NCBI RefSeq assembly: GCF_001194135.2
Contig: NC_068981.1
Location: forward strand, 87,724,049 to 87,788,048
From: Octopus bimaculoides
Taxonomy: Eukaryota
Reading direction: 5' to 3'
Length of the DNA: 64,000 nucleotides
Shown here piece after piece: positions 1 through 64,000 of the stretch. Every line of letters starts with the position of its first letter. Position 1 is the first letter of the stretch. The notes under the pieces are model-generated. The model was not told the DNA's origin. It saw nothing but the letters and a program-made list of their open reading frames with translations, and did not search any database. The translations under genes and the position numbers were made by a program.

Positions 1-166
1 ATGTATGTATATATATGTGTATATATACATGTGTATATATGTGTATATATATATGTATATAAATATGTATATAGATAGGGAGAGTTCACAAAAAAACAAC
101 AGCCGAAGACAGGTGATGTTGAAAACAAATAGATGTATTAGTATAACGCTCGTAAATTGAGAAAAT

Positions 167-202
167 CTTTAACGTTTCGAGCCTATGCTCTTCTACAGAA
201 AG
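167..202 (-). ncRNA. Minimal type-I hammerhead ribozyme remnant (Penelope-like), core mutated
   Basis: Minus strand reads CUUU-CUGUAGA-A-GAGC(AUAG)GCUC-GAAAC-GUU-AAAG. Stems I and II are intact, but CUGUAGA breaks the CUGANGA core. Confidence 0.55.
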
Positions 203-544
203 GAACACCGAAATAAACAAGGAGAGAAAAAAATGTGTGTAGTGGTCAGCGATCTATCATGGTGAATGCCAGACAAAAGGGTCACACAGGAGTGTTAAGA
301 AGAAGGGGAGATAACAAGTAGTAGTGATCCCATAGCGAAGGTGCGTGTGTGTGTGAGAGAATGCTGGTGATCTTAACGTATGTGTGTATGTAGGTGTGAA
401 AATGTGGGGATGGGAATTGGTCAGTGCTGGTGTATGCATGGTGGTGTGTTTTGATGTGATGCATTGTGTGGTATGGTGTAGCGTGGTGTGGTGTAATGGT
501 GTTGGGAGGTGGGGGAGGCGAGAGTGGGGTGTGGGTTATACATG

Positions 545-732
545 TGTATAGATATATATTTTTGTAGATATGTGTGTGTATATATTTATATATGTATTGA
601 TATATTTGTGTATGTGTATGTATGTATATATGTGTATATATATGTATGTATATACGTATATATACATATATGCATATGTATATACACGTATATGTATATA
701 TGTGTGTGTGTGTGTGTGTGTATGTCTATGTC
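545..732. repeat. Compound (TA)/(TG)/(TATG) microsatellite
   Basis: Read directly from the sequence; it explains the spurious ORFs at 509-850 and 570-755. Confidence 0.9.
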
Positions 733-2089
733 TGTATATTATTCAACGATGGTAGTGGTTGAATATATTAACTGTATGTACCATTTCGTCAATTGCAGCA
801 GCTTGCAAGCTTCACCCCTATTTCAGTTCTCAGCTAAATTGGAAACTTAATAGTTTTAAAGAGGACACCTCCTCAGCTCTTTGGCATAAATAGTTTGAGA
901 TTTGGTTCAGTAGTAAAAAAATTACATCAAAATATGTGAGACCTGAAGGTGGGCAGTAAGGCAGGTATTCATCTTCAATTAACATAAATTTTTTAATTTC
1001 AAAATGAAAGTATACTTTTCTTAGGCTTAAATGATAGAAAAATGCATGAGGAATTTGGAATTACTATTTGAATTGAACAAAAGTTAGTAGAAAAATGTTA
1101 TGAGGTAAAATATCATGAAATGTAAAATAATTGAGGAAGGGAGTAATACCCCAAGCAATAAGAATATGTTTCTAAAATGAATGTTTACTTTCTGAGGTGG
1201 TGAGTTGGCAGAAACGTTAGTGCACTGGGCGAAATGTTTAGTGGTATTTCATCTTTCTTTATGCTGAGGTCGACTTTGCCTTTTATCCATTTCAGATCTA
1301 TTCAGTTTAATGTATAGATTATTTAATGAATTTTTTTTAACTAAGCACTTTGAAACTCCCGATACTGGTAGACTGTGTCACATAGAAGAGGGTTTACTCT
1401 CGACGTTTTTGACAAAATTTTGTATTTTAGAAGCGGCGTTTCGTCTCTCTCTACATTCTGAGTTCAAATTCCGCCGAGGTCAACTCTGCCTTTAATCCAT
1501 TTCAGATCTATTCAATTTGATTACAGATTCTTTAATTAATTTTTTTTAACTAAACACTTTGAAACGTCCAGTACAGGTAGAATATATCACATAGAACAGG
1601 GTTTACTCAACATTTTTGACAAAATTTTGTATTTTAGAAGTTATTTCATCAGAAGTTACAGTGATAATGGACAAATTCATGTTTGATAAGTGCCAATTCA
1701 CAAAACTCTCAGCTTTTGACTTACTCTCTAATTTCTGCCGATGATATATATACATATTACATATTAGATGTATTTCTTACATCTTTAGCACCACAAACTT
1801 CTAACCTACTTGTGCAACTGTAATTTTCAAGGCTTCCCTCTGATTTTTACATATACATGCTCACTTTACTCAGCACTTGTCAACAATCCAAATAAAATTG
1901 CTATGCTTTATAAACAAAACATGCATTCTGACATTTATTTTTACATACACTTCATTCCACGTTACATGTGACATTATCTTCTAACACATAGCATTTGGAT
2001 ATGTTACAACTTTGAACCCATTACATTGGTGACTAACCCACAAAATTGGTGAGCACTTACTAAACAACCATTAAAACTAAGGACTTGCG

Positions 2090-3016
2090 TGCTGGAGCAT
2101 TGCTCTGACAAAAGACCCCTTTCATCAGTTTTCCTGGGCATTTGATGACTGCCTGAGCAAGTTGGCAGAGTACTTTCCATTGATTATGTGGCCCTTTTGA
2201 AGGGCCACATAATCAACAGACACAGCGCCCTTTGCGTCCCAAATAACTGAGGCCATCAACTTCCCTGCAGATGAAATGACCTTGGTCTTCTTTTGAGCAG
2301 GTGAGGAGGGGTGTTTCCACTGCATTGATTGTCTTTGGCTCAAAGTGATGAACCCAATACTCATCCTGGCTTAGGAAATATTCAAGTAAACCAGCTGTAT
2401 CTGCCTAAAACAATGTCAGATTTTCACATGTGATCAGCCTGGTGTGCTTTTGATCAGGTGTCAGAAGACATGGCACCCACCAAGCATAAGCCTTCGTCAT
2501 TCCAAATTCATTGTGCAGAATATTCTCAACTCTCTCACGGGATATGCTAATAACATTGGCTATTTGTTTTATAGTCAATCACCTGTCATCCATCATCATG
2601 TGATGAACATGATCACTGTTTTCCTTGGTGGTGGAAGTTGCAAGACATCCAGACCTTGCGTCATCTCCAAGACATTCCCTTCTCCTCCTAAATTCAGCTA
2701 CTGACTTTTGCACTGTTGATAAAGCTGGAGCATCATCCCCCAATGTAGCAACCATGTCAGCATAAATGTCATGGGGGGGGGGGGGCTAAACTGTTTTTCT
2801 GCAGGTACTTGATAACAGAACAATGCCAAACTTTGCCAATTTTGAAGAGAAGTCACTACTAGTTACTTTTGAAGTGTTCTTTGAACAGTCAGATGTGAGT
2901 TTTCCTAGAAAGAAACTGTACAGTTATTAATAAGAAGTGTTGAAATGAATGCATGCAAGGGTTGAAGGCATCACTCTTTCATAGTCAGCCTATGAACTTT
3001 TCAGCCCATCTTCATA
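2090..3016 (-). mobile_element. Degenerate mariner-family DNA transposon
   Basis: ORF 2125-2364 (KTKVISSAGKLMASVIWDAKG...QKGHIINGKY) is mariner catalytic-domain-like. Mariner-type TIR (tcagcctatgaacttttcagccc...) followed by TA at about 2985-3016. Confidence 0.75.
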
Positions 3017-3269
3017 CATATACACATGGCTGAAGGCATTGGAAAGAGGTGATTGGTAGTAATAGTGTCCACAGGGATATTGAGGAATAGAAGTGGTTCT
3101 AGGAGACAGGGGTTAGGAGGTGGACAGAAAGGAGGGGATGTTATATGTGCAATTCTGCTCTCAAGTGATTTTGGCAGCTGAGTAGTACCATAGATGGGGG
3201 AGTGATAGGCGTTAAGGATGAAAATTGTGGTGAATTAATGAAGTGTCAGTGAGAAAGCAGGGCCAGGGC

Positions 3270-4130
3270 CCAGCATGTATGAGCATAACCAAGTGGTTTT
3301 AGGGTACCATTTTTTGCTGTAATGGACAAGCCTTCTTAAACACAGCAAAACAATCTTTTGCCATCTTCTCTGTTAGGCTCAGCATCTTGAGATCAGCCTT
3401 CAGTACCTCGTCCTTTGTCTTCCTGGGCCGCCCTCTTTCACAAGTTCAATCTGCTTTTAAGCAGTCAGCACTTTTTTACGCAACTTCTTATCCATAAACA
3501 TCACATGACCAAACTAGCGCAATATTCTCTCTTGCACACTACATCTGATTCCTCTTTGGCCTTACTTTTCACCCAATACATGAGCATTTTGTCATACGTG
3601 CACACTAACATTGCAAATCCAATGGAGCATATTAGCCTTGTTCCTCTTGTCTTCACATGTTCTTTGCTAATAGGGCCCACATCTCACTACCATGTAGCAT
3701 CGCTGTACATGCACAAACATCATATGATCTGCCTTTCACTCAGAAAGAAAGTCCTTTTGTTGCGAGTCAGATGTAAAAGCTCTCTGACTTTCTCTATCCT
3801 ATTCTTGTTGTAGCAACTACACTTTCAAGTCATTCTCCTTCACTGCTAATTAGGTCACATAGGCAACAGAAACTATTTACTACCTTGATGGAACCTCCAA
3901 GGCATTTAAGAGAATCAATTTCCCATGTATAGTTGGTCTTTATGGCACCTATGCATCTTCTATACATAAATACTATTTTCTCTGTTAACCTTCCTGTGAT
4001 TCTGCTGCACCTCTTTTGTGTCCATAGCTTGTACTGAACACACTGTATTGAATTCTTGCCTACACCACTCCTACATATCGAGCAGAGCCATTTACCTGAA
4101 GGGGCTTAGGGTTTTACCTGTTTTCCATCT
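3270..4130 (-). mobile_element. RTE-clade LINE, 3' fragment, degenerate
   Basis: Minus-strand translation gives PSGKWLCSICRSGVGKNSIQCVQYKLWTQKRCSRITGRL, a Cys-rich segment typical of invertebrate RTE-type ORFs, followed by decayed post-RT sequence with stops. Confidence 0.65.
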
Positions 4131-4169
4131 TACTAGAACCCCTCTCAACAAATCTTGAGTGAGGAATTT

Positions 4170-4830
4170 CAAATGAAAAAAAGTTGCAGCAAAATCAGTC
4201 ACGACTGAATACATGTTGTGTACTGAAAGAACAGTTGGAAGTTGATTGGAACCCTTTTTCAAAGGTCATCACTGGTGATAAAAGCTGGTGTTACAGCTAC
4301 AACGCAGAAACGAAGCAGCCAGAAGCTAATGGGAGCATTCAATGTCACCATGCTCCCAAAAAGTGCATCAAGCGAAGTCCAATGTCAAGACGATGCTGAC
4401 TTGTTTCAGTGATGTGAAAGGAATAGTCCACCCAGTATTTGTTCCTCCTGGTCAAACTGTTAACCAGATGTTTTACTTGGCAGTTCTGAAGCATTTGCAA
4501 GACATGGCGAAACAAAAACGCCCTGACCAGTGCAAAGTGGAAAGTGGTGGTTTTATTACAACAGTGCACCTTAGCACACCACCTTGAGTGTGAAACACTT
4601 TTTGACCCAGAATACCATGACCCCATTTACCCACGCTCCATATTCACTTGATTTTGCTCCCTGAAACTTTTTTGTTCCTCCAAATGAAAAAAGTCCTTAA
4701 AGGAAAATGTTTTGCAGATGTGGAAGAGGTGAAGAGAAAAACAACAGAAGCGTTAAAAGGCATCACTTTGCAAGAGTTCTAAGACTGATTCAAACAGTGG
4801 AAAACGCTTCTGGACTGATGCATTGCTTCT
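4170..4830 (+). mobile_element. Degenerate mariner transposase (DD34D) relic
   Basis: Frameshifted segments VITGDKSWCYSYNAETKQ, KSNVKTMLTCFSDVKGIVHPVFVPPGQTVNQMFY and PYSLDFAP correspond to the mariner TGDEKW and YSPDLAP motifs. Confidence 0.85.
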
Positions 4831-4905
4831 CTTCTGTTGACTATATCTATAGATAGGGATATAAATAGATAGATGTGTGTATGTGCATGTTTGTTTTTAT
4901 ATATA

Positions 4906-5300
4906 GGCACAGGCAAGGCTGTGTAGTAAGAAGCTTGCTTCCCAAGTACATGGTTCTGGGTTCAGCCCCACTATGTGACACCTTTAGCAACTATCTTCCA
5001 CTATAGCTTTGGGCCAGCCAAAGCCTTGTGAGTAGATTTGGTAGATGAAAACTGAGAGAAGCCTGTTGTGTGTGTATGAATATGTATGTATATATCTGTG
5101 TGTCTCTGTATTTGTTCTCCACTACTGCTTGACAAACTGTTAGTTTATGTCATAACTTAGCAGTTTGGCAAAAGGGACCAATAGAATTAGTACCAGGCTT
5201 AAAAATAAATAAGTACTGGAGTTGATTTGTTTGACTAAAAGCCCTTTAAGGTGGTACCCCAGCATGGCCACAGTACAATGACTGAAACAAGTAGAATATA
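4906..5300 (+). mobile_element. tRNA-derived SINE, family A
   Basis: tRNA-like head (ggctgtgtagtaag...ggttcag), internal microsatellite, and the shared tail ...cagcatggccacag...gactgaaacaagta. Similar copies at 9735-10657, 45972-46350 and 47375-47705. Confidence 0.75.
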
Positions 5301-6143
5301 AAGATGTATATGCTCTCCTTCTTTTGTATATGAGTTAATGTCCACTGTGTCTTTAAATGACTTTGTAAAGATGTAAACTTGTAAAATAATGCAAAATAAA
5401 ATAGAAGCAGCAAAGTAAATTAAACATTTATCAGAAATCGGGGAATAACTTTAACCCTTTAGTGTTTAAACTGGCTGTATCCAGCCCAAATATTCTACAC
5501 ATTTTATGCTCAAACTGGCCAGAACCAGCATCTCACACCTACCCTGCAATGTCATTCTAAAAATAAGCAATTACATCTTTCCTATCTTGAAGCTACAAAA
5601 TAATATCAGATAAATTTTTTTTAATGTGAATAAATAAGGATTACTTTTGACAAATTAATCTGAACACTAAAGAGTTAAAATATTTAATAAATGGGTTTAT
5701 TAGGAAAATTGAATTTTATCAAACAGTGAAATGCAGTGCTGTTGCTAATATGACATTACCCGGTTGTGTTTGTAATAATTCACCTAAGCTGGCTGTATTG
5801 AAATAGTTTAGAGATGGCTCTGGTGGACTACCTCAGCAGTGTTTTAATGACACATATGAATGTTGATTGTAATGTGACAGTACAGGTAGTTGAAATCTCA
5901 GTAGTGGCTGTAATGACATGACTTAGTTTTGATTCCTGTGAAATAGTTTGGTGAGGGTTGTAATGACACAGACAAGTATTGGTTATAATGATACAGTTAA
6001 GTTACAGTTGTAATGAAATATCTCTCTGTTTATAGTAACAAAATCTTAGAAGTCTTTGTAATGACACAACCCAGTGGTGGTTGTAATGAAAAAGCTTGGT
6101 AATAGTGGCAATGATAAAACTTTAGTGATTTTAAAGAAATGGA

Positions 6144-7860
6144 TCAAGCTTTCATATATACACTGTTGGTTGTATTGAAATAGCTAAGTGGTGGCTGCAG
6201 TGACCACAATAGAGATGTGGTTGTCACCTGATCCAATAATTTGATACCCCTGTAGTTATTTCTATCTAAAGCATCACCTTTACCTTTGTAGCAGTTGTCT
6301 ATGGTGCTGCTACACCAGTCATTGGGTATGACTCCTTCATGAACTACCTGATTTATGATGCAGGTGACAAGACCATAACTCACACCGCCTGATATTTTAA
6401 GCATCTCAGTGGTGATTCCTGATGGGCCAAGTACTTTCCCTGTCTTCATATCCTTAATTGCTTTATCTGCCAGGGTGTACTGTCAATTCAGGTAGCTGGT
6501 GCCTCAATTGGGTTGACCTTTGGCAGACCCTCCTTCTCCTATTCATTCTCCACATTCAGCAGTCTTTCATAATGGCATCTCCAAGCCCCTTTCTTTGCAG
6601 AATCATTAAACGCAAGGGCACCATCATCCATTCGGACACAGTTCTCTCCTATGACATCACGATCTTCTCTCACTGTCTTGCAATCCAGAATACTTCAGTT
6701 CTTTGGTCCTCACATTGGCAAACTTCATCTTTGGTCCTGAACATTGGCAAACTTCATCTTTTCTGCTACTCCCTTGGCTATATGTACCTGTCTCCTAGCT
6801 TCCCTTCTGGCTGTCTAATATAGTCCCGTGCTACCCCCACTCTTCCAGACCTGTTTCTTTGCTCTAATGGCCCTCTCTACAGTATTGTTCCACCGCCATG
6901 TTACCCTAGTCCGGAAGAGACTTTGCATCAGCCACAGATTTTGTCTGTAGCACTCAGCAAGCTGTCTCACAGGAATTCCCAGCTGCCTTCTATGTCATAA
7001 GGCTGTAGCTCCTCCTCCCTCTCATCAAATTTCTCAGTAAGGACACCCTTAAATCTCTGACCATGTCAGAGGTTCTTAAGCTTCTAAGTCCTTTTCCAGA
7101 TTGGTCTGCATTTTGGCATCGTTCTGGCCTAAAGTCTGAAGTCACTNNNNNNNNNNGGGGGGGGGGGTACATTCTTCACCAGGGAGGGTCTTTGTATTTA
7201 GGAGCAACTATGCATCCTGCTATCTAGTGAGAATGAAATCAATCTGGCTAGCAGAGTCACCTGATTGATTGGTTATCAGATGGTTGGCTGGCTGGCTGGC
7301 TGGCTGGTTTCCTGAAGTTGATGTTGCAGATTAATAGGTTCCCTCTTCATTTCTGGTACCAATTCCATGGCCCCCCCATGTACACCATAAAAGATACTAG
7401 GTCGCTGTCTGATATGCCCATTAAAATCTCCAGCCGCAAAGATGAGATCATTGTCACTTGTCTTTGGGGTAGCCTGCAGAAGAATATCATAGAAGTGATT
7501 CTTCTGTTCATTTGGTAAGCCCGCTTGTGGGGCATAGGCAGAGATAATTGTGGCTATACCATTCTTCAAGACTAGCCTGAGTTTAAGTACTCTAATGCAC
7601 ACCTTGACTACTTCTATGACCTTATCCACCCATTTCTCTGCAAGAAGTATGCCCATGCCCCCTATCCCATCACTGTTACCTTCCCAGATGAGTTTATACC
7701 TATGTGCTTTGCGTGTGAAGACTCTGACTAAATCTCCTCTCCACCTTACCTCTTGTATGCAACATATGTCAACACATCTCCGTTCAAGCATCCGTACAAT
7801 CTCATTAGCCCTGCCTTTCAATGTGCCAACATTTAGAGCGCCAACTCTGAAAACTGAGAA
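6144..7860 (-). mobile_element. RTE-clade LINE fragment (APE endonuclease through the start of RT)
   Basis: Endonuclease motifs RVGALNVGTLKG, DICCIQEVRWRG, ISAYAPQ and GDFNGH. RT start GPSGITTEMLK...IPNDW...YKGKGD...NYRGIKLL. Frameshifted and truncated. Confidence 0.9.
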
Positions 7861-7876
7861 GGATATATATATATAT

Positions 7877-8041
7877 ATCATCATCATCATCATCATCGTT
7901 TAACGTCCGCTTTCCATGCTAGCATGGGTTGGACGACTTGACTGAGGACTGGTGAAACCGGATGGCAACACCAGGCTCCAATCTAAATTTGGCAGAGTTT
8001 CTACAGCTGGATGCCCTTCCTAACGCCAACCACTCAGAGAG
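7877..8041 (-). mobile_element. (GAT)n-tailed SINE-like repeat, family B, 5'-truncated
   Basis: Near-identical to 9947-10360, 33456-33697, 55783-55995 and 63712-64000. (ATC)n on the + strand. Flanked by (TA)n on both sides. Confidence 0.8.
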
Positions 8042-9946
8042 TATATATATATATATATATGTATAATCTGCTTTATAAGGCAGTCAGAAATTAAACTGTT
8101 ATTCTAGTGGATAGCTTAATCTGCATATTTATACTTTTAATAATTTTCATTAATCAAATAATATATATTTTATGGCACAACATAGTGTAATCAGAAGAAC
8201 TGAAAGAAATTGAAATATCAGAAAGCTTCAAGAATGTTCCTTCTAATTTTTTAATGTGTGAGAAAAAGAGAATCTTTGTGATAGGTCGTTTGCATGTGAT
8301 TTACTTCCCCAGTCAAGGGCACATAATATTCAACTGCTCTATAAACATAAGTTCAGCATTTACATGTCTGATGATGGGGAAATATTACTTTACTTGGAAA
8401 CGGGTGAGGTTTGGTGACAGGAAAGGCATCTGGCTGTTAAAATTCCATCTCAACAAATGCTATCCAACCCATGCAAGAATGGAAAAGTGGATGTTTGGTG
8501 ATAATCATAATGATGATTGTTCAATGCATTTGATAAATATAAAAGGAAAGTCAGTATTCATGTCCATGAACATATTGAATATTTGAGGTTGATGGATGGT
8601 GACATTCAATTTGACTTCATTTTGCTCTTAATTGATTACTTCAAACTTCACTGATTTCCTTTTTCTTATTCTTACTCATTTCTCAGATGGAATTGACTAC
8701 TTGCTTTCTGATCAGAACTTTACATGAAATATAATCATTTACACATCCATTTTTTCCATAGTCATGTAAGAAATATATTTTCTAAATAAAAGCCAACCCC
8801 AAATATTTGTTTCGTTTCAGCATTTTGCTATGCAGCATCTTAACTTTCTTTGTCTCTGAAAATTGCATAGATGACGCCAACAGGACAACCTGAATCCGTG
8901 AGTTTTGTTTTCTTTGCTAATTATTGTTTTATGTTTTGTGTAATGGAACCAAATTAATTTTAACTGTTTTGTTACCGTATCTCTATTGAAATACACTGCC
9001 TTTGTTTAAATTTAATTTTAAAGATAATGAATTTGGTAAAATAACTACAATATTAATCTGGTGTTTGGAACATAAAACAACTGAAAATTTTTGATGCAAA
9101 TTTTAATTTAGATCACTTTAAAACTGTAAGTTTGTATCATAGTACCTGTGGTGGTCTCAAGTGTGTTGGTATCATAAGGGTGAAGCAAAATTATATAGTT
9201 CTAAGCTAATCATCGTCATCATTATCATTTAACATCTGTTTTCCATGCTAGCATGGGTTGGACGGTTTGACCAGAGCTGGGAAGCTGCACCAGGCTCTAG
9301 TCTGATTCAGAATGTTTTTTACAACTGGATACCCTTTCTAATGCCAACCACTTTACAGTGTGTTCTGGATGCTTTTACATAGCATTGCATGAGTGCTTTC
9401 ATGTGGCACTAGCACAAGTGGTTTTTATGTGGCACCGGCACAAGACTCTTGTGGGTCAATCCTCTTCACCATGTTGGAGTGGCCTTAACACTTCTACTGT
9501 GGAGTACAGGTCTTCTTGAGCACAGCAAGGTGCCAGGTATCCCAGTCCTTCATCATCTCATCTGAAAGGGTCAGTGTCCTGAGGTCATCCTTCTGTACTT
9601 CATCTTTTGATAAGGATATTTTTCTAAAATTGATAAAACTATAGGTCAAAAGATTTTCACAACAAAACAGCAAAGATAATATTAAAAATGTACCACTGTG
9701 TATCATATTGTGTGTGTATGTATGCATATATATCTTTTACTTGTTTCAGTCATTTGATTGTGGCCCTGCTTTGGCACTGCCTTGAAGCATTTTAAACAAA
9801 CAAATCGACCCCAGGACTTATTTTATTTAAACCTGGTACTTATTTTATCAGTCTCTTTTACCAAACCTTTATGTTATGGGGACATAAAAACACACACACA
9901 TAGTTATACATACATACATGCATATATATATATATATATATATATA

Positions 9947-10360
9947 TCATCATCATCATCATCATCATCATCCGCTTTCCATGCTAGCATGGGTTGGCCG
10001 ATTTGACTGAGGACTGGTGAAACCGGATGGCAACACCAGGCTCCAATCTAATTTGGCAGAGTTTCTACAGCTGGATGCCCTTCCTAACGCCAACCACTCA
10101 GAGAGTGTAGTGGGTGCTTTTACGTGTCACCCGCACGAAAACGGCCACACTCGAAATGGTGTCTTTTATGTGCTACCCGCACAAGCCAGTCCAGGGGCAC
10201 TGGCAACGATCTCACTCGAAAATCCTACGGGAGCCAGTCAGGCGGTACTGGCAACGGCCACGCTCAAAATGGTGCATCTCATGTGCCACCCGCACAAGAG
10301 CCAGTCCAGGGGCACTGGCAACGATCTTACTTGGCTTGCCGGGTCTTCTCACGCACAGCA
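9947..10360 (-). mobile_element. (GAT)n-tailed SINE-like repeat, family B, long copy nested in a family-A SINE
   Basis: Conserved core ggaagggcatccagctgtagaaac on the minus strand, with modular 5' hairpin repeats. It interrupts a family-A SINE whose tail is at about 9735-9900 and whose head is at about 10500-10657. Confidence 0.8.
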
Positions 10361-11599
10361 CATATATTTCAAAATAAGCTTAAAGGGATATATTATCCTG
10401 GAGGTAACTGTGTTTCCTTTCAAGTCGGTTTCAGATGCCAGCTAACCACAATGGTGCTTCTACTATATGTATGTATACACTCACACACACACACATACAC
10501 ACATGACAGACTTCTTTCAGTTCTTTCTACCAAATCTACTCACAAAGCTTTGGTCGGCCCAAGACTATGATAGAAGCTACTGGCCCAAGGTGTCTCTCAT
10601 TGGGACTGAACCTGGAACCATGTGGTTGGAAAGCAAGCTTCTTACCACACAGCCAATAAAGGATGAAAATTTTTTTTTCTCTTTTTTTCTTTTTCCTTTT
10701 TCTCCCTCTCTATTTCTCTTTCTTTTCTTTCCTTCGTTTCAATCCCTTAATGTGTTGATTAATGTATTACCATGTATATTTACTTCGAAATAGCATTCTC
10801 TATTTACTCTCTCAACTATAACCGAAATGAGAGGATCAGTATGCATTATATGCTCTTTGTGTGAAAAATCCTAAATGAAGAAATCCAGGCAAATACATCT
10901 GTCAGCACTCCTTGCATTCTTTCTTCCTTTAGTTACTTTCAAATTTCTATTAGCTTATCTACATACAGCACTTCCATTGATTATAGTAGTGAATATGTAG
11001 AAGTAAATTCCATTGTTTCTCTATATTCACTGAATTAGAATACTTTTAAACTTGACATATTGACCTGTTAGCGGCTGTGGCATTGGCAAGTTCATACTAA
11101 ATCAAAGAAAGTAATTTGATATGTCAGCTATCTACAATCTTCATCCACTGAATTATCTTGATGGGAGAATACTTAATGTTTAAAGCTCTGATACTATGCA
11201 GCCTCACCTCCACCACAGTTTATGTTTGTTGAAAAATCTACTGACTTCTGACGAGAATCTATTTCATTAATTGATTAATCCATCAATTATGCATACAAAC
11301 CAATGTATAACAATGAAATGGTTCTTTTAGCTGTTGGAAATGATTGCAACTTTGAATAAAGTTATGCAACAACAACATCTTAATATTTTAGTCTCTTTGA
11401 TATTGCTATGTATATATTCTTTTATTTGTTTCAGTCATAGTTGAATGAATCAACCCCAGTACTTTTTTTTAAAGCCTGGTACTTTATCAATCACTTTTGT
11501 TGAACTGCTATGTTATGGGGAGTATAAACATACCAACACCTGTTGTCAAGTGGTGGTGGGAGACAGGCACAAACACACACACACACACACACATATATA

Positions 11600-12307
11600 C
11601 AGTGCCGTGCAAAAGTCTTCAACCACTTTAAACTGTTGTAAATTTCTACTAATTGCCAACTTATCAGTGGATGTTTCATATTGCATGTTTTACAGATGAA
11701 ACATTGGCCCTTTTGGAGTCATTTCCATACTTAATAATTTTTTGTAGTAGGGGTTCTGAACAAGAGGGGAAGATGCGAGATGATGACTAAAAATAGCCAT
11801 ACAAAAGTTTTCGGCCATTTCACATAAACCAATCAAGATAGTGTTTTAAAACAGAAAAATGTCTATAATTAAAATTTATTACATAATGTTCATTTCAAGA
11901 GGTCACTGTACATTGTTAATATTTCATATGGCTTCTCTTAGCTTGAGTAATTGCTTCAATGCACTTGGGAAGAGATGTGTACAAATCCTTCATCTTCACA
12001 GGTATGAGATGCTATTCTCTGTGACTGAGCTCCCACAAATCTTCAAGATTGCATGGATTCTTCTGACGAACTCTTCTCTTTGGTTTTGTCCACATTTTCT
12101 CAATGCTATTTAAGTCAGGGCTCTGAGCTGACCAGTCTTGCAATATGGTAACACCTTCATTGGCCAGACTGTTGTGTTGCATGCAATCTGTAGCATGGAG
12201 CTCTGTCATGCTGAAAAATCTCACCTTCATCCAAGTCTGGTATAAAATTGTTGTTCAGCAACTGGATTTATTTGGCACTATTCAAGTTGCTGTCAATTTT
12301 AACCAAC
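11600..12307 (-). mobile_element. Tc1-like DNA transposon relic
   Basis: TA followed by a Tc1-type TIR start CAGTGCCGTGCAAAAGT at 11598-11616. ORF 12012-12230 QDWSAQSPDLNSIEKMW matches the Tc1 WPAQSPDLNPIE motif. The other end is interrupted by a SINE. Confidence 0.85.
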
Positions 12308-12691
12308 TTGTGAGTGAATTTGGTAGGTGGAAACTGAAAGCAGCCTGGCATGTATATATGTATATATTTGTGTGTTTGTTTGTCCCCACCGCCATCACTT
12401 GACAAACGATGTTGGTGTGTTTATGTCCCCATAACTTAGCAGTTTGGTAAAAGTACTAGGCATACAAAGAATAAGTCCTGGGGTCAATTTCATTGACTAA
12501 AACCCTTAAAGGTAGTGCTCCAGCACAGCTGCAGTCAAATAGCTGAAACAAGTAAAAAAGAAATTTATTTAAATATTTGCATTAATCATAACCCTTTTTT
12601 TTTTTTTGCCTTCAGATTAAACCAAATAATTATTTGAAATAGATGATTCTTTGATTTTCACTTATTTATGTTTCTATTTCCGTTTACCTAG

Positions 12692-12854
12692 ATGACAATT
12701 CCGGCAGGTAAGACTCCAATCAGTCACCTGCAGGAATTGTGTACTAAGCGTGGCCTCACTCCACAGTATGACTTGATCTCCAACGAAGGGGCCACTCATG
12801 AGCCCACTTATATGATGCAGGTCACCGTTGGTGAAATTGTAGCAACTGGAAAAG
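12692..12854 (+). CDS. TARBP2: TRBP/PACT/Loquacious-family dsRNA-binding protein, coding exon 1 (dsRBD1, N-terminal part)
   Basis: tag|ATG acceptor at 12691/12692. Translates MTIPAGKTPISHLQELCTKRGLTPQYDLISNEGATHEPTYMMQVTVGEIVATGK(G), matching the TRBP motif GKTPISLLQE...VTVG. Donor AAG|gtaact at 12855. The symbol marks the family (TARBP2/PRKRA/loqs co-ortholog). Confidence 0.93.
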
Positions 12855-14273
12855 GTAACTTTTTTTTTTTTCATGAATAGATATTTCTTTCATAATTCTC
12901 AAATATTAAGTAGAGTGACCAGGTTTATCAAGCCTTATATCCGTATAAACAAGGTGATAACTTGTAACTCTTGTGTACATTGACTTTTTCTTTAGGTCAT
13001 ATAGATTGGTTTGCCTCAATTTTACTTACCATTTGAAATTGAAAATGAGGTGTGCCAGTTTCTAAAATATACTTTCAGAGAGATAGCTGGTATTAAAAGG
13101 AACTCTGATTTGATCTTCTTTCTCTCTTTACCACTCACTCCCTCCCTCTCTATCATATGTATATTAATGTTTCAAGTTACGAGTGTGCTCAATAAATTTG
13201 TATAAAAGTTGGTGTAAATAATAGGGCATAGGAAAACAAACCAAGCAGTGCATATTAAAATACATTTTATATCTAGATCTAAGCTTAAGTATTAATGTCC
13301 CACTTGGTAATCATCAGTTGAGGGAGATTATTTACAGATTTCATCCCTGATACACATGCTGTGGTAATTGGAGCAGAAGGGAAGCAAATCAGAGTGTTAT
13401 TACTGTCACACTAAAATGGCATTCCTACACTGCATTATTTATGCTGTAACTGACAGTTTTATGCAAATTTATTGAGCACTCTTACTAAAATTATTACGAA
13501 AATGCATTATGATGTATTTTGTAAAATTTATATAAGCTCATATCCAAATTTGAATTGATTTTAGGTTTACATCAGTTAAATTTTGTGTGAAGCAAATGCA
13601 CATTGTAATGTTTTAGTGTGGTGATATGATAGCTCCTTTCTAATTTATTTTGCTTCAAATAGTGATTTTGTTATTTTCTACTGAGGATAATTGTGTAAGA
13701 TCTGAAACTCAAGCTTGTGTCTTGTTATATATATATTTTTTATTCATATTTATCTCATTTGTTATTGTATGTCCAATTGTTTACATTATGTATACATATA
13801 TATTAGATAGTTTTTGTTACCTGAGTGACCCAATTAGTGCTGAGTGGTAGTTGTAGTGGCTCTATAATTAGAATAAGAAAGAGGTAGCAGTTTCAGACAC
13901 TTGTTACCTCTACTGGTAACAAGCAGGATTTTGCAAAGTGTGTGAAAATTCAATCCCATTTCATTCATGTAATGAGCAATTAACAAACAGTCAATTCAGA
14001 TATTGTATAATTTATAAGATCAAAATCAAGAAGTAATAGATTAGTCAAAAATAATCAAAAAAACTTCAGCTTAAATGGGAAAAAAATGATAACATTTTAT
14101 TTAGTTGTGTGTGTGTGTTTATTTTGTGTTGGTGTGTTCAGTGGAGGAACTGAAAATGCTGTTACTTCCTTCTGAAAATTTACTATAGCTGTTGTCCATA
14201 TTGATATTAACATTACTTAATGAATTGATTTGAATTGTAATAAATGAAGAAATTTGCTGATTGTCTGTTTTAG

Positions 14274-14367
14274 GATCTAGTAAGAAGAAGGCTAAGCATG
14301 CCGCCGCATTAGCAGCTTACAACCAAATTCTTGGCATCAAGAGTGAACAGCAACCAGATGGCAGACA
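14274..14367 (+). CDS. TARBP2: TRBP-like protein, coding exon 2 (dsRBD1 C-terminal helix and linker)
   Basis: tttag| acceptor, phase 1. Translates (G)SSKKKAKHAAALAAYNQILGIKSEQQPDGR(Q), containing the KKxAK dsRBD motif. Donor CA|gtatgt. Confidence 0.93.
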
Positions 14368-16205
14368 GTATGTTTGTTTATTTTCTTTATTACTACACGG
14401 TATTTCAGCACCAGGTCTGTGACTTAGCAGAATTGATAAGTTGTCAGACAAAATGCCTTGTGGTATTTCTTTTGGCTTTTTATGTTATTAGTTCAAATTA
14501 TTTCATGATTTTGTCCGCCATCCTTCTTGAACTGATGTATTAAAGTACCTAGCAAAGTACAAGGGTGCAGCCCTCACTCTCCAACTGTCACAACTTTAAC
14601 CTTTTAGCATTTGAACTGGTCATATCTAGCCAAAATATTCTTCCTGTTTTATGTTAAAACTGGCCAGATACAGCCTCTCACACCTACCCTACAAAGTTAA
14701 TCTAAAAAATATATAGTCACACAATCGAAATCTCAAAGCTACAAGATAATCCAGGATAAATTCAAGACAATATGGATAAATAAATGTTACATTTGATAGA
14801 ATAATCTGAATGCTAAAAGGCTAAGATTCAGCTGAGATCAAGGAAGTAAAGGTCAAGACGGTATCTTGACTGCTTGCAATTTAAGGGTATCCAAAACCAA
14901 GGTGAATATATTGTGCATGCTACTACAGTCATACATAATTAGAAAAGACAACCAAATTATCTCAACACCATTGAAACTCTAATTTCTGACTAAAGACCTT
15001 ACAGGGTGCTTTCCAGGGCTCTTTGTGTATTGGCTACCGAATGCTATTATACAGTGGGATTTCTTCTGTCACTAGATATGGAAATCTGCAAATATAAATA
15101 AAGAATACAAGTATTCATTCATATATATATATATATATATATATAAATGATTTTTTTTACTTGTTTCAGTCATTTGACTGGCCATGCTGGAGCAGTTTCT
15201 GTGTACCAGACTGCTTCATAAGGCATTGGTCAGCCTGGAACTATAGAAGATCTCTAAGGTAGCATGCAGTGGTTCCAAACTTGAAACCATATGGTTGTGA
15301 AGTAAACTCCTTAACTGTTCGATCATCATCATCATTTAATGTTCTTTTTCATGCTGGCATGAGTTGGATGGTTTGACAGGAGATAGTTAGTCACAGAGCT
15401 GCCCAAGTTCCGGTTGTCTGTTTTGGCATGGTTTCTACAGCTGGATGTCCTTCTTTATGCCTACCGCTTTACAGTGTGTATTGGGTGCTTTTTACTTGGT
15501 GCCAGAATGAGTACCTTTCATGTGACAATGACACAAGTGCTTTTTACATGGCAACAGCACAGGCCTGTATGGATGGATGGCTACATTCTGAAACACAGCA
15601 AATCACCAGAAGTCTCAGTCCTTCATCATCTTCTCAGTAGGGTCCAATGTTTGGAGATCCTTTCTCATCACCTCATCCCATGTCTTCCTGGGTCTACCCC
15701 TTCCACAGGTTCCCTTAAAATATTTTAGGTTAGATGGGTAGAAGGGATTGTTAAATAATTGTTCATTGTCAACTGAATTTAAGCAGTTCATTTGTTCTTC
15801 ACTTTTCCAGGGACTAATCTTAACCATATTCTTTTGAGAGATTATGCAGAGATATCTTTTCTTACTAGTCTGTTGGGTGTCAGCTATATTTAGAGGAACC
15901 AAGACGGTATCTCAGTAAATTTTTATTATTTTGTTGATATGCCTGTGCCAGTGGCATGTAAAAAGCACCCACTACATCTCGGAATGTTGGCATTAGGAAG
16001 GGCATCCAGCTGTAGAAACTTTGCCAGTTCAGATTGGAGTCTGGTGCAGCCTACTGGCTTGCCAGTCCCTAGTCAAACTATCTAACCCATGTCAGCATGA
16101 AAAGCGGACATTAAACAATAATGATGATGATTGTAACACAAATATTTTTATGTTGATCTTTTTAGTTTCATTAGTTTATTTTATTTTATTTCTATTTTTT
16201 TTAAG

Positions 16206-16375
16206 ATCACCTGTTTCAGAGGAAGGCATTCCTGGAAATCCAATTGGTGAACTGCAAGAATTTGCACAAAAAAATCTCATCCGACCCCCTATTTATGACC
16301 TAGATAGCCCACAGGGTCCACCTCATGCTCGTGAATTTTACTGCACTGTTAAGCTTGGCAAATTCCAAGAAAGAG
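16206..16375 (+). CDS. TARBP2: TRBP-like protein, coding exon 3 (dsRBD2, N-terminal part)
   Basis: ttaag| acceptor, phase 2 as required by exon 2. Translates SPVSEEGIPGNPIGELQEFAQKNLIRPPIYDLDSPQGPPHAREFYCTVKLGKFQER(G), with NPIGELQE and GPPHxREF motifs. Donor G|gtttg. Confidence 0.93.
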
Positions 16376-17703
16376 GTTTGTTTTCTTCATTTTTTGTTAT
16401 CTTTACTTTTGGCTATTTTAAGATTGCTAAAGATTGATTAATTCCAATACCAGTAGACTCTTGAGGTCTTGGAAATGTTGAAACTTTCCCCAAATTTATA
16501 AAATATTTTTGTTAGGTATAAAGAATAAAATATATTTAAATAATTACTTTTTTTTTTACCATAATTCTGTTAAAATAGACTTGCTTTATTTTCATTAATT
16601 TTCAAAATAATGAAGAATTTAGTAAAATAACTTTGTCATTATTCAGCTAGTGATTGAAATATAAATTAACATGAAATTTTGGAAGAATTCAATTTAGATC
16701 ACTTTAAAATGGGAGGTTTGTATCATAGAACCAGGGGTGGTCTTAGACAGGTTGGTATCAAAAAGGTTAATGATGTACCTCAGAGCATATTATGCTGTAA
16801 ATAATAACTTATAATACATTCAGTTAAAAACCTCTCATATGGAAAAAAAGGTGGCAGAAAACTACCTGCAGGTTCAAATTGTGCATCTTCTATAACCTAG
16901 ACAGACTTGCTCCCAGTTTCCACAAATCAACCTTCTGTCTTAAATTTCTGCTAACTTGCCAATTATTGATTTTCTTCTTTCTTCTTTTTTGTATTCAACC
17001 TATATTTTCACAATGAGATCTGAAATGTGTATTTGGATGCAGGCAATGCTGAAATATGTATTTTCAGTAGCTAATTGTTTAGGGCTAATAGATTTCAAAT
17101 CATTGTATAAATCTAAAGAAGCTTATTGTAAAATAGCAAGTACATTAGGCTGTAATGAGATATTCTTCTACCCTGTGTCACCTACCAATGAAGGAGTTAG
17201 ATTAAGATTTGATTTCTGAAGTGAGCTTAGGTTGGATAAAGTACTGAAGAGATAAAGGAGAAGTTGTTGTGTGGACCTACCCATCCTATAGGAATGTCAA
17301 AAAATTTCATCAGTAAATACATGTTATAATTCTCATTAATTTATGTTAGACCAACTTACTGAACTAAAATAATTCAAGAGAGTGGTTGGAAATTAGAAGC
17401 ATCAGATGTTGCTTTTATGTAAAAAAAATATAACATTGTCATGCTTAGCATAAGAATATATCCATGTAGGATTGTTAGAGTGGGCATCAAAATTTGTAAT
17501 ATTTTATTAGATACTTTGTCTATTTACAACTAAAAAATTAGTAGCATATGTACTATTGTGTACTTTTGAACTCAGTATTTTTAATCTAGTTCTCTTTTCA
17601 TAATGAAGTAAAAAGAATTTTTAATGAGTTTTTGTCTTGTTGTTAATCTAAATATAGTTTATTATATCCTATTTATGATTTAATTGTTATATTGTATTCT
17701 TAG

Positions 17704-17834
17704 GTACTGGACGTTCCAAGAAAAGTGCAAAACGAGCTGCTGCCCACTCTATGCTGTTGCGTATCCAAAGCCTACAAGCTGAAGGCACCAATACTCCTGT
17801 CATCGAGGATTCTGAAGAAGATGAGATCCCTCTT
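17704..17834 (+). CDS. TARBP2: TRBP-like protein, coding exon 4 (dsRBD2 C-terminal helix and acidic linker)
   Basis: cttag| acceptor. Translates (G)TGRSKKSAKRAAAHSMLLRIQSLQAEGTNTPVIEDSEEDEIPL. Donor |gtaagt, phase 0. Confidence 0.93.
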
Positions 17835-20392
17835 GTAAGTAAAGCAGTATATTTTGCAGTTATTAAATATTTCCAATATTTTTTTCCTAAAGTAAACTGT
17901 TCTCAGCACAAAATTATCTAAGTTTAATTTTCTTTTATTACATCCATTACTGAACTTAGAAGATTTATGCTAAAAGGCAGGTTACTTGGGTATTGCCTAT
18001 GAGCTTGTTCAAATTTCTTTACATAGTCTATTTTGGTCAAGTAATTAATTATGGTTGATATTAGAAGGAATATGTTAGGATATTTGCTTACAAAAAAAAA
18101 AAAAAAAAGCATGATGGTTTCTGATGGTTCATCAGGGATCCACTCGTTCTATGATAACTTGGGTGTGTTTTAATTTGTGTGTCCTTATATGTAGGTAGAT
18201 ATTCTGTACAGAAAAAGAGAGGGCCTAAAATTTACATTCTACTGAAAAAGGGGATGTAATTTGATCAATACATCAACTGCACCATTTGTTTACAATCCTC
18301 ATTTTATGTCTGCTTTCCATGCTGGTTTTGCTTGAGCAGGTCATTTATGCTCTATGACTTGTGGAGTTTTTAATACCTTTATAGATGGATCAGAAACCCT
18401 GTTTCACTCACTCCATTTCTGACATAGTTTCTAATACCAACCATCATCTTACAGTGTACTGGGTGCATTTTATTATGGTAGCAGCACTAGAGAATTTACC
18501 TTAGCCCTACTGGTTACAGAGCCCTGTTCTACATATGGAATTTCCCTATATCTCCCACTTGGCACTGTATTCAATATGAATTAGGTATCATAAGAATTTA
18601 GTGACCATTTTCATCTGAACAATCCCTGATAACCACTCTTTCACTGTTTCCATCACTAATATGGATGGTGTATTTAATGCTGCTCCCGTATGTGGTTCCA
18701 CTGTATATTTTAATCATCATCATCATTTAATGTCCACTTTCCATGCTGGCATGGGAAGGACAGTTTGACAGGATTGGGCAAACCATAATTCTGTGTTGGA
18801 CTTCAGTGTCATCTTTGGTATGTTTTCTACAGCTGGATGCTCTTCCTAATACCAACCACTTTACAGTGTGTACTTGCTTTTTTTTTTTTTTCTTTTTCTT
18901 TTTTTCATGTCACTGGCACAGAACAGAGAGGAAAAGGAAAAAAATCTCCCTCTACTAAATGTTGATGAAAATTCATTTTCATACTTGGAATGGCATTTTT
19001 ATACCATTCCTAACTCTTGATGCTGTCGTCATTTTGTCAAACTGCCTTTTGAATACTATTTGTTTATATTTTATAATGTTATTTCTAAATGACAAAGCCA
19101 TAAATTTGGTGAGTTTAAAAACTGTCAATTATATTGATCTCAGTGCTTGACAAGTGCCATTTTATTGATTCCAGAAGGATCAAATGTGCACCTTGGTGGA
19201 ATTCAAACTAAGAACATAAGATGTCATAAATAATGCAAGACATTTTGCCTGCCCAGCTATCAATTCTCACATTCATGTTTGTGTATGATATTGACAGGAG
19301 AATAATTATTAAAACTATTTTTCTGTTAGGCTCTTTAAATGTTGCAAAGGGTCGTCTCTGATTTTTTTCATCATCATTTAGCAAGTTTTCAATGCTGTTA
19401 TGAGTAAGATGGTTTGACTGAGTTAATAGACCAGAGAACTGCACTGGGCTCCAGTCTGTTTTAGGTTGGTCTCCTTTCCTAATGCCAACCACTTCGCAGA
19501 GTGTAGTGGGTGCCTTTTACATGTCACCAGCACTGGCCACAATATATATATGTATAGATATATGTGTGTGTGTTTATACATACATTATATTATATATGTT
19601 GTGTTGTCTCTGTTAAAATGTTTTCGACATTTTTACAGAATATTCACATGTAAGCATATAAATTTAGTCATGGCTGCTTCCTTACCATTCCAAACTGGGT
19701 AGCAGAAGGAAAAAGATCCAAATGTAAAATGCTTACTGCAGATACATATAGCTTTGTATTTTCATGTTACCTTGCTAATTTGATTCATACAAACCACTAA
19801 GGCATAAGGATACTTGAAAATTTTGCTTTCTTGTGTCAAATGCCTTCGACTATGCCTAGTAAGTGGATTTAGTAGACAGAAAATGAAAGAAGCCCGTTGT
19901 GTGTGTGTTTGTATCTTCTTGTCTTGACATGGCGTGAAAGTTGTGACTCCGTATCATTTTCATACAAGCAATGTCATTCATTTCTAATATCCTGAAAGAA
20001 CATTTCTGGCTTTGGGGAGATATTATGTTGCTTGGAAACTGCCTCAAATAAACTCAGTCTGACCCATACAAGCATGGAAAAGTGGATGCTAAATGATGAT
20101 GATGATGGTGATGTTGAGCATCCAGGATAGGTAAAACCTATCTCACATGTATATCTAATCACAGCAAGATGGTCAGGGTGGGCATAGAAAGTTTTAAATT
20201 ACCAAGCAAATATTATTGTGATGAGTAGAAAACAATGGTTTCTTCAATTGATATGTTGCTATCCTATCAACTAGACTTGCTACAACTTTTAGAAACAAAA
20301 ACAACTACATTTTAAAGGAATTTTTACATGCATTGAATTTTCCTCTAGATCTTCTTAATTTAAGAAAATTTCTTAATGCTATCTTTTAACAG

Positions 20393-20636
20393 AGTTCAGA
20401 ACCAAGGCTTTCATTTTATTCACACCTAAAGGAGCGTGTTAGTCATTCTTACTCTAAACCTAAACAAATAGACAAAGAAATTCAACAATTTTATGACAAA
20501 GTAGTCAATTCTAGTGCTAAGAAGAACAATTCTTGCATGGATGTGAAAATGAACTATTGCCAGATGTTACAAGAAATTGCTGAAGTACAACGTTTCATGT
20601 TGACTTATCATGACCTTTCAGAGAGAACCACTGAAG
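20393..20636 (+). CDS. TARBP2: TRBP-like protein, coding exon 5 (linker and start of dsRBD3)
   Basis: aacag| acceptor, phase 0. Open frame SSEPRLSFYSHLKER...MNYCQMLQEIAEVQRFMLTYHDLSERTTE(G). Donor G|gtaagt. The exact acceptor is inferred from phase. Confidence 0.88.
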
Positions 20637-20803
20637 GTAAGTTCTTTTCACCACAAATTCCTTGTTTTTCAATGATGTTACATTTTCAGTTAGAGTCTAG
20701 GTAAATACTTTAAAATATTAGACACCTATTTCTGTTAATGTCAGTATCTTTTGGTATGCAATTTTAATACAGCTATATAACACATATGTAGACTTGTATT
20801 ATA

Positions 20804-21030
20804 TTAACCCTTTAGCATTTAAACTGGCCATATCCAGCTAAAATATCCTATCTGTTTTATGTTCAAACCAGCCAGATCTGGCCTCTCACAATACCCTACA
20901 ATGTCATTCTAAAACTAAACAATTGCATCATTGAAATGTCAAAGCTACGAGATAATGCATAATTAATTCAAGCAATGTGAATAAATAGTCTTTATATTTG
21001 ATAAAGATAATCTGAATGCTAAAGGGTTAC
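20804..21030. mobile_element. piggyBac-like MITE, family 1
   Basis: TTAA-CCCTTTAGCATT ... AATGCTAAAGGG-TTA(C) terminal inverted repeats. Further copies at about 5450-5680, 14597-14822, 48650-48860 and 53333-53520. Confidence 0.7.
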
Positions 21031-21045
21031 AGATATATTTTATGT

Positions 21046-21263
21046 TTAACCTTCTTGTTACCATATTATTACTGTCTTACTGTCTTTCTAGCTATCTATT
21101 AATTTTGAAAATAATCAGGAATTTATGAAAATAACTTGAATTATTATTAAGCTGGTGTTTGAAACATAAATTAACATGAAATTTTGATGCAAGGTTTTTA
21201 TCAAGGTCACTTTAAGGCAAGGAGTTTGTTTCATAGAATGAGGGGTTGTATCAAAAAGGTTAA
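21046..21263. mobile_element. piggyBac-like MITE, family 2
   Basis: TTAA-CCTT...GTTACC ... GTATCAAAAAGG-TTAA ends. Related copies at about 8960-9180, 16555-16770, 44453-44675, 53515-53685 and 57850-58020. Confidence 0.65.
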
Positions 21264-21302
21264 ATTGTAAAAACTTCAGAGATGTTTGTTTTCTTGTTTC
21301 AG

Positions 21303-21439
21303 GTTTCTTCCAATGTTTTGTCCAAATGACAGTCGTCCCTGTTGCTGTGTGCCATGGGACGGGACCAACTATGGAAGAAGGGCATGGTAAGGCTGCTCAT
21401 AATGCGCTGCAGTATTTGAAGGCTGTTAATAAGACATAA
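21303..21439 (+). CDS. TARBP2: TRBP-like protein, final coding exon (type-B dsRBD3, Dicer-binding domain)
   Basis: tttcag| acceptor. Translates (G)FFQCFVQMTVVPVAVCHGTGPTMEEGHGKAAHNALQYLKAVNKT*, matching TRBP/PACT QCLVELST.P.TVCHG...AA..ALQYLK. The six exons total 939 nt = 312 aa plus stop. Confidence 0.94.
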
Positions 21440-23259
21440 CCATATTACCCAGGGAGTTACATAGCCTCACGCTGTAAATTGGTATCATAGCGGCTCCATC
21501 TAACTTATGTTTCCTAATTTATCTACTCAATGTTATGTGTTATAGGTGAATGAATGGACTGTTGGATATGGATGGTTGTATACTATGCATGAGCATGTTA
21601 AGTTTTTACACAAACTTTTTATCAATTTACATCATGGGCAACTAGTCTGACAGGTTCCAATTCAAAATTTGGTGTCTTTCTATTTTATTTTGGAACTTTA
21701 TTGTCGTATTTTGCTGCTATAAGAGTATTCTTGTGTTCTGGATATTACCTGTCCAGTGGTATTGTATCTTGTCATGTGTGTGTGTCATATTTAAAGCACC
21801 TTTAAAATTGTCTTTTTCTAGCAGCTTTATTCATGATTTAAAATGATTGAATAGACTATGAAAAAACATAAAAGCCCTATTGTTTTATTCGTTGTGTTAG
21901 AGAGGATTCTCTAAAGCAGCAAACAAAATATTGCTTAAGCTTTTAAAGAAAATATTACAGATTCAACAAACAAAAAAATATTATACAACATTAGTCATTT
22001 GCTTTTTTGCAATTTATTCAAATACAAAGTAACCTACCCACCTACAAAAATGGAAAGTTTTAGCTTCATGTTTTTGAAAAATCGTCTCACTGTCATTGTC
22101 TTTGCTTTTTTTTTCTTTATTTTTTTTCTTTTCTTTTTGTTTATGATATTATTAGCTTTTAACAACTGTTGTCATTGTTAGTGTCATTTCCAAGATTTCC
22201 TTAACTTGCTTCAGTGTTGCACATTTTGCCCTCTGCTGTATTAATTTTGGAAAAAAACAATTAATATCATAAATCTCTGTATTTTCGAACTTGCTAAGCA
22301 GAGAGTAAACATTTAATTAATTATTATTAATGCTAATGTTTAAAAAAAAATTTCCCCTCGAACCAAAGTATTGAATTAAACGTCTTCAATTATTTACTGG
22401 TTCTCTCAATACTTATTTCTTTCTTCATCATATATATGGGTTTAAGTTTTTCACATTACGTTAATATTTCAAATTCTTCACTGAGGGCATGTAAAGTTCA
22501 TGCTATACATGGAGTTATTGTGAATTTTTGCTATTGTAATATTAATATACTTATAAATATGCATATCTGTTGCTTTGTACTTTTTTTTAAAAGAAATTTA
22601 ATATCCCCTATTACTGTATCATCTAGTAAGTTAATCCTAATTGCTATTTCTCACTACAAAGCTGTTAGTTTGAATGTGATCTAACATTTGCCTAAGGGGT
22701 TATTTTCATCTTCATATATACACACACACATACTCACACACGTTTTGTGTTTCCATTCATTTAAGAAGTATAAGCCCTGATAGTATATTTTACAGTCTGA
22801 TTTATTCCATCTATACTTTTCCTCAAAGTGTTTATAATTTGGGGAATGGTCTTAATCATGAAAGTTTTATCAAACTGTCTGGTAATAATTTATTCTCTGA
22901 GCAATTATTATAATTCCTTTCATTTTCTGTTACAAACTGACACTTCTCAAAATTGCTTTTATCTAACAGGTGTTAGGCCATAACAGTGTAATGCAGTTAA
23001 ATTTCCTGTGATGTATTTTAATGTTCATTAACAGTTTTGTAATGATTTTTTTTTTTTATATTTAGATTTGCATGATGATTTGTTTGTCTCCATTAGCATG
23101 TATAATTATAAACTTTCCTCTACTCTATTTCTCTTGAAAAAATACCATTTTCATCCTTTTGGTCATTTAAATAATAATTTAATGATATCAGAAGGCTGGA
23201 AAACACATTGGCATTTGTGTTCAGTTTTGTCATGAATTAAAAATTCCTTTTTTTTTATT

Positions 23260-23462
23260 ATATATATATATAAATAAATTGATATTTATATGTCTGTGTA
23301 TACATATGCATATCTATATGTACACATATGTACAAATGCTTGTATACATATTTATAATTATTTATGTTTAAATATGCATGCACATACATACTCATATGCA
23401 TAGATATATATGTGTCTGCATTTTACATATATATATAATATGCACATACATGTGCATCTGTA

Positions 23463-23498
<36 letters not shown>

Positions 23499-23570
23499 CA
23501 TACACACACACACACACACACACACATGCATACATACATGTATACACACCACACACAAACACATATATAA
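23260..23570. repeat. Compound (TA)/(TG)/(CA) microsatellite in the inferred TRBP-like 3'UTR
   Basis: Read directly from the sequence. Confidence 0.9.
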
Positions 23571-25229
23571 AGTCTCTTATTACTTATTTAAACTCTTACA
23601 CTCTTGCTAACAGAGCATCATGGATTTTTATTAGCCCAGCTGCAACTTTGCCAATTGTTTTTTCTTTTGGCATATCAGTAATTTGATTTATTAAAGCAAA
23701 TACCAAAGTAGTTAATGAAAAGGCAGAAAAATTTATTAAACCTTGTCAGATTAGTTGCCGTCATTTAATGAAAAAAAAAAAAGTACCTTTCGTTCATTTG
23801 TGACTTTAAATTCTTTCACTTTTATATTTTCCTTTGTTTTGCTGTTTTATGTCTCTTTAGTTTTACAACATCATACTAGATTATTTTGTAACAAGAATAT
23901 GGCCAATGCAGTTTTGTTTTCATTCAGCCAAGCTGGTTTCTTTTCTTTTTTTTCCTTCATTTTCTTAATTCAGCACTTCATATACATGTGGAGTTCAGAC
24001 ATTTACATACACTGTGCATTTGTCTGGTGTCGTGACTTTTAGAAACTCTCAACTCTAGTATAAATCACTATGCAGTTGCTTCCCAGAAGAATTAGTTTTT
24101 CCTTTCTCTTAGCACCATTTTTGTTATTGGCTTATGACTTACTTTTTTTTCCTCTATACAGATAATGAACATGGTTCTTTTCCTTTCTAATTATATTTTC
24201 CTCTACTACTACTACTATTATTTTAATATTACTTTTATTGCAAATTATTATTATATTTGTTTCTAAAGTGTTTAGAAAAGCAAAAAGATTCAAAGATGTT
24301 GGACAAAACTCCTAAGTCTTCCTTGTTTTAATTTTATTTTCCATTTCAATTAAGAATTGTTTAACTACATTCTATATTTCTAATTCTTTAGTTTAGATTA
24401 CATTTATACATAGACCAATATGATTTTCATTTCTCTTCATAAATTTTCCAACTAATGAAGCTTGTGTAGTCTCCCTTCACTATAAGTCTTCTCATATTAG
24501 GCTTTTAAATATAGCTGGCGTATTTATTTTGCCATGTTTTCATTTGCTGTTTTACCTCCATATTCACAAATGATCTGTTTGCACTAACCTCAATTTTTTA
24601 GCAAGTGCTCAAAGATAAAGGTTGATTGGCAATTTATATACGGGACAGCTCCAAAAGTTCTCTTGATCCCATGATGTCACTTCAAATTAAAAGAAATGTA
24701 GCTGCACCTACTTTCCCTACTAAGACAATAATTACTTGTTGTTATTATTCTTATTTCTCCTGTCATATCCACTGAAACAAGAACCTATTTATTTTATTTA
24801 TAAAAAATTCTTTTATATACTTTATATTATTATCTCTTGTCCTTTATGAAATTCTATTAAGAAAATGTAGATGTTTGAATCTTCAGCACCCTTGCTAGAC
24901 AAGCGGTAATTTTAAAGTTGTCAGTTTTGGCAACTAATTGACAGATGTGAGGCTATGCATTACCCTGGGGGGAGATAGGAATGATTTATTTTGATTGTTT
25001 TTGGGGTTTTTTTGTCTTTTTTTGTCTTTTGTTTCTTTTTGTGACTTTTATATTATCACAATTTTTATTTGTAAGTTATTTTTATTTATTGCTTAATTAG
25101 AGACACCTCACAAACACTATTTAATTAACATTTTTCACTGTCTGTCTGTATCTTCAGTTTTGTACACTGTATTCTTGTAAAAATCTGGAAGTGACAGTAA
25201 ATAAGAAACAAAATAACAGCAAAAATATC

Positions 25230-25275
25230 AATAAATATAATAAAAGTAAAAAAAAAATGTGTTCTGTTTTTTTTT
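25230..25275 (+). terminator. Probable polyadenylation signal of the TRBP-like gene
   Basis: Two AATAAA hexamers (25230-25235, 25239-25244) followed by a GU/U-rich downstream element (tgtgttctgttttttttt, about 25258-25275), at the end of a TE-poor, UTR-like stretch. Confidence 0.5.
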
Positions 25276-25313
25276 CCAAAAGTTATGTAAAAATTAGTTC
25301 ATCGCATTTAAAA

Positions 25314-26088
25314 TTACATTCTTCTCCAGGTCATAGAGCCTTCTTTGTCATGTACATGTAAAGAATGCGACATATAAGCACATAATAAAGAGCAGGCCGT
25401 AATTCCTGTCTGTTTTTCGTGAGTGGAAAAATCCACTCTAACAGAGGCGAGAATAAAAACCGCTCTTGTTGAGTCGTGTTGACTATGGTTGGAGATGTTG
25501 GTAATACGTAGTTCGGTCTCCATGGCCGTATTTGTTCTTTAGTCGGGTTCACCAGTTATAAGTTGGTAGTCCAGAATTCATGCTGCGTTTTTTCTTTGTC
25601 GGGGTCACCACTTTAGTAGAAAGTGGGTTATTGCAGCTCAGCGGGCTGCGTGTTCGAATCACGTCGGGGGTCACCAGTATAGTAGAAAGTGGGTTATACA
25701 TCTTTAGATGTATACTTGACTTTCCTACTATAAAATTAAAGAATATAAAGGAACGCTGAACTCCAGACTATCAACTTAAACAACACTTTATTCAGGTGGT
25801 AAATATATACATCTTTAGTTCTTGTTGTTACAGCTTCTGTTGTGTATGAGCATAGTTGTTGAGACGTTGTTCTGTAGTTGTAAGCGAGCTGTCGAGTGTA
25901 AGTCCGAAAGATGTAGAGAGACAGCTTAACACGTAAAGAGACTGTCTCCAGGTTGGAGTATTAGAGACACTCTTGACACGTCCGTGCTCATGGTCGGCCG
26001 ACCGTAAAACAGAAAGATTAAAGCGGGAACGCTTGCTTGTTTAATTCCACGCATGCGTGAGACTACGCATGCGCACAGCGTTACTACA
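25314..26088 (-). mobile_element. LTR retrotransposon remnant (probably Gypsy-type): 5' LTR, tRNA-Trp PBS array and truncated internal sequence
   Basis: The minus strand begins TGTAGTAA at 26088 and ends ...TTCTACTATA at 25678, an imperfect terminal inverted repeat around an LTR of about 411 bp. AATAAA at 25792-25787. TGGTGACC-type PBS immediately follows. CpG-rich relative to the flanks. No second LTR is visible. Confidence 0.75.
25644..25676 (+). other. 3' half-fragment of mature tRNA-Trp including CCA (extended PBS; not a tRNA gene)
   Basis: GGCTGCGTGTTCGAATCACGTCGGGGGTCACCA matches the metazoan tRNA-Trp(CCA) 3' end as I recall it (GGCTGCGTGTTCGAATCACGTCGGGGTCA+CCA), with one extra G. The D-arm and anticodon arm are absent. 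Confidence 0.8.
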
Positions 26089-26339
26089 ATATAATTTGCA
26101 TAAAAGTTTGTGTTGCCGATATTATCCTTAGGATATGAGATTTCTTGAAACTTGTGGACATGGTTAAATCAGTATAATCTAGTATCTTCAGGTAATATTC
26201 TTGTGTTAGATTAAGAATTCAACCTGGAACCTTTATTTAACCACCAAGGTCTGATGTTCTAACCACTTAACGTCCTAAAGGACATTGTTGCCATTTCAAT
26301 TTAAGTTGGGTTTTTTTCTTTTCCGAGGAGATAAAGGAA

Positions 26340-26940
26340 TATGCCTACTTGGGGCACATAATAAATATGTACCATGATATGGATGCTGAAATCTCAAGAA
26401 TAAGGGCAAGACAGTAGGTCTTTACCTCAATAAAAGATGTGCTCAAACCAAAACTGGACAAGACCCTATGTACCAGTCTCTTAAATGGCACCATCCTAAG
26501 TGTGTTTTTATATGCAAGTGAGAATTGGAACATACGAAACGGAAAGGACATTGACTACAATACAAAGGGCCATGGAAATTTCTATGCTGGGAATATCAAT
26601 GTGAGAACAAACCCAAAATAAGGTGATTCAAGAACATCAGAGTGAACAACATAATCACAAAATATCAGAAGTACAAGTTCTTCTGGGCTGGACATGTTGC
26701 AAGGTTCACAGACAACAGGTGGAACTGTGCAGTTGCTGGGTGGTATCCAAGAGATCAGAAAATGCCACTTGGAAGGCTTTCACAACAGTGAGAAGAGGAT
26801 TTAGTAAAAGAATTAGGGCCAAGATGAAAAAGAAGGGCACAATCAAAAAGGAATTGGAAGTGCACCATGACCAACAGTTGTTAGTGACGATAGTCTGGTT
26901 AACACGATATGAAAATGGGGTAATTGACACAATCTGGCAA
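26340..26940 (+). mobile_element. RTE-clade LINE, C-terminal fragment
   Basis: LLNGTILSVFLYASENW matches the LYASETW motif. A frameshifted FFWAGHVARFTDNRW...WYPR...PLGR follows. Confidence 0.8.
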
Positions 26941-27639
26941 GCAGAAATAGCTAATAATGCAGATGGACTAACTCACTGCATCACTGCGGTCCACTTATCT
27001 AACTCACTCTTTACCAATTTATCTCCTTCTCCTTCACACTAATCTTTGACTTTCTCTTCCCTCTATCTCCATTACGCCCACCCCAACACTTGCTTAGCCC
27101 TAGGTCAACCCTAATCCTGAAAACCTATGATCAAAAGCATTCCATTTGTGACAATCCTATTATTCACTGTTTCTGGAATTACATTTTGTGTGTTCTTCCT
27201 ATTTCAAAATGGTATTTGAAGGAGAGAAGGCAACTATTTTTAGTAGATTGAGCAACTGTGTACAGACCCCTCCTTGGTTATTAGTTATCTGTAAGTATAA
27301 AGCTGGAATTTAATACTGTGTAATTAGTGAGGTTAATGAGTTAGCAAAAGATGTGATATATCTCATGAAAATGGAATTCAATGAACACTGAGAACTGTTT
27401 ATATGGTTTGTTTTAACTAAGTAATTTCTGTTACACAGATGTTACAATTTGTGATGAATGTTGTGGTAGTACTAGTATGTTGATTAAGCTATAAGTAAGG
27501 TAATACATGTATAAGAAACCTGATACATAGCAATAAATTCAGTGATTGAAATAGAACAAATTAAGCGTGTTCCTTTGAATATGTAAATTTTGAGTTATCT
27601 TTTGTGAAAGGTTGTGTGCAAAGTAGCTGTGTAGCAAAA

Positions 27640-27895
27640 TCATTGGATCTATGCAGTGGTTTGGATCTGCGATCATGATATATGGTTAATTCACATTACT
27701 CTGAATGAGCATAGAGCCAGTTTCTCTGGATGGGACGTCAAAGAAATCCTCTTTTTTTACCAGCTGTGTGGAGTGGAGCAATGTGCAAAGTGTTTTGCTC
27801 AAGAACACAATGCATTGCCCAGTCCAGGAATTGAAATCACCATCTTATGATCATGAGTCCAACACTGTAATCGCTACACCATGCGCCTCCCCACT
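27640..27895 (-). mobile_element. tRNA-derived SINE, family C, degenerate (related + strand copy at about 28545-28790)
   Basis: tRNA-like head on the minus strand and the shared core ...gtgttcttgagcaaaacactt...ccactccac/ccactcagctg. Confidence 0.55.
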
Positions 27896-30800
27896 GCTCA
27901 GTATTAAAAGTCATTTCATTCATGGCTAGAAGGAACCTAACTGACAAACAACATAGAATTGGAATTCACTCAGTGACTTAGCTAGGCAGAGTTTGATTCT
28001 TTTCAATAACATCTAGCATGAGACTTTTTCTATAAATGCTTATTCTGATGGTTAAGTTTCAGGAAGAAGTGCATCACCCATAATCCATATCAGGGCATTT
28101 GTAATGATGGAAGTATCCTCAGACTGGAGACATGACCTGAATGCTTGGAACAAAGTGAACTCTACCAAATCTGTCTAAAGGCCAGTAATAGTGTTAAACC
28201 AAATGACAGATGATTAAGTCTATCACCCAAAATTACTCCTATTACACATACATAATCAGTGAAAGGTCATTAGAATCTATAAACCGTAATATCTGTAGAG
28301 AATGTGAAGATCTTATGAATGTATTCTTCATGAATTGGGAGGATATATAGTATTGTAGATTTTTGTTCTTGATATGTCTGTCTTACTGCTGGATTACTGT
28401 ATTGCCATTTCAGGACAATTTGAGATCTCTGTTCATTAAAGTTGTGAGTAAAAGGACAGGGGAAGTGAAGAGTGATATTATCCACATGAAAGTTTTGAGT
28501 TTTGTATGTGGTTAAAGGTAATAATGAACATGTCATCACTGTAGAGGTGAAGGTGCATGACTTAGTGGTCAGGGAGTTGCAGTCACAATATTATGATTTC
28601 CATTCCCAGATTGAGTGGTGCATTGTGTTCTAGAGCAAAACACTTCATTTCAAGTTTCTCCGGTCCACTCAGCTGTAAATGAGTTACCCTGTGACAGACT
28701 GGCATCCCATTCAGGAGAAATATGATCTCAGTCTCTTATACTCCATAGAAACCAGGTAACCAGCCCTTTGAGTCCTAGAACTTGAGACAGTTCTTATGTA
28801 AAAAGGAAAGAGTGCAGGAAAAATAACTGAAGTCTGAGATGCAGGAAAAGTTGAAACATGTTGACACATTGCTATAAAAAGTGGTTGTCAGTAAACTTCA
28901 AATCCAAGAGATGAACAAGTAGCTTTGCTGGAAGATTACACTGCGTAACACAATTTTTGTCTTTGAGTAGCAACTCTTGTTGTCCTCCTATTTGTTTATC
29001 CCTAGAAAGTATGAAAAATGGCTAATATTTCCTTCAAACTTTGCTTTTGTTATATTTATTCAAACGCCAAAGAATCCTATTAATGATCTGTAGGGACACT
29101 GTATTTCATTATGCAACCATAATATACTACATAATATATTAAATATTTTTATATGTCAATACCATGCTCTACTGCTTTAGCAGTATTATTATATCACCTG
29201 TTAAGGTTAGGTTATCTCTACAGATTTTCTATAGAAATTATAGCCAGTACAAAATCAGTGCTGGCTATAATTTCTGTAGAAATATCTAAAGAATCCCTCT
29301 CAGCACATGACTACTCCTACTCATGATCAGAAATGCACATATTGTCAGCCACTAAAGGGCATGCTCAAGTGGTTAGGGTCAAGCAACTGACAAGCAAACC
29401 TGTGGTACAGAGTAGAATATTTGCTATAACAATATTTCTACTTCAGCAACTCAGTACTAAATCTGTCTGAAATGTAATGGAAAATGGATCAGTTTCAAAA
29501 TATTGATGTCCAGGTCACAAAAGCAAAGTTTGAAGGGAATAGTAGTCATTTCCTTTGATTTCTAGATAGAAGCAAATAGGAAATAACACTTATTGACCAA
29601 AGACAAAAGAATAAAAATTTTATTACCCAGTGTTATTGGCTGAAAGTTTTACTAACATTAAGGATAAAAATTTCACTTTTAACATTTTCCACAATAAGTG
29701 AAATGAGTGTACCAGGAAAAAACACTTGTTTCCATAAAAACTATATTGTGGTCACTGAAGAAGTAAAGAGATTCAAGGTTATAAAGAAGGTGACCTCATT
29801 AGTGTTGATGGTATGAAAAAAGCATCCAGTATATGCTGTAAAAGACATCCCGCTGTAGAAACCACACAATGCAGTCCTTGGAGCCGTTGATTCCTGTCAA
29901 CCTATCCAACCCAGGCTACCATGGAACATCATCATCATTATCATTTATCATCCATTTTTCATGTTAGCATGGGCTGGATGGTTTGACAGGAGCTGGCCAG
30001 CTGGGAACTGTCCAGACTCCATGTCAGTTCTGGCATGGTTTCTACAGCTGGATGTCCTTCCTAACATCAACCACTTTACAGAATGTACTGAGTTCCTTTA
30101 TGTGACACTGACATGGGCACTTTTATGTGCATGGGTGCTTTTTACATGGCACCAGCACTCATGAGTCCACAAGATTAGGATCATTCAGCTGATGAGGAAT
30201 GTAGGGGACAAGCCTATATGCAAGGACAGCCACAATTTTACTTAACTTGATGTGTCTTCTCAAACATAGCAAGCTGCCAGAAGTCTTACTCCCTTGTCAT
30301 TCCCTCTGTGAGGCCCAACAACTGAAAATCCTTTCTCACCACTTCATCCCACATCTTCCTGAGTCTACCCCTTCCACAGATTCCCTCCACAATTAGAGTT
30401 TGGCACTTCTTGATACAGCTGTCCTCATCAATATGGACATTAAATGATGATATATATATATATATATATATATATATCATCATCATCGTTTAACATCTGC
30501 TTTCCATGCTAGCATGGGTTGGATGATTTGATTGAGGACTGGTGGACCAGGTGACAAACTTCTTTCAGTTTCTGTCTACCACATCCACTCACAAGCCTTT
30601 GCTTGACCCAAGACTGTAGTAGAAGGCACTTGCTCAAGGTACTACACAGTGGAAATGAAGCTGAAACCAAGTAGTTGGGAAGCAAACTTCATAACTACAT
30701 GACCATGACTGCTTGTGGTAAAATATAAACTTAAGACTAACTGACTAAAAAGCCCAGTTATGAGTGTTGATTTATTTCAGAAGGGCACCATACCACATTT

Positions 30801-32835
30801 TATAAAGTAGGTATGTAACTGATTGAATCAATTTAGTACATTTCTGAGCAGAAATAAAATCAACTCCAAACATATATGGGTGAATCTAAATAGTGATTTC
30901 AAATTTTGGCACAAGGCCAGTATTTTGGCGGAGGGAGTAAGCTGTTTACATTGACCCCCAAGTACTCGACTGGTACTTATTTTATCAACCCTGAAAGGAT
31001 GAAAGGTAAAGTTGAGCTCAGAACATAAAACAGACAAGATGCCACTAAGCATTTTGCTAGGTATGGTAACGATTCTGCCAGCTCACCACCTTAATGAATC
31101 TAAATATTGCAGGACATTTAATTCTTTGCCTGCATAATTAAATTTCATGGTCAATCCTATGATAATGTTAACTATCCACCAAAAAACAAAAAGGAAAGTT
31201 TCTGTTTCTGCATTTCCTGTAGTACAGTTTCCATATCCACCAAAAACGTATTTGATCCTTGCTCTATAAGAGACATTTGGTGAAATATGGGAAAAAAATT
31301 AAGAAAATCTGAAAAATTGTCTTTTGTATAACGTGTCCAAAGGAGTGTTGCTGCTTCTTGCAGCATAAGAAGCTATTCAAAGCCATTAGGTAAAACTGTT
31401 TTCTGCAATTAAAAGTAACTTTCCACATACAAAGGGTCAAATAATTTTTGATATTAAAAAGGCTGATAATGTTCTATGATTGTTGGAATTTCTATTACAT
31501 AAAAAAATTATGTGAAAAGTGTTCTATTCTATGCAAATGCATTTTGCAAATGTAAGAGTTAGGAGACATGGAGTCAACTTTGCTTTTCCCTGGTTCAATA
31601 GTATACCTTCTATACCTATTGCCCTTACAAAAATTGATATATTATCTAATGGGATACAAGCATGGCTGTGATTAAGAAATCAACTTCACAATAACAAGGT
31701 TCTGGGTTCAATCCCACTTAAGAGTAGAATTTCTTAAACAGAAAATGTATGGAAGCCCATTATATACCATCATACTTTTATGTCTTACATGCTTGCATGA
31801 ATTGGGTAGGTTGTCTTGGTCCAAGTCAGTTCTTGTTTGAAGTTACTGCTCTCCTGGGAAGGTCTCATTTCCTTTTTTGCAGGGTTCCTACATCTGGGTG
31901 CCCTTCCTGAAGACAACTATTTTACAAAGTGTATTGGGTGGATTTTATTGAGATACCAGCACTAGTAAGTATGTTTTGACTCAACACTGTGTTGTCTCAG
32001 GAACATGATCTATAGAGTGAATAAAAGAGTGGAGTGTAGTGGTTGTGGGGCTTATTGTTACTCAACTTTTTCTTTCTATTGAGTGTATCTGGAGGGTCTG
32101 CATTAGCTTCCTGTATTCCTACAGCCTCAATTATTTGTTATAATGTTGGGTCTTTTGGATGTGTGGAAAGAAAATTTGATATTTTTTTTATTGATTCATG
32201 ATGATTCTGTATAGCAAGTTGATAGAGTAGAGATGTTTGCTTCTTTTCAATGTATTCCTGTCACATTAGACACATGGAAGAGCAATGCAAAGACACCATT
32301 ACAAACTATATTAGAGAAAGGTCCCACATTGTAGGTGAAAGGATCACAGAACACTAGCAAATATTTTTTATCCAGCCCACCAGCTCACTGTTTTTCTATA
32401 TCAGTAGAAGTGACATTTGTCTGAGCATGTAGCTGATGGTGAATATTTTTTACCGATGTCATGCAAGTACGCAGAAATCCTGTCAGACACCTTCCATCTG
32501 CTACTGATATGCTTCTGTGTTTTTTAGCACTATACATCTATATGGATTGCTTTCTCCAAACAAATACCACAATATTATGGCTTTCTTACAGTATATCCAT
32601 GTTAAGTAAGATATATTTACACACACACACACACACATATATATATTTATATTTTTATATATTATATATGTAAAGCATAATATGTTATACATGTATGAAT
32701 ATTGTTATGATTGTCGTTTTAAAAAATTAAAAAATAGACATAATATAATGTCTAAAAGTTGCTTGATCCCATCCTACCACCTGTCTTTGTCTGTTGTTTT
32801 TTCGTAAATTCTCCCATATATATATATATATATAT

Positions 32836-33048
32836 CTGTAAAAATATGTGACACTTATTCAGTAGCCATGATAAAACTCCGAGTTTCGGATACCAGGGTG
32901 GGAGCCCACGCCAACATTTCTTCAGTTATCCGGCCAATTGAAAATTCCTGTCGGATAACTGAAAAGATGTTGGCGTGGGCTCCCACCCTGGCATCCAAAA
33001 CTCGGAGTTTTATCATGGCTACTGAATAAGTGTCACATATTTTTACAG
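32836..33048. mobile_element. Foldback element (97-bp arms, 19-bp spacer) in (TA)n, with a hammerhead-like fold
   Basis: Arms 32836-32932 and 32952-33048 are reverse complements with 4 mismatches. Confidence 0.8.
32870..32931 (-). ncRNA. Type-I hammerhead ribozyme candidate
   Basis: GATAA-CUGAAGA-[stem II, partly wobble-paired, capped by GUGGG-CU-CCCAC]-GAAAC-UCGGA-GUU-UUAUC, with a 5-bp stem I. Confidence 0.55.
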
Positions 33049-33065
33049 ATATATATATATATATA

Positions 33066-33455
33066 NNNNNNNNNNNNNNNNNNNNNNNNNNNNNNNNNNN
33101 NNNNNNNNNNNNNNNNNNNNNNNNNNNNNNNNNNNNNNNNNNNNNNNNNNNNNNNNNNNNNNNNNNNNNNNNNNNNNNNNNNNNNNNNNNNNNNNNNNNN
33201 NNNNNNNNNNNNNNNNNNNNNNNNNNNNNNNNNNNNNNNNNNNNNNNNNNNNNNNNNNNNNNNNNNNNNNNNNNNNNNNNNNNNNNNNNNNNNNNNNNNN
33301 NNNNNNNNNNNNNNNNNNNNNNNNNNNNNNNNNNNNNNNNNNNNNNNNNNNNNNNNNNNNNNNNNNNNNNNNNNNNNNNNNNNNNNNNNNNNNNNNNNNN
33401 NNNNNNNNNNNNNNNNNNNNNNNNNNNNNNNNNNNNNNNNNNNNNNNNNNNNNNN
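33066..33455. other. Assembly gap (others at 7147-7156, 51167-51348 and 52880-52889)
   Basis: Runs of N. Confidence 1.
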
Positions 33456-33697
33456 GGTGGCACATAAAAGACACCATTTCGAGCGTGGCCGTTTTCGTGC
33501 GGGTGACACGTAAAAGCACCCACTATACTCTCTGAGTGGTTGGCGTTAGGAAGGGCATCCAGCTGTAGAAACTCTGCCAAATCAGACTGGAGCCTGGTGT
33601 TGCCATCCGGTTTCACCAGTCCTCAGTCAAATCGTCCAACCCATGCTAGCATGGAAAGCAGACGTTAAACGATGATGATGATGATGATGATGATGAT
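33456..33697 (+). mobile_element. (GAT)n-tailed SINE-like repeat, family B
   Basis: Reverse complement of the 9947-10360 and 63712-64000 copies. Ends ttaaacgatgatgatg... and then (TA)n. Confidence 0.8.
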
Positions 33698-34077
33698 ATA
33701 TATATAGTTTGTAAAAAACATAAATCTGAAAGAAGACACACACTCTAAGATGTAGAGCAGTATATATTAAAAAATGGAGAAGGCCAGTTTATGGGATTAC
33801 CTTAGGTATCCCAACCTTTGAGTAGTGATGCATTTCCCCCTCTATATTTTTTAGAGGTCATTGGCCAACAGGACCTTTGAGTAGTGAAGCATTTCCCCCT
33901 CCACATTTTTAAGAGGTCATGGGCCAACAGGTTTTTGGGATTCGACAATATGCCATGAAGTTAAACCCTTTATGGATGAGAAACCTAAGGTAATTCCATA
34001 AACCAGCCTTCCCCATTTTTAATATATATATATATATATAAGAATTTAAGGATTGGAGAAAACGCATGTTATAATTG

Positions 34078-34176
34078 CATACTTTATTCCTACATATGTT
34101 TCAAAGGATTACAACCTGTGTGATCCATAGGGATCTTTGATATTAAAATTGTAACCTTCTCATCAGGGAAAGCATG
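34078..34176 (-). ncRNA. Type-I hammerhead ribozyme, intact core (mirror copy)
   Basis: Exact reverse-complement copy of 34250-34348 within the left arm. Confidence 0.75.
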
Positions 34177-34249
34177 GGAATCAAGTCATAACCTTATCCA
34201 TCTATTGTTTTCATAATCGGTCATAATGTCTTACGTTTAAGATGATTCC

Positions 34250-34348
34250 CATGCTTTCCCTGATGAGAAGGTTACAATTTTAATATCAAAGATCCCTATG
34301 GATCACACAGGTTGTAATCCTTTGAAACATATGTAGGAATAAAGTATG
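34250..34348 (+). ncRNA. Type-I hammerhead ribozyme, intact core
   Basis: Stem I is UUCC/GGAA plus CAUGCU/AGUAUG around a UAA bulge. CUGAUGA at 34260-34266. Stem II has 11 bp with a 1-nt bulge. GAAAC at 34324-34328. Short palindromic stem III ACAUAUGU. Predicted cleavage after GUA (34335). Confidence 0.75.
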
Positions 34349-34564
34349 CAATTATAACATGCGTTTTCTCCAATCCTTAAATTCTTAAATATACTCAAAT
34401 ACCCAAAATTTCAAGGAGTTCCTGCCTTAAAAACAGGAGCTAACCACAGTTATTTTGTGTTCTTTGCTACATTGGTTTCTATTAACCCATTTATTCTATC
34501 AGAAGAATTTTTATTCATTAAGATAGAATAAATACACATAATTATATATATATATATATATAAT

Positions 34565-34775
34565 GGCTTCAAATTTTGATACAAGGTCAGCAATCTAGGG
34601 GAGGGGTAAGTTGATTACATTGATCCTAGTACTCAACTGATACCTATTTTATCAACTCCGAAAGGATGAAAGGCAAAGTTGACCTTGGCGGAATTCGAAC
34701 TCAGAATGTAAAGACAGACAAAATGTTACTAAGCATCTAGCCTAGCGTGCTTACACTTCTGCCAGTTTGGCACCT
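34565..34775 (-). mobile_element. tRNA-derived SINE, family D
   Basis: tRNA-like head with B-box-like GAGTTCGAATTCC and core ggtcaactttgcctttcatcctttcgg...gataaaata. Related copies at about 1195-1290 and 30890-31090. Confidence 0.7.
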
Positions 34776-35268
34776 TTGAGTAAGAGATATATAATGAAAG
34801 AAATAAAATAACCAGTTTCTATTAACATGCTACACAGAGCCACAGTGGATTGATAAAACAATTTGAAGGAAAAATTCTATCCAGTCATCAAAAAGATGCA
34901 ACATTATAACAGACAAAGAGGCTGTACAAACACAGAAAGCATATTCTAACTCACCAACCCATCACATGTGCTCAAGAGAAAGAATGAATGGAATAACAAC
35001 ACCCACCACCAGTCATACGAGAATAAAGACGTAATGAAATTAAAACCAACTAAACTCAACTACTACCATGTGCACACGACAAGAAAACATGTAAATGTGT
35101 AAATAAAATGGAACCAGTACAGTAACAGAACAGAGATGGGATATAATAGTACAACAACCAAAAGAAATCATATGGAGAATTTAAACCCATCAGAAGGTCA
35201 TTGGGCAAATGTGATAAAGTGACTCTTACAAAATATAATGTACGTACGTATGTATGTATGTATGTGTC

Positions 35269-35895
35269 TATAATTTAAACATAGTGCAGAGTAATTATAG
35301 TAAATAGATAAAGGCTCTTACAGCTGTTTCTAGAATAGCTAAGCATCAGAGAGAGAGAGAGAGAGAATATCCTTCGTTAAGGATATTAGTAGTTACCAGT
35401 TCAAAGAAAAACTATGGCATATCTGAGGAGAGATAATAGTGGTTGGTAGTTCCATGACTGAAAAATTAATGAAATCCTTAGTAAAAGATGATATCAGTTA
35501 GCAGTTCCATTGTTGAAGTATCAAAGAAAATCTAAAGTAACAGGTAATAGAAGTTACTAGTTTTGTCTTTGAAGGGAAAATGAGGTAGATTTTCCTTGAT
35601 ACTTCAACAATGGAACTGCTAACAGATATTATCTTTTACTAAAGATTTCATTGATTCTTTGGTCATGGAATTACTAACCACTATTATCTTTCTATTTAGT
35701 TTTTCAATGAACTGGTAACTACTAATAACATTAATTAAGGATATTCTTTACTTATTTCTCTCTCTCCAATGACAGAATAGTTAGCTTTCATGGAAATCCT
35801 TGCTCAATAGCATATGCTCCACATGCTATTCTTGAAACAGATGTAAGAAACTTTACCTATTTACTATAACTATGGTGTACTACGTTTAAATTATA
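35269..35895. mobile_element. Large degenerate foldback element (arms about 35269-35534 and 35586-35895)
   Basis: The arms are imperfect reverse complements with indels. The outer parts carry GAAACAGCTGTAAGA / GAAACAGATGTAAGA hammerhead-like halves. Confidence 0.7.
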
Positions 35896-36098
35896 AATTA
35901 GATGCTCTAAAGTGATACCACATGTTTTGCTTGTTTATTCTCTATTTCTAATATGTGTGTGTGTGTGTGTGAGTGTATAGTCAATTCAATGAACAGACAA
36001 TTCAAAGAACAAATAAAAAAACGAAAGAAAAAAGAGAAAAATGAATATGAGGACATGCACAAGAATTATTAGTGTGATGCTCAGTAAAACGAGAAAGT

Positions 36099-36133
36099 TT
36101 TTAATGTTTCGAGCATAGCTCTTCGTCAGAAAG
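36099..36133 (-). ncRNA. Minimal type-I hammerhead ribozyme candidate (Penelope-like)
   Basis: CUUU-CUGACGA-A-GAGC(UAU)GCUC-GAAAC-AUU-AAAA. The core is intact. Same family as 167-202. Confidence 0.55.
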
Positions 36134-36182
36134 GAGAAAAAGGAAAGTCCAAAGAAAGAGAAGGAAAATCACCAGGGGCCCA

Positions 36183-36233
<51 letters not shown>

Positions 36234-37899
36234 ACTCTATGATGAACCACTTCTAGCCATCTTTGATAGGCTGCCTTAACAACTTTTCAGTTGCAGTTTT
36301 AGTGGTAAACCAAACTGACCACTTATAAGACATACCTATTACATTTACGTCATTAGACATTCATCTTGTCTGTCTGTCTGTCTGTCTGCATGTATGTATG
36401 ATTTTTCTTTGAGCTTTATTTAAGTTCTTGAGAGAGTTCAAGCTGGTTGCTAATAAAGCAACAAGACTTTTTGGGTTAAGAAAGTTCCCAGTATTTCTAA
36501 ATGTGATTGAGTTGGTGTGTTGGTTAAACTGTCAATGCATACATCTAAGTGTGCGCATCTATTCACATTAGAATCTCAGATAGAGAATTTATGGGATGTC
36601 TTACAAATCTTCACTGTGCCACTAATAGATTGAATTTGTGCCTGTGTGTACATCTTTTGTCAATGTATATTCGCAAAGTGGGAAAACTAAAAAAATTGGC
36701 GCTTTATAGATGAAGCTCCTTGAAGTATCTGTTCTGCATTGAGTTGTAATCACCATCACAAATGCATATTGGATGTTATCTGAAAAGCGACTTTCTTAAT
36801 TTGTTGGGGAAAAGTAGGAACTCAATATGATGTACACATTCTTTCAAAATGTATAATAGGGTCTTCAAAAGATTGACAGAGTATTTTTGATATACTAGAT
36901 GTACAAGAACAATTAACTGTTAAAGCATTTACGATATTCGTAAACTTACCAGATGACTTTGTTGATTTTAATTTTGTAATAAAAGAGATCTAGTTGAAGT
37001 TTACATGAATAAATATAGTAGCTTGCCGAAGAAACCAAGTGGATATGTTTGGTAGCTGTATCTCTATAAGCATCAACACCATGCTGTCTATCACCAAAAA
37101 AAAAAAAAAAAGAAAAAATGTGAACTATATGAAGACTAAAATAAAAATAAGATATTTAGTATGAGGAGGTGAGCCAGCACCTATCCCTGGGCTGGTGAGG
37201 TCAATGTCAATGTTCTGATAAGACTTCTGCTAGTTGATGAGAAGGTTGTTTCTAAAGAGTTGCAATTTTATGTGAGAAAGATTGTATGAAGTTTTTAAAG
37301 TAAGCTAAGGATATGGAAGTGGAGGTTTCTTTTTGAAGAAGTAGTCTAATTTCAATGAAAAGTTTCTAGATTCCTTTTAGATGACAATTATATGGGTAAG
37401 GTTGAGGAGGATAGAAACCAGAGATGGCATCATTCACATGAGTATGAGTGATTAACATAAAATGAATTAGGATGGGTATCAGAAACGTTGGATATGTCAA
37501 ACAAAATGTTGAATATTTAGTAATATGATTATTTTATTGCGCAGAGAATCTTTTGGATTTATCTCGGCACAAAAAGTTGAGTTGAAGAATTAATGGTAGC
37601 TGGTAGTCAGATGCAGATACATGTCAGTATTTTCCCATACATTTATATTTAGCGAGTTTAACATAAGATAGAAGAAACCGACATTATTATCAAACTACGA
37701 AGCCCACTAAGGCTTATTTGTGCGATTGGAATTACATCCGTTAACAATCACGTTATTGATAATGCAATTAGTCATCTTAACTAGAATCAACTCATACGTG
37801 ACAATGACAATTAGCATTAAATAATGAATGATTACGTTTTATTATAAGTAATTTAATACAATTTTTTAAAAAGTGCATAATTAATTTTATTAAATACTT

Positions 37900-38162
37900 C
37901 TTTTTTATTATTATTATAAATGACTTCGGCAATATCAAACAGTTGTGTTGCGCGTTGATGTAGCGCAGTATTTACAACGACACTCGGTGTTCCGTTAACA
38001 AATGCCAAGCCCGATTTTAACTGTATTTGAAGCAAAGCGTACGATTGGTTGTTACTAAAGGGTGAGAGGTCGAGGTTAAACTAGCAGTAGCTCAGTGATT
38101 ACATCCTGTTTTTTTTTTTAAAGTCTTCTATCTTGGGGTTTCTACTTTGTATTTAATGAAAC
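37900..38162 (+). promoter_or_regulatory. CpG-retaining promoter/5'UTR region of the UTX-like gene
   Basis: CpG dinucleotides are visibly retained here against a CpG-poor background. Reverse CCAAT box (ATTGG, 38044-38048). Lies directly upstream of the start ATG. Confidence 0.5.
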
Positions 38163-38245
38163 ATGGGGACAGAAACGCTCACCGAAAGCACGGCTGACCA
38201 GGTTTTGACGGCAGAAGAGCGTCAAAACCTTTTAGAAATTGATAG
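38163..38245 (+). CDS. KDM6A: Lysine-specific demethylase 6A (UTX)-like, coding exon 1
   Basis: MGTETLTESTADQVLTAEERQNLLEID(S) matches the UTX motif LTAEEREALGGLDS. Donor AG|gtttg, phase 2. Confidence 0.9.
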
Positions 38246-38526
38246 GTTTGTTATTATTTTCAACTTTGTGATATTATTCTGTTGAGGTTTTCATGTAATG
38301 ATGCTATTTACTCAAACACGCAATAAGGTTTATCAGTCTATCTGTCCTTTTCTGCGTCTCTTAGGTCAGTATGCTCTGTGTGTCATGTGGTTCGGCCCAC
38401 GATATCTACCTTGCTCTGGATACCTTCACGTTTTGAATGTTTCTCTCTGTCACCTGCTTTTGTCGCTTCCTCTTATAAGTTTAACGGTTCAGATAAAGAG
38501 CAAGGTGTTTTATTATATTTTTTCAG

Positions 38527-38590
38527 TTGCCTGTTTGGATTCATTCAGCTGGATGACGGTGACCAACCGAAGAGACGTCTTCTTGAGAAG
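38527..38590 (+). CDS. KDM6A: UTX-like, coding exon 2
   Basis: tttcag| acceptor, 64 nt. Translates (S)CLFGFIQLDDGDQPKRRLLEK, compare UTX [22 protein letters not shown]. Donor |gtaggt. Confidence 0.92.
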
Positions 38591-40894
38591 GTAGGTTGTG
38601 CAGTTGTGTGCTAGGTGCTGGGATGCTTTCTACGTCTTACATTTTTAATAATTTCACCTTATGGAATATGATAAGTTCCAATCTTCTTTCGGAAAGGTCC
38701 AACATGTTTGTGGCGACACACTAAACAAAACTGTCAGTGAATAAAACTATAGGCGGCAATTATAACGATTACTTTTCCGATCTTGTAAGTTTTCTTACTG
38801 GCGAAATGCCATGCTAGAGTGTTAGGGAGCATTTATTATTTGTTGACAGGGAGGCGCCATTCTAAAATAGCAAAAACGTAAACACATCGTTTTGAAACCT
38901 TCATATATTTCATCTTTCAGTCTCCATCTGTCTCTTAAATTTCAACCCTACTCAGTTGTCTTACTGGCCAATTTCTCTTTAAAGCTGAATTCGTTCGATC
39001 GCCTGCTATTGTCACACTGTAAACACAAAGGTTAGCATTTTTGGTCAGAAATTTCTATTTTCTTGATCATATTTGTTTAAACTATCCACCCACCCCCGCC
39101 TACACAAATGGTCGAGAATTTAATTGCGCCTTATTTAAAAAAAAGTTGTACTGTCTTTAGTTTCCCTCCTTTCTTGTTATCTTTGTCTTTAACTGAATAA
39201 ATTACACGCGAAGCGAAACTTTGGGGTTTATATTCAGATTTAATTAAGATTCTTCAGTGTTTAAATTCGTAGTATGCTTGCACAATATTATGTTTAAAAA
39301 GAGTATCGTTAATTTTTCGAAATTTAAGTGCGAATAAACTCAGCAAATTAAAAGTGCTCATATTTCTAAATTATTATTACAGAGTTGTCACACCAGTTGA
39401 AATTGTTTTTGTCAAGCTTTTTTGTACTGCTTATTAATTTCAATTTAAATGAGAAATAATTTAGTTATATTATACAAACTTATATTTTAAGTGATTCCTT
39501 ATGTAGTTTAGAATTGAGAACCCGTTTAAATTGAAGCTTAACACTAAATTAACAAAGGATGCATTATATATATTATCGATATATTTTTTTAAACTGCAGT
39601 CACTGTTGACAGGTTCTAGACCGAAATCAGATGGAAAAACCTTTTGTGCCCCCACTTTTTTCTTTAAAAATAATAATAAATCCCCAGTTATTTTAAATTT
39701 TCATGTCTCTAGTATTTAATATATCTGTTAAATAACTGGCTTATTGCATTTATATGGGTGGAAATGATCAATCTTGGAATTGATGATGAATAATCCAAAC
39801 TAATAAGCAGGTGACAAAGTGTGACGGAATATTGGAAATGGTTAAGGAACAAACTTGAGGATATTCGCGTAGGATTTTTCTTTTTTTCTTCTTTCTTTTA
39901 CGTCACCTGTTATCGAATTCGTATCTGTTGAATTCGTATATGATTGAAAATTTTTATTGATAATGATATTAGCTATTCTAAGCTCTAATTTAAAATATTG
40001 GAGCAATCTTCTTGTCACAGTTATTGTTTGAAATTCCTGTTTTTACATGTAAACCGAAAAATACAGAGGCCCATCTTTTGCAAAACTAGATATAAAAAGT
40101 TTTTAATCTCAGAATCTGTACAACAATATAAAAGAAGTTCTTGTTTATATATTGTTGAAAATAAAGGCATGCGTGGTTGGGGGGGGGGGTGTCTCTTCTT
40201 TCTTTTGAATTTATTGATTTCGGAATTGTTGAATAGTATGTTATGTAATCTTCGTTGTAAGATAGGCGCAAATAAGGTCCTTTCCGTGTTAGCAGAACTC
40301 AGATGTCTTAACCTTATACTAACTGGATTTTTGAGACACGTTGGCTAAACTAATTAAAATCATAATGTTTGAACAAGGTTGGGGATTTCTGAAACTGTAT
40401 TATTAAATATTATAATTTCCTTTATTTTAGATTTTTCATTTGTTATTGAGCGTAAATCCAGCAACAATTTCGAATAAAATTCAAAAGAAATATTGTCGAA
40501 ATAATGGCCCTCTGAGCATTTAGTGAGAATATATGGTAGTTAAATGAATAGGGATAAATAAGCGAGGGTCATTAATAAGAAGCAGGACCACACTGAGGAA
40601 ATCTTGAAACTACTCCAATGATGACTTTTCATATTTACCACGGTGTTTAGATTTAAGATCGAAACGTTATTGAATGGTCGCTCGACTTGTTAGCAATAAT
40701 AGCTAAGCTTCCCTTGATGTTGCACTATATCATCTTAAAATTGGAGGAAGCATTGGATAATGTAGTTAGTCCTGTGTAGATTGCCTGAAAATAGATGGGA
40801 TGGTCATGGCTAAACCCTCTGGTCATACGTCAGCTCGATCTATATTTTTAACATTTTTTCCCTGATAATCTATACTTAAACATTCTTTGTATTG

Positions 40895-40938
<44 letters not shown>

Positions 40939-40986
40939 CCACTTGAAATTCTGTTATAAAATAAAGTAAACCATTTCCCATTTCAG

Positions 40987-41128
40987 GGTATTATATATTA
41001 TCAACAGAAAATCCAAGAACATGCAATTCTGCTTACGAAAGATTCATCAAAAGGCAAGGATCCCGCTATTGCTAATATTTACCGTGAATTGGGTCATGTA
41101 CATTTACTTCTTGAACAATATAGTAAAG
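40987..41128 (+). CDS. KDM6A: UTX-like, coding exon 3 (TPR region)
   Basis: tttcag| acceptor. Translates GIIYYQQKIQEHAILLTKDSSKGKDPAIANIYRELGHVHLLLEQYSK(A), compare UTX ...CQLGHFNLLLEDYPK. Donor G|gtaggt. Confidence 0.92.
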
Positions 41129-42281
41129 GTAGGTCATATTTGCATAAAATTCCTAGAATAACATATTTTTTGCAATATTTTAAATACTTAGAGAAAACGT
41201 ATCTTAGTTTGTTGAAGTTTACTTAACTGGACAATATCCTTCCAGAAAAGTTTTTGATAAAAGTACAATTCTGAAGAATAGATGCATGTTTCGATTTTTC
41301 AGAACCATTTGATCTATTACTAATCTTATAAGTTATTGAAAGAGTTTTCTAACTTAATGATAGTTGATTTTAAAATTTGTAAGGTATTGTAATTAGCAAT
41401 TTAAAAGAGTAAAAAAAATCTATGATTATTTTTAAGTTCATTTAGTATTAAATACTGCAAATATTTGAATTTTATATAATTTCTTCTTGTTAGCATGAGT
41501 TGGTTCTGAATTTTTTGTTTATGTATGTATGGGCTATTGTAGCAGATATACTTAAGCAACGTTTGGCTTGATTTTTCTTATCCATATTTTAACTCTTGGG
41601 TTTTGGGGCTGGTTGTCTACTTTTTCAACTCTCATAAATTTCTTATATGCTTGTTATTTTTCAACTTTTTGTATACTCAGGTATACTGAAATCTTTCAAC
41701 CTATCAGTTAAAATGGAATTGATGCTTTTTGTTATGTACAAGGGTGTTAGTGATATCAGTGTATCAACCCCCAATGTAAAATAGAGATGAGTGATGCACT
41801 TACAGTTTATAACTGATTGTAAATTTCATAACTATTGAATAACAAGCATCACAGAATTTTTCTGTACAAGAAGTGTGTTTTAGGCAAGTCAGTCTTATAG
41901 TGGCAATAGTGTTGATCAGTCAAGGTCAGGGTCTAGAAGAAAAATTTGCAAAGCAGAACGAGGTGACTTTGCTCTTGGAAGGGAATGAGATTTTTTTTCT
42001 CACTATCAGAAATTCTTTGGGCCTCGTACTGATGTACTGGTTTATTCCACCTCTCATAGGCCCTGCAAGCAGTACTTATTTGGATCTAGATGGACTGGTC
42101 TGATTCAGCCCTGGTGGTGGGGTATGAGTAACTAAGCTGGTAATGTGGTGCTCTAACAACTAAACCAAATGTGCTTCAGTACTTTATTCTGTGTAAGAGT
42201 ATAAGACTTAATGTTTTTTTAATGTTTATATGTATATATATTACTCAATCAGAAATGATTGACTATTTTGTTTTATTTCAG

Positions 42282-42331
42282 CTCTATCAGCTTATCAGAA
42301 ATATTATTATTCTAATCAGGAAACCTGGAAG
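42282..42331 (+). CDS. KDM6A: UTX-like, coding exon 4
   Basis: tttcag| acceptor, 50 nt. Translates (A)LSAYQKYYYSNQETWK, compare UTX ALSAYQRYYSLQSDYWK. Donor |gtaatt. Confidence 0.93.
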
Positions 42332-45300
42332 GTAATTTTATTTTTGTTATAGTGTGCAATGATAATTTTAAAAAAAAATCTTAATGTGAATATTGTCATT
42401 TGATTGAATGTCCATGAGTCAGTATCCTGTTAATCAGAAAATATTAGTCTTGCATAGTATTAGTTTTATAATGGTGACAGATAAATCTTCTGCATTAGAT
42501 ACCATCAAAAAAAGAAAAGAAAAATGGCAGCTTTAAAACCCAATGAAATGCTTGCAATAGATTTCAATAAGACCATTACTTCAAAACTTTATCCACTCCT
42601 TTATTACATTTAAATATTGGTTTTTAGTTATTGAAAATGTATTATAGCAGTTGCTACTCTTTTTATGGTGACTATTCAGGCTGATCAATGAAGACTACTA
42701 AACAAAATTGGGTTTCCTTTTCACAACCGAGAAATATTTCAAATAGGTGTTAAGGGTACACTGTCATGTATGCACATTCTAACTTAGCCATGAAAAAAAC
42801 TACCTCTCTCCTCTTGGTATGCAAGCCTTCACTGATCAGTGAACTCTCTCCAATGTAGTGTTTTGACATTCAACAATGATCTTGACTACTCTGAATGTGT
42901 GATATTTGTCATGTCTTTGCTTAGATTTGCTTACTGCATCACTACTTCTTTAGTACCTTCATTGTCTCTAATGGCCCTCAGTGAGTGCACCTAGCTGTTA
43001 GCTATAGTCATTGGATCTTGTCAAAGAGTGATGCATTAGTGTAGAGAACTAATATTTGTTTTTCCTCACCTTTGTTATTTATTACTCAGAGAAGTGCAAA
43101 TATGTCATTTGCTAGACTACTAGTACATCTAAACCTTCATTCACACATTCTAGATTTCATTAAATAATAATACAAAAAAAAAAAATCAGTAATTGACCAT
43201 ATAGAAATTCAGGTGAATCACACATTGGAATAGAATTCACACATTCTGTAATACTACTACTACTACAGATATATATATATTTGTACTCGCATCCTAGACT
43301 GCATTAAAAAGAAAGCTATTGAATTAGCGATGATTCATTCACTAACATGCTTCAATATCTGCTTACAGACATGCATGTTTTCTCTTAGAGCAGTTTCTGC
43401 TCTTAGGGACTAGCTATCTCCATATCCTCTCCATCCTTAATGTATTTTATTCCCAGATCCTGTTCTAAAATTTCATTCTGTCTTTTCTTTTTAGAACTGT
43501 AGCCTTCATGCCCACATTTTTACTTCAGATTTTGGCATCAACCATTTCAGTCTTCTCAGTCTTGGATTGTTTGCAAAAGTTTTAAGCCTTAATCCTCTTA
43601 CTTAGATTACCTTATTTTTAAAAATGTTTCTGTCTTAAGCTATAGATTACACAGGGAATATGGCTATTTATAGTTTTGTTGATATAGAAATGTCTTAGGT
43701 TTTCATTTCTACCTCTCATGAAAAGGCAATATACAAAATTCAAAAAAGCAACTGAAGTAGTATTGTGTAGTGTTCATGTGTGTATCACTTTAATATTTGC
43801 TCTCACAAGTTGATTTGATTTCCGAAACAGAATCTTCCCTTGTGTTGCTTCCAGTATTCTTAGAGCTCAGCTTGTTACTTTCTCCCAAGCTCTTTTTAGC
43901 CTACTTAGGTATGTGAATATGTAGATTAAAAAGATCCCGATGTTTGGTTTGTCACTTAAAATAAGGAGTTTTTTTTTTTTTTTGAAACTATCATTTAATG
44001 TCTGTTTTTCCATATTTGCAGGGTTTGAATGGATCTCACACGGTTTCCTTACTCCATTGCAATCCCTACATATAAAAATGAATTATAAGTTAGGCTACCA
44101 AGTCTATATTTAAGGATTTAGTCAAACATTTGTTCATGTTATAACAGATATGTGTGCTAATAGTATTGTGTTCATTTCCACAAAGTGGTTAGTTGGATAT
44201 GTTCATTGGTGTTTGTACATGCTATCAAATTGAAGATGGCATTCACTTCTGATAATTTATTGAGAACATGGATTTCTAAATCTTTGAGTATAACAATTTT
44301 TAAAACATTGTAGACACTTTAGCCTTCATGGTCTAATTTTTAATCTACCCTTTTGTAAAGAGTTTTGGAGAAACATGGCAGTCGTCTAACATGGTTTTTT
44401 CAACCCTACAGAAAGTTGCTAACACATTCATCATTATCATCATCATCATCATTTAACCCTTTCATTACCATATTTCTGTTGAAATAATGCTTTTTTTTTT
44501 TTTAATTTTGAAAATAGTAAAAAATATTAAAATAACTGACATTATTCAGCTGGGGTTTGGAACATAAATTAACATGAAATTTTAATGGAAATTTTAATTT
44601 AGATTACTTTAAAATGAGAAGTTTGTATCATAGGACCAAGGGCGTTTTCAGGCAGGTTGGTATCTAAAGGGTTAATGTCTGCTTTCCATGTTAGTTTGGG
44701 TTGGATGGTCTGATAGGAGCTGGCAAGCACTAGCACTGGTGAGGTCACCAAGTAACTTGCAAAACAAAAATCCCTGAACTGAGAGAAAGAGGTGGCTTTG
44801 TGTATTATATATACACACACAGGTGTCTTGTAATAGGAGAGACACATGACTTTCTGGCATTATATAAGGGTAGATTGGAGTAGCTGGGGAGAAGATAAAG
44901 ATGATAGTTTTGGGATACCAGAGTGAACTCTCAAGGTGCAAGAAAGTGAGCATAAGAAAGAAAACAAACAGTGGATCAGCTGTTGAATTGTGTGAGAGAA
45001 GAATTGCACATCTCCACATATTTCATCCCCACCCCTTTTTGTGCTATCACTTATTCTCTCTGGAATCATTTTCTTTGTCTCCCACATTCTCAGTATCATC
45101 CCTTAATCACTTTATTTTCCACTGAACACCCCTTTCACCTCCCCTTTTCCTCTATACATCCTTTCATTCTACCAATGACACTCCTACTACCTTACTATGT
45201 TGTAAGTTACACACTTTGTCCTATATTGAAATCAAAAGAAATTTTAATAAGCTAACAGTCACCATACAACTTGTGGTTTAGCAATTTAAGTTGCTAAAAG

Positions 45301-45971
45301 TTGTAATAAAAATTCAATAAAGTTAGGAAAAGAGCTAGTAAAACATGGACGATGATTATTTCATGGCAAAGCAATGCTTCTTACATAAGTTGTAACATAT
45401 ACAGAACAAACTTAGCTAACCTTACTGTCCTAATACCTATAAGTTGTTTACATTGTTGTGTGGAGATGAACAAATGAATTATCAAACTAGCTACACCACA
45501 AATGACAATCGTCACCATCATCCTTTAATGTCTGTTTTCCATGCTGGCATGGGTTGAACTGCTTGACCAGAGCTGGGAAGCTGCACCAGGTTCCAGTCTG
45601 ATTTGGCCTGGTTTCTATAGTTGGATGCCCTTCCTAATGCTAACCACTTTACAGTGTGTGCTGAGTGCTTTCAACATGTCACTAGCATGAGTGCTCTTAT
45701 ATGGTACCAGCATGAGTGCTTTTTACATAGCATGGCACAGGACTTTTGCAGATGGATCCTCTTCACCAGGGGATGCAGCTTTAATATTTCTGCCATGGAG
45801 GATGAGTTAGTTTAAAAAAAAAAAAGTGTGTGTAATCGTGAGGATAAATGTACTGCAGCCATGCAGATTTAATGTCCTTGACCTTCAGTATAATTCAGAG
45901 GGTAAGAAAATGAAAGCAATATATATAATTCCCAGATAATGTGCAAAAGAATATTGTTTTTTTTTTCTACT

Positions 45972-46350
45972 GAATACTCTTTTACTTGTTTCAGTCATTT
46001 GACTGTGGCCATGCTGGAGCACCGCCTTTAGTCGAGCAAATCGATCCCAGGACTTATTCTTTGTAAGCCTAGTACTTATTCTATTGGTCATTTTTGCCGA
46101 ACCGCTAAGTTACGAGGACATAAACACACCAGCATCGGCTGTCAAGCAATGTTGGACACACACATACATATATATATACATATATATGACGGGCTTCTTT
46201 CAGTTTCCGTCTACCAAATCCACTCACAAGGCTTTGGTTGGCCTGAGGCTATAGTAGAAGACACTTGCCCAAGGTGCCACGCAGTGGGTCTGAACCCGGA
46301 ACCATGTGGTTCGTAAGCAAGCTACTTACCACACAGCCACTCCTACGCCT
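45972..46350 (-). mobile_element. tRNA-derived SINE, family A, near full length and well preserved
   Basis: Minus strand aggcgtaggagtggctgtgtggtaag...ggttccgggttcagaccc (A/B-box-like), then body, microsatellite and tail. CpGs retained. Confidence 0.8.
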
Positions 46351-46351
46351 G

Positions 46352-46861
46352 ATTACAAAATTTGGCACTGTCATGGTATTAGCTGTCAGAATTGAAAGTA
46401 GAACTGACAAGGAACGTTACTGCTGGTTTGAGTTGATTCTTTGGCTACTGACAACTAATACCATGACTGGCCGGAGCTAACTATCTGTCTGTCTGTCTAT
46501 CTCACTATCTCTCTCTCTATATATATCTATCTATCTATCACTCGTTCACCTCTGTTTGTGTCCGTAGAATCTATCAAATTAGAAAACGCAAATTTAATAT
46601 AAAAATATATTTTCTGAAATTGCAAATTATTTAAAATATAAAAATATAATTTTCAACAGAGAGAATTTATCAAAATAGAAAACAAATGAAGTTTGAAGTT
46701 TAAAAATAATAGGATCGACCACTCACAACTAGCTAGCGCGGACGCGCGACTGCGCGTTCGGGACCACTCTGCTTCAGTAGTACCCTTATACTCTGTGTGT
46801 TTTTAAACACATGGATATAGGTGTCAAATTTGTTCCAATAACTTTCGAGTGATAGATAGAT

Positions 46862-46894
<33 letters not shown>

Positions 46895-47030
46895 TAGCTC
46901 GCTTCAGCCAGTCATGGTATTAGCTGTCAGTAGCCAAAGAATCAACTCAAACCAGCAGTAACGTTCCTTGTCAGATTTTTCTACTTTCACTTCTGACAGC
47001 TAATACCATGACAGTGCCCAAAATTTTAAT
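46352..47030. mobile_element. Non-autonomous element with about 190-bp compound terminal inverted repeats
   Basis: 46352-46544 and 46846-47030 are high-identity reverse complements, including mirrored (CTGT)n/(CT)n/(CTAT)n tracts. Confidence 0.75.
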
Positions 47031-50000
47031 ATTGAACTTCCTTTGAGATACCAGTGTGAGTTTTCAAGCATGAAAACTCTACACACTCTAATTCACAACA
47101 TATATTTATGCCACCACACAAGCCATGGAAGAAAATTTTATATGGTAATTGGACCTGCAAGAAATAACAGCCATATCACTTTCAAATCATATCCTATTGT
47201 TTTGAAAAGGAAAAGGCAATTCAGTGTTTCTTTCAACCAATAAATGGTAAAACATTAATTACACAGCTTTTTACTCATTTTACCTCATAATTTATTAATC
47301 TTAAGAGATGACAGTAAATGGGAAAATAGCTCCTTACAACACATGTATAACATATCTCTTCTTTTATTTTTTCCTGTTACTTGTTTCAGTCATTAGGCTG
47401 TGGCCATGCTTGTGCTCTAACTTGAAGAAATTTTAGTTTTTTTTTTTAAACCTGCTACTTATTCTCTTGATCTTTTTTGCTGAACCGCTAAACTATGGAG
47501 ACATAAACAAACCAACTCCAGTTGTCAAGCAGTTATTGGGGATAAACAAAGACATGCGCACGCGATGGGCTTCTTTGGGTTTCTGTCTACCAAATCCACT
47601 TGCAAGGCTTTGATCAACTCAAGCAGTAAACACTTGCCCAAAGTGCCATACAGTGGGACTAAACCTGGAACCATGTGGTTGGGAAGCAAACTTTTTACCA
47701 TGCAGTCACAGCATACTCTCAGGTTATGGTCACAAGCTGAAAGTGGAAAAATTTACACTATTCAGTATGTTCAGATAGATGTATCTAATAGATCCCTGCC
47801 ATTCTTGATTTCACTTTCACTTTTTGATCATAAGGCAAAAGAACATACATATATAATTGAAGAACAGGAAATAAAGGCAACTAGAAATAAAGAGAAAAAA
47901 AATCAAAATGAAAAGGTATTGCAAAAAGTGATAAAATTAGAATATTTGAGGTATTTATGAAAAAAAAAACCCCATCCAAAAACAAGCATTAATAATTTAA
48001 AAAATTAAACAGCCTTCCTTAATGCTTTTAACTATGGATATTAAAACAAGGTAGTTGGTTGTGTGACTTAAATAGCTTCTTTATATTTAAAAGATATCTA
48101 ACATTATTACAGCACACTGTTAATTTTGTCTTCAATCAAATACAAACTGATAATTTAAGATATATGCAAAAATACAACCAAACTAAGAACATTGCAATAC
48201 AAACAAAATTCATTAAAAAAAAAAAACCATCATTTGATATGGTTAGCAAAGTGTATGCACACTTGAACTTGATGCCTTTAAACTATAGTAAGAATAAAAT
48301 TACATCAGCAGAGGTTGAGTGAGCAATTATCTGTTAATGGAAGCATAACTAAATCTAAAAACACAGGGAAGACCACCAATGGTTAAAAGAAGATTTCTAT
48401 TTTAGTTGTACAGTACTGAGGAATGTCTGAATTGGAACAAAAGCTATGGTAACAAAAATATGAAGGAGCAGATTTAAATACAGATATAAAATAAAAAACA
48501 ATATGTTTCAAAATAAAGTGTACTATACTGTCTTCCCCTTGTGATTGAAATGCATAACCAAAAGGATGATAAAAATGTGAAAAAAGACCTGTGACTTGGA
48601 CCTTTTCCTTGTTAACATTTTGGAGGAGATAAAAGAGAAAAGCAAAAATTAACCCTTTACTATTCAGATTACTCTGTCAAATGAAATGCTTATTTACTAG
48701 CATCCTGTATTATCTTGTAGCTTTGAGATTTCAATGGTATCACTGTTTATATCTAGAATGACATTGTAGGGTAAGTGTGAGAGACTGGATCTCACCAGTG
48801 AATATAAAATATGTAGAATATTTGGGCCTGATATGGCTGTTTTAAATGCTAAAGGGTTAATGATATTTAGAATATACCACCCAAAAGAAAATTCCGACTG
48901 ATTTTATCACAAGTGACAGAACCTTTCATGTCCGTTTTGTATGCTGGCATGGATTGGATGTTTCATTATGGTCTGAGTCAGTTCTTAGTTGAACAATGGT
49001 AAGATGGCTTGAGGAAGTGGGAGTGTTCACTAACAGTAAAGAGTGATGGTGCGGGATGATCAAGTACTGCCACTCTTTGTTAAGCCAGCCGCATAATACA
49101 GGGAATAGAAGGAAGAGGGAGTGAGTTTCAACCTCACCTACAAACATGTAGCTACCATCACTATCCTCCATTATGCCATGTCAATTCTATCTCTTTTATT
49201 ACTCCTTCCTCCACCACCTTTTCATCCCAATCACTTTACTTCTATCATACATTGTCTTATTTTAACTACTCATCCAAATTTATTTTCTTTCTCAGAAGAG
49301 TTGTGAGGACTCCTACTTTATGGGCACGTGGTGACTTCACCAGTGCTGGTACCAGGATAATAACACTCTGTAAAGTGATTGGCATATGAGTGGTGACAAT
49401 GTAGGGCTGAGAGAACCCCTTAAGCATGACAACCTTTTTAGTGTTGGTACCAATGCACCCTGTAAACTCAGATGGCATTAGGAAGAGCATCCAACCATAT
49501 AAACCTTAACTAAAATGTATGAAAGGGATGTGGTCCTCTCACCCAATTAGGTGTACAGTAATTCTAAATAGAGAATGATGATGAGGAAAGAACAGAAAAA
49601 TACAAATAATTTTGTTTTTTTCAGAAGGTTGACATAAAAGTAAGAATCAAAAATAAGTGCAAATTATAAAAAAAAAAAACCCAACAATGAGGAGTAGTAG
49701 TGGAACACCTTTGAATTGTTAATGTATTTTAAGTAGAAATAGCCATCACATCATTATCAAGTTTCACACCATTGGTTCTAAGGCTCAGGTTAAAAAAGCT
49801 GAAGCTGAAGACTTGACAGCAGTAAGATTAATGCCTGGCCAAAAGAAAAATTGCATAAAAATGGTATTTAAAAAAAATTCAAAGGATTGGACCATGTGGG
49901 CGCCAGAAAAATAATTGAGTATGTGGTTTCATGATGTGCATTCTAAATAAAATTTGTATCCATAAAAGTAAAAAAGAAGTAGACAGATTGGAAACTGCCA

Positions 50001-51779
50001 ATATTTGATATCTGACATTGAAACTAAATGGTGCAAATATACTCCACGTAATGTTTTGAAATGATAGTATAACAATACTGTGGCTTTTGCCTGTACATGC
50101 AGACAAAGAAACAAATGTAAACCATCTAAACATTAAAGACCATCAAAAGAAAAGTGCTTGCTTGTTTGCAGAAGTTTCAATTCTGGTTTGGCTTCGATTT
50201 GTGATACTTCTGGTATTATATTATTCTCACTTCTCTCCCTCCCACCTTGATAGACTTTGTATGGTGAGGTTTTTTTTGTCCAGTGAAGGAAAGTGAAGAC
50301 ATTTCAGGTGAGGGATATCAACTGCCTCAATTGTGTAAATTCTAAAAACTTAGAATGAATATAGTATCATCATTTTATGTCCACTTTTCTATGCTGGTAT
50401 GGGTTGGCCAGGTCTTCATGATTTGAGTCAAATCTTATTCAGAATCTGTATCTTCCTACCTGGAGGACCTTGTCTAACATATACATTAAATTTTTGGCAT
50501 GGTTTTTATGGCTGGATACCCATCCAATACCAGTCACTTAATGGAGTACACTGGGTACATCTTATAGTATTGGCTCTAAAGAGGTTGTCATACATTTAGC
50601 AAAATTAAAGATCTCTCTACCCTACACTGCCTCTGTTCATTCACCAACCACTTTCCAGGGTGGACTGGGTGCATTTTCTCAGGGCACTAATACTAAAGTT
50701 GCCTTTATCTCTGTACTATACATTGTCCTTTTTTTTTCTCAAAGCAAACATGACTGATAGTATGAATAAGAGGGTAGAAGAAAAGAGCATGTTAGAATGG
50801 TAGGAAGGGTGTAATGGAAGCATTAGTGATAGCTACTTATTGATTGTTGTAAGGAGATTGTATAAGAAACCTGATGCATGATGAGATAGAAATAAAGATG
50901 GGTCACAGTAAGAGAGCTCATGATGGATAGCAGTAATGATGAGTGATGGTGAGAGTGATAGATGTCAAGAAAGGTCATGTGAACCAGAGAGACTGAAGAC
51001 AATGGCAAATAGTGAAGGAATGAAGATAAGGGTACATGTGGACTAATCTCATGCTGGCTCTTTGTTATTCAAGCATCATTGATCAGACTGATCAAATATC
51101 ATAGGTGGCATACTTAATTGGGATTGGGGGTGAGAGGGTAGTTGGTAGAGATTTAATAGGAATAAGNNNNNNNNNNNNNNNNNNNNNNNNNNNNNNNNNN
51201 NNNNNNNNNNNNNNNNNNNNNNNNNNNNNNNNNNNNNNNNNNNNNNNNNNNNNNNNNNNNNNNNNNNNNNNNNNNNNNNNNNNNNNNNNNNNNNNNNNNN
51301 NNNNNNNNNNNNNNNNNNNNNNNNNNNNNNNNNNNNNNNNNNNNNNNNATAGCTACTTATTGATTGTTGTAAGGAGATTGTATAAGAAACCTGATGCATG
51401 ATGAGATAGAAATAAAGATGGGTCACAGTAAGAGAGCTCATGATGGATAGCAGTAATGATGAGTGATGGTGAGAGTGATAGATGTCAAGAAAGGTCATGT
51501 GAACCAGAGAGACTGAAGACAATGGCAAATAGTGAAGGAATGAAGATAAGGGTACATGTGGACTAATCTCATGCTGGCTCTTTGTTATTCAAGCATCATT
51601 GATCAGACTGATCAAATATCATAGGTGGCATACTTAATTGGGATTGGGGGTGAGAGGGTAGTTGGTAGAGATTTAATAGGAATAAGATGGGTGGGAGACC
51701 CAATATAGATAGGTATCCAAACCTCCATCACTATTATTTTAACAATTGTTTTGCCATGCTTGCACCACAGAGCAAGTTT

Positions 51780-52240
51780 TTTCCAGCATTGCATCACCAG
51801 TCATGACAGTTTGTCATCTCCTTCATAAGGTTCAGCTTCTTGAGATCAGCCTCCATTACTTCGTCTCACTCTTCTATAGACTCCAGCCACTTCAATTGCT
51901 CAACATTACTTTATACCGCTAACGTCTTCCATGTGCCAGTTGTCTCTCTTGCACACAGTCTGATTTCTTTTATATCTAGCTTTTCACTTGGCTCATTTGT
52001 GCTTTGCCAATCATGCATATTTATCATTACACATCCAATGGAGTATTTTTCTTTTTAGTCACTGCAAATTTTCTACATTCAAGGTTCACATCTTGTGAAT
52101 TTATATTCATCACAATTTATATTCAAGTGCCACAAAATTTGCTCCTCGCTATCATCATCATGTACACTTTTTCTGAAGAACTATGATAAATAGAATGGTC
52201 CAAAAAGTGAACCCTGGTGCACTGCTAAATTTATTGCTGT
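51780..52240 (-). mobile_element. RTE-clade LINE, 3' fragment, degenerate
   Basis: Nucleotide similarity to 3390-3870 (...tgagatcagcct...ttttt..cac...catccaatggag...). Confidence 0.5.
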
Positions 52241-54119
52241 ATTCCTTAGTAACTCTCATTTTGATGACTGCATGTCTGGCTGTGACAGGAAGGGCATCTA
52301 GCCATAGAATATCTGCCTTAACATATTCTGTTTGACTTATGCAAGCATGGAAAAGTGAATGTTAAATGATGATGATGATTTAAGGTATATTTCAATCAAT
52401 GAATCTAATTTTAAGAGATGAGCAATAAACAGTATTGTCAGCTGGTTCTTTACTATAACTTACAAAATTATTTGGTCATCTGCTCTGTGATGTTGCATAG
52501 CTATAAAGTAAGCTTGTTTGCAGAAGTTTCAATTCTGGTTTGGCTTCGATTTGTGATACTTCTGGTATTATATTATTCTCACTTCTCTCCCTCCCACCTT
52601 GATAGACTTTGTATGGTGAGGTTTTTTTTGTCCAGTGAAGGAAAGTGAAGACATTTCAGGTGAGGGATATCAACTGCCTCAATTGTGTAAATTCTAAAAA
52701 CTTAGAATGAATATAGTATCATCATTTTATGTCCACTTTTCTATGCTGGTATGGGTTGGCCAGGTCTTCATGATTTGAGTCAAATCTTATTCAGAATCTG
52801 TATCTTCCTACCTGGAGGACCTTGTCTAACATATACATTAAATTTTTGGCATGGTTTTTAGCTACTTATTGATTGTTGTNNNNNNNNNNGATGAGATAGA
52901 AATAAAGATGGGTCACAGTAAGAGAGCTCATGATGGATAGCAGTAATGATGAGTGATGGTGAGAGTGATAGATGTCAAGAAAGGTCATGTGAACCAGAGA
53001 GACTGAAGACAATGGCAAATAGTGAAGGAATGAAGATAAGGGTACATGTGGACTAATCTCATGCTGGCTCTTTGTTATTCAAGCATCATTGATCAGACTG
53101 ATCAAATATCATAGGTGGCATACTTAATTGGGATTGGGGGTGAGAGGGTAGTTGGTAGAGATTTAATAGGAATAACAATGATTCAGTTGCTCAGAGATTC
53201 CATCCTACTGAAGTTACCAAAAGTAAATCCTTTGGAATGTGTCAGTACCTCTAGCATGTCGTACAGTTTAAGTTTTTGATATCAACTTGCCTAAAATCTT
53301 CTAGTTCTATGATACAAATTCCCTGCTTTTACCTTCTAGCATTTAAACTGGCCATGTCAGGTCCAAATATTCTACATGTTTTATGTTCAAACTGACAGTG
53401 TCATTCTAAAAATATACTATCACATCATTGAAATCAAGAAGCAATGCGATGGTTAATTCAAACCAATTTGAATAAATAGCCATTATGTTTGACAGAATAA
53501 TCTGAATGCTAAAGGGTTAAAGTGATCTAAATTAAAACCTTCCATCAAAATTTCATGTTAATTTATGTTCCAAACACCAGCTTAATAATGACAAAGTTAT
53601 TTTACAAAATTCTTCAATATTTTCAAAATCAGTTGAAACAAAAGCAGTGTATTTCAAAAGAAATGTGGTACCAAAAAGGGTTAAAATCACTTCATGCTTG
53701 GGGAAACTTAGTGGAGTTTGCTATGTTACAAGCATTTGGAACTGGCTCTAGTCCCTCTTCACCACTAACCGCAAGCTGTTGAATTTGGTTACAGTTGCAT
53801 CATTGATATGAGTCTGGGAGGATAAAAAAAATATTCTAAGTGATTTGTTGATGTTTTTGGAAAATTGCAAAGTTTGTTTACAAGATTAAAAATGCAACAA
53901 ATCTGAAATATCTCTTATGACTATCTATATCACTGCATCTATTTTTAGAAAAATATGTAATTTATGCTTATCTTTCAGTTGTCCTTCACATGCTAAATAT
54001 GTTTCTTGTGTGTACATTATATCTTGAGTAGTACAGTACATTGTCCTAGTTTATTTGCTTTGATTTTATGGGGAGTTACACATCCATATCTCTTCTTTCT
54101 CTTCTTGCCTTTAACCCTC

Positions 54120-54540
54120 CAACGCGGAGTATAGGCCACTTATAATTGAATTTCATGTCGCATAATTTCTCGCTTCTGTATTTATACTCTGCCATGAATG
54201 TCCCCCTTTCTCTAGTTCCTTTTGTGTTGATCTATGCCACGAGTTCTTATGCCTACCCCTCTTTCTATATCCATCCGGACTCCACTGTAAAGCACTTTTC
54301 ACTGCATTTGGTGTGTCCTTTCTAATTGTGCTACCAATCCACTTCCACTTTTTCTTAATTATTTGCTCTCTAATCGGAGCTTGATTCATTCTTTGCCATA
54401 GCTCCATATTGCTTATGTGTTAGGGCCATCTGATTTTAAGTATACTACGCAAGCACCTGTCGATGAATGATTGTATTTGCTTATTTGACTTAACTGTTGT
54501 TCTCCATGTCTCAGCCCCATACAATAACATCATATGCCAA
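54120..54540 (-). mobile_element. RTE/BovB-like LINE, C-terminal fragment
   Basis: ORF 54153-54407 IREQIIKKKWKWIGSTIRKD...ALQWSPDGYRKRGRHKNSW matches the RRW.WIGH.LRK...W.P.G.R.RGRPK.TW motif. Confidence 0.8.
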
Positions 54541-55782
54541 AGATAAATTACTGTCACCTTCTAAACAGTGTCTTCACTTCATAAAGTAGATATCTTTCAG
54601 TCAAAGTGAGTGACTCAAGGGGACAGTGGGTACTTTTTTAATTCATTACTCAGACTGATTGAGAGAAATATAATCTTGGTCTTGAAAATGCCTGCTCTGT
54701 CACTTGAAGACATTATTGAATTGAATTTCTCCACTACTTTGAAGAGAAATGAGTATATGTCATAAGCTTCTTTCATGCAAGTTTGTGACTGCAGGATGTA
54801 GTAGGAGAGAGGACATTAGAGTAGCATAACTTGTGAAGCAATGATATTGAGTAGGAACTGTGCAGATCATCAATTTTACTATCTATACCTGTGGTTCTCA
54901 ACCAGGGCCATATAAGATTTTGGGGTGGGGTGGCAGTTCATGTATCAAAATAGTAAATTGGGGATCCATGATAGTATTTTAAGGGTCCCTGAAAAAATTT
55001 TGCTTTAGATGTATGTATTGGAAGAAACAGCTAGGCTTCTTTCTCTAACATTTTACATAGTTCAACCTACACTAGCTAATGAGTGGATAACACAGTATTT
55101 GTAATTTTAAGTGAACACTTGTCACTTCAGAAATTCCAAATTTCAAAGTAAGCACATTTCATTTAAACTGTTTTAGATTGCATAATCTTTAAAGTGTTTT
55201 CCAACAAGTAGCATCAAGTAGATATGACACTGAGGATGCCCATGTCCAGTCCATTTCATGGTCAGCTGAATTGTGGATTAAACTACTATTTTGTTTAGTC
55301 TATTACCATTAATTTGGAGACTGCAAATAGAATAATTTTAAAGCATTATAAAATACAAGGAAAATAAAAGGCATTACACAATATAGTAGATGATGCAATG
55401 CATGTCTTCTTGTATGAGGTAATATGCAATATTCCATCAGTCAGCTTGCTAAAGATATATGAAGACATAAAATGCAACCATCTCAAAATATATTTGTGAT
55501 AGTTGCATTTCAAAAACCCTAGATGGCATGCTGATAATCAGGAAAATGGTGGTTCTAGTTCTGCAGGATAGATATTAACCTGATATGATCATTACTAGAC
55601 ATGAATTTGCCAAATTACATTTATGACAGTTGATAGTTTTTCAGGAAAGCAAATTTTGTGGATGAACGAACCAGCCTATGGTTAGAACAGTTCGTAAAAC
55701 AGCAGGGAAAAATCTGAATATCATTGTTGCTGTGTCAAGCACAGAAGAAATAATCGTGAAAGTATTTCACACTTATGTACTG

Positions 55783-55995
55783 TTGCCAGTACCACTTGAC
55801 TGGCCTTCGTGCCGGTGGCACGTAAAAGCACCCACTACACTCTCAGAGTGGTTGGCGTTAGGAAGGGCATCCAACTGTAGAAACTTTGCCAAATCAGATT
55901 GGAGCCTGGTGTAGCCATCTGGTTCACCAGTCCTCAGTCAAATCGTCCAACCCATGCTAGCATGGAAAGCGGACGTTAGACGATGATGATGATGA
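55783..55995 (+). mobile_element. (GAT)n-tailed SINE-like repeat, family B
   Basis: gccagtaccacttgactggc...gtaaaagcaccc...ggaagggcatcc...cgatgatgatgat. Confidence 0.8.
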
Positions 55996-57537
55996 TATTT
56001 GATAATGCATCCATTCACTGTGGGGTTCATGTCTCTATTCAATATATTCATAATTGTTGTTTGAGACATCTGCTACTGTGTTTGTCTATGCTTAATTCCA
56101 TAAAGGAATGCTTCTTGTGTATATATGTAATGTGTGTGTGTACATATATATATAAATAAAAGAGAAGAAAAAGAAAATGGAGATTGGGAAATTAATAATT
56201 GTTTATTATTAACAGCAAATTATCGTCACTTACAGCTGTTCCAATTAATACTTAGTAAATATTAAATTTATATTTATATGACCTGAGCATAATATCTTCA
56301 GAGGGGAAAAAAATATACCCTTGGATGTTTTATGGGTTTATGGATTCATTATAGTTGACTGAATGATACAGTTTATGATTTGTATTGTTATATGTTCGGG
56401 CAAGGGATTTACAGGTTGATAGGCGATAAGATAGAGTTGGTAAATAGAATTAGAACAATCAATGCATAAATTAAATAGAGATGATAGAGGAAGTTTAAAT
56501 ATAAATAAGGTAAGTTTATAGTTAATAAAATAATGGAATATTCGTTTATAAGATATAAATAAGGTTATGAAAATTTGTATATATGCAAGTATGCACGTAT
56601 ACATATACACACACATATATGTATCTGTATGTCCATATGTATACACATGCATATATTCACACATACATACATCTGCACATATACATATATATGCACGAAT
56701 GCATTAATACATGTGCACACTCACATACATGTATGTATATATATGTGTTTACACTTTTTACCCATCACCTCTAAGAAGAAGTTAATATAGATCCATGTAA
56801 AAATTAAGTTGTATGTAAAAATTCTTATATATATATATATATACACATGCAAAAAACAAACTCTAGCTGTCACATACAAGCAGTTATGACTTTGTAGCAT
56901 ATCATATGCTTTTGTTAATTATTTTAGCTGCCTTTGTAGTTGCAAGCAGATGTCGACATCGTCTCAGGTTTCTCACTTTTTACTCAGCAGAAATGAAGGA
57001 TGTAACAGCTGGAAGGGGAGAGGATTGCATTAGCACTCAGCTGGTACTCATTACAGCTGAGTAGATTAGAGCAATATGAAATGGACTGCCTTGCTCAAGT
57101 GCACAGCTCATGAACCCATATCCTTATGAACATCACTGCAATACCCTAATCACTAGGCTATGTACCTTGTGTATAAAATGTGCACTAAAAGGAGAACTTT
57201 GCTTCACAGACATTCATGCAATCTTCATGAACAATCCTGCAGGTGTTGCAAAAGTCATACTCTAACTCAGTCTCTTGTCTCTTTTGGACAGGAGATGGCA
57301 CCAATGGATAGGTGGACAGCTGAAAACTTGGATTTGTATGATCATGCCAGATCTTGAATTGAATTGATATCTTATCTTTATATGGTGTCTGCTTTTGGAA
57401 TCATGATTGGTTGATGAAATTCATGTTAGATGTCTCTGATTGCTATGCAGGTTTGGCTTTTGTTTCCAGTGATCTAGGTCCACCAGTTGATGCTAGCTAA
57501 ACTCAATGTGGGTAAACACTGACGCATGTACAACTAA

Positions 57538-57583
<46 letters not shown>

Positions 57584-58327
57584 CTTCATTCTCACAAAGT
57601 TTTGTATATTCTATACATATTCACTATAAATGTGAATGACTTAGTATCTATGGAATATCACTTATTGGTAAATTATTTCCAATCATTGTACCATTATTTT
57701 TTTAATAGGAAAAAATTGATAAGAATTTACTGTTTTTATTTAAATTCAGTTGCTCCTTTATTTTGAAACTATTACTATGTGATATTTCAACTGTCTTTTT
57801 AACCTATTCGACACTTAACTGCTCATAGATCTATGATACAAATTTCCTATTTTAAAGTGATCTAAATTAAAGCCTTCCATGAAAATTTCATATTTATATT
57901 CCAAACACCAGTTTTATAATATTTAATACAGTTATTTTACAAAATTCTTCATTATTACCAAAGTTAATTAAAACAAAAGCAGCATGTTTTAATAGGAATT
58001 TTGTAATGAAAGCGTTAAAGCATTACTTATTTACAATTAGTGTTATAAAAATAAAAATATTAGGGTAAAAGTTATGCTAAAAACAAAGATTTAAGAATGA
58101 TTCCAAAAATGTTTATTCTGGAAACCAATAAATTTTAAACAGAAATTAACTATTGAATTAAGTGAATGAAAGTAAGTCAAAAATATGGTGAAAATAATGT
58201 AGAAAGTGTGAAAGAAACAATTTTTTTCTCATTTTTGTTCGAAACATTTATGTAATTAGAAAATAAGATTACTATGAAATGTATATGTAGGAATTTAAAA
58301 GTATTTTATATATCTTTTTGATTTTAG

Positions 58328-58386
58328 GATGCTCCATTCCTTTATGGTCTTGGGACTGTGTACTTTCATTTTGGGGCTTTTCATTG
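58328..58386 (+). CDS. KDM6A: UTX-like, coding exon 5 (gene continues past the window)
   Basis: ttttag| acceptor, 59 nt. Translates DAPFLYGLGTVYFHFGAFH(W), compare UTX [20 protein letters not shown]. Donor TG|gtgagt. Exon 6 was not found before 64000. Confidence 0.93.
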
Positions 58387-58841
58387 GTGAGTAATTTTAT
58401 TCCATTATTCTTAGCTGTTTGATAGCTGCTTTGTATTCATCGTCATTTTATGCCCATCTTTCACGCTGGCATGGGTTGGGCAGTTTGAATACATCACCAT
58501 CATTATTATCTTAATGTCAACTTTTCTTAGTTCACATGAGCCAAATGGAATTTATTGAAACCAATTTTCTACAGTAGGATGCTCTTGTTACCAACCTCCA
58601 CCTGTTCCCAGGGGAAATAATATTTTTCTATGACCAGAAATGTTTCCAGGGAAGATTGGAAATGAACACCACTCACGTGATGGCGATATTTGTTTTCAAC
58701 TATCACTCAATGCCAAGGAGAGAGTAACACACACACACACACACACACACACTACCTAAATTCCCTCAATGCCTTAGTCAGCCCAGAACTATAGTAAAAG
58801 ACACTTGCTCAAGGTGCTGCAGAATCCCGAACCATGTGGTT

Positions 58842-58957
58842 GGGAGGCTTCTCATCACACAGCCTGTTAAAGAATCTTTGTATTCAAAATATATTAAAAG
58901 GGAGGCTTCTCATCACACAGCCTGTTAAAGAATCTTTGTATTCAAGATATATTAAAA
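58842..58957. repeat. 58-bp tandem duplication
   Basis: 58842-58899 and 58900-58957 differ at one base. Confidence 0.9.
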
Positions 58958-61362
58958 TTTCTTTTTAAGATGAAGTTTATTGAAATTTTTAATTTAGAAT
59001 TCTTTTCACTTGGGTATGATTTATGATTGATACAAATGATCTTTGTTATTGCTTTGGTTGCTATATTAAAAGTATAAAACTAAAATTGCATCAACTTATC
59101 TTTTAACTGATACATTATAAAAAAAGTTATATTGATTTTAGATAAGTTAATTCTTCTGTAATTTATTTTATAATTTAATGTTATAAATTTTGTTTATATA
59201 TATAGTTTCAAAACTTTTAGCTTTTTATTTTCATTTACATATTGTTTTGGATGTACTGCCATTTTTACTTATTTTGCATCTTATTTAAAAGGTATAAAAC
59301 TTTAAATTAACAGTGATGTTTGTCACATTGAATGTGTTAAAAATCATAAAACATTAGCTTTAACTTTTAACTTTCAAATTTTTTGAAATTCACATTTTTT
59401 GTTTCTATTGTATTTGATATATTTTTTATTGCAATTAAGATGAGAATATTATCAGCGTTCACTTCTTAAATGGTTAATAAATGTTTTACTTTTGGTATCT
59501 TGAACATTTTTTTCCAGGTTAGTTTTTGTTGTACATTCTTCTGTAGACCCACTTCTAAATTTCAAACTGTGTTGCATGATTATTCCACCTTAAATTAAGT
59601 GTGTTGAATTTACATTTATAAATGAGATTTCAAGTTATTATTGTCTGAAAATATTAGACTTCAAATATTAGTGAAGACAACTATGCATGTCATGTATAAT
59701 AGATTTTGTGGGTTTCATTAAAAAAATCCGGTTGATGCAATTAATCTAGAATCTGCTAAGCAGAGGTGTTAGTCTGAGTTATTTCCCTTGAGTGTGTTGC
59801 CCTTTTAATAACAAAACCACTTAGCGCGGAAGTTTCTTCATGCTCGCTCGACCTGCTGAAAATAGCAGCCAAAGCTTTCTTCGCACATTATTACACTTTA
59901 CCTTCATAAAAAAGGAAAGCATAATATAGTCCTTAATGCAGTATGACTGGGATGGGGGTGGAAATTACCGCTTTGGCTACCAGTCTGATCAGTGCTAATC
60001 TGGAGTTAGACAATGACTTGTCACAAGAAATTTAGTATGTACATTTTACTAAATATACTTAAAATACGTACATTTGATCTCGATATGAAATAATAATTTT
60101 GAAGATAGCGAATATAGCTAAATAGTTGTGTTTTCATGGAATTTTGACAAAATACTTTCAATATAAGCAAATGATAAAAACCAATTATTAATTGATATAT
60201 TTTTACCTTGTTTGATTTGAATAGAATACAGGTAGCTTATAAATATTGCACCAAACTATACTGTAAAGCAGTTTTTTTTTGCAGTTACTTTTTCATTCAA
60301 TAAAAACATATGGCAAAATAAAACAGATTGAACTGTTTACTATAACATTAGACATATTCACATTGATAGCTATAAACAATTTAATAAAACCTGTTTATTT
60401 CGTATACATTGGAATAAATTTTCAGTTACCTTTTGAGATCAGTAATCCATCAATAAATCAACATCATTAACTTCAAGGGATGAGAATGAGGTTATAGACT
60501 TAATTCAATGAAAATTTACCTCCTACTCTACAATGCTGTCACAGAAAGGATTTTTATCCTTCCATTATTTACTCTTTCATGATAAAAGGTAATCATTAGC
60601 AAAAGATCAATACTATTGATGTTTTATCAGAAAATCTATATTTGCAATAGTTATATATAGTGAAGCACATACAAGTGTCGTGTTTTAATGCACATTGAAA
60701 CACATGCAGATGTGAACTCCTAAAATCTATATGCCGACAGTTCTTTAACCAGTTAGCTATTTTTATTTCACAGAGAAAATGGATTAATTGTTAAAAAAAC
60801 AATCAAAATATAATAGACTTCTTCCTAGCAAAGTGGCTAAATGTTTGTTGTAAGTAAACTTGTTTTAAATTGTGAAGTCAATTGAACCTAATATCTTATG
60901 TAGATGCATGTGAGAAATTCCTTGGAAAATAATATAAAAAAGTATGGAAGAGTGATATAAAGATATATCATCATTATATAATGTCCATGCTGACATGGGT
61001 TTGATAGGATTCAGTGGATCCAAGGACTGCATTGTTCTCCAATGTTTGTTTTTGGTATGGTTTCTACGGCTGGATGTTCTTTCTAATATCAACTACTTCA
61101 CTGTATGTGCTAGGTGCTGTTTCTTTTTTTCATGCCACCAAGCACTAGTGAGGTCACCATGCAGCTTGCATGACTATATATATACACACATATGCACACA
61201 CGTTTTTCTGTATTAGCATGAATTGGAAGATTTGAGGTAGTATTTTATGGTGGGATGCACTTCCTGTTGCTAACCCTTAAGGGTTATGTTTTTTTAAAAT
61301 TCCATCTGTCTTTGAAAGTACAAAGTTATAGGACATTGTCAATAAGGAATGCAAATATTCAT

Positions 61363-61412
<50 letters not shown>

Positions 61413-63711
61413 ATACATGTGCATAATGGGTTTATAATTTCACTTACAAGGTATTGATTGGCCTGTGGTTATATTAGAAGGTATTTGTTCATAGAATCCA
61501 AAACATCATGTAAATATAATTTTTAAGTATTGTCCATATGTTTAGAACTTTATAAAGAGAAGCATGAACTAAAATTAACAGCCAACTTAAAATAATTGAA
61601 ATATGGTATCATCCCATTCTGTTTTTTTGTTTTTTTTCTCAGAACATTTTGCTATTCTCTGCATTCTTTTATCATTCTTCTCTGCGTTTTGTTGCTGTAC
61701 AATAATTGTCACATTATATACACAAATATCACACAACTTGACCTTCATTTGGAAAGAGAATCTCTTTATTGCCAATGGAAATAATACCTCATTGAATTAA
61801 TTCTTACTCTTGCTACTATGCTTTCAGAATACCCACCTACATTGTCAGTTTCTTTTTGGGAGCCTTTTGGGCATTTTAGGAATTTATTCAATGGGTGCTC
61901 TAACTTACACCTTTCTATCTGCTACATACATTGACTTTTGCTGTTAGCATACCTGTGATCCCACTACACCTTTTGTGTATTCATAGTTTAATTGGATATA
62001 CTTTATGGTATTCCTGCTTCCTCTTTTTTTACATATTGAGCAGGTTATTTCACAGATGGTCCTGCTTTCTTCCTGCTAGCTAAAACTTTGTCTTTCTTAG
62101 ATTTACTTTAAAGCCTCTTGAATGTAGGCTTTGCCTGTTTAATTCTTTGACAGAATTCTAGTTTGTTGCATCTCAAAATTTCTTCAATCAGGAAAAAATT
62201 TGAATTTTATAATTTTGTAGATTTAACCTTTTTGATACCAATGTGCCTGGTATTACAGTCCTTGTATGAATGAATTAAGAGTAAGAGTATTTTCTTTATT
62301 TTTTTTTTTGTTCCTTTTTAATTTTTTAACCTTTTAATATTCTCTTATTTATAATTTCACTTTGCTGTTTGATAGTTTTTAGTTTCACTGGAGTATTTTG
62401 TTTTATTAATGTGCACAATATTTGTTTGTTTATCTCATTCTCATAGTTCTTAATTGGAGTTATTTTGTATGTTTCTCTCTTGTGTTTAGTAAGGATTATT
62501 TTTGTGTGTATCTCTTGTGTTTAGTTGGGATTACTTGTGTGTATGTATCTCTCTCATAGTGTTTAATCACTGCATATGTCTCTCTTATAGTGTTTAGAAT
62601 TACTTGTATGTCTTGTTTTTCATTAGGATTACTGTATTTGTGTGTTTGTGTTTAGTTATTAGTCAAGATTACTAGTGTTGTATGTGTATTGTAGATTTTA
62701 GTTGGATTTACATGTGTGTGTGTGTATTATTTGTGCTTTTAGTGTTTTTTCTCATTCTCAGTGTTTAACTGGTGTATACTTGTGTGTGTGTTCCTTCTCT
62801 AGCAATTTAGTCAGATTGTATCCATGCCTTCCTTTAACTTCGCATTTTGTCGGACTTTTATAAATGTTTAATTTTTTTTGAAAACTACTTTTTAAGCATG
62901 TTTCATTGATTTTCATTATTCTCTTTTGCTATTTACCCTCCTAACATTTTATATTACATAAAACTTAAACTGTTTGTCTCTATGGTTTTTGCACCATTGA
63001 TGTTTAATGGTTTGCTCTATTAACATTGCACTTAGTCTCTTTCCTGAGCTTTTCCTCATTTCCTTTCACTTAGATATTTCCAGTGTCTTCTTACCTTTCA
63101 ACAAATTTACTTGTTTTATATACTTCTTTGAAATTATTTTCAATAGGTATGTATTTTCACTTAAAATAATCTGTTTTAAACAGTTATTTTACAGAAACAA
63201 GGCTTCTAATAAACAATTGTCTAGAATTATTGTTAGGAAAATTATGTAACAAGCCATAGAGCATATGAATACTATATAAGAATATGTTTTATGACCAAGG
63301 TTGGAATTCAAAATTGTTTTTAATTCTACAGAGTATCCCTAAGCTACTATTTTTATTACAATAAAGTTATTTGTTGAAGATATTCTAAGGTTCTTTTTTG
63401 TTTTATCCAAGTGGATTGAAGTGTTTGATTTGAAATTTTCAATATCTTTAAAAATATGTAATTTACTAACAAATGTTCATAAATACCAAGTTATTTTTAG
63501 ATTTTCTCTTATTTTGTGTATACTTTCACCTGATCTTCTTGCACAACAATTAGTTTACTTTTCTGATATTACATTTGTACAGCTGCCTTTGTAGTTCTTC
63601 AGCAATGAGTCTTCTACCATATTTTTCCTTCAGTAGCCAGCATTTTCTGAATTTGAATAGATATAATAATATAAACTGAGACATTTCCCTTCAGCTAGTG
63701 AAGTAGAACTT

Positions 63712-64000
63712 CATCATCATCATCGTTTAACGTCCGCTTTCCATGCTAGCATGGGTTGGACGATTTGACTGAGGACTGGTGAAACCGGATGGCAACACCA
63801 GGCTCCAGTCTGATTTGGCAGAGTTTCTACAGCTGGATGCCCTTCCTAACGCCAACCACTCAGAGAGTGTAGTGGGTGCTTTTACGTGTCACCCGCACGA
63901 AAACGGCCACGCTCAAAATGGTGTCTTTTATGTGCCACCCGCACAAGCCAGTCCAGGGGCACTGGCAACGATCTCGCTCGAAAATCCTACAGGAGCCAGT
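63712..64000 (-). mobile_element. (GAT)n-tailed SINE-like repeat, family B, young copy cut by the window edge
   Basis: Nearly identical to about 9955-10240. Confidence 0.8.

Follow-up and report, generated by a model that had tools for sequence, protein, structure and literature searches.

The window analyzed here is a 64,000-nt stretch of DNA from Octopus bimaculoides (GCF_001194135.2, NC_068981.1: 87,724,049-87,788,048), and all unit coordinates below refer to it. On its minus strand an LTR is followed by three primer-binding sites (PBS) for tRNA-Trp. How did three such sites come to stand in a row? A preliminary description had proposed that LTR end and tRNA primer were captured together, again and again, at the LTR-proximal side, possibly by RT reading past m1A58 and by aberrant plus-strand transfer, and that the array would then be a chronological record of priming events.

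The array and the family that carries it

All three units proved real, with minus-strand starts at 25676, 25610 and 25554 and periods of 66 and 56. The reported 18-nt copy of the LTR end was found as well (25614-25631 matches 25680-25697), and 25644-25676 matches 32 nt of tRNA plus CCA with one extra G. The earlier account of the units was right and slightly understated, as the match covers 44 nt, more than 32. It runs on to tRNA position 33 (25632) with 40 of 44 bases, and its last 12 matching nt, taken alone, give P = 0.004 (5000 shuffles). Beyond its first 14 nt, unit 2 is tRNA-like (P = 4e-4). Unit 3 was correctly called more decayed; beyond nt 14 it is not tRNA-like (P = 0.13), yet it is unit-2-like (P = 4e-4). 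A window search with a 13-mer containing four G hit units 2 and 3 exactly, plus one unrelated site with two mismatches, against a chance mean of 0.59 at up to two mismatches. Unit 1 is absent from this search because of a fifth G. The C-run of the PBS varies in all three units across the family, with five C in 52 of 101 units and four in 33. The parts of the window copy are listed in Table 1.

Table 1. Parts of the retrotransposon copy in the window, in the order of transcription
Feature	Position	Strand	Basis or remark
5' LTR, 411 bp, TGTAGT...ACTATA	25678..26088	-	genome-wide family matches
Spacer, 1 nt, LTR end to first PBS	25677..25677	-	
Unit 1, tRNA part: complement of tRNA-Trp 76 to 33 including CCA	25632..25676	-	40/44, one inserted C
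Unit 1, copy of LTR (U5) end plus spacer	25611..25631	-	terminus followed by TSD in 8 solo copies elsewhere
Unit 2, tRNA part: 13-14-nt PBS, A-rich T-loop replacement, matches to tRNA 52-46 and 38-33	25570..25610	-	
Unit 2, tail: probable LTR-end copy, worn	25555..25569	-	terminus followed by TSD in L145, L150
Unit 3: 13-nt PBS with one mismatch; unit 2 paralogue	25508..25554	-	sequence comparison
Remaining internal region	25363..25507	-	window copy ends abruptly at 25363

Neither a PPT nor a 3' LTR for this copy was found in the window, and the copy (25363-26088) is 3'-truncated. Pfam gave no match on five ORFs of the window, and ARAGORN called no tRNA in it. For the last ~55 nt of the LTR a long hairpin is predicted (-19.8 kcal/mol, a fold without shuffle control). 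The likeness of the unit 2 tail to the LTR end is not significant by itself (P = 0.12), and unit 3 is homologous to the rear unit of sister families. Unit 1 departs from the tRNA family-wide at positions 44, 43 and 38, and at 34 in most copies. At 25630-25648, its changes at tRNA positions 38 and 34 complete a 5-bp RNA hairpin, which may reflect quasi-palindrome correction or selection.

Host tRNA-Trp(CCA) genes are present. An anticodon plus T-arm pattern, which misses isodecoders with different fixed flanks, is fitted by 19 loci, and ARAGORN called tRNA-Trp in 17 of them, one of which (L044) is an LTR-linked copy. The host tRNA-Trp does match beyond 18 nt, in unit 1 as far as position 33. 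We considered whether unit 1 was templated by a tRNA gene or by a variant isodecoder and rejected this; among the 19 loci, the variant bases occur only in L045, a copy of the family.

A one-off local duplication is excluded, since the array was found in dozens of copies across a repeat family. A first look at the genome gave 1656 candidates for the LTR and 660 for the array, figures that are not copy numbers, and the best 40 of each were scored; the best 40 of the 1656 LTR candidates are 83-97% identical. Full copies of ~1.8-2.4 kb have two LTRs and matching 4-bp flanks (L093, L095, L096, L097, L098), and the same purine-rich tract lies ahead of 23 3' LTRs. The right ends of the LTRs are TATA or TAAA, not the usual CA, with spacers of 1-3 nt before the PBS. 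As the internal region of ~1.5 kb is too short, there is no room for gag-pol. Judged by these features, the family is probably a non-coding, non-autonomous, tRNA-Trp-primed LTR retrotransposon with a 4-bp TSD. Within the internal region of L093, ~290 bp (433-720) are 83% like the LTR-side sequence of sister families (L202, L300), which suggests a nested LTR capture.

Three RNA runs from one study cover the array. Their unstranded reads are mostly 90-95% alike and therefore come from many copies; 8, 6 and 16 reads in the three runs join past unit 1.

L217/L329, a broken coding element that is Trp-primed and has another LTR, contains a CHCC-type gag motif, whose spacing C-x2-H-x9-C-x3-C we take to be that of this type, along with a protease, an RT matching RVT_1 (PF00078, E = 3.5e-21) and a GPF motif. 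L217/L329, L335, L341, L343 and L344 form a broken, CsRn1-like coding Gypsy family whose usual PBS is 10 nt; this PBS with its leader is found in 7 of the 14 rows listed, one of which belongs to another LTR. In L217, 20 nt of tRNA complement jump directly into the gag end, and in L209 (1504-1700) a 42-nt tRNA copy is joined, by eye, to apparent integrase-coding sequence. According to the passages cited, the CsRn1 lineage of Ty3/Gypsy is marked by the CHCC gag motif, GPY/F, a tRNA-Trp PBS and a 4-bp TSD (PMC3630058). The family studied here has the tRNA-Trp-complementary PBS and the 4-bp TSD; unlike that lineage it is probably non-coding, and both its lineage and its relation to a helper are putative. 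CsRn1-like elements would be candidate helpers that mobilise it.

Order and turnover of the units

The proposed identity gradient was confirmed in 45 three-unit arrays. Mean matches to the tRNA 44-mer are 39.0, 32.8 and 30.3 for units 1, 2 and 3; unit 1 exceeds unit 2 in 45 of 45 arrays and unit 2 exceeds unit 3 in 39. Such a gradient is in favor of strict iterative capture, by which every unit would stem from its own read-through event and the array would be a faithful chronology. Unit 2 also keeps tRNA-like bases at 38-33 that are changed in unit 1, so it is not a decayed copy of the present unit 1, and several distinct front cassettes exist in sister families, two different ones in a row in L149. 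Nevertheless, we regard strict iterative capture as quite improbable. Beyond nt 14, unit 3 matches unit 2 and not the tRNA (P = 4e-4 and 0.13). In 35 of the 45 arrays unit 2 has more matches to unit 3 than to the tRNA, though the difference is slight (23.6 versus 22.2 of 32). The doubled unit 1 bears the non-tRNA bases of the family, and among the four doublets scored the proximal copy is nearer the tRNA in one, the distal copy in two, and one is a tie. The claim that the proximal unit is always closest to the tRNA holds for unit 1 over unit 2 and fails for these doublets.

The bases at tRNA positions 44-43 point the same way. Among 101 family units they are CG in 87, CA in 8, AA in 4, TG in 1 and TT in 1. 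Because the tRNA's own TT is found in only this one unit of 101, unit 1 would have a single origin. One perfect copy (39 nt) is known behind a family LTR, in L080. Fresh captures in family arrays were found neither among the four loci with at least 33 perfect nt nor among the 64 rows behind TATA/TAAA ends; the patterns used require an exact four-C PBS, and the CA-end, TATA/TAAA-end and coding-family patterns lose about one quarter of sites because of their last letter.

Units 2 and 3 appear to be two copies of a single old unit. Read from these comparisons, the history consists of an old cassette that was duplicated and of a later capture, unit 1. The claim of a separate fresh capture for each unit is already contradicted by the extra unit-1 copies, which are duplicates, and by the non-tRNA features that units 2 and 3 share; it survives as a two-event history of the old cassette and unit 1. 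Of the chronological record, a coarse order of addition stands, and the finer order does not, as the array was shuffled and unit 1 was lost or exchanged repeatedly.

Unit number varies among copies, which have one to four primer sites. Two exact patterns for unit 1 gave 66 and 73 matches; in 46 copies, found by an exact pattern, unit 2 lies directly behind the LTR with no unit 1, and at 5 loci unit 1 is doubled. The orders 1-2-3 and 2-3 dominate among 125 distinct LTR plus PBS junctions, labeled automatically with units 2 and 3 confused in a few rows. Among the same junctions, L113 has a unit-3-like site alone and L002/L091 have an extra 24-nt unit. In a tree built from 97 gap-free 5' LTRs, of which 58 have unit 1 and 39 lack it (one assembly duplicate accounts for two rows), the unit-1 label changes 20 times versus 30.7 times in shuffles, and 12 changes are forced by well-supported branches. 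Since the LTRs are mosaic, the changes include recombination and stand for repeated loss or exchange, not for a count of events. As far as LTR sequence records it, the tree shows that unit 1 was repeatedly lost or exchanged.

Sister families carry differing front cassettes (21, 32 or 42 nt of tRNA complement) ahead of a homologous rear unit, and the re-entry points of these cassettes differ. Polarity is thus kept between lineages. In one sister family (L226, L228, L211, L302, L305, L255) a 42-nt cassette is made of 21 nt of tRNA complement, ending before U55, and the LTR end; up to four stand in a row before a unit-3-like rear unit. L211 and L228 terminate at this cassette with a TSD present. 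L202, L205-L208, L212, L215, L216, L220 and others have a B-type cassette with a tRNA match to position 35, TT opposite U55/U54 and re-entry mid-PBS. In the short internal region of the B type, the LTR start is repeated in inverted orientation ~50 nt ahead of the next LTR. In L044/L082 (1490-1651; G000:C22:13301700) a sister-family LTR is followed by 50 nt of perfect tRNA-Trp plus CCA complement, which folds back through the anticodon stem and continues into a 95-nt inverted copy of its own LTR. This primer copy was called a tRNA gene by ARAGORN.

Base opposite A58 in over-long primer copies

If RT read past m1A58, the base opposite A58 may bear a mark. Exact 18-nt Trp sites were collected behind CA ends (61) and behind TATA/TAAA ends (64 rows, some double-counted). 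Classification of 125 distinct Trp sites left 37 rows outside the family-type bins, and the 13 in which true tRNA bases extend to nt 24 or beyond were kept. The rows dropped were 4 mis-binned unit-1 copies, 2 other family-type units, L318 as a duplicate event and 17 that stop by nt 22.

The 13 one-off, over-long tRNA-Trp copies lie behind LTR-like ends, L080 behind a family LTR, and extend for 24-50 nt. The base opposite A58 is mismatched in 6 of 13, always dA for dT. Elsewhere in these copies, 7 of 207 positions are mismatched, of which four lie at CpG sites (for the excess at A58, Fisher P = 1.6e-5). When T positions other than the one opposite A58 are taken alone, the figure is 1 of 32 (P = 1.2e-3). 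This background is lowered by the way the 13 events were delimited, since their end points were picked by match. Against a flat rate of 10%, P is 9e-4, and 1.8e-4 with L337, a seventh copy with the A58 mismatch (7 of 14). When three events of one LTR family are merged, 4 of 11 remain (P = 0.019 at 10% background). As described in the passages cited, RT misincorporates at m1A, with a low C signal in m1A-A contexts and dATP named for one context (PMC4787781), and m1A58 is stated for retroviral primers including tRNA-Trp (PMC13191261). With the modification presumed for octopus tRNA-Trp, the sequences support dA opposite A58 as the signature of m1A misincorporation. The suspected read-through of m1A58 is thus supported by 6 of the 13 one-off copies. 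We restrict the claim to the A58 mark; precise stopping at modified bases was rejected, as the end points are spread over 24-50 nt and are often set by microhomology. Because the coding relative usually has a PBS of 10 nt, the longer tRNA matches found in it are fresh copies of mature tRNA.

Within the family itself, the base opposite A58 is correct in 100 of 101 units. A read-through origin of unit 1 therefore rests on analogy, the CCA and the junction anatomy, and we consider it likely. L204, L337 and L081 have an LTR, 36-38 nt of tRNA complement, 2-3 bases ending LTR-like and a TSD, while L300 has an LTR, 18 nt, a 19-nt LTR end and a TSD. To judge by this anatomy, the four are one-cassette versions of unit 1. 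These copies support the earlier suggestion of aberrant plus-strand transfer for the LTR-proximal cassette; the transfer itself would be the step between read-through and junction. Compared with 1 of 101 family units bearing the A58 mark, 7 of 39 sister B-type units have a non-T base there, which may go back to 2-3 inherited events, as the 39 units are not independent.

Could the long match instead be an adaptation? A selected extended pairing might open or hold the T arm or anticodon arm of tRNA-Trp, or rescue over-long plus strands, in the manner of the lentiviral primer over-extension sequence (POS); the array would then be no by-product. The sequence next to the PBS is indeed complementary to the tRNA beyond A58, as in a POS. 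Predicted duplexes of units 1, 2 and 3 with the tRNA (-75.6, -47.8 and -38.5 kcal/mol) are more stable than those of the short PBS alone (-32.8, -28.1 and -20.2 kcal/mol). Rear units across families keep the matches to tRNA 52-46 and 40-33 with the T-loop part lost (L138, P = 0.002), many of the 61 Trp sites with a CA end, a spacer and 18 nt go on in tRNA register, and the non-T bases of the B-type units fit as well. We nevertheless consider this explanation unlikely. At least 46 copies without unit 1 have transposed, and the coding relative manages on its 10-nt PBS. The A58 mark in only 1 of 101 family units suggests that over-long strands are not routinely rescued there, and the B-type marks are perhaps only two or three inherited events.

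Rear primer sites, proposed mechanism and precedents

Each cassette ends in a copy of the LTR end, and some copies of the element stop there. Ten solo copies with the family LTR end at an internal LTR-end copy with a flanking 4-bp TSD, after the front cassette in L087, L159, L165, L174, L309, L315, L322 and L090 (the last across an assembly gap) and after the unit 2 tail in L145 and L150. Among control arrays that continue, 1 of 138 has the left 4-mer behind a site of this kind. Selection of the TSD cases was by eye; 19 from all families were examined and 18 have a TSD. L156, L203 and L227, which have gaps or lack an LTR start, were left out, and no TSD was found at L219, L250 and L294.

These ends have to be weighed against DNA-level duplication and deletion, by which one ancient tRNA-fragment insertion was multiplied by slippage, rear sites never prime, and the solo-plus-cassette ends arose by deletion between short repeats. 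The ends of L165 and L322 agree with their own LTR end in one terminal base, and the same kind of difference is found in L090; a deletion to the 3' LTR cannot yield such ends. L145 shares 4 terminal bases with its own LTR and six other solos share 5-18; deletion explains the six as well, and the origin of all seven, judged from their ends, is ambiguous. Deletion does occur, as in L026, where a microhomology deletion into the LTR end left the TSD intact with no rear PBS, and L199, also TSD-flanked, stops at an internal attachment-like site that is followed by no PBS. Units 2 and 3 and the doubled unit 1 are duplications, as this explanation requires. Rear priming predicts some extended 3' LTRs, and none was found among 23 PPT-preceded 3' LTRs of full-length copies. 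A low rate could account for this and the result is not decisive, since solos far outnumber full copies. The explanation leaves the dA bias opposite A58 and the many independent tRNA end points behind different LTRs unaccounted for, along with L165, L322 and L090, and we give it very little credence. The ends of the solo copies make it likely that rear sites served as priming starts.

We consider it probable that the array is a cassette leader, in which the front cassette likely arose once, from m1A58 read-through and out-of-register transfer, and cassettes have since likely been gained and lost by rear priming and template switching. The plus strand that copies the tRNA primer would normally be discarded, as in Ty1/Ty3. 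The first PBS has mostly not been reset to the tRNA; 46 copies keep 13-14 nt, the four-C run of the tRNA is present in 33 of 101 family units, and no 18-nt PBS on a unit-2 tail was found among the 64 TATA/TAAA-end rows. That PBS variants persist without reverting fits the dead-end plus-strand scheme of Ty1/Ty3. Occasionally RT would read past A58, placing dA opposite it, the signature described above. The over-long 3' end would then re-anneal by a few bases ~20 nt inside the minus-strand U5; the tRNA complement at 36-33 resembles the LTR junction bases and is exact in the LTR of L060. Running on through the LTR end and the old PBS, the re-annealed strand would create a new cassette beside the LTR and leave the old PBS unchanged, which matches what is seen. 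As each cassette holds a primer site and a restored attachment end, rear priming would become possible, to judge from the TSD-flanked ends. A cassette would be duplicated when a plus strand from a rear-primed template transfers to the front site, and removed in the opposite case; recombination between co-packaged RNAs may likewise duplicate or remove cassettes. Units 2 and 3 would have arisen by duplication of one older, worn cassette.

Precedents exist for the parts of this mechanism in HIV (read-through, POS and the MAL duplication), in the dead-end strands of Ty elements and in a Culex element. According to the passages cited, the HIV-1 plus strand can pass m1A58 and stop at later modified bases, and lentiviral POS is a PBS-adjacent sequence complementary to extra tRNA bases, as in unit 1; POS serves stops at 55-54, whereas the family match reaches 33, is tied to an LTR-end copy and is stacked (PMC13191261). 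POS routinely rescues over-long plus strands; in the family, the A58 mark in 1 of 101 units gives little sign of such rescue. For Ty1/Ty3, the passages cited describe a primer that is not inherited and a (+) strong-stop DNA that is a dead end (PMC5371799). The persistence of PBS variants in the family is as this scheme predicts, whereas the tRNA-bearing plus strand of Ty1/Ty3 stops after 12 nt and is lost, and the octopus strands reach 18-50 nt and are sometimes fixed (PMC5371799). The MAL-type 23-nt insertion of HIV-1 is a partial PBS duplication in 14% of isolates and, like the octopus units, heritable, right behind the PBS and present in part of the population; it is a single insertion, and the passages cited describe no LTR-end copy, long tRNA copy, array or use of a second primer site (PMC3185550). 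Culex cqgypsy_1 of the Osvaldo lineage has a CCA-ended tRNA at the LTR/PBS boundary and a 26-nt direct duplication of the LTR end. It is presented in the part cited as one element with two whole head-to-head tRNAs, likened to Twin SINE, with no array dynamics and no modification signature, unlike the octopus family (PMC3286476).

TRIM, Helenus and TRIMp3 elements resemble the family in being non-autonomous and having a PBS, a PPT-like tract, a 4-bp TSD and tRNA-derived sequence (PMC10886601, as far as cited here). Assignment to TRIM was rejected, as full copies of ~1.8-2.4 kb exceed the limit of <1000 bp given there (PMC10886601). Helenus/TRIMp3 was rejected too, since the tRNA-derived Pol III promoter in the LTR that the cited part describes is absent; the tRNA piece lies outside the LTR and covers only 76-33 (PMC10886601). 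We found no report of stacked or expandable cassettes of PBS and LTR end, nor of an m1A58 mark in genomic copies, in a partial coverage of the literature; Repbase-type consensus notes could mention such leaders.

A wider reading, to which we give somewhat less than an even chance, is that an animal Gypsy clade has a self-renewing leader. Overrun dead-end strands would be rescued repeatedly, every cassette would be both origin and terminus, and the leaders would form a fossil map of RT errors and stops. Such a map would cover base 58 of tRNA-Trp and possibly 55, 37, 34, 32 and 26, which we take to be its other modified bases. Knowledge of m1A58 read-through comes mainly from the biochemistry of HIV and from methyltransferase mutants, and that of discarded plus strands containing tRNA sequence mainly from the Ty elements of yeast. 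In the octopus genome, an animal germline appears to have inherited traces of both, and the misincorporation due to the m1A modification itself appears to be written into DNA. Genomes alone can be used to test whether metazoan Gypsy elements follow the plus-strand scheme of Ty1/Ty3, by what routes primer sites and LTR ends grow longer or are altered, and whether retroelement fossils reveal the modification state of a tRNA. For annotation, some 'solo LTRs' include a PBS, and some tRNA gene calls, as that of ARAGORN in L044, are primer copies.

The window contains other repeats. Near-perfect inverted repeats with arms of 107-151 nt, hairpin or MITE-like, lie at 32819-33065, 34033-34393, 35428-35692 and 46404-46974. 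An abundant SINE-like repeat with a CAT-triplet start, up to 99% alike between copies, is found at 7863-8045, 9949-10238, 33456-33705, 63709-64000 and elsewhere; we presume it to be an octopus SINE. Near-identical direct repeats of at least 300 nt, at spacings of 520, 1490 and 2352, occupy 50160-53138 and are either a recent tandem duplication or an assembly artefact.
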